A stretch of DNA of 60,986 bases, filler included, from Syncephalis fuscata S228 (Eukaryota > Fungi > Zoopagomycota): NCBI GenBank assembly GCA_025786725.1. It is 3 parts of 3 records of this genome, joined end to end, with 100 filler letters (N's around TTAATTAATTAA, not from the genome) between each part and the next. Parts side by side here need not be neighbours in the genome. Positions count along the whole stretch, not along the records: positions 1 to 27,176 come from JAHLTZ010000104.1; 2 more parts are not named here. The stretch is one strand, 5' to 3'. Of this stretch, positions 1 through 60,986 are shown in pieces. The translations under genes and the position numbers were made by a program. The notes beneath the pieces were generated by a model. That model made no database searches and was not told the origin of the DNA. It was given only the letters and a program-made list of their open reading frames with translations. Positions within the stretch are counted from its first letter, which is position 1; every line of letters starts with the position of its first letter.

Positions 1-3000
1 TGAAGAAGAAATATCCGTAGTAGAGGAAATAGCGGCTAGTGAAGTAGAAGGACAATATAGTGAAGATAATGAAGAACCGTATAGTGAATATAATGAAGAA
101 CCGTATATTGAATATAATGAAGAAGAACAGTATACAGAAAGTGAAGATGACGATAAAACATCCTCTGTCATTTCTATTTCTATGACTGATATGCAAATGG
201 CTTCTATTGATTCACAATCAACATCATCTGAAAACGATAAATACAATTCTTTAATCATGGATTCTGTATCTAATACCGTAACTACTACTACTGAACAACA
301 ACAAGTAGAACAAGTAGATATTAATAACACATTATCAACAACAACAGACTCTTCTATATTATCTACTAAATTAAGTGTACCTCGTTCTCCACGTATCCGT
401 CCTCAAGCACTGACTATTGTTCCACCGACTACTGCTGCACTGTCTACACTCGATCAAATACCTGAATTCGATCTATCTTCATCTCCACCGCCTATTGTAG
501 TCAATTCATTAGATGAAGTGGCCATTAGTGTACCTCTACCCCGATCACCTCGTATTAGACCGTATTTAATGGCCGATATGGCTTCTGACACCCTTGACTA
601 CATGGAAGGAGAAGAGAACCCAGCCATTACGACATTAGAAGAACTATTTGATCCACCTCATTCACCATCTTCATTATCATTAGACCAATTAATACCCAGA
701 TCTCCTAGAATACGCCCTATATCCAACCATTCTAGTATTTGTGGTGATATTGAACCACAAGAGTTGGATGATTCAGATTTATCTTCATTAGATGGACATC
801 CGATGATGTTACCACCATCTCCATTGGTGGAACCATCGATGTTATTACAGTATAATACTATGGACCATCAAGTAGTCTATGGTAATACAAGTACCGGTCA
901 TATGATTACTGAACAGCCTGGTGTACTTTCCATGTCTATTAATGAAGGATTAAATGTGAATAGAACACGTAATTTAACGGTACATCAACGATCAGCCGCA
1001 CCTTCTCCTACTTCATCCATGGGTGGATCTCCATTATTAACCGCAACCCATACATTTGATTTCAATGTAAGTATAAGTATAGATATAATTAATTAATTAA
1101 TTAATTAATTAATAATATATAGGAGTCGGTATCTCCAGTAGAATTCATTCCAAATTATAATGTAGCCACTACGGCTAATACAGATGCCACTGCTTGGTCT
1201 GACTCATCACCTTATGGTGTTACTGTTATGTCATTGCCTTCATATACAGTTAATGATAAACAAGTAGTAACCATGAGTGAAGAGAAGATGGTATTTGAAG
1301 ATACTGATCATCATCATCATAACAATAATGGTGGTGAATTTAAACCTACAACTACAACAACAACAACTACAACAACTACATCTATGAATGGTCTAGAAGG
1401 ATATACAGTCTATAATCCATGGGAGAATGCAGTCAGTCCATTAGTACGTCCTATAGTTGTAGTATCACGTCCACCATCACCTGGATCTAATCTAGAAGTA
1501 TCATCGCCATTATTATTACCTCAATCAAGCATTGAAATAGAAGGAAAAGACAAAGAACCATATGCTGTAACCGTGCCTATTATTATTGAAGATATGAATG
1601 ATATTGAAGATATGAATGATATTGAAGATACAAATATTGATCATATTGATCAATTATCTTCTCCAGTAACTGCTAAGGCTCAATGGCACACTTCAATGTC
1701 TATTGCTACATTTGAAGAGAATCTAGTTCAAATTAAACAATCAGCCGATGAAGCAGATGAACCAGTATCTAATGAAGATGCTTCATTTATATCGAATGAT
1801 GCCTCTTCAATAGCCTCATTTAATCAAGAAGAAAGAGAAGAAAAAGGAGGAGAAGAAGAAGAAGAATGTGTCATTACGACCAATATACTAAATAATAATG
1901 ATGATGATGAACAAGTAAGTAAATAATATAATATATATAATATATATAATATACATAATATACATAATATATACTAATATACATAATATCTATTAGATTA
2001 TTGACTCTAATAATGATCATTTAATACACCATTTAACTGATCAACCAATAGATCATAGTATAAATGAATCTATTAATGAAGATAGTTCAATCAATGATAT
2101 TGTATACAAAGATACACGTAAATCAACTTTGGCCATTCTAGTAGAAGAAGCGGCATTACACGGTGGGGTCTGTGCATCAGATACTGGATCTAATAAAGAT
2201 ACTGGATCTAATAAAGATACTGGATCTAATAAAGATACTGGATCTAATAAAGATACTGGATCTAATAAAGATACTGGATCTAATAAAGATACGGAAGAAG
2301 AATCTATTTTACAAGATGAACATGAAGACAGTATAGATACACCATTTGGACATCATATGATTGCCAGTTCAACATTACAGTCTAATAGTGAATATACCAC
2401 GATGAGTACACCTCAATTAGAACCCACTCAATTACATTTACCATTACAACAACAACAACAACAACCACAACTTGAAGTAGAAGAACCAATAGAACAAGAA
2501 TCAAGTCTTAATTCTATTCTATTACAAGCCACACCATTTAATGATGACATGATAAATGGCATGTTAACTAGTATCAACCCTTCTAATATAAATACCATTA
2601 ATGAATGGCCTATATTATCTGAAGATCAAGCGATATTCTCTCCTATTTTACCGGATGAAGATGCACCTCCACCAATACTACCACCTATATCAGTAACATC
2701 GATTATAAGTATGCCACCACCTGTAGTAACCATTGATGATACAGAAGATGATATAGATATAGATAATAAGGATGTTGTTGTTGTTGATACAGATACAGAT
2801 AAGGATGTTGTTGTTGATACAGATACAGATAAGGATGTTGTTGTTGATACACTTGATACTGATACGCCATTAGATCGACGTCCTTCAGTTCATTTGGTTA
2901 ATCGATCTCATACATTTGGTGATATTCCTTCTACTTCTACTTCTACTTCTACTTCATCTTCATCTTCAACCAAACGACCTACTAAACATCAAAAGAGTAA

Positions 3001-6000
3001 ACAAGTCGATAAAAGTACAAAAGATCCATTATTAAGTAGAAATACCGATATCATCACTCCTATTTCTACTCAATGGAATGCCGCTGATTTACATCCTGGT
3101 CAAGCATTATTAACTCCATCTAATCCATCTAATCCACCATTGTCTACTACTACTACTACTACTATGACCGATACAACTACATTAACTACAATGACCCTAT
3201 TGCCTAGTCTATCTAATAATCAGAATACCAGTATTGATCCATCGGGTACCTGGTCACTTTCTAGATCACTTGATAACCATACCAGTAATACACGATCACA
3301 TCCTATGATGATATCACGATCCATGGGACATCAACGCCATAGTAGTAATAGTCATAAGGGCAGTCATGGTATTTATAGTACAAGTCATGGTCAATATACT
3401 GATCATCATCCTTATCGATCCCATCGATTCAATTCATTGGATCATAAAGTGGATCCGGATAGATTATTAGGATTATCGGCCACTCATGGATTAAGTGATG
3501 ATGGATGGTTATCGATGGATGGTAGTCGATGGATTCCCCCGGCCGATACACCTTCACTTACCAGTCCATACCATTATATGCAACATAGAGTATCTGGGTC
3601 TATTGATGATCAATATATACCTACAACTACTACTCCTACTACAATGACCACTACAATGCATTCACGTCATTTATTAGAGGGATATAATCGAGAGATCCAT
3701 TCTGTATTGGGTGGATCATTTGGTACAACCATTGGCCATCATCATCGATATGATAGTAGTATAGGCAGTCATAGTGGCAGTCATATGCATCGATCATTGT
3801 CTGAACAGTTACCTATAACATCTAATGGTATAAATACAATGACTTCTACCTCATTAATAGGTTCATTATCAACGGAAGCATTACGTAAAGATAAACAACA
3901 ACAACAACAACAGCTGATTAATAATGAAGATGAAGAGGATACTATGAGATCATTATTAACTGGTCCTCTATCTGATACGTATAGTCCATTAACTGATACA
4001 TTTAGTCTACATCTATCCCATTCATATGATAGTAATTATAATAGTCAACATCCTATGGGACATCATACCATGGATAGTATGAATAGTCATTCTACTATAG
4101 AATCTGGATCAACTGAACAACCACCACCTGTATCATCTCAAGTATCGCCACCATTAGGATTAAAAGATGGATCATCTATAGTAAAGAATACACCGCCTTT
4201 ATCAACACGTAAATTTATGCGTCGTTTATCATTTATTAATCAACAATCACCGGTAAGTAGAAATAGATGGATAAATAAATCAAATGAATTTAATGGATCA
4301 TTAATTGATATTTAATTGATTTAATTGATATTTAGGTGAGAATGGGTGGTGGTATTATGTCCTTGGATACACCTCTTGTTACTCCGGGTGATGATTCTTT
4401 TCCTCAAGAATCATATTTAAGTAAACATAAGGGAACAGTATCTAATGAACATGATGAAGAAGAAGAGGAGGAAGAAGAAGAGGAAGAGGAAGAGATTATG
4501 GATCATTCAAGTACAGAAGGGGTATTTACATTTGATAAAGAATCAACTATGACCATAAATCATACTGAAACACAATTATTAAGATCAGACGAGGTAAATA
4601 ATTAATAATTTCATTATTTATTTATATATTAATTAGTATTTGATAGAATTACTTGGCAACCACACCCATAATTCCTATTATTAATATGTCATTGAATAAT
4701 TCACCTAATAATACACAACATTCAACTTCATCCTCTCCATCTTCATTTAAAGATTCGATTCCTCCAACAAATATTAATATATCTAAATGGAGTGCCATGA
4801 CTCGATCACAATTGGATATAATTGAAGAGAGTGAACATAGTACATCAACCACGCCTAATATGGAGAAGCGATTAACATTAACGATGTCCGATCCAACGTT
4901 ATTTAACAACTTGGCCTCTCCTACTTTTGTGAATACCGCAACTGCCGCATCTTCATCGATTAATAGTCCACTTGTTAACTATCATCCCACGAGTGGAAAT
5001 AATAATGGTATGGGTGTGCCATTACTGGCCCAATTGCCATTATCGGCAGTTGGTGAGATGAATAATAATGGTAATGAATTTCCATTTAATATTCTACCTA
5101 ATGAATTGTATGAAGATAAAGAAGAGGAGGAGAAGGAAGAGGAAGAAGTAATGGATAGAATAAAGAAGCGAGTAGTTTATGAAAAGGTAAGCAGTTTAAA
5201 TAGATGATAGATAAATAGATAACTATTAATATATTTATTAATGTATTTATTAATGTATTTATTATAGGATGAGGATGATGAAGATGCCAGGTCATTTACT
5301 TCTTCTCCTTGTTTTGCCCATCAATTATCGTCACCATTTATGCCAACTATGGATTTATTTAACTCATCTCGAACTATATCCAATTCTACTCATACTTATT
5401 CTGAAATGACTACAGAAGAGGAAGAGGAGGAGGAGGAAGAGGAGGAGAAACAACACCGTTCTCTCTTTCCTATATCTAAATCTAATCATCATAACCATAT
5501 AGATCATATAACTGATATGAATATAGGACATGTCTCGAATAGAACCAGTTCTTCTAATTCATCCTCTTTATCAATGCAATCTTATGATGATAATGATGCC
5601 CATCGACCATTATCAGTTCATAGTTTAGAGAAATCGTTATTTGGTGAACATCATAGAAATGTTAGTATAAGTGGACATCATTTACATCATCCACATCAAT
5701 CACCGCCTGTAACATCACCACTATCTCATGATGAAGGTGAATCGACTCGATTACCCTCAGAACGACTTGATCCGATTAGATTTGATCTATTAACACGTAT
5801 ATCTGATCAATTGTACTCACAAGAGATGAGGAATAACTTTGGTGCCCCTACTGTATTAGCGGTAGGTTATAATCATATTGGTACATTTAATAGAATTTAT
5901 AGTAACATGGTGAATGGAATAGGTTGGTGAATGGTTAGCGATTGGTACATCGAGTGGTATGGTGGTACTATATGATCATACTCAGAATCTACGTACTATT

Positions 6001-9000
6001 CTACGTCGTAAGTTAGTTAGTGTCTATGTATAGATGGTTATTAATTAATGTATATATATGTATATATGTATGTATGTATATGTATATGATAGATACGGGT
6101 GTTGTAACGGCAGTGGCCGTGGCGGCTAATGGGTTCTTTGTTATGGCCGGATTTGCCAATGGATCGATTGTTATATGGGATGTGCGTAAAAGTGCCATTA
6201 TTCGACATATTGAACCACTACCCCTACAACAACATCATCGTAATAACAGTGGTGATTATACAGGTAGTGGGGCGAGTAGTAATGGGGCCCAATTACTTGC
6301 TTATACCGCCCAACGTATTATGAAACTATCCTCGGTCGTTGGTCGTAATACGTCAAATAGTAATGCTGGTGGTAGTGGTGGTAGTCATCATCAACGCTCC
6401 TCTTCTATACTGACGAGTCGAGCGACGATTGGACATGAATGGGGATCGGCCATTTTACATGTTGAATTTGTTGGTAATCAATCTCATGAAATTATTACTA
6501 CCGATGACCAGGTAAATTTGAATAGTATATTATATACCACGCAAATATACTGATGGATATATATATATATATGTGTGTGTGATAGGGATTGGTGTTTTTA
6601 CATCGGTTGGCTAAAGTGGCGGTTATTCGTTCAGTGGATACTTTCCATGTATTGGGTCGACGTCGTCGTAATGGTCCATTATCAATGACCGCACAAGGCA
6701 TGCAACCACCAAGACGGGCCGGTACTGTATTTAGTGTATCTTCATTATCGATGGGGGTCATACAACATCCGGCCGATACCTTTGCCTTTATAGCCATCAC
6801 CACACCGGTTAAAGTAAGTAGTCAATAATATTATTTATATTGGTAAAGGTATTTATCATGAATGTAGATGTTAATTATAAGTACGAAACCGCGTATTGAG
6901 ACGCATTTCAAAGTTATGAGATCGGAAAAGATGATGGCTCAAACGATTGAAGAAGAAGGTATAATGGCCACTTGTGGATGTACAGCTTGGTATTCAGCCA
7001 CCCTTGACGAAGGAGGTAAGCGTATATATATATATATATATATACTAGTACTAATATTATATAATGGTATAGAAGCGGCTGATCCATTACTTGCGTATAG
7101 TTGGGATCATCGATTGGCTGTATTAAGAGTTATTGGTGATTCAGTTGAAGAAAAGGAACGAGGCGGTATATTAAGACGCCAATTACCACGAATTACCTTT
7201 GTTTATGTTAATGAATGGCGTGGGCCATGTCCCATTGTAGCCATTCAATGGATGACGCGTAAAGTAAGTACCTATAGAACATATAGAATATAGAGTAAAT
7301 ATTAATATGTTTATTATTACTAGATGCTTGTTCTTTATACAAGTGAAGATGAAATGCTTGTATTTGATCGATCGGCCAATCAAGTTACTGAACGATGTGA
7401 TTTACGCGCTGTTCGACTTGTTAGTAATAATCGGTTTATGACGCCCCTTGAAGAGGATATCGATGAGAATGATGAACATTCATCTGATTTAGAACTGGCC
7501 TATTACCAAAGTGTACGATCACATAAAGGTCGAGTCTATCTACTAGTAAGTATTAATATAGCCTATAATGTTGTTAGTAATAATAATATCTGGTAGGGTG
7601 TTGATCGATTGTGGATGGGTATGCCATTGTCATGGGCAGATCGTATTGATGCTTGTGAACAGAATGGTGAACTGTTAAAGGCCATTGATATTGGTATTGC
7701 CTTAATTAATGGGGCACCCGGTCTATCAACAGTTGGATTGCCGGATGATGATCTACAGAGACGTGTTGTGGTTGGTGCCCGTTTAATGCAATTAATACGT
7801 AAAGCCACGAGTATTACCTTTGCGATTGATCGAGTGGGTGAACGACATCCGCGTAGTTGTCGTGAATTGGCCCGTGCGTCTATTGAAGCCAGTTTATGTA
7901 TTGGTATTGAATCGTTTTTATTTGATGAAATCTACGAGACATTTTGTGAACATCAGTGTAGTCACTGGTTTTTGGGTGCATTGGCCAAGGCAGTTCATCG
8001 ACGCCGTATTCATTTATTGCCACCGGTAGTGGCTCAAGATCTTATTGTTTATTTACGTGGTCAACCCAAATTACTTGAAACGATTCTATTACACCTTGAT
8101 TTAACCACTCTTGATATTGACACGATTGTTTCGGTTTGTCGACGTGACGGACTATGGGATGCACTTATATGGGTATGGACGAGGGCTGTACACGACTGGA
8201 TTAGTCCAACGGTTGAACTATTACAAGTAGCACGACAACTGGCTGGTAATTCAGAAAGACGCGTTAAAGAGATTCTCGATCAGTTACTCGCCTATTTCGA
8301 TCACGTATTACGTGGTCGTTGGTTCCCTTCACTATCGGATGAATCGTCAAACAACAATGACCATTCGGATCAACAACGAAATCGACGACATCGACCGCGT
8401 AGATCGTCTAAATCGGCCACCCGTCGTTATTGGGACGAGAAACGAGATATCATCCACGATAAGGTTATATGTCATAAGGCGAAAGCATCTATTTATCAGT
8501 TTATATTTTCATCTACGGCTATTTACTGGCCTGAACAGCCAGCACCGGGAAATCCATCAAGTGAATTGGTATTGGTTGATGGTATTCTAAAACAATCAAC
8601 TGGTTATGAAGATTTGGATGATTTACAGCCCTATCCCTATTTATCTCTGCTGCTTGACTATGATCCAAAGCGATGGCTTGATACCCTTGAACGAGCATTT
8701 AATGATGATAGCTACTTTGATTATAAAGAGCCAAAAAATGAAGCGAATAATGGTGATGAAGGCGAAGACCAAGAAAAAAGTACAGCACATACTAGACAAA
8801 CAATTGTGGATGCTCTTATTAAATGTGTTTCGCCGTATGCGCGTAATAACTTTACTACCGTGCCGGCCACCTTTGTTTGTATCTTCTTGGCCCGTCAATT
8901 ACATCAACATAGCCGACATGTTCAATTGACACCGGATACATTAGAGGCAGTATTAATTCGATTAACTACCGATTCAACAACGGCATTATACGGTGCCACG

Positions 9001-11283
9001 AGTGATACACGACAGGCAGCCGTACAAGAATTGCTTAAAGTCTACATATCACCACATACGAAACAAATGACCGAGTTATACGATCGGGCCGGTTTCTATA
9101 GAGTACTTGAAACAGTCTATCGTAACGAACATAATTACGGCAAAGTAGTTGAAACGTATTTACGTGATCCAGAACGACGCAGTCAAGTATTTGACTGTAT
9201 TCGACGATTATTAAGCGATAAAAGTCGATCAGTCGAGAAGAGTCGATTACTGCAAAAGAAACGAGCCCATGTACGCACATCGGTTATGGGACTAATGCCC
9301 CAACTGGTTAGTGTAGATGGTGCCCAATGCGCTCGATTAGTAGCCGATTTATTCGAGGATCAACATGAAGAAGTGGTAAAACTACTTGAACCTGACCGTT
9401 TCCTTGTATATGCCTACTTGCACGGTCTATTCGAAGCACGTCAACGGGTAAAACGATCTTTATTACGTAAAAAGGCTAGACAAGCAAGTGACCTAGCCAG
9501 TAGTTCACCCACCGGCATGACAGTTACTACTTCCGCCACCACCACTACTACTACTACTACTTTAATTAGTGGTCAAAAAAACAGCCATGTACTTTTGGAT
9601 GATTTCCCTGGATTACCACGTATGCTTGAACGGTATATTGAACTACTTTGTGAACGACATCCTTCATTGGTTCGAACATTCCTGGCTGATCATGAAGAAG
9701 ATGGTATTTGGCTAAATAGTGCCCTGACCGTCTGTCGTGAATACGATGTTACCGATGCCATTGTATGGATACTTGAACGACGTGGTGATCTTGTACAAGC
9801 CTTAGAGGCTATTCTTATTAAAGTGCAAGACTGTGTTATTCAAGTAACAAAACAATTGGCCCGTGATGCCATTGATCATTTTACAGATGCCGCTGCTTCA
9901 GTCGTTAGTGATTGGCAACACCAGCACCACCATCATGGATCGATTGACTTACTTGGTCGATATACACCGCCACCACGACTACCCATGCAAACCGCTAGCA
10001 CTACAACGGACGTGTATCGCGCTGTAGATGCCATTGTATTGTATTTAAGAATGGCGGTAGAGTTGTGTGAGCGCGTTAGTACACGTGTATTAACGGCCGT
10101 AGCTAATGAACGGGCACAACTTGAACACCAAAGTGAAGATCTATGGTTTATGCTACTGGTACAATTTGTAGATGCGTATCGTACATTAATGGCTGCAGCC
10201 ACTGAACATGCACCTGCACCCTCTTTATCATCTAGATCAACATCGCTAATACCACCAACGCAAGAGCCACTTGATCCATCGGGCCAAATGATACGCGGTG
10301 GCTTATACGAAAGTTTAACGGAACTATTACAAGCTACCGCATCATCCGGTGTATCGCTGCCCAAGCTGCTATTACGTCTGGTTAAATCGGACGCAGATAC
10401 TAATGAAGAAATAGCGGATGAAGAGGATGATATGTATTCTAATGAGGCGGGAACGACAACGGCCATGGCTACACCTAGACTATTTGCCGATTTACGTGAT
10501 GTCTTTTTTGGTATGCTTGATTTGTATAAATTCGAGGCCCAATTACGTCGAGTGGCCCATCGACTTATCGAATCGGATGTGTTTAGTGAAATGCGTTTAG
10601 CAGTGCACACCCGTAGTCATGGATGGCGAGCCATAAATGGCGGTGACTGTGATCGATGTGGACGTCGTCTTTGGTTAGATGCACGTAATCCATGTGCACG
10701 CGCCCCTATCAATGCAATGCAAGTATTTGATTCACCTTTACGTTGGCCACATCGCCCACAACAGCAACAGCAACAATCGTCATTGTCACTATCAAATACA
10801 ATTTCTAGATCTACGGGGGTGACGGCAAGGGCACAGGCAAAAAGAGCAATGAGTTATGATAGCCGTATGCATTCCCATTATAGTCCAGCTAATACATCGA
10901 CACTGCCCACCACAAGTAAGGATTGGGCGGTAATGATGTATCGATGTGGTCACGCTTTTCATCAAACATGCTTATTACCGACCCCGCCTATAACGACAAC
11001 GGCAAATGTACCGACATCCATCCCACCACCACCATCTATTTCTCGACAAAATTCACTAACCACTTCTATACTTACGACACATCGACTACTATCACCACCA
11101 CTATCGCCTAGTTCGTCATTGCAGCCACAACAGCCGCAACACTCCTATCCTATAAGTGAGCACCAAAGTGATGAAGGTGAAGAAGTTCAACTATTCTCTG
11201 CTTCATCACTACCTTCTGCTCAATCAAAGATGCCATGTCCAGTTTGTCATCCGCCGCGTATATTAACGCATCATCGAATTTAA
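1..11283 (+). CDS. VPS8: CORVET subunit Vps8 (multi-exon, 5' end outside window): very long disordered N-terminus, WD40 beta-propeller, helical/clathrin-like repeats, C-terminal RING-H2
   Basis: Frame is open from base 2. ORF pieces are joined by GT-AG introns. WD40-type segments (GAPTVLAV, VTAVAVAANGFFVMAGFANGSIVIWDV, AILHVEFVG). Vps8-domain text (LSWADRI, LETILLHLDLTTLDIDTIVSVCRRDGLWDALIWVW). RING ligands CDRC / CGHAFHQTC / CPVC. Stop at 11281-11283. Confidence 0.85.
2180..2290 (+). repeat. In-frame 18-nt tandem repeat (GATACTGGATCTAATAAA x6, DTGSNK) within VPS8 N-terminus
   Basis: Directly visible perfect repeat; a second DKDVVVDTDT repeat lies at ~2765-2850. Confidence 0.9.
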
Positions 11284-11419
11284 TTAAATAAATAGTATTA
11301 CTATGATTATTAAATAGGCCAGTCATGGGATAATAATGATATATTACTACTATATTGTAAATACTGGCAATGTTGTTATTGGCTTATTTATATTTTGTAT
11401 TATGTTGTAGTATTTATAA

Positions 11420-11885
11420 AATATATAAGTAGAATGAATAGAAATAATTTAAAGGCTGCCACAAACACAATTAACTGCGAATAAACAACAGTTATGAATA
11501 AAGCATATTTAATAGAACAAATACTAAAATATATGAATAATGAATTTAATGCTACAATGCATATATATATGGGTGAATAAGTAAAATAGTCGATATTTAT
11601 TAATAATACTGCTAGAACAAAAACAAATACGGCTTTGGGTAGCGGAAGACTAGGAGGGTATAGAATGATATATAAAATAATGAATGTATGGTAAGAAAGC
11701 ATATATGATAGCATGGAATAGAATGGGATGATATAGATGAATAGAGTGTATGTATACTGAATAATGAATCTATAATGATGAGTATTTTGGACCCTGATGT
11801 GAATTACTTCTTGTTTCCTGTTCAATAGAAAAAAAGTCTAATTTAAATGTATGAATGTTATTAAATGCAGTTATTTAACCACCAA
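11420..11885 (+). mobile_element. Degenerate copy of the dispersed inverted-repeat element (right part)
   Basis: GAGTATTTTGGACCCTGATGT at ~11781 and the following GAATGTTATTAAA...ATTTAACCACCAAA match the element end at 31539-31745. The spurious ORF here resembles spurious ORFs at 31222 and 33398. Confidence 0.65.
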
Positions 11886-12070
11886 AGTACAATAAATGAG
11901 TAATAAATTGCATTTAGATTACTAAATTTATTATTTAAATAGTTATATTGTATGCAATGTAATAGAATAGAAGCATATCATAGTAAAAATATAATATTTA
12001 TTGTTTTTTGTACTTTATAAACTAAATACACTAATATGAAATATTTACAAGATGGTGCCTAATTAGTTGG

Positions 12071-14695
12071 TTAGTTTACATAGCAACGACTTAATAAACA
12101 CTTACATCCATTGCTGATTTTCACTCGTTTTTCCTGAGTATCAGCAGTCATTGAATGCGACCGCTTAATACCACGCTGAGGTGTGGAAGCCTCTTGGCAA
12201 GCTGTTGTCTCTTCGGCTTCTTTGTCGTCTTCAGTTTGATTACTCTCTTGCTGTTGACTTGGTTCTATCTCGGCTTCTTCTTCTGGTAACTTCAATGCCG
12301 GTTCTTCTTGTTCTTCTTGAGTCACATCAGCTTCAGCAACCGTATCTTGTGGCTTGTTAAACCAAGAACTTGCCAATGCCTGCTCAATAGTGATACGTGA
12401 ATCGCTGTTAAGAGCAAGAAGATTGCGCACCAGTTCGCGTCCTAGTAATCAATAAATATTAGTTCTATATAATTATTGTTTGATTTATTTACCTTCTTCT
12501 GATACTGCTTCCCAAGTATCATCGAATTCCAAAGGATTGTTTAATAAATCTAGAGCATAATCCTCGACGATAACATCTTCATTACTATTTTTTACATATG
12601 GTAATGTATCTAAATATAAAGGCATTAGTAAAAAATGACAGCTTTATAATCACTTACTTGATAGCATGTAATGTAATGTAGCACCAAGGCTCCACACATC
12701 AACTTGGTGGTAATTGCTGGCTGTCAGTTCCATTGTATTCGAGGCTGCTTGCGGATTAATATCAATTTTTTTAGCTTTTGCAATTGCTAAATTTTTAAAA
12801 GCTGATTTTAGAACCATTTCTGGTGCCATATAACCTAGTGTTCCACGCTTCTTTCTTGGTGGCGGTGAATCTGGAACAATTTTCCAAGCAGCACCAAAAT
12901 CTGTAAGGACAATCGTTGGGTTGTTGATGCACTTTCGCAGCAATACATTTGCTGGCTAATGTAGACACGGTTAATTTCAGTCATTTTTAACATTTCAAGT
13001 ACTTACTTTTATATCTATTTGATAGCAATACGATTAACAATGATATTTGTTAGTAGCAATAATAAACAATTATTTCAACTTACCACAGTGAACAATATGC
13101 TTACTGTGTAAAAACTATTCAAAAGTCATTAATAAATTATTGTATTATGTTGTTACTTACCTTTACTGCTTCCAGCAGCTGTTTAAAAATGTGCCTAGCC
13201 TCATCTTCAAGAAGAGGGCCATGTTGTGCACAATAGCTGTGTAAATCTCCGCCAGCTACATATTCAAGCACCAAGTAGCTGTACATTGCTGTTTCATGCA
13301 CATCAACTACTTGAATAATGGCTTGATGTCATTGCGCCATAACAAGTATGGTGTTTTCATCAGCAAAGCTATTTATGCAAACTTCTTTGGCTGCTCCCTT
13401 GATATACTTTTTGTCGGATATTTTGATGGCAACAGGTGTTTTGTTGTTGCGTATTTCTCCATAAAATACGCTGCCAAAAGCACCACTATTTTATGTTATC
13501 AATATGTTAATTTAAATGATATAAGTACTTACGAACCAAGCCGTTGTGTTGTTACAGCATATTTGCTGTTGATTGTCTAGAAATGTGTTAGAGGCTATAA
13601 CTGCTGTAATTGTAATATTGCTGACTTACTGTGCCAAAATCAGGACTTGGATCTCGATTCTTAATGTCAACTTTTTAATCAAATATATAGCATAAAAAAC
13701 TAGTGCCATTGATTAGTCGTGATTATCATAGACTAATAAAACTTACAATTGCAACCAGATGGCTGGATGCTGCTATTATTTTTGATGACACATGTAGCAT
13801 CGGACCTAATGCTGACACCATCCACTAAATAAAATAATTAGTATTGTTTAGTAATTTATAATAAATCTACTTACCCAAAATAGAACTGGACATCAAATTC
13901 TAATTACACATTTAGCACCATTATTATTAGTATGATAACTACTTACTTTGCACATCATTATTTCATTTTCCTAAATATGGATTAAAATTAGCATTGTTAT
14001 TTTAACATAATGATGTGTGCTGCTCACCATGAATATGCTAAAATAATCGTCTTGTTTTTTCCTCTTCCTCTTCCTCTCCTCGCTCGCACTAAATATTACA
14101 AATTATTATATTAATAAAATTGTGTAATGTGTCAATCAAACCAGCAATAGTTTAGTGTGTTTACATTTGCTAAATAACAGCAAATTATGGCACAGCACTA
14201 TACCAATAAGACACCAGTATTAAACACTGCATAGCTTACCTTTCTGAGCCTTGCCCAAAAGTGTATTCTTCACCTCGCATCAAGAGGTGTTCTTTGAATG
14301 AATGGTTATTTAAATGGTCTATTAACTGTATATTTACTTACCTGTGTCGTTTTCATCCGACACCTCAACCCAGCCTACAATCTTGGCTTGCTCCGCCAAA
14401 CTCATTGCCGCCCAAGCAGCAGGGAGTCTTTCGTAAATGTCCCCCACTGAATTGTTTGGTGTTGTGAATGGCAAAGCAAGTGCAGGTAAACAAGGAGCAT
14501 CTGATGGCTGAGCCACCACACACTGCTCTTCAACAACATCTTCAGCGGCGGAACTATATTAGCTTCAGCCGCAGGCGCTAATGATGGGGATGGCGATGGC
14601 GACAAATGTGCGGGTGGATTGAATGGCAAGCGAGTGGGATTTGCAACAGATACATCAAGAGAACTACAAGCAAATGGATTACCTGGACTGTCCAT
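12071..14695 (-). CDS. CAMK-group Ser/Thr kinase with N-terminal FHA-like region (Chk2/Dun1/Mek1-like); carries an in-frame TGA and a frameshift, possibly a pseudogene
   Basis: Spliced translation gives LGSGAFGSV, VAIK, LVLEYVAGGDL, HCDIKPANVLL, LTDFG, GTLGYMAPE, VDVWSLG and RITIEQALASSWF. Upstream GEEYTFGQG ... WVDGVSI resembles a diverged FHA domain. TGA at 13329-13331; frame change near 14555. Confidence 0.7.
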
Positions 14696-16131
14696 ATTGC
14701 AGTTATGTTTTAATGTAGAGTTTGTTTAAAACTGGAATATAAATCAAAATACACGTATCAAATAATGATGTAAAACTTTGGAAAGGTCAACTACGCGAAT
14801 ACTATATTAACAACTCATACATTTATTTAATAAATAGGCTAGCAGACATGGGCGATGTGTCATAGTACATTTGAAACAGCACCATTACGACATGGCTAAT
14901 TGCGCTATGAATGTGTTTCTAAACATTTGGCTTTTTATTAATCATATGTCAGTACATGACCAATTGGCTAGCAGTTGTACAACAAACCAATAAGTGCAAC
15001 TGATTGTCAAGTTTGAAAGATGTGTTGCTGAAACCACCGTTACCGATTGGGAAACGCACTGTGCACACACGCAGTAGCACAGAGTAAGCATTTTGAGAGT
15101 TAGTTTGACCGACATTCATACGCAAATAGTGGGCATATTTTAATAAAGTTTATGCAAAATATCTGGCAATATGGATGCTACTGAAATAAATAAATTATAA
15201 CTACGTATTGAATAGACATAATATTTGTTAGCTGTATGTCGTTACTATAATATAGCAAGTTGTTTAGGAAAGTAGCCAAGTGCTAATGATTGATGCTAAT
15301 GACACTGTGTAACATGCATGGGAATATCAAGTAAATCGGCTTTACAAAAACGTTTGTTTCATAGCTAAGGCCCGAATGTATAGCTTACTGTACACACTTG
15401 CAAATTATTTTCACCAAAGATATTTAAGAATTCAGTGCAAAGTCTTTTATTTCAACTGAGTGTTATTTCAATATCGGTTAATAGCATGCATATCTTATTT
15501 AACTGTAATTTGCTTAGACATATTCCATCAGCTGATGATGATTTAAACAAGACAGCAATCTTGAGATGGTAGTATGCTTATCTTTGTGTTGCGCCATTCT
15601 TTTCACTAGCTTGCATTTTTGCTAGCACTGACATACATATCCATTGAAGAAAGCAATGAAACAAGTTCAAACTGTTTCGTAATTGTATTACCAAGATAGA
15701 TAAGCAAAACCATCATTATTTGTTCATTTACATTAGATTGGTATATTGGTAACGCAATAATCCGTATTCAACCATTTTATTTTTACTGAGTCATTGCACT
15801 GTTCAATTGAACAGATAGCGCTTTGCCTTGCAATGACATTCGCCCTTACTGAAATATACATTTATGTTACACATCACTGCATAGCACGCCTCTCTTTGAG
15901 CTGGCCTATTCTGTTTCTTTTTTCGCTCCGCCTAATGGCTTCAATTCATTGGATAATGCTGAGTGCTTGCTTCTGCACTAAACACACGCGTGTGCCTACA
16001 TAATATATCCCTCATTAAAACACGTAATCTTAACTACGCTTTTTTATTTTACATTTGTTCTTTAACTAATTAGCAGTGAATTCCACTATTCTATATGTTC
16101 ATAAACTACAATGTTTAGTGGAATTCATAGC

Positions 16132-19100
16132 TTTATATAGCACACTGTAACTGCTTGCTTGTGAAGCCATACAATATGCAACTGCTCGGCTTTATTAGAT
16201 AAACTAAAAATGATGGAACGGCGTACAGTTGGATTGAATGTGATCGACGCTCATATTATTTTGGGGATTTAATTAAAGCTGTAGACCATTCTGTTTGTTG
16301 TATGGTGGTGTTTATCTATATACGCTTGGGTGAGCGGTATAATAAGCACCATTCCTTGCCTGTGGGCAATATTAAGTACCATCATGGCAGCATCATTGTT
16401 TTAACAGTTAAAGTGCTATGATGGCACAACATCGATTTATAGTGCTATATTAATGTAGCTTCGATGCTGTTATCTTTAGTTGTCTATGAATGATGATGTA
16501 GTTGTGTTGGCTACCTAATGTCGTGACAGTGTGCTATTGTACCATCATTGTTGCATTTGATTATCTACTCGTATGTGGATGGCCTAGACGGGGTATGGGA
16601 TCAGCGTTATTGGCTGTTCGTTCCAGCTATCTAGTCAATGTATGTCGCCTGGCTGAATAGCTTTTCTGATATTGCTTGAACATAAGCAATGGTAAAACAG
16701 CAACCACGGCACATCATGATTACGATAGCTGGAGACTGTATAGGCCGGCACTGATGGGTGGGAGTTTAGGCCATCAGCATATATCAGATAGTTTATATTT
16801 AGCATTATATTTGGACTATTAAATGGTATTAGATGGCCATCTAGATTTACGAATAATACAACATAATGGCAACTACAAAAGGTAAATATAGTATATTGTG
16901 TTGATTAGTTACTAATACTGAATAACATACATATATTGATTTTATATTAATTTAATGATTTTTATTGCGTTTTTGTTTTTATTTATTTTCTAACTAATTA
17001 CTAGGCATATTACATAGTTCTATACTTTTAACTGTAATTTGAAGCACCTTTAAATATTTATATAGCACACTGTAACTGCTTGCTTGTGAAACCATACAAT
17101 ATGCAACTGCTGGCTTTATTAGATAGATTAAAATGAATGGAGTGCTGGAGCAGTAGTTTGAATCGACCACTGCATAGCATTTTAGCATTTAATTAAAGCT
17201 GTAGACCACTCTGTTTGTTGTATGGTGGTTTTATCTATATACGCTTGGTGAGCGGTATAATAAGCACCATTCCTTGCTTGTGGGCAATATTAAGTACCAT
17301 CATGGCAGCATCATTGTTTTAACAGTTAAAGTGCTATGATGGCACAACATCGATTTATAGTGCTATATTAATGTAGCTTCGATGCTGTTATCTTTAGTTG
17401 TCTATGATGATGATGTAGTTGTGTTGGCTACCTAATGTCGCGACAGTGTGCTATTGTACCATCATTGTTGCATTTGGATTATCTACTTGTATGTGGATGG
17501 CCTAGACGGGGTATGGGATCAGCGTTATTGGCTGTTCGTTCCAGCTATCTAGTCAATGCATGTCGCCTGGCTGAATAGCTTTTCTGATATTGCTTGAAAC
17601 ATAAGCAATGGTAAAACAGCAACCACGGCACATCATGATTACGATAGCTGGATACTGTATAGGCCGGCACTGATGGGTGGGAGTTTAGGCCATCACATAC
17701 ACCAGATAGCTTATATTTAGCATTATATTTGGACTATTAAATGGTATTAAATGGCCATTTAGATTTACGAATAATACAACATAATGGCAACTATAAAAGG
17801 TAAATATAGTATATTGTGTTGATTAGTTACTAATACTGAATAACATACATATATTGATTTTATATTAATTTAATGATTTTATTGCGTTTTTGTTTTTATT
17901 TATTTCTAACTAATTACTAGGCATATTCATAGTTCTATACTTTTTATACTGTAATTTGAAGCACTTTAAATATTTATATAGCACACTGTAACTGCTTGCT
18001 TGTGAAGCATACAATATGCAACTGCTCGGCTTTATTAATAGATTAGAAATGGTGATATTGGAGCAGTTGTTGAAGTCGGCCTACATTCATTTTAGCCATT
18101 TAATAAAGCTGTAGACCACTCTGTTTGTTGTATGGTGGTGTTTATCTATATACGCTTGGGTGAGCGGTATAATAAGCACCATTCCTTGCCTGTGGGCAAT
18201 ATTAAGTACCATCATGGCACATCATTGTTTTAACAGTTAAAGTGCTATGATGGCACAACATCGATTTATATGCTATATTAATGTAGCTTCGATGCTGTTA
18301 TCTTTAGTTGTCTATGATGATGATGTAGTTGTGTTGGCTACCTAATGTCGTGACAGTGTGCTATTGTACCATCATTGTTGCATTTGGATTATCTACTTGT
18401 ATGTGGATGGCCTAGACGGGGTATGGGATCAGCGTTATTGGCTGTTCGTTCCAGCTATCTAGTCAATGCATGTCGCCTGGCTGAATAGCTTTTCTGATAT
18501 TGCTTGAAACATAAGCAATGGTAAAACAGCAACCACGGCACATCATGATTACGATAGCTGAGACTGTATAGGCCGGCACTGATGGGTGGGAGTTTAGCCA
18601 TCACATATACCAGATAGTTATATTTAGCATTATATTTGGACTATTCAATGGTATTAAATGCCATTTAGATTTACGAATAATACAACATAATGGCAACTAT
18701 AAAAGGTAAATATAGTATATTGTGTTGATTAGTTACTAATACTGAATAACATACATATATTGATTTTATATTAAATTTAATGATTTTAATTGCGTTTTTG
18801 TTTTTATTTACTTTCTAACTAACTACTAGGCATATTACATAGTTCTATACTTTTTATACTGTAATTTGAAGCACCTTTAAATATTTATATAGCACACTGT
18901 AACTGCTTGCTTGTGAAGCCATACAATATGCAACTGCTCGGCTTTATTAGATAACTAAAAATGACTTCGACGGGATACAGACATTGAGCGAGATCGCGCA
19001 TAGCATTTTGGCATTTAATTAAAGTGTAGACCATTCTGTTTGTTGTATGGTGTGTTTATCTATATACGCTTGGGTGAGCGGTATAATAAGCACCATTCCT

Positions 19101-20487
19101 TGCCTGTGGGCAATATTAAGTACCATCATGGCAGCATCATTGTTTTAACAGTTAAAGTGCTATGATGGCACAACATCGATTTATAATGCTATATTAATGT
19201 AGCTTCGATGCTGTTATCTTTAGTTGTCTATAATGATGATGTAGTTGTGTTGGCTACCTAATGTCGTGACAGTGTGCTATTGTACCATCATTGTTGCATT
19301 TGGATTATCTACTTGTATGTGGATGGCCTAGACGGGGTATGGGATCAGCGTTATTGGCTGTTCGTTCCAGCTATCTAGTCAATGCATGTCGCCTGGCTGA
19401 ATAGCTTTTCTGATATTGCTTGAAACATAAGCAATGGTAAAACAGCAACCACGGCACATCATAATTACGATAGCTGGATACTGTATAGGCCGCACTGATG
19501 GGTGGGAGTTTAGACCATCAGCATATACCAGATAGCTTATATTTAGCATTATATTTGGACTATTCAATGGTATTAAATGCCATTTAGATTTACGAATAAT
19601 ACAACATAATGGCAACTATAAAAGGTAAATATAGTATATTGTGTTGATTAGTTACTAATACTGAATAACATACATATATTGATTTTATATTAAATTTAAT
19701 GATTTTATTGCGTTTTTGTTTTTATTTACTTTCTAACTAACTACTAGGCATATTACATAGTTCTATACTTTTTATACTGTAATTTGAAGCACCTTTAAAT
19801 ATTTATATAGCACACTGTAACTGCTTGCTTGTGAAGCCATACAATATGCAACTGCTCGGCTTTTATTAGATAAACTAAAAATGACTTCGACGGGATACAG
19901 AACATTGAGCGAGATCGGCGCATAGCATTTTGGGATTTAATTAAAGTTGTAGACCATTCTGTTTGTTTTATGGTGGTGTTTATCTATATACGCTTGGGTG
20001 AGCGGTATAATAAGCACCATTCCTTGCTGTGGGCAATATTAAGTACCATCATGGCAGCATCATTGTTTTAACAGTTAAAGTGCTATGATGGCACAACATC
20101 GATTTATATGCTATATTAATGTAGCTTCGATGCTGTTATCTTTAGTTGTCTATGAATGATGATGTAGTTGTGTTGGCTACCTAATGTCGTGACAGTGTGT
20201 TATTGTACCATCATTGTTGCATTTGGATTATCTACTTGTATGTGGATGGCCTAGACGGGGTATGGGATCAGCGTTATTGGCTGTTCGTTCCAGCTATCTA
20301 GTCAATGCATGTCGCCTGGCTGAATAGCTTTTCTGATATTGCTTAAAGCATAAGCAATGGTAAAACAGCAACCACGGCACATCATGATTACGATAGCTGG
20401 ATACTGTATAGGCCGGCACTGATGGGTGGGAGTTTAGGCCATCAGCATATACAGATAGCTTATGTTTAGCATTATATTTGGACTATT
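16132..20487 (+). repeat. Tandem array of five ~680-nt conserved cores separated by four ~240-nt AT-rich spacers (period 925, 916, 911, 918 nt)
   Basis: Unit starts (ATAGCACACTGTAAC) at 16137, 17062, 17978, 18889 and 19807. Similarity ends at GGACTATT ~20487. Copies are near-identical except one ~40-nt segment. Confidence 0.97.
16137..16820 (+). ncRNA. Putative large structured ncRNA (unit 1 of 5), unknown family
   Basis: No conserved ORF. At least 10 stems read by eye, e.g. 16137-16151 with 16523-16537, GCCATACAATA/TGTTGTATGGT, GGTGTTTAT/ATAAGCACC, CATCATGGCA/TGCTATGATG, ATTGCTT/AAGCAAT and CTGATGG/CCATCAG. Imperfections are mostly G-U on the + strand. Confidence 0.65.
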
Positions 20488-21964
20488 TGATGTTTTGATT
20501 TTGTACAAATCGGCACACAATTACACGATCAGTCTGCTATGCTTCAGCTATCATTTATGCTATGGTTACATATGCCAATCACTTATACAATCGTAATTAC
20601 CAAGTCTAACATGAAAGCACATGTCATATACGTTCATCAACATTATACATATTCTATGACATCAATAGCATTGTACAACAATCAATTGCAACTATTGAGC
20701 ACTTACTACACCAACTACATATGCACCTTCCATTCATTTACTACTATAAATACTATACACATTAAACACAACATTTTTTTATCTTATATCTACTACCTTC
20801 ATTGTCTCATTCATATTGATTTATAGCAGCTATATTTCAGCAATATTTATTTGTATTCATTAACGATATATCACAACTAACATTATAATATAAATAGTAC
20901 TGCAGTATATTAAATGTTTGCTGCAATGAATAGTATATATTAACAAACATCTATTGATACTATGTTATACATATTAATAGTTCAGAAATTAGCAATGCAT
21001 CTTGTTACTTGTAATACTAGTCATTATGTGTATGTCATTGTACAAATATTGTCCAAAATGAAATAGCACTAATTTCACTGTTTGACAGTATTAATAATTA
21101 ATTTTGACTAAATATATTTGCTTTGTTACTTATAAAAACAAGTGTTTAATGATTGTTACTATTGGTTTATCACCGTAGACTTTTGCCACTTTGCATTAAA
21201 TAGAGAATGGTGCTATTTGTTATACATTACATCTGAGCTACCATCTTATTATAAATTATGTACAACATTATTGATCAAATAATAAGCATTTTAGTATAAA
21301 ACTAACACGTATTGATTACAAAAACAGTGATTAACAGTATGTTAGATACATAATATAAATGAGTGCATAGAAATGGCTTGCTTTAAAGCTTTACTAGTAA
21401 CCATCTATTTTATTGTAAAGATACACGTATTTATCAGCGTGAATTGCAAGTGTTTATTATAATTAACTATTTAATTGCAGCATTATCGGTGCTATTTGCA
21501 TGTTTAATATATCTAATTTGATAACATGGTGTTTTTTTTATTATTTCCATCATTATATTACTGCTATAACTTTATTGTCCAGCATGATTATAATAAATAC
21601 TAGACTAAGCCAAGTCTATAACAATGTGGTATTCTTATTATGGCTATTACCTAGTTGTGCAATCATTATAGCCATATTACATTAATCTTTAAACATGGTT
21701 AAATAATACACATGCTAAATATTGAGATAAACTTTTCAATCTAAATGTATAAAATTATAACTATATTAAAATGCATATTATCGCTTATAAAGAATCAAAG
21801 AAAGTTTTATTATTGTGTTAGCACAATTAGCGTGCTGCCTATTTACTAGTTGCGAGCAAAAACGTTTAACAAATCAAATTAAATGTAGTTATCCAGTAGA
21901 TATTGGGGCGATAATCGCATCTATATCTAATAGAAATAGATATATTTGCGACAAATTGCCGCAA

Positions 21965-24367
21965 TTACATACTAACAATTTTATCACTAAATAGATCATT
22001 AATGAATCAATGAACGGTTATTAATTGGCTCAGCACACGTGGTTGTAACAACTTACCGATACTCCGTGATATTATCCATAGTAAGCACAACTAGATCTCG
22101 CTTTGATAGTGGCTGTTTTGTAATAGGACAGGTATTGCGAGGTTCAGAACGAGTTAGACAGCGTACCCAGTTATCGTAGCTTTACGTGTCCATAACCGTA
22201 TAGTTGGCAAATAGTAAGCAATAATTTTAATAGTATTAGTAATGATAGTACTTACCCCATAACATGGCCGTGTGGAGAAATGGCCGGTTTAACAACTTCT
22301 TCTAGGGTAATTGGATCGATATAGCCAGGTAGTGGATTAATAGCACAATTGGCTACACGGCCACCACCGCCACCACTGATCATGGCCTCGGAATAGACGG
22401 ATATATCGTCCAAAGGTGTTGATGCTTCACTGGCTATTTCCGTCGAATGGCCTGTTGCATGCGACGCTGTATTTACCTCGGTAGACTGGGCGGCCATGGT
22501 TACTGCGGCACTACCCGCTGCACGTCGACTAGCCATGGCACGGGCTCGTTTCGTAGTGCCATAGCTTGACGATGAAAAGCTGCGATAATCACCGGAAAAG
22601 TCATCATCGCGTTCACGACCATAAGCCCAATCGCTGTCTGAGTTATCGGTTGAACCGTAGCCATCGTCCGAGTCCCGTTTAGTAACCTGTCGGCGTCGAG
22701 GCCGTTTAGTGGGTGCAGCAGCCGTAGATGCAGCTTTAACTGGCACTTGCGGCACTGCTGTTTCTGTCGATTTCTCCGGCATAAACTCACGGTTCTCTTC
22801 GTCCGAGTCGTCTTGATTTGCCGACCGACGAGCACGTGGTTTGCGCTCCACATAGCCTGAACCATCTCGTCGATGTTTGCAATGGGTACGGAATGTTTTA
22901 CGACCATCCTTTGTACTAAACAAATAGTGTGCCTTGCCCTTGTCATCCAGTACATAGTTAGGATCTTGAATCTTGTTGGTTTCCACTAATTGACGATAAT
23001 AGTTGGAACACTATACACAGTACACATGATTAGTCGATAGTAAATAACAAACAACGTGTACCTACTTGATAGCCAACACGGCCTGGTATAGCGATGGAAA
23101 ACACGCCCCATTGACCATTAGCGCCCATTTCCTTAAGGCGCTGATGAAATAGTTTTTGCTCGTACTATAGCCTACAATTTAGACTATAACCTTCCATCGT
23201 CGTCACTCCTCCTACCTGTGTCCATGGGCCTGTTCTCTGTGGCTCATTGGGAGCATTAAATCGATAATAGTATGAATTGGGATTTTTATCAATCGCCTTC
23301 CAAGCCTTTTTACGCGCCTCAGACCATCCTTCCATTGCAGCATCTGGATTCTCGCGCATCTGTTTAAGCGCATCTTCTAGTCGAAGCCGGCCTACTTTTT
23401 GATATTTCCTATTATTAACGATTAGCCATACAATGTCATACAATAGCATGCCCTCATTACCGGCGTGTCTCATCTGTTACATTCTTCTTCATAGTTGTTG
23501 TACGTTTACGCAACAACTGCTCATACTTTTGACGTTCCTCGCTTGTCATATCATCTTCTGATTCTGTTATTATTTTAGTATTAATATCCATTACTAAATA
23601 AATAAATAAATATGCCGTCTACTTACTAATCTGGTCAATCTTGGGATATTTTTCAGCCAATTCTTTACGTATCATAATCAAATACATAGGCTGTGACAGA
23701 TTAAGAATAAGCTCGTCCTATTATCAATGTCGCCTACATTAGCTTAATTTTACTTATTAATGACTAGCATATAACTTGCCTCATCGTTATCCAACTGCTT
23801 TAGTGCACAGGCCACTTCTTCATTGGTAATATAATCGAATGTTTGTCGTACTTTATCTACTTTGCGACGCAATTCACGACGTTCAAACTCGGCAAACTAA
23901 TAGCAATTATAGTGTTAATGTGTGTACCTTCATCGTTTACGACTTACTTGTTTCTGTTGCAGTGCCACTCGTTGTTGAATAATATCGATTTCATTTTCGG
24001 TCATTTCCTCTGCAAACATGTTACTTTTACGTACAATGCCAATACGTTCACTGTATGTACATTAACTGGTTAACACAATGTATATTTTCCCATTCTAAGC
24101 GTTTTATGTACCTAGCCTCCATCATTTCACGTACACGCTGTGCACTCTCATCCTCAGGTCCTTTGCCATTGCTAGATTCCTCTTCAATTTGCACTACACC
24201 AGACGCTGCTATTTGGTCATTACAGTTCAATTCTGCTTTACGGCCGTCTCGTCGCTGACGTAATAGTTGCTATAACAACAAAGTTAACATTATAAACAAA
24301 TGATCTGTTTTGCGTAATCAATACTTACAAGAATGTTTATAGTTGCTGTCTCCGACATGGCTGCCAT
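21965..24367 (-). CDS. Myb/SANT-domain protein with C-terminal U-box/RING-like domain (multi-exon)
   Basis: NPNSYYYRFNAPNEPQRTGPWT...KLFHQRLKEMGANGQWGVFSIAIPGRVGYQCSNYYRQL is SANT/Myb-like. GYIDPITLEEVVKPAISPHGHVMGYDNWVRCL...TCPITKQPL is U-box-like. Canonical introns; ATG at 24365-24367, stop at 21965-21967. Confidence 0.7.
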
Positions 24368-26201
24368 ACTTGTTTCCGTTATAATAGTGTAGATACACAG
24401 TAATAGTCAGTAGTGTTTGTTAAATAAATAATGCCAACAAAGAAAATTAAAAGAGAAAAAAGGCAACGCGTACACGTCGCGTTTTAAACAAACAAACAAT
24501 TACCACCATTAGGATTAGGATTAGTATAATTAGAATCAGTGTATTATTATTTGTTTATTATTTGTTTATTAATGATGTTTATCAGTTTATTTAAAACTAT
24601 CAAAATTGATTATTAATAGTCCAAGTATTACCCATTTACCCACTTTTATTAATATTTTACTAAAATGATCTCAATATTTGTACACTTTCATAATTACTGT
24701 TACCATTACTATTACTGTAAGTGTATACTACTAGATTTGCATTCGTGGGTAAGTGTACATTTATTATTAACTTTAATGGACTGTTGTTATTGTTGTTATC
24801 AATATGCACATCTGTTCTATGTACACACGTTCAATTGAAGATCCTTACATTTAATTAAAACGCCGCCTTCAATTATTACTCCTTTCTCTCTCTCTCTATG
24901 GTTATATCAATCTATACTGACTCCGCCTCGGACATCTGGCTGTTCCCCGTTGATCAATTGGCAATTTTACAGGCATTTGCATATCTATTTTAATTTAGTC
25001 ATTTGTTGTTACCACCTGTTACTAAATAAATACATCCTTGAATTAACAATATTGCGGTATGACTTTCTGCCTTGTCACTGCCACACGCTTCTTTTCGGAT
25101 CAACCTTTAACAGTAAACCCAGTACAACGTTTTACTACCTTGGCATACTGTCCCTGAACTCAATTATTCACTATCGCCTTTAGTATTGCCACTGCATGGT
25201 TCTCTAACAGCAACACCTTTCTATCTCTTTATTCGATTATTGATTTCCTTTTCCTTGAACGCTTAGAGCTTCTTCTTTCTAAACTTTTTGCGGCAATTCA
25301 CTGCACACCTATATACACACACGCACCAACTACACTCGTTTTCCATTACGACGGTTATTCGTGCTTTTAAGTGTAGATTCACAGTCTTTACTGCGAATCC
25401 ATTTGTGTTTGCACATTCATTTACAAGTCGATATTGGGGCGCCGTTATCGTCTATCTTTCTATCTCCTCTACTAACTCTCTTTCTCAATTTGTGTGTGTG
25501 TGTGTGTATAAGTGTGTGAATGTATGCTTAAAACCACACTCACCACCACCATCGATCTATTTCTCCCTTTCTCCTCTTTCTGACTATTCCCTTCTCACTC
25601 TTGCTCACTTTATTAACAATTTTACCACTGTGCTACTATCACCACTGCATAATTTCCTTTCTTTTCTGTAGTTGTCTCTGAGTGTTTCAACAAGTAATAG
25701 CAATTCTGCAAGCTAATAACTACAACACACCTCATCACTAGCAATAGTAGCAGTAGCTGCAGCAACGACGACGACAATACCAGTAATAACCAGCAGTAGC
25801 GTGGCGCTTGTGTAAGCACGTGTATCGTTCTATGCGGCATACATCATACTGGTCATTCACTACTTACTTGCATCTTCTTTGTCAATTACTTGCCAAGTAA
25901 ACGCGCCAACTTTTCGGTAATAAGTGTAAGTTTTTAATATAAAAACAAACAATAACCACATCTTGTACTTACATTAGCTATTAGGCTGGCTTTTTATTTT
26001 CAGCACTGCCACGAGTTCTACTGTGCTGTATTAGTCTGAACGTGCTCATCATTCTTGGCAGAACGGTGTTAGAGATTCTGCTATACAGTAATCTTGTAAT
26101 TTCAAACGACGGGCCTTGTCGATTAGTGTGCTAGATTGTATTGCTTGCTATTTACCATCATTTTATGCTACAGCCTATCTACATAGCTGCAAGTATATTC
26201 C

Positions 26202-27176
26202 ATGTCACAATCGCGACCAGCCTTGACAGCTGGCACCAACAATACCAGCAATGTAATTGATAGTCAGTCTGTTATTTCATCACAACCCAGTGTATCGTCA
26301 ATGCCTGCATCTGTAATGCAACAGGTAATAGCAGAACGCGATGCTTTACGCGAACAAAATGACCAGCTATGGAAGATTATTGAAAAACAGCGTAGTATTA
26401 TTCAACAATTACAGCTGCGTAATGGCGAGCTTCAAGAGGCGTTAAATAGTTTACAATTGACTGAAGGACAGCAAATTGATATAATTGGCAATGATAGTGC
26501 TGTTAATACAAGTGTAGCAAGTAAACAGAACTTAGTACGACGGCGTTCAGGCTCACTTGACACTGTAAGTGCTATCAGTCGTGGCATGGCTGTTCTATCA
26601 AGAGATGGCACCATACACGAGATGGACGATTCTGAACTGCGCCGGCCGCGGTCCGCATCACCCTCTCCACTTATGCTAAACTCGGTCCCTGTCACCACAC
26701 CACCACATCCGACTGTTACGCCAGCTACTCCGCGTACATCAAAGGATATTGATAGTGTGCGTAAACAAGCACTGCGTGTTGCAGTACCGACACAAGCAAC
26801 AACACAAGGGGATGTGCCATCGTCGCCTTTTAAAGCTTCACCTGATCCGCACGATAGGACTATTTTATCTCGAGCATCTGGTAATACACGTAGTCCTATT
26901 TCACCTTCTGCACGATCATCACCACGTGCATTGGATAGTATGGCTACTCAGGGCGTAGATAGAATTTTGCGCCACCATGGATCGTTGGAAACGGTTCGTT
27001 CACAAGGCCGACCTGCCCAGTCAATACCTTCACCTCGCGGTCAGTCACCACGTCTTCAACAGCAGCATTTTCAAGTAATAGTCCTATATCACCATCCGCT
27101 GTACGCCAACGTTCACTTGAACATTGCCACGTAGCCGTGGTACTTCTCCCACACAAGTGGCCATTCCACGCCACAA
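26202..27176 (+). CDS. 5' part of a coiled-coil + Ser/Pro-rich protein, probably a Bem3-type PX-PH-RhoGAP; truncated by contig end
   Basis: ERDALREQNDQLWKIIEKQR coiled coil recalls the N-terminus of fungal Bem3-like RhoGAPs. The diagnostic domains are not in the window. A probable 5'UTR intron lies at ~25917-25984. Confidence 0.5.
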
Positions 27177-27276
27177 NNNNNNNNNNNNNNNNNNNNNNNN
27201 NNNNNNNNNNNNNNNNNNNNTTAATTAATTAANNNNNNNNNNNNNNNNNNNNNNNNNNNNNNNNNNNNNNNNNNNN
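27177..27276. other. Artificial contig-joining linker (N44-TTAATTAATTAA-N44)
   Basis: All-frame stop palindrome centred in Ns; identical to the second linker. Confidence 0.95.
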
Positions 27277-27929
27277 ACTAATTCTGCTCATTGATCATGC
27301 ATATATGCTCATTAACTTTAGCACGGCTAATCGTCAGTATGTAGTGCATATTCTTTATATTGGATACTGTTTTATTGTCTAATAACTATGCGCTAGCTAT
27401 TGCAGTTGTTCTTTTTGTTCTAGCACTATTATTAAGAAAGTTTGACTAATGTCGGTCATCTACTCATGCATATATGCATAATAACTTCAACAATGCTAAT
27501 CTCGTTTAATATTGCATATTCATTATAATGCTTATTATTTTATTATATATTGGCTATACGCTATCTATAACCGTTGTCAGTATGGTTACAGCTCTTTTAT
27601 TAATAAAAATTAATATATTGCACTTAGTTTGTTCACTGGACTATATTGATAGAACAAATAATATAAATATGAATAAAGTTATGTTTTATTAAGATTGTTT
27701 ATAAATAAACTATACTATGTCAATTAGTTATGATTTTATTGTTAATCAAGCAAAGTGACGGGTATATATAGTAATAACATATACTGTGATGATATATGCA
27801 TACTGGATAATGATTTATGATGATGGGTATTTTGGACCCTGATGTCACTCACCACCCATCATTATGTTTAATAGAAGGAATGTGTAGTTCAATTACGCGA
27901 ATGCTATTAAAAATAGCCATTTGACCCCC
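27277..27929 (-). mobile_element. Partial copy of the inverted-repeat element, cut by contig start; inverted relative to 30578-31227
   Basis: The ~650 nt are the reverse complement of 30578-31227; ends ...CCATTTGACCCCC. Confidence 0.8.
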
Positions 27930-28998
27930 GAATCATAATAATTGTTTATTCATATTACATCAGCACTTGCACCCACACTATAAAAACAGTCTGCCGATCG
28001 CATAGCACACGATTTACGTCACACCTTCCTCTTTCTCTTCCTCCACACTTGACAGCATTCATCCACTAGCCACCTTCCCACTTGCACTTGTTTCCATAAG
28101 TTCAGTATATGCTTTGCTTGCTATATGTCATTGTTAGTCTATTAGTATAAGCATGCCTAGTCTCGGTACTACATACCGCCCTGCTGTATGGCGCCATGCA
28201 GCAGTGCTAGCGGTATCGTTTTACCTTGTGAGCAGCTGCTAGTATGCTAACTATGCTGGATATATGCTACTAAACAACATGCACTGTTCTCTTTCTCTTT
28301 CTTTTTCTCTTTCTCTTTCTCTTTATCCACCTTTTCTTTAACCTTCCATTACTTACCGTACTAGCAACAGTGTATGCTGGATATATGCTACCAAGCATAT
28401 ACTGTTCCTTTCTCACTCTCTACCTCATCCTTTCCTCTATACCTTCCATTGCTCACCGTGCTAGCAGTAGTGTGTTTAGCTACGGTAGTAGCATATGGTG
28501 GCACTCTGTACTGGCCATACAGAAGTGCCATTATATGCACTGCCTGTAAACACCTGCCAGCACGATATTGCATTGGCAGCTCTTCTTCTCTTTCCCTTTT
28601 TCCTTTTAATAAACCACTTACCGGTCCTTCTTTATGATACACTGATTATGCAATGGTAAGTAACTAACTTAAATCAGTCACTAACTCTGCATATAATACT
28701 TTAGATTTACAAGCCATCAAGTATCAAGTTCAAGGACAATGGCGTATTAGTGTGTTAGCGGCTGGCTACCAAGCAATATAACAACCAATGTTATATTGAT
28801 GACTTTAGATTTTGTTTACTAACTTACTAACTTGTATTGATACTTACAGATTTATATCATAAATAAAAATAACAATTTTGTTTTAGTGTGCTAGCGGCCG
28901 GCTACACAACATTGCAACATACTAACTTTATATGTATTGTTTTAGATTTAGGTACTTGGACACTAACACTAACACTTGTTGATTATTATAGATTTTAG

Positions 28999-29933
28999 AT
29001 AGCCGAACACCGACACCAGTACCAACATCAACACCAACATCGACACCAACATCGAAAACAGCACCAGCACTAGCACTAGCACCAACAACATCAACACCAG
29101 CAACACCAACACCAACATCAGCAACACCGACATCAACATTGGCACCAGCACCAACAACACCAGCACCAGCACCAGCAACACCAGCACCAGCAACACCAAC
29201 ACCAACATCGACAACAGCACCAGCACTAGCACTAGCACTAGCACCAACAACATCAACACCAGCAACACCAACATCAGCAACACCGACACCAACACCAACA
29301 ACACCGACATCAACACCGACATTAGCACCAACACCAACATCAACATCAACACCACCAACAACATCAACACCAGCAACACCGACACCAACAACACCAGCAA
29401 CACCGACATCAACACCGACATTAGCACCAGTACTAGCACCAACAACATCAACACCGACACCAACACCAGCACCAACATCGACAACAGCAACACCAACATC
29501 GACAACAGCACCAGCACTAGCACTAGCACCAACAACATCAACACCAGCAACACCAACACCAACATCAGCAACACCGACATCAACATTGGCACCAGTACCA
29601 ACAACACCAGCACCAGCACCAGCAACACCAACACCAGTACCAACAACAACAGCAACACCGACATCAACACCGACACCGGCACCAGTACTAGCACCAACAA
29701 CATCAACACCGACACCAACACCAGCACCAACAACACTAACACCAGCAACACCAACACCAACATCAGCAACACCGACATCAACATTGGCACCAGCACCAAC
29801 ACCAACACCAACACCAACACCAACATCGGCACCAACACCAACATCGGCGCCAACACCAATACCAGCACCAACAACACCAACAACATCAACACCGGCACCA
29901 ACACTAACATTATTATTGTTATTTAAATTTTAG
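28999..29933 (+). CDS. Putative Pro/Thr/Ala/Ser-rich (mucin/extensin-like) exon or low-complexity hexamer repeat
   Basis: Open frame follows a TTTTAG acceptor. Codons are mostly NCA/NCG (T, P, A, S). No signal peptide exon could be assigned, and the paralogue at 57518-58370 is frameshifted. Confidence 0.4.
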
Positions 29934-30577
29934 ATCGCCGGCCATGGACACATTAATGTAAGTATTATTATTATAAATAGCCGGCCGCTAGCACACTGAA
30001 ACCAAATATAAAATATAAATTCAGGACAATTGTCTACTAACGTACTAACATTGTATTTATTGTTTTAGAATTGTAGGTAGCCGGCCGCTAACACACTAAT
30101 CGCCATTTTAAATAAATAAGTAATGTAATACTGCAGATATAGCAGTATCCATTATACTTTGTATGTGGTGGTATACTGCCACCAATAAACGGTGGTATAC
30201 CATCACAACAATAGCAACAAATAAGTACTTGATGCGATATCATCAAGATTAAAGTTATATTAAATCAATTTAATAATATATTATTTATTATTAATTAATA
30301 ACTTATTATGCTCTGATATTACCAAACAATATCAGAGCAAAGCATTAAATAAAAGCACATAGCTACTAAATAAGTAGATGCAAAGGTTTATACTTTTGCA
30401 TCTCTTAATCAACAACAATCAATACAATATAGTTTATTGTATTTAATAATGTTAATTGTAATAATAAATATTATACAATTAGTATATTTGCACATATTAA
30501 CTACTCATTAATTAATTAAATAAAATGATTTTTACAATCGTTAAATAATTTATTAATTATTATAGTATGCTTTGATA

Positions 30578-31742
30578 GTCAAATGGCTATTTTTAATAGC
30601 ATTCGCGTAATTGAACTACACATTCCTTCTATTAAACATAATGATGGGTGGTGAGTGACATCAGGGTCCAAAATACCCATCATCATAAATCATTATCCAG
30701 TATGCATATATCATCACAGTATATGTTATTACTATATATACCCGTCACTTTGCTTGATTAACAATAAAATCATAACTAATTGACATAGTATAGTTTATTT
30801 ATAAACAATCTTAATAAAACATAACTTTATTCATATTTATATTATTTGTTCTATCAATATAGTCCAGTGAACAAACTAAGTGCAATATATTAATTTTTAT
30901 TAATAAAAGAGCTGTAACCATACTGACAACGGTTATAGATAGCGTATAGCCAATATATAATAAAATAATAAGCATTATAATGAATATGCAATATTAAACG
31001 AGATTAGCATTGTTGAAGTTATTATGCATATATGCATGAGTAGATGACCGACATTAGTCAAACTTTCTTAATAATAGTGCTAGAACAAAAAGAACAACTG
31101 CAATAGCTAGCGCATAGTTATTAGACAATAAAACAGTATCCAATATAAAGAATATGCACTACATACTGACGATTAGCCGTGCTAAAGTTAATGAGCATAT
31201 ATGCATGATCAATGAGCAGAATTAGTCGACATTTGTTAATAATAGAGCTAGAGCAAAAGTAAAACCAGTTTTAGATAGAGGAAGGCTAAGTGAGTATAGA
31301 ATGATACATAGAATGATAAATATACGGTAAGAAATCATAAAAACAATGTTAAAGTTATAGTGCATATAGTGCAATGAGGGAAATGAGTAAAGCGTATTGG
31401 GACACACAAATAATAGAATGTATCTAGCATATCATAGAATGATACACAGTAGTGTGGGACAGAATGGGAATAATATAGGTGAATATAGGATATATGCATA
31501 CTGGATATATGCATACTGGATAATGAATCTATGCTGATGAGTATTTTGGACCCTGATGTCACTCACCACCCATCATCATGTTCAATAGATTGGATGTTAG
31601 TAAAATAGTCATTTGGCACCCAAAAAGTAACAAGTGTGATGATGTAATGATTAAAGAAAACTCACCACTTGTCCCCATGTTCAAAAGAACGAATGTGTAG
31701 TTCAACTACGCGAATGTTATTAAAAATAGTCATTTGACCCCC
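30578..31742 (+). mobile_element. Non-autonomous TIR element (MITE/foldback-like), ~1.16 kb
   Basis: Left end GTCAAATGGCTATTTTTAATAGCATTCGCGTAATTGAACTACACATTC is inverted at the right end (~31691-31738). Subterminal GTGACATCAGGGTCCAAAATAC is also inverted. AT-rich non-coding interior; several copies in the window. No transposase or clear TSD seen. Confidence 0.65.
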
Positions 31743-31994
31743 AAAACAAATAATAAATGCCATGATATGATGCTCAATATAATTTACCACTTGTCCCATG
31801 TTCAAGAGAACGAAAGTGTAGTTCAATTACGCGAATATTAAGTGTATTCAACAAATAATAAATATACCATTTATTATTATTATTAGTAAATAAACACAGT
31901 ACACAGTAAATTTTAAACATATGTCATTTATTTAATTATTTTAATAATGATGGAGAAAGCGAGAAAGGTACCAATTAATAAGTGTTATTGGCTA

Positions 31995-32215
31995 TTAGAA
32001 TGGGAATAATTTGGCAATCTTCTTGGTGGGTGCTAGATCGGGCTTGATATGAAGTATAGTAAGCGAAACAGCAAATACAATAAATAGTAAAACAAACATC
32101 AGACCATACTCGATGCATAGGCGACGGCGACGACTGCGTTCGCGCATCGAGTAAATAGGGCGACGGAATTGGCGGCTGGGCGGCAGCCAAAAAGTAATGA
32201 CCGTATGCCAGCAAC
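31995..32215 (-). pseudogene. FKS1: Inverted short fragment of 1,3-beta-glucan synthase C-terminus
   Basis: WHTVITFWLPPSRQFRRPIYSMRERSRRRRLCIEYG; reverse complement of 32550-32660 and beyond. Confidence 0.85.
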
Positions 32216-32717
32216 ACATCTATGGCACATGCTGCTCTATTTATTGGAAGGCTGGGACCCAGCCTTCACCGTACTTGGCGTCATGGCGATGATTGCCATT
32301 CAACGTGCAGTATTTGCTTTAATGACTACATTTTTACTGACACGCGAATACGACCAAGATGCATCCAATCTTGCTTGGTGGACGGGTAAATGGCGCGGAC
32401 GTGGTCTTGGCTGGGGCGGCATTCTACAGCCATTGCGTGAATTTTGCTGCAAGATTGTTGAGGCATCGCTATTCGCCGTTGACTTTATTGCTGGCCACTT
32501 TATTCTATTCGCTCTATCGCTGTTATGTCTTGTACCATGGATGGATCGTTGGCATACGGCCATTCTCTTCTGGCTGCCGCCCAGCCGCCAATTCCGTCGC
32601 CCTATTTACTCGATGCGCGAACGCAGTCGTCGCCGCCGCCTATGCATCGGATATGGTCTGCTTTTTACTTTAATGTTCCTCGTGTTTGCTGCTTTAATTG
32701 TTGTATCTCATATTTAG
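32216..32717 (+). pseudogene. FKS1: 3' fragment of 1,3-beta-glucan synthase (GT48) gene
   Basis: LLTREYDQDASNLAWWTGKW...QPLREFCCKIVE...DFIAGH...DRWHTAILFWLPPSRQFRRPIYS is the conserved Fks C-terminal region. The rest of the gene is absent. Confidence 0.9.
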
Positions 32718-33214
32718 CTAAATTTAGCACTTGCAAGCATAATTACAAATATTTCTATTTTAGTGGTTGGAGCTTATTGGCTGAAATGCGGATCAATGAG
32801 TACACACATTTATGTGTATAACTAGATGGATGAACGAAGAAATGAATTGACGAATGAATTATGAATATCTATGCTTTTACTACTCTATAGACTATCGATA
32901 AAAACCTTTTGCTTTTTATTTATACTTTTCATGTACATGTGTTTATCACAATATTGTTTTTCATCATTTTTCATCCAAGTACAATCATCCTTTGACTACC
33001 GCTGCTTTGCTACCATTGATTTATATCGTTTCCTTTTTTCTCCATCATTATTAAAATAATTAAATAAATGACATATGTTTAAATTTTATTGTGTGCGACT
33101 TTTAATTTACTAATAAGGATAAATGGCATATTAATTTTTCTTAATCAAATAACAAAATTTTATACAGCTGATCAAAATACACAGTGATATTTGCAAAATT
33201 AAACTATATATTTT

Positions 33215-34020
33215 TTCTATTTAACATAGAACTGGATGATGAGTGACATCAGGGTCCAAAATACTCATCAGCATAGATTCATTATCCAGTATGCATATAT
33301 CCAGTATGCATATATCCTATATTCACCTATATTATTCCCATTCTGCCCCACACTACTGTGTATCATTCTATGATATGCTAGATACATTCTATTATTTGTG
33401 TGTCCCAATACGCTTTACTCATTTCCCTCATTGCACTATATGCACTATAACTTTAACATTGTTTTTATGATTTCTTACCGTATATTTATCATTCTATGTA
33501 TCATTCTATACTCACTTAGCCTTCCTCTATCTAAAACTGGTTTTACTTTTGCTCTAGCTCTATTATTAACAAATGTCGACTAATTCTGCTCATTGATCAT
33601 GCATATATGCTCATTAACTTTAGCACGGCTAATCGTCAGTATGTAGTGCATATTCTTTATATTTGTATATTAATTTATTATCTAATAAATACGTATCAAC
33701 TATTACAACTTGTCTTTTTGCTCTAGCACAATTATTAATAAATGTCAACTCATTCATCTCATTCATTTAACAAGCTATATGTAATTAGAATCTATAATAA
33801 TATGCTGTATTCAGTATAGTATATAATAGTATATAATAGTATAAGCATGCATTGTTAACAATATATATGGATAGAGAATATATAAATACTGGATAATAAA
33901 TTTACGCTAACAAATGTTTTAAGCTTTGATGTCATTCACTACCTAACATTATGCTCAATAGAAAGAATTTTTTAGTTCAGTTACATAAATATTTATTAAA
34001 TATTGTCATTTGATCACTAA
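33215..34020 (-). mobile_element. Third, partly diverged copy of the TIR element in reverse orientation
   Basis: 33240-33663 is the near-perfect reverse complement of 31142-31565. A degenerate end motif (TGATGTCATTCAC...GTCATTTGATCACTAAA) lies at ~33927-34020. Confidence 0.75.
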
Positions 34021-34815
34021 ATCACACTATAATTAAATGATTTGAACTTAAGAATAAATCGTATAATAATGTTAAATGATTCATAACATTTATATAATTA
34101 ATATATTTTGCTACTTTAATAAGTAAGCGTTAGGGTGCATAAGCGTTTTAAGCTAAAAGTTAAAAATAATATAACATTGCATATTAATGTAATAACACTA
34201 ATAAAAAATAAGATGATTGGCTAAATAGACGACTAATGTTATTGTTAAAATGATTAATGAGAGTAGTTGTATTGAATGTAATACAAATCAAATGACCAAA
34301 TGGTATTATATGAATAAAAGACTATACATAGATTAATCATTATTATGTAAATGCATTTAAACTGTTATATAAAATAATACTTTTAGCAAGTATCATTAAT
34401 CAATTACAGTAATTATATGACAAAGAACATTAAAAGACATGACGACTATTAAATCAAGGCGCAAGCACATGCTGCACTCAATGACCAAACCTGTAATACG
34501 ATGTGAAATTGTGATATAATGGCTGCAAAAATATCCATTACATTTTTAATCTGTATATGAAAATATAATAATAAATATATCAAATAATGCTGACGTAAAA
34601 ATAACTAACCATATAAATCACTATGTAACTGGTTGCAACTCTTTCATATCTTTCTTAAAGATTTAAATATTTTCTTTCTCAAAAACCTGTAATTAGCAAC
34701 AATGACTTGTGTCTTTCAATTTTGAGGCCTATACTATGCATGCAATGCACAATGTTTTGATTAATAAAACTAGATTAGATATTTACATTGAACGCAGAAA
34801 GCAGCTATAAATATT

Positions 34816-36570
34816 ATGTTATTCTTCTCAGTAGCTGCTGGTTCTGATAGTTTACTTTATTTAGTTTTTTACGTTAAAATGTTGGAAAAATATGCAGCAG
34901 CAAAACGCTGCCGTGAACGCCGAGCAATACGAGACAAACAGCTGAAAAAAACTCGCGAAACACTTGCATCTCCGGAAATACACCCACTTTTGGCCAAATC
35001 AGATGAAATCCTTGCTTTATCAACTCTTGAACTGCGCAATCGGCTAGCTCAAAGGATGTACACAGCAGAACAAGTTCTGGCTGTAATGCTGCAAGCAGCA
35101 ATAAATGCAAACGAATATACTAATGCTATTACTGAAGTTCTTCTGGACGAGGCATTTGAGGAGGCGCGTCGATTAGATAAACTAGATAAGCCAAAAGGGC
35201 CACTTCATGGCATTCCAGTCTCGATAAAAGACAATATTGATGTAGCCGGCAAAGATACAACACTGGGCTATTCTGCGCGTGCATTTCATCCAGTTGCCAA
35301 TGATGCTCCAGCAGTTGCATTGGTACGCAGCGCTGGTGCCATTCCCTTTGTAAAAACAAATGTACCCCAGGGAATAATCAGCACTGAAACGGATAATCCA
35401 ATCTTTGGACGTACAAACTCAGCGCGTAATAAAGCATTAATATCTGGCGGCAGTAGCGGTGGTGAAGGTGCACTTATCGGTAGTCATGGATCAATATTGG
35501 GTCTAGGCAATGATCTCGCTAGCTCGCTACGTAATCCGGCTTCTATTAATGGTATTTACTCGCTCAAGCCAACCTCAAGTCGTATACCGGCAACCGGCAA
35601 TCATTCAGCGTATGACTATACACCCGTCATACCACTAGTATGTGGACCGATAGGGCACGATATAGACGCACTCCAATTGCTTATGAGTTCCATTATCGAT
35701 CAGAAGCCATGGACCATGGATCCATCCTGTGTTGCCATACCTTGGGTGCCAGCAACTCTTCCGTTAAAGCTGCGTGTTGCATACTATGTTGACAATGACT
35801 ATGTGCCAGCATCTCCTGTTGGGCGACGTGCTATTATCGAAACGGTTGAAAAACTACAAGCTGCCGGTCACGAGGTGGTCGAATTTAAGCCGCCCAATAT
35901 TTTTGAAGCAACTCTGGCAAGCGTCAAGGCTTTATGGCCAGATGGTGGCCAAGCACTTGTTAAAGAGCTAAAGGGCGATCCCATGTATCCGACAATAGCA
36001 GCCACTACTCAATTCTCTAGCAAGTCTTATATACAACGTGCACTCATTAGCTGGTATATCCGTAATTTCACCGATGATCCAAGAAAAGCGGATATACTTG
36101 AAGCGGGTGTCGATAAAACAAAAGAAGAAATGTATTTAGTAACTCAAGCACGGGACAGCTATCGCAAGCTGTTTTTTGATGAACTAGCCAAGCTTACTGA
36201 CTCTGAACAGCACCCAGTTGATGTTATTTTATCGACCACTCAGGTCATTCCTATGATTGAACACGATGTCACTACTAAATTACCCATTGATCTGTCATTT
36301 ACATTAGTCTACAATTTACTCGACGCACCATCCGGCGTAATTCCTGCCATCACATTTGACAAAGAAAAAGATGCATCACAAGACAACATTTCTTGGTGGA
36401 ACGATGGTCGCACCATCAATTCTGTTGAAGCACAGTTTCGAAACAACTACAACGCTGAGCTATTTCACGGCTCACCGTGCGGTGTTATGGTCAGTGGTCG
36501 CCGTTTCGAGGATGAACATGTCCTGGCATGCATGCGTGTTATCGACAATGTCATTAATCAGTTCAATTAA
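34816..36570 (+). CDS. Amidase-signature family enzyme (FAAH/acetamidase-like), single long ORF; true start may be the Met at 34879
   Basis: GPLHGIPVSIKD (catalytic Lys), KTNVPQ, NPIFGRT, GGSSGGEGALI and GLGNDLASSLRNPA (nucleophile Ser region). Confidence 0.9.
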   Translation: MLFFSVAAGSDSLLYLVFYVKMLEKYAAAKRCRERRAIRDKQLKKTRETLASPEIHPLLAKSDEILALSTLELRNRLAQRMYTAEQVLAVMLQAAINANEYTNAITEVLLDEAFEEARRLDKLDKPKGPLHGIPVSIKDNIDVAGKDTTLGYSARAFHPVANDAPAVALVRSAGAIPFVKTNVPQGIISTETDNPIFGRTNSARNKALISGGSSGGEGALIGSHGSILGLGNDLASSLRNPASINGIYSLKPTSSRIPATGNHSAYDYTPVIPLVCGPIGHDIDALQLLMSSIIDQKPWTMDPSCVAIPWVPATLPLKLRVAYYVDNDYVPASPVGRRAIIETVEKLQAAGHEVVEFKPPNIFEATLASVKALWPDGGQALVKELKGDPMYPTIAATTQFSSKSYIQRALISWYIRNFTDDPRKADILEAGVDKTKEEMYLVTQARDSYRKLFFDELAKLTDSEQHPVDVILSTTQVIPMIEHDVTTKLPIDLSFTLVYNLLDAPSGVIPAITFDKEKDASQDNISWWNDGRTINSVEAQFRNNYNAELFHGSPCGVMVSGRRFEDEHVLACMRVIDNVINQFN

Positions 36571-37469
36571 TAAGTTTTATAATTATTAATAAAATATTGT
36601 TTAACATCTAATAGCAATGAAAGCATGTTAAAAAGAATGTTTAAATTAATTGCGCGAATATTATCCAATGTAATCATTTGATTCACAATTCATATTAAAT
36701 TATTAATAAGTTGTTTAGTATTAATTTATTGGCAGCAACATAAATGTAATAACTATGCAGATAAACTATATTCACTTTCATGCAGAATCTAACTAGCAAC
36801 CTCTATATAAACACTACAACTGCATCATTATATCCATATCAACTTAAATACAGACAATATTTGTAGTGCCGATTTCATGCTGTCTACACACTTATAATTA
36901 TCAATGTAACCACCACAAACAAACACACAGCAAACTCCATATTCACTAGACAGAATATTGTTTTATTATGTGCAGTCTAGCGCCGTTTGTAGCACGCTGA
37001 AATGCGTGCCACAAAATCATGTAGTATTTAGTTGACTATATACCTACAAGTGCTCACATAGTAAAAGGCACGATTAAATCACACTACACTTGCTGGTTTA
37101 CTTAATTATGTTAAACAATAAGCAGTAGTAGTTTTGTAATTATTAAATGTATAGCAAGTGTAAATCATACTGGACAACAAATAATAACAAAAGAGAAAAG
37201 TATAAAGTATATTGGGCGGCAAATAATAGCAAGAGAAGATGAAAAGACGACGTTTAGTTTAGACGCGGCAAAACTAGCTTATATCATAATAAACATGTTC
37301 CATGAGACCGTCCAAGACCAGTGCACCACACAATTATTTTTAATCTTCGATATAAGTAACTATAATTATTTTATTAAAGATTCAATATATGTAACTATTA
37401 GTGCAATAGTCAATAGACCGCTTATTTCTTTATTTAAAAAACAATTTGTCCATTTAACGTTATTTAATA

Positions 37470-37610
37470 TCCAGATGAATGCTTTTGGTAAAATTTACGC
37501 AATTAAGCTACACGTTTTTTCTATTGAACATGACGCTAGGTGGTGATTGACATTGATCATCAGATACTCATCATTGTAGATTTATTATTCAGTATGCATA
37601 TATCATTTTT
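37470..37610 (+). mobile_element. Degenerate left-end remnant of the TIR element
   Basis: TACGCAATTAAGCTACAC...CTATTGAACATGA...GGTGGTGATTGACAT...ATACTCATCA...AGTATGCATATATC is colinear with 30600-30715. Confidence 0.55.
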
Positions 37611-38392
37611 TGATATTTACAAGAAAAGATATAAACATAATAATAATTTATGATAATAGTTTATATCTAATAAATAAACATGTTACTTATATTAATTACT
37701 AAAGCACTTGTAATAATGATTGCACTATTATTATTCTAAATATTAAATGATTTACTAACACGTGAACATGATCAAAATGAGCCGAGCTCTGCTTGGCAAA
37801 TTGATAAATCAAGCAAACGTTATGCCTCATGCCATATATAAATTGCTACCATGTTGCCTTTTTAGTTGTCACATATTTACTAATTCTGTTGTTTCATTTG
37901 TATCGACTATGGTATTCTCTTTATCTTAATGTCTATTTACTCGTCGCCTTATTTGGTGTATTCCATGTTAAGCCAAATATAATGCCTATAAACAAAATTA
38001 CAAAAAATATTTCTATTTAATAATTAAAGATCGATTAGTGCACAGACCCACCTCACACACATGCATTCTTGTAATAGCTAAATGAATAAGCAAATGCATT
38101 ATATTTATCTATGTTATCAGCAATCTGTAGATTGTTGAAAAAAGGCCTTTAATGCTTTTTCTGTACTTTTCATGTACATGTGTGTATCACATGTTTTTCC
38201 ATTACTTTCATCCATTGTGACTATTCTTGTTCGAAGTTGCTTCACTACCATTGATTGGTACCATTCCTGTTTTCCCTCAATCATCATCATCAAAGTAACT
38301 AAATAAATAGCATACTTTCAAATTTACTGTGTCCTCACATAGCATCTTGTACTGTTTCCATTTTACTACTATATTGTTTAACCGACTTAACC

Positions 38393-39629
38393 ATGACTGT
38401 TTCTGCCGCATTACCCATTATTGATTTCCAAACGATATTAGATCCTAATGCGGATCCAATAGCTCGCAAGAAAACAATTAAACAAATCGATACTGCAGCT
38501 CGTCAATATGGGTAAGTGTAGCTATATTGTGCAAAACTGCTGGATGAAATATAAATAGAGCTGTATGTATGTATATAACCTAATGGTGTTTACTAGATTT
38601 TTTTATCTTATCAATCATGGTATACCAAAACAAATCCACGATGAAATGCGCAAACAAACAAAGTTATTTTTTGCAAAATCCCGTGCTGAAAAAAAAGCAT
38701 ATGGTCAATATGGAGCTGTACGTGGCTATCACGCCTACACAAATGATGGTGTATTGGATAACAATCTACAGCACGAGACAATGATGTTTGTTCAATCACT
38801 TGGACATTATCGCAATGGCAAACCTTTAAATCAAAATGACGACAATACAGCACTTGATGGAGCTGATGTTTTTGGGCCACAGATGACGCTTATCAACGAT
38901 CCGTTAGCTGAAATAGTTTCTGTATATCGCGAAGCCATCTCAAAACTTGGTCGGCATATGATGAACCTATTGGCTGCTGCGCTAGGCTCAACCAATTCCG
39001 ATTTTGAATGGTTAAATGATTCATTCCATACCATTAAACTGAACTATTACCCACCGTGCGAACAAGTAACGGCAAAAAAGAGTGTGGGCATGAGGGAGCA
39101 TACAGATTTTGGGTAAGCATTAATTATAGTTAAACAATGATTTAATACTAATGATATTAATAATAAATAGTATGTTGACTTTTCTTGATCAGGTAAGAAA
39201 AGTATATATTTATTTAAAAATACTTATTACAGTTGATTAGGACTCTGATATTACATTGCTTGAAATAAAAACTATTGATGGTGAATGGCAGTTTGTTGAG
39301 CCGGTGCCGAATAGTTTTATTGTTAATTTAGGCGATATGATGCCCGTAAGTAACTAACTATATATTACCTATAGTATTGCTATATTTATACTATCAAATA
39401 GCCATGGTCGAACGGTCAATACCGATCGGCGACGCATCGTGTAACGCATAGTCATAGTCACCAGCGACATTCCATCGCTTCTTTTTTCGATTCGCGATTC
39501 GATGCATTTGTGCCAACACTTAAGGAAGCAGTACCTACTGGTGAAGAACCACGCTATCCTCCCAATTGCTATGGTGATAATGCAATTGCCAAGATGGGTG
39601 ATTTTTACGGTGTTGATGAAAAGGCATAA
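38393..39629 (+). CDS. 2-oxoglutarate/Fe(II) dioxygenase (IPNS/DIOX_N + 2OG-FeII_Oxy), tandem copy 1
   Basis: MTVSAALPIIDF...GFFYLINHGIP, LNYYPP, HTD, VNLGDMM, WSNGQYRSATHRV and RHS motif; introns are canonical. Confidence 0.9.
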
Positions 39630-40519
39630 ATTACAAGATAACATTAATGATTTATATCTAGTAAATAAACATTTCATCTATATGGATTATTAAAACGTCT
39701 ATAACAATGATAGTGATAATGACGATGTCACATTAATAAATTATGCTTATTTTATTTTGGTATAACAAATGCTAATTTTAATACTAATGTTACAGCGATT
39801 AAAAACAATGTTATTAATTTCTTCTATTTTTATTCTCATTAGATACATATCGCCTGACAGCCAAGATTCTATTTTAACCATTTGTTTAATATTCTACTTT
39901 TCTTTTGTATAATATATAGTAGGTAGTAATTTTAACCAATTAATAAACAATACTCAAAACATTTTTTGTTTTGGCATTTAGAGCAAATTGTGCTTATTTA
40001 ATCGTTCTAAATATTCCCTTTGGTTTACCTTTATCAGCAAATATTTAATATTAATGTATACTTTATTCGTTGCTTTGCTTATTATATTTTATTAAGCCAA
40101 ATATAATGCCTATAAACAAAATTACAAAAAATATTTCTATTTAATAATTAAAGATCGATTAGTGCACAGACCCACCTCACACACATGCATTCTTGTAATA
40201 GCTAAATGAATAAGCAAATGCATTATATTTATCTATGTTATCAGCAATCTGTAGATTGTTGAAAAAAGGCCTTTAATGCTTTTTCTGTACTTTTCATGTA
40301 CATGTGTGTATCACAACATGTTTTTCCATTACTTTCATCCATTGTGACTATTCTTGTTCAAAGTTGCTTCATTACCATTGATTGGTACCATTCCTGTTTT
40401 CCCTCAATCATCATCATCAAAGTAACTAAATAAATAGCATACTTTCAAATTTACTGTGTCCTCACATAGCATCTTGTACTGTTTCCATTTTACTACTATA
40501 TTGTTTAACCGACTTAACC

Positions 40520-41778
40520 ATGACTGTTTCTGCCGCATTACCCATTATTGACTTCCAAACGATATTAGATCCTAATGCGGATCCAATAGCTCGCAAGAAA
40601 ACAATTAAACAAATCGATACTGCAGCTCGTCAATATGGGTAAGTGTAGCTATATTGTGCAAAACTGTTGGATGAAATATAAATAGAGCTGTATGTATGTA
40701 CATAACCTAATGGTGTTTACTAGGTTTTTTATCTTATCAATCATGGTATACCAAAACAAGTCCACGATGAAATGCGCAAACAAACAAAGTTATTTTTTGC
40801 AAAATCCCGTGCTGAAAAAGAAGCATATGGTCAATATGGAGCTGTACGTGGCTATCACGCCTACACAAATGGCGATATGCTACAGGACAATCTACAACAT
40901 GAGACAATGATGTTTGTCCAATCACTTAGCCATCTTCGTAACGGTAAACCTTTAAATCAAAATAACGACAATACAGCACTTGATGGAGCTGATGTTTTTG
41001 GGCCACAAATGACACTTAATAATGAACCATTGGCCGAAATAGCTCATGTATATCGCGAAGCCACTTTAAAGCTTGGTCGACAGATGATAAGTGTAATAGC
41101 CACCGCTTTAGGATCAACCAACTCCGATTTTGAATGGTTAAACGATCCATATAGCGTTCTTAAACTCAATTACTATCCGTCATGCGAACAAGTAACAAAT
41201 GAACGGAACGTAGGCATGAGAGAACATACCGATATTGGGTAGGCAACAGCTATAATCAAATAATGACGTGTTACTAATAGAAATAATGGCTTAATACTAA
41301 TGATATTAATAATAAATAGTATGTTGACTTTTCTTGATCAGGTAAGAAAAGTATATATTTATTTAAAAATACTTATTACAGTTGATTAGGACTCTGATAT
41401 TACATCGCTTGAAATAAAAACTATTGATGGTGAATGGCAGTTTGTTGAGCCGGTGCCGAATAGTTTTATTGTTAATTTAGGCGATATGATGCCCGTAAGT
41501 AACTAACTATATATTACCTATAGTATTGCTATATTTATACTATCAAATAGCCATGGTCGAACGGTCAATACCGATCGGCGACGCATCGTGTAACGCATAG
41601 TCATAGTCGCCATCGACATTCCATCGCTTCTTTCTTTGATCCACAATTTGGTGCATTTGTGCCAACACTTAAGGAAGCAGTACCTACTGGTGAAGAACCA
41701 CGCTATCCTCCCAATTGCTACGGTGATAATGTACTTGAAAAAATACATAGTTTCTACAAGTTTGACGAAAATGCATAA
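40520..41778 (+). CDS. 2-oxoglutarate/Fe(II) dioxygenase, tandem copy 2
   Basis: Same exon structure and motifs as copy 1. The duplication includes ~430 nt of upstream DNA (period ~2.12 kb). Confidence 0.9.
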
Positions 41779-41892
41779 ATCACACAATAGTGCTAATGAT
41801 TTATAGCTAATAAAAATCGTATCATTTACACTAATCATTAAAACATTTATAATAATAATAAAATGGTAATAATAAAATAATAATAGTGCTAT

Positions 41893-43343
41893 TTATAATG
41901 TAGATGACGGTGAATTAACAAGTATAACCTGCTTCTTTCCAGCCATACTGGTACCAGCCCGTTCAATTTGAGTTAGAAAGGTTAACAATGATGCCTTTGT
42001 ATCTACTTCACCGCCCCATGGCGTCGTCTCAGCTTGTGGTCCCATCAATTGACCATTACGTAACATATTAATCAGTTCATGAATCATCGCTTTTTTGTCC
42101 TTAGAACGACCTGCAGCACGCTCCTCAGTCCAACGTGACATCCAATAACCACGAGCAATCAAGTCCTTAAAGATAAAAAGTGATGCTGGTAAAGTAAGTG
42201 GTTGACGGGCCATGGCACCATAAGTGACAATAGTGCCACCCTGTCTAAATAGCAAAAATATTACTAAATTACTGGTTCAATTTATATACACTTACCCAAG
42301 TAGCCGTGCAAGATTAAGTGCCGACTTGCCACTTACACAATTAAGGGCAAGTCGCGGCCCAGTCTTAGATGCTTCATTTAACCATTGCCGCGTTTCATCA
42401 CTACGCATTTCTGTGTCACGCACAACCAAATCGGCACCCATGGTACGTAGCTCATTTGCTAATTGCTCAAAGTCCGGACTATAAGCATGGTAGAGATAAA
42501 CAATACATTAACCACTGTTATTAACAATATCTATTTAACACTGACCGATCGCGCACAACATTCATAGTACGTAAGCCCCAGGTCCGTGCTATTTGAATAA
42601 CTGCCTGTCCAACTGCGCTGTTGGCACCATTCTGCAACACAACCTCACCTGATAGCATGAACTTTTATAAATACGTGATATAAACTCAGCGCTAATCATC
42701 TTTGTAATATTACTTACCCGGCTGTAGATTAACAAAATCTTTTAACATGCGATAGGCCGTACATGGATTCACCGATAGTGTTGCGCTTGTAATGGTGTTA
42801 TACCTTCATGCGGTATTTTTTCAACTTGTTCCATATCTGCAACAATATCCGTTCGCCATGTTCCTAATAAACACAAATTAATAAACCATAATAGCATACA
42901 ACTAATAGTTATCTAACGCACTATATACATATAGGACTACTTACCGAATGCTGGTCTTGCTGGAAGAACCCAGTCGCCTACTTTAAAAGCCGACGCTGCC
43001 TCTGTACCAGTAGCCACTACTTGTGCCACACCTTCATTGCCACCCACGCGTAACGGCTGGTCAGGCAGTTGATGTGCACTAATTGGATAAACGCCCTCAA
43101 TCTGATTAACATCAGCCGGATTAATAGGAAAGGCCAGCATTTTTACATGGACCGAGCGTGCAGTAAGTGGTGGTAACGGCAAGTCCCTTACACTAACGCG
43201 TAACACCATCAATATTGACACAGACTACATAGAACAACATACCCAAGTACCTGAGAAGGCGAGCCTGTTTGTTCAAAAACAATACATCGCGATAGTGTAC
43301 TGTGTAGACGTCGCTGTGCTCCTCGCCACCGAAGAAACAACAT
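41893..43343 (-). CDS. ETR1: Mitochondrial trans-2-enoyl-ACP/CoA reductase (MECR)
   Basis: [56 protein letters not shown] and [10 protein letters not shown]; Arg-rich presequence. Confidence 0.93.
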
Positions 43344-43416
43344 AGTGCTGTTGTTGTTGTTAATCAGAAATAGAAATGGAAATAATTCTTAATCTATTTG
43401 AATTCACGAATACACT

Positions 43417-46343
<2,927 letters not shown>

Positions 46344-46376
46344 TAATACATTAATAAAATAAACATAAATAATTAC

Positions 46377-46411
<35 letters not shown>

Positions 46412-46461
46412 AATAGTATTTTATTTGATAATGTAGTTGTTGTTGTTGTTGTTGTTATTCA

Positions 46462-47869
46462 TTACAACTTGGCCTTGGCCGATTCAGCAGCCAATGAAGC
46501 TTCCATAACACGAGCCATATCATCGGCAGCTTCCGATAAATAGTGGGCCAATTGTTTACTACCTAGCTGCATACTGGTTACGTTAAAGTGCAAGCTATTA
46601 TTTTTGATCATATAGGCCACGCCAAAACCATCGGGTACAACCTCGCCCCAACCATAACCGTCAAAGTATTCACTTGTTAATTGAGAGGTTGATAAGTACC
46701 AGTGACACGATTCAGAATAGGCAGGATCGGTGAATATTTCCGGTTTTTGTTCATTAGAATTAAGAAGCATGCGCAAACCTATATAAATTTATAATTAATT
46801 AATTAATACTGCGCCTATTATAGATATAAATAGTAAATAACTAACCGAATAGATGACGGTCAACACCTTGTCCTTCAACAGCGTCTGACATATACTTGAC
46901 GTGTGAAGTGATTGCTTGACGTAAGGTAGCAGCCTTCTTCTCCGACTAATTTAATAATATTAATAAAAGTCTTTGAATAAATAATAACAACTTACGGGAG
47001 TAGAGGATCTTCCATGGCTTTAACAAAGGCAATCGAGTCGCTTGATACAGTACGGCAGGTTTCAGTACGACCATGCTTGAATTTACGTGTCTGAGCCGAT
47101 TCGTAAGTGGGACGACTTACACCGTATTTCTTATAATAGGCCAATTGAATCACCATTTGCACATAAGCATCAGGTGACATACGGAATCGTTTAATCAAAT
47201 TCTTGCCATAAGTAGAATAGGCCAATACGGACAATTCATGCTTGCCAACTAATTGGTCAAAGTTCTTTTCGGCCGTATTAATTGATTGCAATGTTTTGTC
47301 ATCAAGTTCAAAATCAAGACGAGTTGGAGCGGGTAAACTGGTATTTGGCGTTGAACTGCCATGATTTACTTGATTTTTAGCAAGTCTATAATAAATATAG
47401 TTATATAAATATACACATGTATTAACATATTAAACTACTTTCACATACCGGTCACATACAATATCGTTCAAACGACTAAGTGGTGTGCCATCAACACTTG
47501 AGTGCTAAATAGCTATTAGTTAATTTATTTATTATATATTTACTTCAACCTACCTCTATAATCACACCGGCTTTACCGTTTTCAAATACTACATATTGTA
47601 GTGATTTATCGAAATAGCGGTTACGGCCATCACCATGCCAGCAAGCAGTGCTTACTTCATCACGTGTTACCGGTGCCGTGTCATCAAGACAGAGTAAGAA
47701 TACTGAGCTCTCAAGCTTCTTTAATAGTTTCTCATTTTCAGGCGATACAGCTAGCAAGTGTTGACGGACATCAGTCCAGGTATCACGATGTTCTGTTGTC
47801 AATGCACCAATAGCATGGGCTTTGCGACTACCGGCTTGAGAAATGATACGGTTCAGTTGTCTGTATACA

Positions 47870-47916
<47 letters not shown>

Positions 47917-48933
47917 CAATTATTAGTTAATAAACATATATTAATACAAATACCCATTTGCTTGTTACTTACAGTTCAATATCGGCTGTAGATAGTCGTT
48001 TACCATTCTGTACAAGATCAAATACAAATACTTGATTTTTACGCATTACTGCCAAATGTTGGTGCGTATTTGGATCAAAGGTAAGCTGTTTATCCGATGG
48101 CTTAACTGGATAACGACATGCATTAAAGATGTTATGGTAGGCAAGACTGCAAAGAGGGCTCTTTTTAGTATATTCTGGCTCTAATGTTTCTCTATAGTCA
48201 TATTAAGCAATCTGTACTTACAATGATTGTAACTAATACACTTACGATACCACTTGTTCTCTAAAGTCCATAGCGGCTGTTACAATGCTAGCCGCACGCA
48301 ATGCTTGCGTACGACGAAGACGATCATCCTGGAAGGCGAAAAAGAAGCTAACATTGACGACAATAGGATCACGATAGCCCATGTAAGCAACTTCATTCCA
48401 CCATTCTTCTAGCCAGTTATCAACCTTGGTATCGGCAGCACGCTCTTGTAAGCGCTTCTGTAGATGTTCACCTATACCACCGGGTTGTTGGAACTGCTGA
48501 ACCACCGATTCTGTACGGGCAAATGCAGCATCATCAAGCAATGGACGAACACTGCGTAGATACTTGGCACATGTTTCCTTCAAGTCCGGCACAGGTAGGT
48601 GAGGCAATTTATCCTGGAAAGCATAGAGTGGACGAGTCATATCTGATATAGTATTCTTGGTGGTGGTTATTGGGTGGTTGGCCGAGACAGCTGAACTAGT
48701 ACCGTTAGGAGCCTGAGAAGGTGAACTTGTAGAGATTGAATAAGAAGCAGCGGCAAAAGAAGGACGGCCCAATACTTTGGAACTTGTCTATATTGTTTAT
48801 TGAACAACAAGGTAAGTGTCCGTTAGTATGCCAAGTAACAAAGCTTCTCTCCAAGACTTACCACCAAACGAGAGACGGGCGAACGAGACTGAAGCGACAA
48901 CGACCGACTAGCACGAAATGCGGAACTTAACAT
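46462..48933 (-). CDS. CAT2: Carnitine O-acetyltransferase with mitochondrial presequence and PTS1
   Basis: LPHLPVPDL, NWLEEWW, NRYFDKSLQ, EHSSVDG (catalytic His), SPDAYVQMVIQLA, TYESAQTRKFKHGRTE, LSTSQL and C-terminal AKL. Confidence 0.95.
47864..47916. repeat. (TACA)n(TA)n microsatellite in a CAT2 intron
   Basis: Directly visible. Confidence 0.9.
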
Positions 48934-49503
48934 GAAGATAGACGGCAGCGCCCACAAAGCAGCAGCTTAAAAAGAAATAATCAAATAAAGGCGAATAAGA
49001 GAATGAGAGTGAGTAAGAGAGAGAGACACACACGTAAGTAGACGCACACGCACACACCGACTGAGTTCAGTTGTTGTTACACGTGAGTAATTGTAACAAG
49101 AAGTGTTGTTGTTGTTAATAAACCGTGAAAGTAGATTTAATAGATAAATATCGATTACTTATTACAAAATACCCAAAATATATTTATATTTATACATATT
49201 TATACACACGTCTTTATTGATTGATTGATTGATTGATTAACAACAACAACAACACTAGGTAAAAGAAAAAACACATACCCAACAGCGGAGAAATTCAAGC
49301 CGATCTGTATCCGATATACGTCATTTCCCACGTTTATCCTTTTATTTATCTTGTAACAACAGTACACGACAAGTCGGCCGGTGTATTTGTATAAGCGTAC
49401 ACAGAGAAAGAACAAGCTATTACTGATAACCAGTGTGAATCTCATTTACCTACTCATTCACGTATTCATTCACGTACTTGCACCAATAATAGCAATAGTA
49501 TTA

Positions 49504-50361
49504 ATGTCTTCGGCTAAACAGACTCTCCCGTCGTATAAGCGTAAGCGACAAGGTAACGATAAACCAAAGACATCACGTCCCAAGTATCTACAAGCATTAG
49601 TAGAAGAGTATAAAACCACAGATAATCAAGGTAAGTTAATTAATTAAATAGATAATAGATATATATCCATATAGATATATACTTATAATTTTATGCTATT
49701 TAGAAGCAAAACGACAAGTATTGGCCAATCTTGCCAATTTTGCTTATGATCCTTGTAATTATCAATGGCTACGAGAATTAAACGTTATTCAACTATTTCT
49801 AGGTAAGAGGGTAATTAGTATATTGAATTATCATTCAATTAATTCAATTATAACCATCTACATTTATTTGTTAATAGATGCAATAACCAATGAAGTAACT
49901 ACTGGAACGACAGTAATTGATGATTTTAAAACATTTGGTATTGGTGGTTTATGCAATCTAGTATTAGGTAATATTAGTCATATTATTGAAATATTAACTA
50001 AAATAACTATACATTTATTATTAGATCCTGGTTATAGTCATGATTTACTGTTTAGTAAAGATACGTTAACAATAATATGTAATTGTTTAAATAGTCTTCA
50101 ACCAGATATAGTTTGTTCAGCCCTTACTACACTTTTACAACTATTATCATTAAATAATATTCCATCTACTGGTAAGTTATTAGCAATGTATACATATACA
50201 TACATATATATATATTATAACTAATATAATTAATATAATTAATACGTATAGCTGTAATAATTATAAAAGAAAAAAGTACAACTCATCTCGATCAATTAAT
50301 TCACTCCACCAATCGATGCATATCTAATTTGGCTATTTTATTAAAAGAACACTTGGTATAA
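49504..50361 (+). CDS. ARMC7: Armadillo repeat-containing protein 7
   Basis: [12 protein letters not shown]...[34 protein letters not shown]...FGIGGLCNL matches the ARMC7 signature; introns are canonical. Confidence 0.88.
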
Positions 50362-51096
50362 TAGTTTATTAGTATTAATATTAATATTATCTAAATAATA
50401 AATATGTATATATTTATATCTATATCTATAATTCAACTATTAATAAATAATTAATTAAATACTATTTATATAAGTGTACAATATTTAATTACTGTAATAA
50501 TTACCATAACACTAATGTCAACACCAAAACAATAATAACCATAATAACAACAATTATAATTTACCACACATTCAGATTGTCATCGTAGCTTCTTTTTGTT
50601 TGAACGATTCTATTGCCAATACAAGTATATAGCCACACCTACACTCCACCGTTTCTTATTACAAGTACAGAGACGGTCACGTATTGGTTTCTATGCTTTA
50701 TTGATTGCGCATACTCTAGTAGTTGAATCGTGACGAGTGAGTGAATGAGAGAGAGTGAGAGAACAAACGTAAGTATACGTGACAGAACAACTGTATTTGC
50801 GTGTATTTGTGTGTGTATACATACGTTCTAGTCTTCGTATATACAAACGTGAACGTGTATATCCATTGTCGGTAGAACAACGCGTACTGACCCTTTTATC
50901 AATAGCAATACCCAACCATAACAATAACCATAGTAGTAACAGTTTATTTCATCGGCTATTGTGCATCTTTATATATACTAATCAAGCAGCATACACTGGT
51001 ATTTGCTTTAACGGCTATACATACGTGTATACGCGTATTAAATAATCCACTTCAACAAAGTAAATATAAGAGAAGCGACTGTTACCATATTAAAGT

Positions 51097-54000
51097 ATGC
51101 GGATGACAACGCCATTCACCGATCAGCGGTCAGCTATTCATCGTCCAAGTATTCCTACCAATAGATACTGGCTTAATAGTAGATTATACGCTACTGCTCA
51201 AGAACTGAACAAACACCAGAAATGGCGTCTATATTTATCACCACAAGAACTCTGTATTCTACAGACGGCATTAACTAATCGAGAACATTGGGATGCTTTA
51301 ATGCACTTTACACTATCATCATCTATACTCGAATCATCTATTAAAGCAACACCGGCTATTATTGAGTAGTACAGTAGAAGCAGTAGAAGCAGTAGTAATA
51401 ACAACAGATACTGAACAACATGTGTGCCAATAACCAATGATGAATTAGCTTCTACGCATGTTGATCAACCTGAATCAACACCGAATATACAACCAGTGAC
51501 TTTAGAGAAGAAAGAACAAAAAGATTTGAATATATCGATGATTGCCACTGCTTGTAGAGTTCGACAAGTGTTATTTGATCAAATGATATCAGAGATTATG
51601 CCATCTTATACATGTTGTGAGCCTATTGTACCACCACCTTTTCATTTATTAGGATCTGAATTAGATGAAAAAGAAGAGGAAGAGGAAGAAGAGACATCAG
51701 AATTACCAGTAGTACCTCCTCAACCTCGATTAAGATTGCTGATGAAGATTTTGACTTTGATGAAGAGGAAGAAGAAGAAGGAGGAGGAGGAGGAACAAAA
51801 GCAAATGGAGAAGAGAATAAGCCAGAGATAAATAAGCAAATTCATCTAATCTAGAAACTGAAGCGAAGAAAGAGGATACAAAAGAGCCATTGGCTAAACA
51901 AGATAAAGATTTAGTATTGGATAGTGAACGTCCTTATTATCGTTATTTTTTTACCTTTGAAGAAGATGCTCAAGCATCTAGAAAAATAGAACAAGAAGAA
52001 CTGTTATTAGTAAGTCATTAGTATATATATATATATATATAGAACATTGATAGACGTATAACCTATAAACATGTATTATTAGAAACAACAACAAAAACAG
52101 CAACAGTTATTAGAACGATCACCAAGTTTATTAGATGAATTACCAGATATTGATGTAGATGAATTTCAAGTGATTAGAGCAGATTCTGTAGAAGCTATGA
52201 ATGATGCACACTCAGATACACATCATACGGTAATTGGATTAATTAGATTAATAGCAATATTGATATTCATATTTATAATATGAATTAATTAGAGTAAATT
52301 AATGGCGATATTTGGCACAGTAGGCATTGCGAATATGACCGTAAGTGTCAATTAATATATCAATATACTAATATATTGATATAATAATGCATTAATACGT
52401 CATTTAACTATTTAATAGCACTTACTCACCTCTATCGAATCACATCGAGATAATATTCCTTTTACGGATAATGAACTGCGATCTATTCTACGTGATGTAC
52501 GTCCCCGTCGATCTAAATGGGCCAGTGATGACCGTGTCAATCAAGAAGAGTTATATGATGCATTTGAACATGTTATCGAGTAAGTTTACAAGTTACAAAG
52601 TTGAATGTAGTTATTAATAGTGTTAGTAGCCTCATTCGGTTCCATTTCTTACTAAAGTAAGTCGACGAGATGCACCAGATTACTATCAAGGTAAATATAA
52701 ATATAAATATAAATATTATATGTATATATATGTATATTTAATATGTTATAGTAATTACACATCCTATGGATTTGGGAACCATGACCAAAAAGTTAAAAGA
52801 AATCAAATATCAAAGTAAACAAGAATTTATGGATGATGTAATGTTGATTTACAAGAATTGTATCGATTATAACACGGAACCGGTAAATATATTGTTATGT
52901 TATTTATACGTATATCTCTAATGACTCGTATTTATAATGTATATGTATTTATACTATATGTATATATGTATATAGGGAAATGTTTATCGTAAAAGTGCTC
53001 AAATGATGCAGAAAAAGACGGACCGACTAGCATTACTTATTCCAGATCTACAAATCAAAGATCGAGCTCAAGTAGAAGCAGAAGAAGAATTGGAGGAAAA
53101 CAATGATGTAACAGGTCCTTTAACCAATCATACGAATAATAACGATACTTTAGGTAATATATAACATATAATATAAACATATAACATATAACATATAAAT
53201 ATAACATTAAATTAATTAACATTAAATATAATAATCCTTTTAGTTAATATACCCGATTTAATAGGCACACCTGCATCACCTACACCACAACCACAATCTA
53301 CAGCATTAACACGTCCATTAATAGAAGACAATGTAGCAACATTGATATCACCATTAGGTATAGATGGAGGACAAGATATTGAAATGGCCCTTACACCCAA
53401 TGATATATCGACACCTATTAATGTCCTTATCATTCTGTATCAGTGGGTGGCAAGAGTGGAGGCAAGACAACAATGGATATGAATGGCATTGTTATAACAA
53501 GTGAATCGCCTAAATCAATTGGATTAACCCGACCGGTAGATATGACATTGGATACAGCAACCGATACACCCGTGTTACTTCATGATATGGGCACAAAGCG
53601 TATGATGGCCATAGAAATGGAATCATTATTGGAAGAACAAGCAGAAATGGAGACAGAAAGACTTGAAGATAATGAAATAATGAAGATAATGAGCGTATTG
53701 ATGAAGAGTTCAAGATAAGAAATAGGACCTATTGCCATCAGTTGAAGAAGATGTTATCACAACATCATGGCGGAATAGTACATTAGAGAAACGATCTCAA
53801 TTTGAAGTAAGATATATTGATAGTAATTATGACTATACTGATCTATATGGATTATTAGAGAAATAGACGACAAATAATACGTCGTCCATTTATGGAACAA
53901 ACTGTATTGACTCGAAGTGCTCAATCTATGGGACAATTTATGAAGTGGATTGAACATCATGATCAATCTAGTCATACTCCATTAACATCAACGACGAACG

Positions 54001-54142
54001 ATAATAATAATAACGATAATAATAATAACGATACTATTAATAATAATGATACGACTATTAATATTATTGATAATAACAATAACAACAACATCAATACTGT
54101 CGATACTAATAATAATAATAAATAACATTATAATAACATTAA
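51097..54142 (+). CDS. SPT7: SAGA subunit Spt7 (bromodomain), 3' truncated by contig end, with apparent indel errors
   Basis: RSKWASDDRVNQEELYDAFEHV followed by bromodomain HSVPFLTKVSRRDAPDYY..HPMDLGTMTKKL...DDVMLIYKNCIDYN. Confidence 0.85.
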
Positions 54143-54242
54143 NNNNNNNNNNNNNNNNNNNNNNNNNNNNNNNNNNNNNNNNNNNNTTAATTAATTAANN
54201 NNNNNNNNNNNNNNNNNNNNNNNNNNNNNNNNNNNNNNNNNN
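54143..54242. other. Artificial contig-joining linker (N44-TTAATTAATTAA-N44)
   Basis: Identical to the first linker. Confidence 0.95.
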
Positions 54243-54243
54243 A

Positions 54244-55184
54244 ACCGACAGATTGACCAACTAACAAATTAAATGACAGACAGACTAACTAACTGAACAA
54301 CTGAAGTATAGATAGTGTGAAGCATAGGTAGTTTAGGCCACCACATTTTAATATTTTTATTTTAGCACAATTTAGGATGAAGTATATATGTTTATATACA
54401 TAGATACAGCATCAACTAAGCAATGTTTTGCAAGTTATTTGAATGTACTAGCTTGTATATTGACGGACTTTTACTAGTGGGCCAATTTACGCAATATTTG
54501 AGTAAAAATGGCAATAATTAGCCGATAATTGCCCAGTAGACTAACTAACTGAATGATGGACTAAACAACGGAATAATTGACTAAGTATTTGAATAAAGGT
54601 ATAATTGACTAAGTAATTGAATAATAGACTAAATAATTGAATAATGATAAATAATTGAATAATTGACTAAATAATTGAATAGACTAAATAATTGAATAAT
54701 GACTAAATAATTGAATAATGATAATAATTGAATAATGTATAATTGAAGAATAGACTAAATAAGTGAATAATTGACTAAAGAGTAGAATAATAGACTAAAT
54801 GGTTGAATAATGGATAAAATGAACACAGCCACAACAAATGAACTTTAACAATGAATAACTCGATAAATATTAGCACAAATGACATGAGATAGGTGACAAT
54901 GAAACAGAATGAACAGGAGAATAAGAAACAACAATAAAACAGACAACGATTTTTTTATTTTTTTTGAAAATATTTTTGACAATTATTTGACAAAATTTAG
55001 GGCTAATGAAGATAGGGCTTGATAAAATAGGGCTAAAATAAGAAAAATAAGACAAAAATGAAAAATGAAGGAAAATGAACAAGAAGTTACAGAACAACTA
55101 TACGAGCGATAGCGAGTTAGAAAACAACAGAACAACGACAATAGAACAACAACAACAAGAGAAGAGAGAGAAACAAAAAGGGTT
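54244..55184 (+). repeat. Subtelomeric direct repeat of 59956-60972 (distal part of the preceding unit), including a GACTAAATAATTGAATAAT-type minisatellite
   Basis: 54244-~54585 matches 59956-~60295 and ~54875-55184 matches ~60650-60972; the minisatellite between them differs in length. Confidence 0.9.
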
Positions 55185-56234
55185 CTACCACTACGGGACC
55201 TAGTATTGGAGTTCGAAAAACGGTCACGCTAATGGCTTCATATTAGGAAGGTGCCACTCAAGCAGTAGTGCTGTGGCAATGTGCTGTGCAGATTGAGGCC
55301 AATATGAGTAAAATACAACGAGTAAAGTGACCATTACATAGATAAATACGTAAAAACAACGCTGGGGAAGCGAGTGATGCGTAAACTACGTAAAACAACA
55401 AAACAAACAAAATACGGTAGCTGAACTACGAGTAATGACCTGCAAGAACCATACTGACTGGTCATTAGCTGAAATTACTGCAATGACTGCAATGACTGCA
55501 CTAGAATAGGCCGAATTGACCCCCAGTAGCCAGTATACCATACACCAATCAACACACTATCATAATAAACAAATTATAGCAATAAATAAACAAATTTATT
55601 TGTATACTTATTATTTTTACCAATATTTGACCAATATTGCTATGATATGCATATACAATTCTGAATAAAAACAATAAATATTTACACATCGCATTTTATT
55701 GGCTTATTATAACCAGAATTGTCGTCTGAGTACGCAGAACCAATCGGATTTGCTGTATATTTTTTCGTTAATTTACTATTAATATTTTAGTGTGTCCAAT
55801 TGTGACTGCGTAAACACGGTAATTAGCGAAATGAGTGTAATGAGTGACCAATTCAACTATAAAGCTATGGTCAAATGGACAACGCCAATCGATAGAGTGT
55901 GGTCAATATACTGTATAACGATGTACAACGACATTATATATATAAAAGTGTACAGCATAAACAGAATGTGAATAATGCAAGTAAATGGAAGATATATGCA
56001 TATTGGACAATACATTTACAACAATGAGTATTTGATGATTGACGTCACTTACCATCCACCATCATGTTCAATACATTGAATGTGCAGTTCAACTACGCGA
56101 ATGTTATCAATATAGTCATTTGACACCCAAATCATAATATAATCTAATGATTTGATAATTTAATAAAAATGATTATTCAATAAAATAAACGTTTAGTTTG
56201 ACTGGGCGAGTGCTGTCAAACAAGTCAATTGGCA

Positions 56235-59075
56235 CCAATCATAATAATTGTTTATTCATATTACATCAGCACTTGCACCCACACTATAAAAACAGACTGC
56301 CGATCGCATAGCACACGATTTGCGTCACACGTTCCTCTTTCTCATCCACCACACTTGACAGCATTCATCCACTAGCCACCTTTCCACTTGCACTTGTTTC
56401 CATAAGTTCAGTATATGCCTTGCTTGCTATATGTCATTGTTAGTCTATTAGTATGAGCATGCCTAGTCTTGGTACTACATACCGCCCTGCTGTATGGCGC
56501 CATACAGCAGTGCTAGCGGTATCGTTTTACCTTGTGGGCAGCTGCTAGTATGCTAACTGTGGCAATATATGCTACCAAACATATACGGTTATCTTCCTCT
56601 TTCTTTTCCTCTTTCTCTTCAACCTTTTTTTCACCAACCTTCCATTACTTACCGTACTAGCAACAGTGTATGCTGGATATATGCTACCAAGCATACACTG
56701 TTCTCATCCTCTTTCTCTTCCCTCCTTCTTCCTCATCCTTTTCACCAACCTTCCATTACTTACCGTACTAGCAACAGTGTATGCTGGCTATATGCTACCA
56801 AGCATACACTATTGTCATCCTCTTTCACTTTACTCCTTCTTCCCTATCCTTTTCACCAACCTTCCATTACTTACCGTACTAGCAACAGTGTATGCTGGAT
56901 ATATGCTACCAAGCATATACTGCTCCTTTCTCACCCTCTCCTCATCATTATCTCTATATCTTCCATTGCTCACCGTGCTAGCAATAGTGTGTTTAGCTAC
57001 TGTAGTAGCATATAGTAGCACTCTGTACTGGCCATACAGCAGTGCCATTATATGCACTGCCTGTAAACACCTGCTAGCACGATGTTGCATTGGCAGCTCT
57101 TCTTCTCTTTCCCTTTTCACTTTTAACAAACCACTTACCGGTCCTTCTTTATGATACACTGATTATGCAATGGTAAGTAACTAACTTAAATCAGTCACTA
57201 ACTCTGCATATAATGGTTTAGATTTACAAACCATCAAGTATCAAGTTCAAGGGCAATGGCGATTAGTGTGTTAGCGGCCGGCTACCAAACAATATAACAA
57301 CCAATGTTATATTGATGACTTTAGATTTAGATTACTAACTTACTAACCTGTATTAATAATTACAGCTTTATATTATAAATAAAAATCACCAAATTGTTTT
57401 AGTGTGCTAGCGGCCGGCTACACAACATTGCAACATACTAACTTTATACATATATTGTTTTAAATTTTAGATACCGGATACTAACACTAACATTTATTGA
57501 TTATTATAGATTTTAGATAGCCGGACACCAGTACCAACACCGGCATCAACACCAGCACCAGTACCAACACCGGTATCAGCACCAACATTGACACCAGCAC
57601 CAGCACCAGCACCGGCATCAGCACCAACACCGCATCGACATCAACACCAACACCAACACCAGCATCAGCACCAACACCAGTACCAGCATCAGCATCAGCA
57701 CCAACATCGACACCAGCACCAGCACCAGTACCAGCACCGGCATCAGCACCAACACCAGCATCGGCATCAACACCAGCACCAACATCGACATCAGCACCAG
57801 CACCGGCATCAGCACCAGCACCAGTACCAGCACCGGCATCATCACCGACATCAACACCAACACCAACACCAGCACCAACACCAACATCGACACCAGCGCC
57901 AACACCAGCACCAGCATCGGCATTAACACCAGCACCAGCACCAGCACCAACACCGACATCAGCACCAGCACCAGTACCAACACCGACATCAGCACCAGCA
58001 CCAGTACCAACACCGACATCAGCACCAGCACCAGTACCAGCACCGGCATCAGCACCAGCACCAGTACCAGCACCGGCATCAGCACCGACATCAGCACCAA
58101 CACCGGCATCAGCACCAACACCAGCATCGGCATCAACACCAACATCAGCACCAGCACCGGCACCGGCATCAACACCAGCATCAGCACCAGCACCAGCACC
58201 AACATCGACACCAGCACCAGCATGGCATTAACAAACACCAACACCAGCATCAGCATCAGCACCAGCATCAACATCAACACCAGCATTGGCACCAGTACCA
58301 GTATCAACATCGGCACCGGCACCGGCACCAACATTAGTAACAACATTAACATTGGCATCAACACTAAACACTAACATTGTATTTATTATTTTAGATTCGT
58401 AGGTAGCCGGCCATGGACACCCAGCGTAAGTATTATTATTATACATAGCCGGCCGCTAGCACACTAAAACCAAATATGCAATATCAATTCAGACAATTGT
58501 CTACTAACGTACTAACATTGTATTTATTGTTTTAGAATTGTAGGTAGCCGGCCGCTAACACACTAATCGCCATTTTAAGTAAGTAATGTGATAAAGCAGT
58601 TGTAGCAGTATCCATCATAATTTGTATGTGGTGGTATATCGCCACCAATAAACAGTGGTATACCATCACAACAATAGCAACAATAGCAACTTCACAAGTA
58701 CTTGATGTGACATCATCAAGATTAATTGATACTATTGCTATCAATTAACAGCAAGATTAAAAAAGGGATATTGGATCAATTAATAATATATTATTTATTG
58801 GTAATATCCAAGGAATTATTTATTGATATTACCAAACAATATCCGAGCAAAGCATTAAATAAAAGCACATAGCTACTAAATAAGTAGATGCAAAGTTTAT
58901 ACTTTTGCATCTCAATCAAAAAATCAATACAATATAGTTTATTGTATCTAATCAAGTGAATTGTGACAATAAATATTATACAATTAGTATATGTTGCACA
59001 TACTAACTAATGATTAAACAATTTAACAATGCTTATAGTATGATCAGCAGATCAAATGGCAATATTTAAAAGCAT
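56235..59075 (+). repeat. Paralogue of the hairpin-rich Pro/Thr-repeat cassette at 27930-30580, flanked by decayed TIR-element ends
   Basis: Colinear high similarity from AATCATAATAATTGTTTATTCATATTACATCAGCAC to the AGATGCAAAG...TTTTGCATCT hairpin. Decayed element ends lie at ~56025-56130 and ~59050-59110. Confidence 0.9.
56570..57010 (+). repeat. 111-nt tandem repeat (three good copies plus partials) with internal hairpin
   Basis: TCACCAACCTTCCATTACTTACCGTACTAGCAACAGTGTATGCTGG at 56631, 56742 and 56853; fewer copies at ~28240-28480. Confidence 0.9.
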
Positions 59076-60967
59076 TTAATGTACTGAACATGATAATGGA
59101 TGATGAATAAATAAAATATAAAATAGACATTAATGTAGATGTATTATCCAGTAAGCATATATCCAATGTGATATACTCAATATGCATACATCCATTATTT
59201 ACATATATCATTGTATGATATCGTGTGTATATATATTAATTGTAGAAAGCAATATACACGACTCATTCACGTCAGTATGTTATAGTACTTATAACATGCA
59301 ATGATTTATATTAATTATTACCTACATATATGATGTATTGCATCGGTAGATTGACACTCACATATTGAAGAATAGAATTTAGCACTCATTACCATAAGAG
59401 TTATGTACGTTTATATACACAGATGTACATTAACTAAACAATATTTTGCAATTAAATATATTGTTCTAGAACATATATTGACAGACATATACTAGTTGAA
59501 TAATGGAACAAATAAAAAGGAATTATTTGAATGAATGAGTGATTGACTAATTGACGGACAAATTGAATAACTAAATAAGCAACTAATTGCCCAACTGCCC
59601 AACTAAATGATCAACTAATTGAACAAACGACTAACTAATTTCCCAACTAATTTCCCAACTATTGACTAACTAGTTGGCATAATTTCCCAACTAATTGACT
59701 AACAATACTACAGACTAACGACTCGACTAATTCGTTGACATTAATAATCAACAATATAAGAATTAGACAACCAATTGCATAAATGCTTGAACAATAGACC
59801 AAATAACAGAATGGTTGACAGATTGACAGACTGGTCAACTAACGGATTGAGTAAGCAATTAAATGACAGATTGACAGACACACTAAATAAAGGAATAATT
59901 GACAGACAGACAGACAAAAAACTAATTGATTAAATGACCAACTAACAAACTAACTACCGACAGATTGACCAACTAACAATTAAATGACAGACAGACTAAC
60001 TAACTGAACAACTGAAGCATAGATAGTATGAAACATAGGTAGTTTAGGCCACCACATTTCAATATATTTATTTTAGCACAATTTATGACCAAAGTGTATA
60101 TATGTTTATATACATAGATACAGCATCAACTAAGCAATGGTTTGCAAGTTATTTGAATGTGCTAGCTTGTATATTGACGGACTTTTACTAGTGGGCCAAT
60201 TTACTCAATATATGAGTAAAAATGGCAATAATTAGCGGATAATTGCCCATAGACTAACTAACAGAATAATGGACTAAACAACGGAATAATTGACAAGTTA
60301 ATTATCAATAGCATATTTACATAATTTAATAAGTAGTTTATGCAATAAAAGATACAACAGGCCAAATATTTGACTAAATAAAGCAAATTAACGGATAAAT
60401 TGGCCAATATATGCATACATTGTAAGTGAAATATATATATTAGCACAATATTGCACAATACAGTATATACATTTACATAGACAGATACAGCATCAATCAG
60501 GCAATATTATACAATATATTTCATTGGTATAGCTTGTGTATTGACAGAGTTGTACTAGTGGACAATGTGAGGCAATATTATAGCAAATAGTAGAATAAAG
60601 GTATAATTGACTAAGTAATTGAATAAAGGTATAATTGACTAAGTAATGGCTCAAATGACATGAGAGTAGGTGACAATGAAACAGAATGAACAGGAGATGA
60701 AGAAACAACAATAAAACAGACAACGATTTTTTTTTATTTTTTTTGAAAATATTTTTGACAATTATTTGACAAATATTTAGGGCTAATGAGATAGGGCTTG
60801 ATAAAATAGGGCTAAAAGAAGAAAAAGAAGACAAAATGAATAATGAAGGAAAATGAACAAGAAGTTACAGAACAACTATACGAGCGATAGCGAGTTAGAA
60901 AACAACAAGAACAAAGACAATAGAACAACAACAACGAACAACAACAAGAGAAGAGAGAGACAAAAAA

Positions 60968-60986
60968 GGGTTAGGGTTAGGGTTTA
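60968..60986 (+). repeat. Telomere repeat start (GGGTTA)2 GGGTTTA
   Basis: TTAGGG-type repeats with the G-rich strand running to the contig end, after subtelomeric repeats; only ~3 units visible. Confidence 0.75.

Follow-up and report, generated by a model that had tools for sequence, protein, structure and literature searches.

A spliced, tandemly arrayed structured RNA of the fungus Syncephalis fuscata and its head-to-head linkage to a Chk2-like kinase gene

Syncephalis fuscata S228 very probably possesses a new, expressed family of structured RNAs whose genes are linked to kinase genes. Large structured noncoding RNAs that have their own protein partner are familiar from bacteria and rare in eukaryotic nuclear genomes. 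The window analysed here, a stretch of 60,986 nucleotides joined from three parts of the S. fuscata assembly, contains a tandem array of this RNA. The array is best explained as a gene of the RNA polymerase II type with several exons, whose product is a structured noncoding RNA. The RNA gene has stayed with the kinase gene over dozens of duplications, in two kinase clades and in two species. That the pairing outlasted the duplications and the divergence of the species suggests that a checkpoint-type kinase is under direct control by RNA. These results suggest an RNA-protein pair that would be of a type so far undescribed in eukaryotes. A literature search returned no paper combining the relevant terms, and the fungal RNA-structure screens PMC8216456 (Ascomycota only) and PMC5640933 do not mention this lineage.

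The array spans 16132 to about 20487, where the last unit stops. Its flanking genes are Vps8 (+ strand) and a protein kinase gene rich in introns (− strand). Its five tandem units begin at 16132, 17057, 17973, 18884 and 19802 with a spacing of 910–925 bp, and a DNA sequencing run contains a unit-to-unit junction, so the array is no assembly artefact. A preliminary description of this DNA had taken a bare core of ~680 nt as the unit and its closing helix as the start of the array; the actual unit is a 918-bp combination of a noncoding exon (~795 nt) and a GT-AG intron (~123 nt), and the sequence common to all family members begins well upstream, at about 15760. The same description counted five near-identical cores, of which the number stands and the near-identity does not, the tip of one hairpin (16213–16251 in copy 1) being strongly divergent. 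The introns, the dispersed family, this hypervariable tip and the partner kinase were absent from that description. The assembly is rich in one-base indels, so a lone inter-copy difference could be spurious; the divergence of the tips is on a far greater scale. The features of the locus are as follows.

12071–14695 (3′ end approximate), − strand: partner gene with an FHA-fold domain and a Ser/Thr kinase domain, Chk2/Rad53/Mek1 architecture, many introns (Pkinase matches, spliced joints in RNA run X1)
15760–16131, + strand: promoter and 5′ leader common to family members (homology between subfamilies from 15760, RNA coverage from ~15882)
15882–16881 (5′ end approximate), + strand: exon 1, RNA copy 1 (RNA contigs)
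16137–16537, + strand: predicted domain 1 of copy 1, with closing helix, twin-motif segment, hairpins A and B and long hairpin C
16151–16163, + strand: conserved CUUGCUUGUG motif, first copy; hardly varies among 30 RNA copies and also occurs in S. pseudoplumigaleata
16213–16251, + strand: hypervariable tip of hairpin A, copy 1 (copy comparison)
16355–16366, + strand: second copy of the CUUGCUUGUG motif (CUUGCYUGUGG)
16578–16775, + strand: predicted domain 2 of copy 1, a single long irregular rod with GATGGCCTAGAC/GTTTAGGCCATC as its closing stem
16882–17004, + strand: intron 1, spliceosomal, GT...CTAAC...TAG, 123 nt (spliced joint of depth 1599 in RNA run X1)
17005–17799, + strand: exon 2, RNA copy 2 (tip 17137–17172)
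17800–17920, + strand: intron 2, with ends as in intron 1
17921–18705, + strand: exon 3, RNA copy 3 (tip 18053–18086)
18706–18829, + strand: intron 3
18830–19624, + strand: exon 4, RNA copy 4 (tip 18965–18998)
19625–19747, + strand: intron 4
19748–20487 (span of the array, not a mapped transcript 3′ end), + strand: exon 5, RNA copy 5 (tip 19885–19920)

Transcription of the array was read from contigs of X1, a long-RNA sequencing run, which is RNA because its contigs skip the kinase introns at CT..AC joints. A splice joint in this run (depth 1599) removes 16882–17004, an intron with GT and AG ends and a CTAAC branch point, and every spacer of the array contains the same intron; this joint shows that the RNA comes from the + strand and that each unit is one exon of 785–795 nt. 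The + strand transcript expected from the preliminary description is thus present, spliced and abundant. Contig depth reaches 344 on the leader (15882–16160) and 384 for one tip variant, and the summed depth on the repeat unit is 6,000–18,000, a rough measure as all copies pile onto one unit. Kinase contigs have a depth of 2–9, the RNA contigs being 40 to several hundred times deeper and the locus-specific leader alone ~40–170 times; the stretch 14950–15824 has no RNA contig in X1. The longest ATG frames comprise 33–47 codons per exon in all five exons, and a protein-coding mRNA was rejected, considering that no conserved ORF (at most 47 codons) was found and that length-changing indels run throughout the copy alignment.

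The RNA folds better than shuffled sequence on the + strand, with a z-score of −5.1 for copy 1 and −5.1 to −6.2 across the five copies. The − strand also folds well (−1.6 to −8.5), so the z-score alone has no power to fix the strand, which is fixed by the splice joint. In a predicted structure of 197 pairs, 97.0% of the cells over 30 copies remain paired and 20 pairs show two-sided changes, whereas sliding the partners as a control lowers pairing to 29–53%; RNAalifold alone gives 155 pairs, 14 of them two-sided. These counts represent perhaps three or four independent lineages, because the copies form few related groups. Substitutions that keep pairing, noted earlier within the array, recur across the 30 copies and in a second species, and the closing helix 16137–16151/16523–16537 has the 14 of 15 pairs first read in it, kept in 97–100% of cells. 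Together with the spliced, abundant transcript and the lack of an Rfam match, these pair-preserving changes uphold the original proposal of a large + strand RNA under structural selection. The molecule is 69% paired and consists of long imperfect G-U-rich rods with a longest unbroken helix of 12 bp.

Several local stems read by eye were revised. CATCATGGCA/TGCTATGATG, TGGGA/TTCCA and TATCTAC/GTGGATG are not conserved, being paired in 60%, 61% and 73% of dispersed copies, while the long-range helices competing with them are 98–100% paired; TTGCC/GGCAA and GTAGTT/GGCTAC are retained solely as alternative pairings. The second CUUGCUUGUG motif copy may, according to the folding models, pair with the first via two 2×2 U/U loops or form a local hairpin. 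The helix that would join the two copies shows no two-sided change and has a pairing probability below 0.01 in single-sequence folding. No match to Rfam 15 at gathering score was found in the window, and in E-value mode only chance-level matches appeared for the window, three paralogues and the S. pseudoplumigaleata copy. This agrees with the earlier statement that the RNA lies outside rRNA, snRNA, SRP, RNase P/MRP, telomerase RNA and group I/II introns; a snoRNA or ribozyme identity was likewise discarded for want of a match at gathering score.

The RNA belongs to a multicopy family, with 43 BLAST matches and 42 strong copies by model search in the S. fuscata genome. About 30 other copies are 69–78% identical. 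Contigs C335 and C329 contain the array locus again with three and four units, and are regarded as other haplotypes because they show the same locus with 98–99% identical flanks; copy number (5, 3 and 4) and tip content therefore vary between haplotypes. The domain 1 model added nine weak new matches beyond the strong set, and hairpin A is greatly shortened in a second RNA subfamily. For the S. fuscata members of this subfamily and for most kinase paralogues, the analysis covered coordinates and scores alone; a gapped twin-motif pattern tried for this short subfamily matched only kinase and repeat-gene sequence and was abandoned. In S. pseudoplumigaleata, both motifs lie in order on the opposite strand ~650 nt upstream of a second-clade kinase, and a profile built from S. 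fuscata only scores 19.8 on this motif pair against a shuffle maximum of 11.9, the cross-species evidence being one locus in one other species. The domain 1 topology is possible there within 3.3 kcal/mol of the minimum, with stem sequences unrelated to those of S. fuscata and a shorter hairpin A. A scan of metagenome and viral contigs with the domain 2 motif pattern gave zero matches, and four matches of the cross-species motif in these contigs, all without a second motif or a kinase, were treated as chance.

The partner gene stands head-to-head with the RNA gene and encodes a kinase of the Chk2 type, in which an FHA domain, assigned by fold, precedes an intact kinase domain. Its exons were searched one by one, and public protein records of an allele (P0007) and of paralogues, named as S. 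fuscata kinases, were used; a close relative of the kinase exon was found at 87%. In paralogue P0009 the N-terminal domain has an FHA fold, an assignment by fold only, the domain being too diverged for detection by Pfam. The look-alikes of the family are Chk2, RAD53 and MEK1, and the VAIK-type lysine, HxD, DFG and APE motifs are intact; no N-terminal SQ/TQ cluster is present in the kinases. The family has expanded to more than 60 diverged loci, its classes being drawn mostly from identity to one query exon and its clades from a quick tree.

Linkage of the two genes extends far beyond the array. Sixteen of the 30 strong RNA loci are head-to-head with a paralogue of the window kinase at 3.0–3.3 kb, four further strong loci have in common upstream DNA that contains the kinase start, the C329 locus is split by a contig end, and at six loci the RNA lies opposite another gene, one with 18-residue repeats. 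Among the nine weak matches, six are head-to-head with second-clade kinases at 2.5–3.0 kb, an arrangement expected at 0.5% of positions; four of these six are copies of one duplicated cassette. About 40 kinase matches have no detected RNA, where diverged partners would be missed, and on three other kinase contigs, L033 and L034 among them, and at the Vps8 relative (L031), either no RNA was found or the upstream DNA was too short. Whole cassettes of several kb have been duplicated. In the pairs C235/C330 and C3/C134, the tip class (84–91%) and the kinase-exon signature are the same and the intergenic DNA is unrelated; that the RNA class tracks the kinase class despite the replaced intergenic DNA argues for a link between the products. 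A strict rule of one tip per kinase is contradicted by near-identical kinases beside unrelated tips, as in C305 and C190, whose kinases are 95–97% identical and whose tips are 52% identical. The best 21-nt antisense score against the kinase gene is 17.5 versus 17.5–18.5 for controls, with none above control in either species; given this lack of complementarity, a role as a folded ligand is more likely.

The distal ~40 nt of hairpin A are hypervariable: scaffolds that are 97–99% identical carry tips of 28–60% identity, with copies 3 and 4 of the array 97% identical outside the tip and 28% inside, and loci L016 and L017 99.3% identical in the scaffold and 44% in the tip. Even among members of one tip class, change in the tip is two- to sixfold faster than in the scaffold and includes a higher share of transversions. 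A three-pair terminal stem is found in 19 of 24 tip variants (shuffle mean 12, p 0.005, the variants being related), surrounded by variable loops of 3–5 nt, and the variable single strands measure 4–6 nt each. Several tip variants are expressed in X1, one of them absent from the genomic copies compared, and at the array locus four tip types lie opposite one kinase. From these comparisons we infer diversifying selection on the tip, because gene conversion homogenises the scaffold yet spares the tip; relaxed constraint alone is insufficient, because it would leave the tip exposed to gene conversion. In a guide RNA with programmable internal loops, such as a bridge RNA or an H/ACA-type RNA, the variable loops would match target or donor sequences. 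Tip matches in the DNA compared were at chance level. The best one (15 nt, 11579–11593 of the window) resembled a target site; it lies inside an AT-rich dispersed repeat, occurs at only three non-tip places in the genome and is near chance. No recombinase or nuclease gene was seen near the array.

As to function, we tentatively favour, at somewhat less than an even chance, the reading in which binding of the RNA restrains its partner kinase, by analogy with protein-RNA toxin-antitoxin pairs. The RNA would be the dedicated partner of the oppositely transcribed Chk2-like kinase and would act as a folded ligand, with no role for antisense pairing. The twin CUUGCUUGUG motif and the long rods, which form its conserved core, would bind the kinase, perhaps as a dimer, and the bound RNA would keep the kinase off, as RNA antitoxins do in bacterial type III pairs. 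The cassette might then be a selfish or defensive poison-antidote module, in which the tip would serve as a specificity surface under diversifying selection and the tandem array would supply several tip variants from one promoter. The large excess of RNA over kinase mRNA, which an antidote would need, was counted in favour of this reading, as were the intact catalytic motifs, the head-to-head pairing in both species, the agreement of RNA class with kinase class, the variation between haplotypes and the lack of complementarity. The mismatch between tips and kinases, the six loci facing another gene, the ~40 kinase matches without detected RNA and the lack of two-sided change and low pairing probability of the motif-joining helix were counted against it. 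Its weak point is the tip, near-identical kinases lying beside unrelated tips.

That same observation, with four tip types facing one kinase, fits an alternative that is unlikely but ranks second, namely a variable RNA sensor that gates the kinase, with the scaffold binding the kinase and the tip recognising an outside molecule. Tip diversity exceeds kinase diversity, 99%-identical scaffolds bear unrelated tips, the small terminal stem is kept while the tip loops change with many transversions, and several variants are expressed; however, tip matches in the DNA compared are at chance level, the single strands are short for a base-pairing guide, and the second subfamily has a much shorter hairpin A. 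The outside molecule would be a virus, host or non-self RNA or protein, and the array a repertoire of recognition loops. An RNA-programmed kinase, in which a constant scaffold holds the Chk2-like kinase and an exchangeable loop decides what activates it, is an unlikely possibility too; the loop repertoire would be kept in dispersed genes and tandem exons. Less probable still is an RNA effector or decoy against the host fungus, for example one that captures host RNA-binding or RNAi proteins, co-regulated with a kinase effector and with a tip that evolves against the host. S. fuscata, a zoopagalean fungus of the Zoopagomycota, is an obligate haustorial mycoparasite, the RNA is very abundant, and many of its fast-evolving multicopy regions lie near contig ends, but the kinase N-termini look cytoplasmic by eye and an effector role alone leaves the fixed gene pairing unexplained.

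The head-to-head layout and the whole duplication of cassettes of several kb would also suit a divergent promoter-associated RNA with a cis effect on kinase transcription, or a passenger of segmental duplication. We consider this improbable: the pairing stayed though the intergenic DNA was replaced, the structure is kept across species, the RNA far exceeds the kinase mRNA, and hitchhiking yields no hypervariable tip within a homogenised scaffold. A hairpin precursor of small RNAs silencing the kinase family or other targets would share the spliced, tandem, long imperfect G-U-rich rods (69% paired) of Drosophila hpRNAs, which silence meiotic drivers (PMC10292708, PMC10317233). It is very improbable here, as no 21-nt antisense to the kinase gene exceeds control in either species, the longest unbroken helix is 12 bp, and variation lies in the loop tip and not in the stems that would yield small RNAs. 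Least credible of all is a non-autonomous mobile element (MITE, SINE or retrozyme) or a part of one, which the 42 copies and a dispersed AT-rich repeat beside some loci might suggest. This repeat lies beyond the kinase 3′ end at the array locus and, inverted, beyond the RNA at other loci. Against such an element, introns and kilobases of flank are common to the copies, distinct insertion ends were not seen, no ribozyme or tRNA-like part is present, and the position is the same in the second species; the MITE-like behaviour named earlier as an alternative was thus not observed, and membership in these element classes was rejected.

Among the known systems that come close to the proposed antidote, adenovirus VA RNA with PKR and 7SK RNA with P-TEFb are abundant structured RNAs that restrain a protein kinase. 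VA RNA and 7SK are Pol III RNAs of 160–330 nt, unlinked to the kinase gene and present in single or few copies; the S. fuscata RNA would resemble them in kinase restraint by proposal and has no Rfam match. Like Chk2, Rad53, Dun1 and Mek1, the partner has an FHA fold followed by a CAMK-group kinase domain, and unlike them each strongly linked copy faces an RNA gene. Type III toxin-antitoxin systems join a protein gene to an abundant structured RNA that binds the protein directly and sometimes comes as tandem repeats differing from one another (PMC12283969, PMC8860590). The S. fuscata cassette shares with ToxIN, CptIN and TenpIN the tight linkage of a protein gene to an abundant structured RNA. 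Type III toxins, however, are ToxN-fold endoribonucleases encoded in one operon with short pseudoknot repeats, whereas the cassette comprises a eukaryotic FHA-kinase, divergent transcription and 800-nt spliced exons, with binding a proposal only. Drosophila hpRNAs, tied to genetic conflict, are similarly spliced, with long imperfect hairpins and tandem forms, but they are antisense to their targets, and the S. fuscata RNA is not antisense to its partner kinase gene, the only target compared. The RNA is thus a member neither of type III, nor of the hairpin RNAs, nor of the mobile elements, and resembles type III in logic.

If the RNA is an antidote, the pair would be a protein-RNA toxin-antitoxin system in a eukaryote, for which a targeted literature search found no precedent; if the tip sets specificity, the family would amount to a naturally occurring library in which one fixed scaffold displays many recognition loops. 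The small size of both genes permits tests in yeast. The dispersal of dozens of copies, their fast divergence and their shuffling through gene conversion recall the wtf (PMC5478263) and Spok (PMC6660238) families, in which both parts are proteins, in contrast to the RNA and protein of the cassette, whose drive role would be by analogy only. Spok proteins include a kinase domain (PMC6660238), and the haplotype differences in copy number and tips resemble those of wtf killers (PMC5478263).

Exon 1 of the kinase gene, an FHA-plus-kinase (Chk2/Rad53/Mek1-like) gene arranged head-to-head with the gene of the structured non-coding RNA, carries an apparent frameshift at 14558-14600 of the window. This frameshift is probably an assembly error, because an RNA contig spanning 14461-14786 differs from the window by a single gap and by nothing else. 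The region of 13000-13007 contains a micro-exon of the same gene, approximately 8-9 nt in length, which encodes the DIK residues of the catalytic loop and was detected as letters flanked on either side by the halves of a splice joint.

Five near-identical copies of this kinase gene were assembled in the S. fuscata genome, on contigs C262, C312, C329, C335, and C7, suggesting the presence of more than two haplotypes or a local duplication. The whole kinase family comprises more than 60 loci in this genome, which are grouped on a small number of contigs and frequently lie close to contig ends, and no RNA partner was detected for about 40 of them. Run X6, from another sample labelled as this species, was compared over 11800-17040, and its differences from the window displayed a strong directional bias, being almost exclusively G>A (87) and C>T (32).

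A second, independent RNA tandem occurs at loci L028 and L030 (contigs C304 and C320, and also C234), in which a copy consisting only of domain 1, the first domain of the RNA, is linked via intron sequence to a full copy. Domain 1, which bears the hypervariable tip of hairpin A, can duplicate separately from the rest of the RNA. Immediately 5' of the closing helix of copy 1 in the window, a separate hairpin, GTGAATTCCAC/GTGGAATTCAT, was found at 16072-16132; it is also present in many dispersed RNA copies.

At six RNA loci, the divergent neighbour is a multicopy 18-residue-repeat gene in place of the kinase:

L015:3-776 (contig C305:58727-59500), 18-residue-repeat gene; also on contigs C370, C343, C33, C345, C24, and C359

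Exon 1 of this gene codes for the repeats, which are rich in lysine and acidic residues, and searches of Pfam and Atlas gave no match.

A dispersed, AT-rich repeat, for which the genome has several hundred candidate copies, occupies 11584-11910, past the 3' end of the kinase; in many dispersed cassettes it lies in inverted orientation past the 3' end of the RNA. The repeat could represent element ends or a shared 3' element.

Elsewhere in the window, an intron-rich gene at 22252-24390 (minus strand) was read by eye as containing a segment that resembles Myb and as ending in a RING-like part, and those of its exons that were searched matched nothing in Pfam. The Vps8 gene at 182-11283 has an unusually long, low-complexity N-terminal region.

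Follow-up and report, generated by a model that had tools for sequence, protein, structure and literature searches.

The window, a stretch of 60,986 nt, filler included, from three joined parts of the Syncephalis fuscata S228 genome, contains a tandem array of five units of about 918 bp (Table 1). Each unit consists of a 785–795-nt exon and a GT..AG intron of about 123 nt in a plus-strand transcript, and homology to the dispersed copies of the unit stops near position 20474. In BLAST comparisons, whole units showed 92–95% identity, many of the differences being single-base indels. When only substitutions were counted between units, the body was 94–100% alike and the intron 96–99%, whereas one variable block was 47–75% alike, in agreement with the preliminary description, which had called the unit nearly invariant outside a variable segment. 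About 40 copies were found across the 29-Mb genome, of which about 28 are dispersed single-module copies. The copies are embedded in segmental duplications of larger size, which also carry a kinase gene, and many lie less than 10 kb from contig ends; a subtelomeric placement was dropped because telomere repeats were present at 0 of 20 contig ends. Some contigs resemble duplicates or haplotigs.

The protein-kinase paralog beside the array is transcribed on the minus strand, away from the RNA gene, with the two starts about 1.4 kb apart. This pairing is repeated at other copies, and a 3-kb upstream block is homologous among them. The nearest other identified gene is a fungal Vps8, about 5 kb upstream, whose closest relative (49% identity) is on a metagenome contig. 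The neighbours of the array are the kinase paralog and genes without a Pfam match, with no recombinase, so that the earlier observation of no adjacent effector gene stands. An LTR element, SINE, or other transposon was rejected because no transposon ORFs are nearby and the copies lie within the larger, kinase-bearing duplications.

Table 1. Positions of the array, its transcript and its RNA structures, counted from the first letter of the window
Feature	Position	Strand	Basis or remarks
Protein-kinase paralog	12000..14700	-	ORFs; Pfam PF00069 on the paralog in L032
Tandem array, five units of ~918 bp	16030..20474	+	Direct-repeat families with 910-923 bp spacing; unit matches
Unit 5, last of the array			Ends short, ~70 nt before the exon end, without a 5' splice site
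Exon 1 of the array transcript	15882..16881	+	End set by joint 16879->17003 and sequence AAAAG/GTAAAT (slash, exon end)
Intron 1, 123 nt	16882..17004	+	GT..AG, CTAAC-like branch motif; joint in X1, depth dips, splice motifs
Exon 2, 795 nt	17005..17799	+	One full structured RNA module
Introns 2-4	17800-17920, 18706-18829, 19625-19747	+	Equivalent to intron 1
Exons 3, 4, 5	17921-18705, 18830-19624, from 19748	+	
Closing helix, 5' strand AUAGCACACUGU	17062..17073	+	Pairs with 17443-17454, ACAGUGUGCUAU
Arm 1 (unit 2), long hairpin bearing the variable tip	17091..17226	+	Per-unit folds
Arm 1, other units	16166-16306 (unit 1), ~18008-18141 (unit 3), 18918-19051 (unit 4), ~19836-19977 (unit 5)	+	
Arm 2, G.U-rich rod, main helix 35 bp	17284..17441	+	48 pairs, 13 with compensatory changes
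Arm 3, rod of ~77 bp	17483..17705	+	Apex UUGCUUG-AAACA-UAAGCAA, not hypervariable
Tip of unit 1, type 1	16210..16254	+	Also in C335a, C335b, C329a and C329b with 3-17% differences
Tip of unit 2, type 2	17133..17175	+	Also in C329c
Tip of unit 3, type 3	18049..18087	+	Unique in the assembly
Tip of unit 4, type 4	18961..19001	+	
Tip of unit 5, type 4 with two 1-nt indels	19881..19923	+	Present in X1 and X4 contigs, two independent runs

Splice motifs are present in every unit. Two spliced joints were found in contigs of run X1, which was taken as RNA by guess only: 16879->17003 (cut +2), which removes 123 nt with GT..AG borders, and 17797->18828 (cut +2), also GT..AG, by which exon 3 is skipped; both rest on contigs with short sides (21–23 nt), and linear and back-splice joints look the same in short contigs from a tandem array. 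Of the four intron-bearing bins, three showed a dip in depth; the bins at intron 2 were equivocal. On the 5' side of exon 1, coverage begins at or before 15882, and an X1 contig spans 15882–16160. These results show that the locus is transcribed from the plus strand and spliced, X1 being a probable RNA run. With X1 so guessed, canonical GT..AG introns are removed as in a spliced long non-coding RNA, and the splicing implies an RNA polymerase II transcript. A spliced-leader RNA was rejected because the leader has no splice donor after it.

The exon has a strand-specific RNA fold supported by covariation. RNAalifold analysis of 18 diverse copies gave a consensus of 212 pairs, 27 of them compensatory, in which about 95% of cells were paired. 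The consensus energy was -280, compared with -160 ± 7.6 for 25 column shuffles (z -15.8), whereas the reverse-complement alignment reached only -182, barely beyond the shuffles, and G.U cells numbered 649 versus 76 A.C cells. When the pairing partners were slid, the paired share fell to 30–52% and the compensatory pairs to 8–12. Exon 2 alone had an MFE of -245 kcal/mol (z -5.2). The copies therefore form a structured RNA family, with covariation and with an energy beyond shuffled expectation.

The fold is closed by a 12-bp helix (alignment columns 16–27/422–433), in which 98% of cells are paired and A/G changes lie opposite U. Its 5' strand is a TATA-like motif, which need not be a promoter since it forms a strand of this helix; a TATA box with leader as promoter was rejected because the motif is both transcribed (loose end at 16149) and part of the helix. 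Three long arms follow. Arm 1 is about 140 nt long, and its lower part has 19 pairs that are 98.6% paired, compared with 18–53% for slid partners. The stem directly under the tip shows C-G/U-A swaps between units, which hint at function. The constant RNA scaffold with a variable apex, as proposed from the sequence at first reading, is thus backed by the covariation, by the strand-specific fold and by the diversity described below.

The whole window gave no match at the gathering threshold to any of the 4227 families of Rfam 15, and the best matches of a permissive search scored 15–18 bits against cut-offs of 40–139. The preliminary description had likened the array to known programmable RNAs (H/ACA pockets, IS110 bridge RNAs, and miRNA families). 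No H/ACA, C/D, or miRNA family gave a match, and no recombinase is adjacent. H/ACA snoRNAs are 120–250 nt long, built as hairpin, hinge, hairpin, and tail with H and ACA boxes and a guide pocket, whereas the exon is 795 nt, the patch is at a helix apex rather than in an internal pocket, and snoR83 scored 16.9 bits against a cut-off of 40. C/D box snoRNAs have a C box (RUGAUGA) and a D box (CUGA) that a terminal stem brings together; such a reading of AUGAUGA was rejected because the motif belongs to one side of the 35-bp helix in arm 2, where it covaries with the bases opposite; snoR14 scored 15.8 bits against a cut-off of 40. IS110 bridge RNAs lie beside an IS110-family recombinase in prokaryotic insertion sequences; this identity was set aside because no such recombinase is adjacent and the array comes from a fungus, whose genes have spliceosomal introns. 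Pattern scans of metagenome contigs found no relatives of the module, and nothing comparable was found in the full-text literature. Without an Rfam match, the exon represents a previously undescribed RNA family, and its scaffold is probably a structural or protein-binding RNA.

The folds of the arms at 16166–16306, 17091–17226, and 18918–19051 confirmed that a long hairpin carries the hypervariable segment at its apex. The segments reported for unit 2 (17137–17175), unit 3 (18052–18087), unit 4 (from 18965), and unit 5 (from 19885) were recovered in place, those of units 4 and 5 differing by two 1-nt indels. That of unit 1 was also in place, but it occupies 16214–16254 and measures 41 nt, not 45. 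The anchors ATG..CAG..TTGA..TCG..CAT were found in the window-type units, and a few anchor nucleotides of TTGA..GATCGA are kept across all classes. The tip segment measures 40–45 nt within the units and corresponds to the distal 45–75 nt of arm 1.

Nucleotide diversity was 0.30–0.40 in the variable block, compared with 0.00–0.09 over nearly the whole exon (up to 0.10 at the 5' edge). By copy group, tip diversity was 0.30–0.47 in two groups and 0.20 in the third, compared with 0.00–0.10 over nearly the whole exon. In 63 copy pairs whose flanks were at most 12% divergent, divergence was 29% in the tip, as against 3.6% in the exon and 2–4% in the flanks. Hypervariability of the apex, claimed at first for the five units, therefore holds across the whole family of about 40 copies, with its more than 15 tip types. 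Only the apex of arm 1 varies in this way; those of arms 2 and 3 show no hypervariability. An argument that hairpin tips are free to vary, or that palindrome centres break, is therefore incomplete. In the window-type arrays, the presumably neutral introns are 96–99% identical yet the tips are 25–50% divergent, so that simple relaxed constraint also falls short as an explanation. The diversity at the tip must be specifically created or preserved.

The tip of unit 2 is well paired (hairpin z -3.15, and z -2.8 when only the tip was shuffled). With tip-only shuffling of all tips, the mean z was -0.55, and class D and unit 2 alone were significant; a well-formed hairpin under selection was rejected because most tips fold no better than shuffled ones. 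Palindromes serving as kissing loops or nuclease sites were likewise rejected, with 5.6 nt against 5.4 nt expected and no enrichment.

The assembly contains many single-base indels between units, and the duplicate-like contigs mentioned above could also suggest a collapsed or wrongly polished repeat, with variants that arose in assembly or consensus calling. However, the C335 and C329 arrays carry tips of types 1 and 2 as well, and the type-4 tip is present with 0 substitutions in a contig of run X1 and with 2 in one from run X4, whose label "DNA?" is a guess. The dense substitutions are limited to 40–75 nt, unlike polishing noise. The recurrence in other arrays and in contigs of independent runs indicates that the variants are real, and an artefact is extremely improbable.

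No conserved open reading frame was found on either strand. The longest plus-strand ORF in any unit is 52 aa, and the ORFs common to copies are 20–50 aa, with frames broken between close copies; the RNA is thus non-coding. A short variable peptide, encoded by the tip in a conserved frame on either strand, might be suggested by the ATG on the plus strand and the CAT (ATG on the minus strand) that flank the tip in window-type units, together with the minus-strand ORF that extends into the leader in some copies. Near-identical copies, however, do not keep the frame, and the dispersed classes have no such ATG and carry stops in all frames. Splice orientation and G.U asymmetry place the RNA on the plus strand, where no frame of the leader is free of stops. 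The variable peptide is largely refuted, and we give it almost no weight.

Comparison of nearly identical duplicates showed that the tip is replaced as a unit between conserved flanks. In the duplicates C370:1-4027 and C305:57542-61577, 31 differing columns lie inside the 70-nt tip, whereas the other ~3960 nt differ by 9 substitutions and one 8-bp indel; that is, 31 of 48 differing columns fall in 70 nt of a 4-kb duplicate that is 98.8% identical. Furthermore, a class C tip was found in class B flanks. The observed/expected CpG ratio was 1.25 in tips and 0.45–0.71 in the exon, and the raised value in tips fits GC-biased conversion. An identical donor of the C370a tip is absent from the assembly. 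Gene conversion, read from mosaicism rather than seen directly, would account for this pattern.

On this evidence, we favor, with a probability of roughly 0.55, the explanation that the array consists of duplicated exons of a spliced, non-coding structured RNA whose tolerant arm-1 tip is diversified by short-tract gene conversion. Each 785–795-nt exon folds as a conserved RNA, in which the 12-bp closing helix ties the 5' leader to sequence some 380 nt further on, and from which three long imperfect duplex arms project. The tip, at the periphery of the fold, may accept almost any sequence. Short-tract conversion among family members would swap it as a discrete cassette, probably in addition to a locally raised mutation rate, while the remainder of the unit would be kept nearly identical. 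The tip diversity would then arise mainly from recombination at a tolerant position, and the tip would probably not be a programmable guide with a dedicated effector, although it may carry some selected specificity.

Such specificity would be the main role of the tip if it worked as a module, whether as a guide, as one side of a kissing loop, or as an element of protein selectivity, with another RNA, DNA, or protein partner for each copy, its diversity being kept by diversifying or balancing selection and new specificities being made by cassette exchange. This is possible, if unlikely. Divergence at the tip exceeds that of the neutral-looking flanks about 8-fold and that of the introns inside arrays 10–20-fold, and the variable blocks of the tip alternate with anchors. 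Arm 1 has the sole varying apex, those of arms 2 and 3 being constant; the more than 15 tip types in 40 copies recombine as mosaics, and at least two of them occur in X1, the run with the spliced joints. However, 60-mers centered on four tips had no complementary site of at least about 18 nt in the 29-Mb genome, and they matched paralogous units only (E <= 10). Within the window, complementarity to the tips was not above shuffled expectation, and the longest matches were 9–12 nt, compared with a shuffled mean of 10–11, in keeping with the earlier report of no match elsewhere in the window. An adjacent effector gene, enriched kissing-loop palindromes, and features of known guide-RNA families were also not found. 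The proposal of a separate target or small RNA for each unit is thus unsupported rather than refuted.

An extended form of this idea, which we regard as rather unlikely, is a large structured RNA of a new class, in which the three-arm scaffold provides one activity and the tip is a swappable address cassette. The tip, exchanged and mosaicised by gene conversion among about 40 copies, would then set what each copy recognizes, the candidates being transcripts of own or foreign origin, sites on chromosomes, and the distinction of self from non-self. If true, this would make the family the RNA equivalent of the cassettes of antigenic variation or mating type.

The arms form long, imperfectly paired duplexes of 55–77 bp, the tandem units share one spliced transcript, and the genome encodes three Piwi-domain proteins and one protein with two RNase III domains. 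These features would suit a Dicer substrate, in which arm 1, or perhaps all three arms, would belong to a polycistronic hairpin-RNA or miRNA-like precursor that releases copy-specific small RNAs from the tips. However, the stability of the arm-1 hairpin is modest, with z from +1.3 to -3.2 (mean near -1.3) in 15 copies and significance in units 1 and 2 but not in the others, and classes C and D fold as two small hairpins instead. The arms are conserved over their full length with G.U-rich covariation, which is the habit of a structural RNA; precursors would conserve the mature duplex only, and the loop-proximal tip is usually thrown away in Dicer processing. We consider such a precursor distinctly improbable.

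The genome holds a 0.8-kb, almost fully paired RNA module in about 40 copies, expressed and spliced, without a relative in Rfam or in the metagenome contigs scanned. To our knowledge, large RNAs with covariation-proven folds are rare outside the classic ribonucleoproteins. The family is also a natural experiment, in which one scaffold carries more than 15 different tips in a single genome. If the tips confer specificity, they would represent a new programmable-RNA design in a eukaryote. If not, they would provide a clean case of a ~70-nt recombination hot spot inside a conserved RNA gene, and a caution against reading a guide from a constant scaffold and a variable patch alone.

Among known systems, H/ACA snoRNAs and IS110 bridge RNAs also combine a constant fold with internal variable patches, but the RNA here is 795 nt long, spliced, eukaryotic, and without an adjacent recombinase, and its patch is at the tip of a helix instead of inside a pocket or internal loop. 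Host transcripts of polycistronic miRNAs that contain repeated units, such as primate C19MC and fish miR-430, may be analogous in having tandem 0.5–1-kb units in one spliced non-coding transcript with a hairpin sequence that differs per unit. Unlike those hairpins, the one here is exonic rather than intronic and modestly stable, and the full 0.8-kb unit, not the hairpin alone, is structurally conserved. The expansion-segment-type arms of rRNA, RNase P/MRP, and telomerase RNA likewise have a conserved core with helix tips free in sequence and length. In the present family, by contrast, it is the paralogous, or possibly allelic, copies of one genome that differ, only one of three arms varies, and the divergence is 30–55% where flanks differ by 0–5%, by patch replacement.

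The cassettes of yeast MAT, Neisseria pilE/pilS, and Borrelia vlsE resemble the tip as variable cassettes between conserved flanks with short-tract conversion. They differ in being protein-coding, whereas the cassette here is a 45–75-nt non-coding RNA helix tip, in which palindromes are not enriched; a hierarchy of expression site and silent donors, a nuclease to start the exchange, and a conserved site of breakage were not identified. Some long non-coding RNAs are composed of structured modules in tandem, as in the NORAD repeat units, the Xist A-repeats, and Drosophila hsr-omega, and the array may be compared with these as a spliced, non-coding polymerase II transcript of tandem self-folding modules. 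Unlike them, it has a much larger module (0.8 kb) that is almost fully base-paired, one exon with its own intron per module, about 28 single-module copies dispersed in the genome, and one helix tip that is hypervariable and exchanged as a cassette.

A repeat search located five tandem units on the + strand of the window (spacing of 910–923 bp, from ~16030 to ~20450). When only substitutions were counted, the units were 94–100% alike in the body and 96–99% in the spacer but merely 47–75% in the variable block, hereafter the tip; a sliding diversity profile gave 0.30–0.40 in the tip, 0.00–0.09 over nearly all of the exon, and up to 0.10 at the exon 5′ edge. Both analyses bear out the preliminary description, in which one apical segment differs among otherwise nearly invariant units. 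Direct reading of the sequence recovered its variable strings at their positions; that of unit 1 kept its place but is 41 nt long (16214–16254), not 45 nt. The fixed anchors interleaved with them (ATG..CAG..TTGA..TCG..CAT) are real within window-type units.

Five public sequencing runs contain parts of the region, and the contigs of four (X1–X4) were mapped on 15700–20700. In X1, a run labelled 'RNA?' by guess and not on record as RNA, contigs with sides spanning 21–23 nt supported two joints with GT..AG ends, 16879 to 17003 (123 nt skipped) and 17797 to 18828 (one entire unit skipped). At a +2 offset, the joints land exactly on AAAAG/GTAAAT and TACTAG/GC. Contig depth, which cannot rank expression, dipped to 384–716 in the bins with introns 1, 3, and 4 compared with 1000–10,800 in most neighbouring bins, and was equivocal in the intron 2 bins. 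From the joints, splice motifs, and depth dips, therefore, each unit is an exon plus an intron of ~123 nt, and a + strand transcript crosses the array. Two X1 contigs track the 5′ half of the unit 2 tip to 17154 and then run into ...AGCCAACAACAACAAAACAAT, a sequence absent from all assembled copies, which may stem from a copy missing from the assembly or from a chimeric transcript.

No ORF longer than 52 aa was found on the + strand of the unit, and the ORFs common to many copies span 20–50 aa. The suggestion that the segment might encode a variable peptide in a conserved frame did not hold, since the frame shifts between near-identical copies and the ATG opening the tip in window units is missing from the other classes. 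Judged by its reading frames, the exon is non-coding.

The RNAalifold consensus of 18 diverse exon copies contained 212 pairs, with ~95% of cells paired and compensatory changes at 27 pairs, and had an energy of −280 compared with −160 ± 7.6 in 25 column-shuffled alignments (z −15.8). The reverse-complement alignment reached just −182 with 151 pairs, and G·U cells exceeded A·C cells (649 vs 76), which therefore indicates constraint on the + strand RNA and not DNA palindromes. When the 3′ partners were shifted by 1–3 columns, the paired fraction fell to 30–52% and the compensatory pairs to 8–12; a single exon folded alone reached −245 kcal/mol (z −5.2). In a separate alignment fold, 13 of the 48 pairs of arm 2 were compensatory. 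The lower half of arm 1 (19 pairs) was 98.6% paired vs 18–53% when slid, with changes that were nearly all one-sided and wobble-compatible. A TATA-like motif need not be a promoter, because it forms a strand of the closing helix, and AUGAUGA was rejected as a C box because it is one strand of arm 2.

Positions of the mapped exons, the consensus-fold elements of unit 2, and the Vps8 gene in the window
Feature	Position	Strand	Basis
Exon (795 nt)	17005–17799	+	Joints and splice motifs
Exon (795 nt)	18830–19624	+	Joints and splice motifs
Closing helix, unit 2	17062–17073 with 17443–17454	+	Consensus fold
Arm 1, unit 2	17091–17226	+	Consensus fold
Arm 2, unit 2	17284–17441	+	Consensus fold
Arm 3, unit 2	17483–17705	+	Consensus fold
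Vps8 (CORVET subunit), C-terminal 1224 aa, fungal-type RING	7609–11283	+	

A 70-nt probe from the most conserved stretch detected 40 copies in the genome (29.4 Mb, 371 contigs), which amount to fewer independent loci because near-identical stretches sit on different contigs. Three window-type arrays were present, on contigs C7 (the window array, 5 units; C7:1–27176 is window 1–27176), C329 (4), and C335 (3); ~28 further copies were single or paired, with a body identity of 72–77%. Every copy shares a 48-nt leader (81–100% conserved), a variable block of 45–75 nt, and a 650-nt conserved body. The C335 locus (G000:C335:38080–46000) is a 98% duplicate of window 11500–21200, several contig starts are identical to each other (including C337/C182 and C33/C345), and stretches are 98–100% identical across contigs. 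Given these identities, recent segmental duplications or unmerged haplotigs are present in the assembly, and some copies may be allelic or represent haplotigs. Numerous copies are <10 kb from contig ends; the label 'subtelomeric' was dropped because telomere repeats were found at none of the 20 contig ends examined.

A protein-kinase paralog (12000–14700, − strand) lies head-to-head with the window array, ~1.4 kb upstream. The same arrangement occurs at several other copies, such as locus L032 (5640–8283), where the kinase matches Pfam PF00069; the kinase and RNA genes appear to have been duplicated jointly as one block. L032 also carries a 316-aa ORF (994–1944, − strand) adjoining copy C370a, in which an 18-aa repeat (KSKEDDQVANNKKAKQAL) occurs seven times. 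In a series of ORFs across window 182–5930, low-complexity and short tandem repeats of the peptide sequence abound (DTGSNK six times at 2179–2292; poly-T, poly-Q, and poly-E tracts); ORF 2129–4312, the sole one searched, had no Pfam match. The host is a fungus, and its lineage is poorly sampled, because the closest Vps8 relative among 5.8 billion proteins is metagenomic and just 49% identical.

The consensus and per-unit folds place the tip in distal arm 1; its assignment to the apex of the longest hairpin was therefore correct. Tip-only shuffling gave a mean z of −0.55, significant solely in unit 2 and class D, and whole-hairpin z ranged from +1.3 to −3.2; in these models pairing within the tip itself is unreliable. 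Among 63 copy pairs with non-exonic flanks ≤12% divergent, divergence was 29% in the tip, 3.6% in the exon, and 2–4% in the flanks, and the tip exceeded both flanks in 56 pairs. Tip divergence was bimodal (~0–20% or 30–55%), and the tips therefore fall into types (>15 among the 40 copies). The duplicates C370:1–4027 and C305:57542–61577 are 98.8% identical; 31 of their 48 differing alignment columns lie inside the 70-nt tip, with 9 substitutions and one 8-bp indel in the ~3960 nt outside it. C370a carries a class C tip between flanks identical to those of a class B copy. Because differences cluster in the tip and a class C tip sits on class B flanks, the tip is exchanged as a patch; on this pattern, point mutation after duplication cannot account for it. 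The 3′ half of the C370a tip is class D-like inside a class C frame, so the tip looks mosaic at a finer scale too. Across all copies, CpG observed/expected was 1.25 in tips vs 0.45–0.71 in the rest of the exon (GC, 0.44 vs 0.39), an excess that would be the trace expected from GC-biased conversion at a hot spot. A second, smaller mosaic patch, a 7-nt insertion (GTGTATG) with clustered changes, lies directly 3′ of arm 1 (alignment columns 190–215, ~16307–16325 in unit 1; loci L046, L047, and L049); it is common to C370a, C370b, and C305a and missing from C130, C199, and C197.

Each unit had been proposed to specify its own target. No such target emerged: 60-mers centred on four window tips matched just paralogous units in the genome (E ≤ 10). 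The reported lack of matches elsewhere in the window was borne out (longest 9–12 nt, sense or antisense, vs a shuffled mean of 10–11), as was that of an effector-like gene adjoining the array, and palindromes were not enriched in the tips. A structurally tolerant position combined with short-tract conversion would account for the cassette behaviour, mosaics, CpG excess, and absence of targets. Three points escape a full explanation in this way: variation is confined to the arm 1 apex, with arms 2 and 3 quiet, tips remain distinct within arrays though introns are 96–99% alike, and a few anchor nucleotides persist. For this reason, a selected specificity role of the tip is still alive, although we consider it unlikely. 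That the unit is a small-RNA precursor is more doubtful still; the genome encodes three Piwi-domain genes and one gene with two RNase III domains, so small-RNA production may be possible in principle.

Rfam returned nothing for the exon at gathering or permissive thresholds, metagenome scans for its conserved motifs revealed no relatives, and nothing comparable was found in the literature. We infer the functions of scaffold and tip; the scaffold itself is firmly a new structured RNA of 0.8 kb that is expressed, spliced, and multi-copy.
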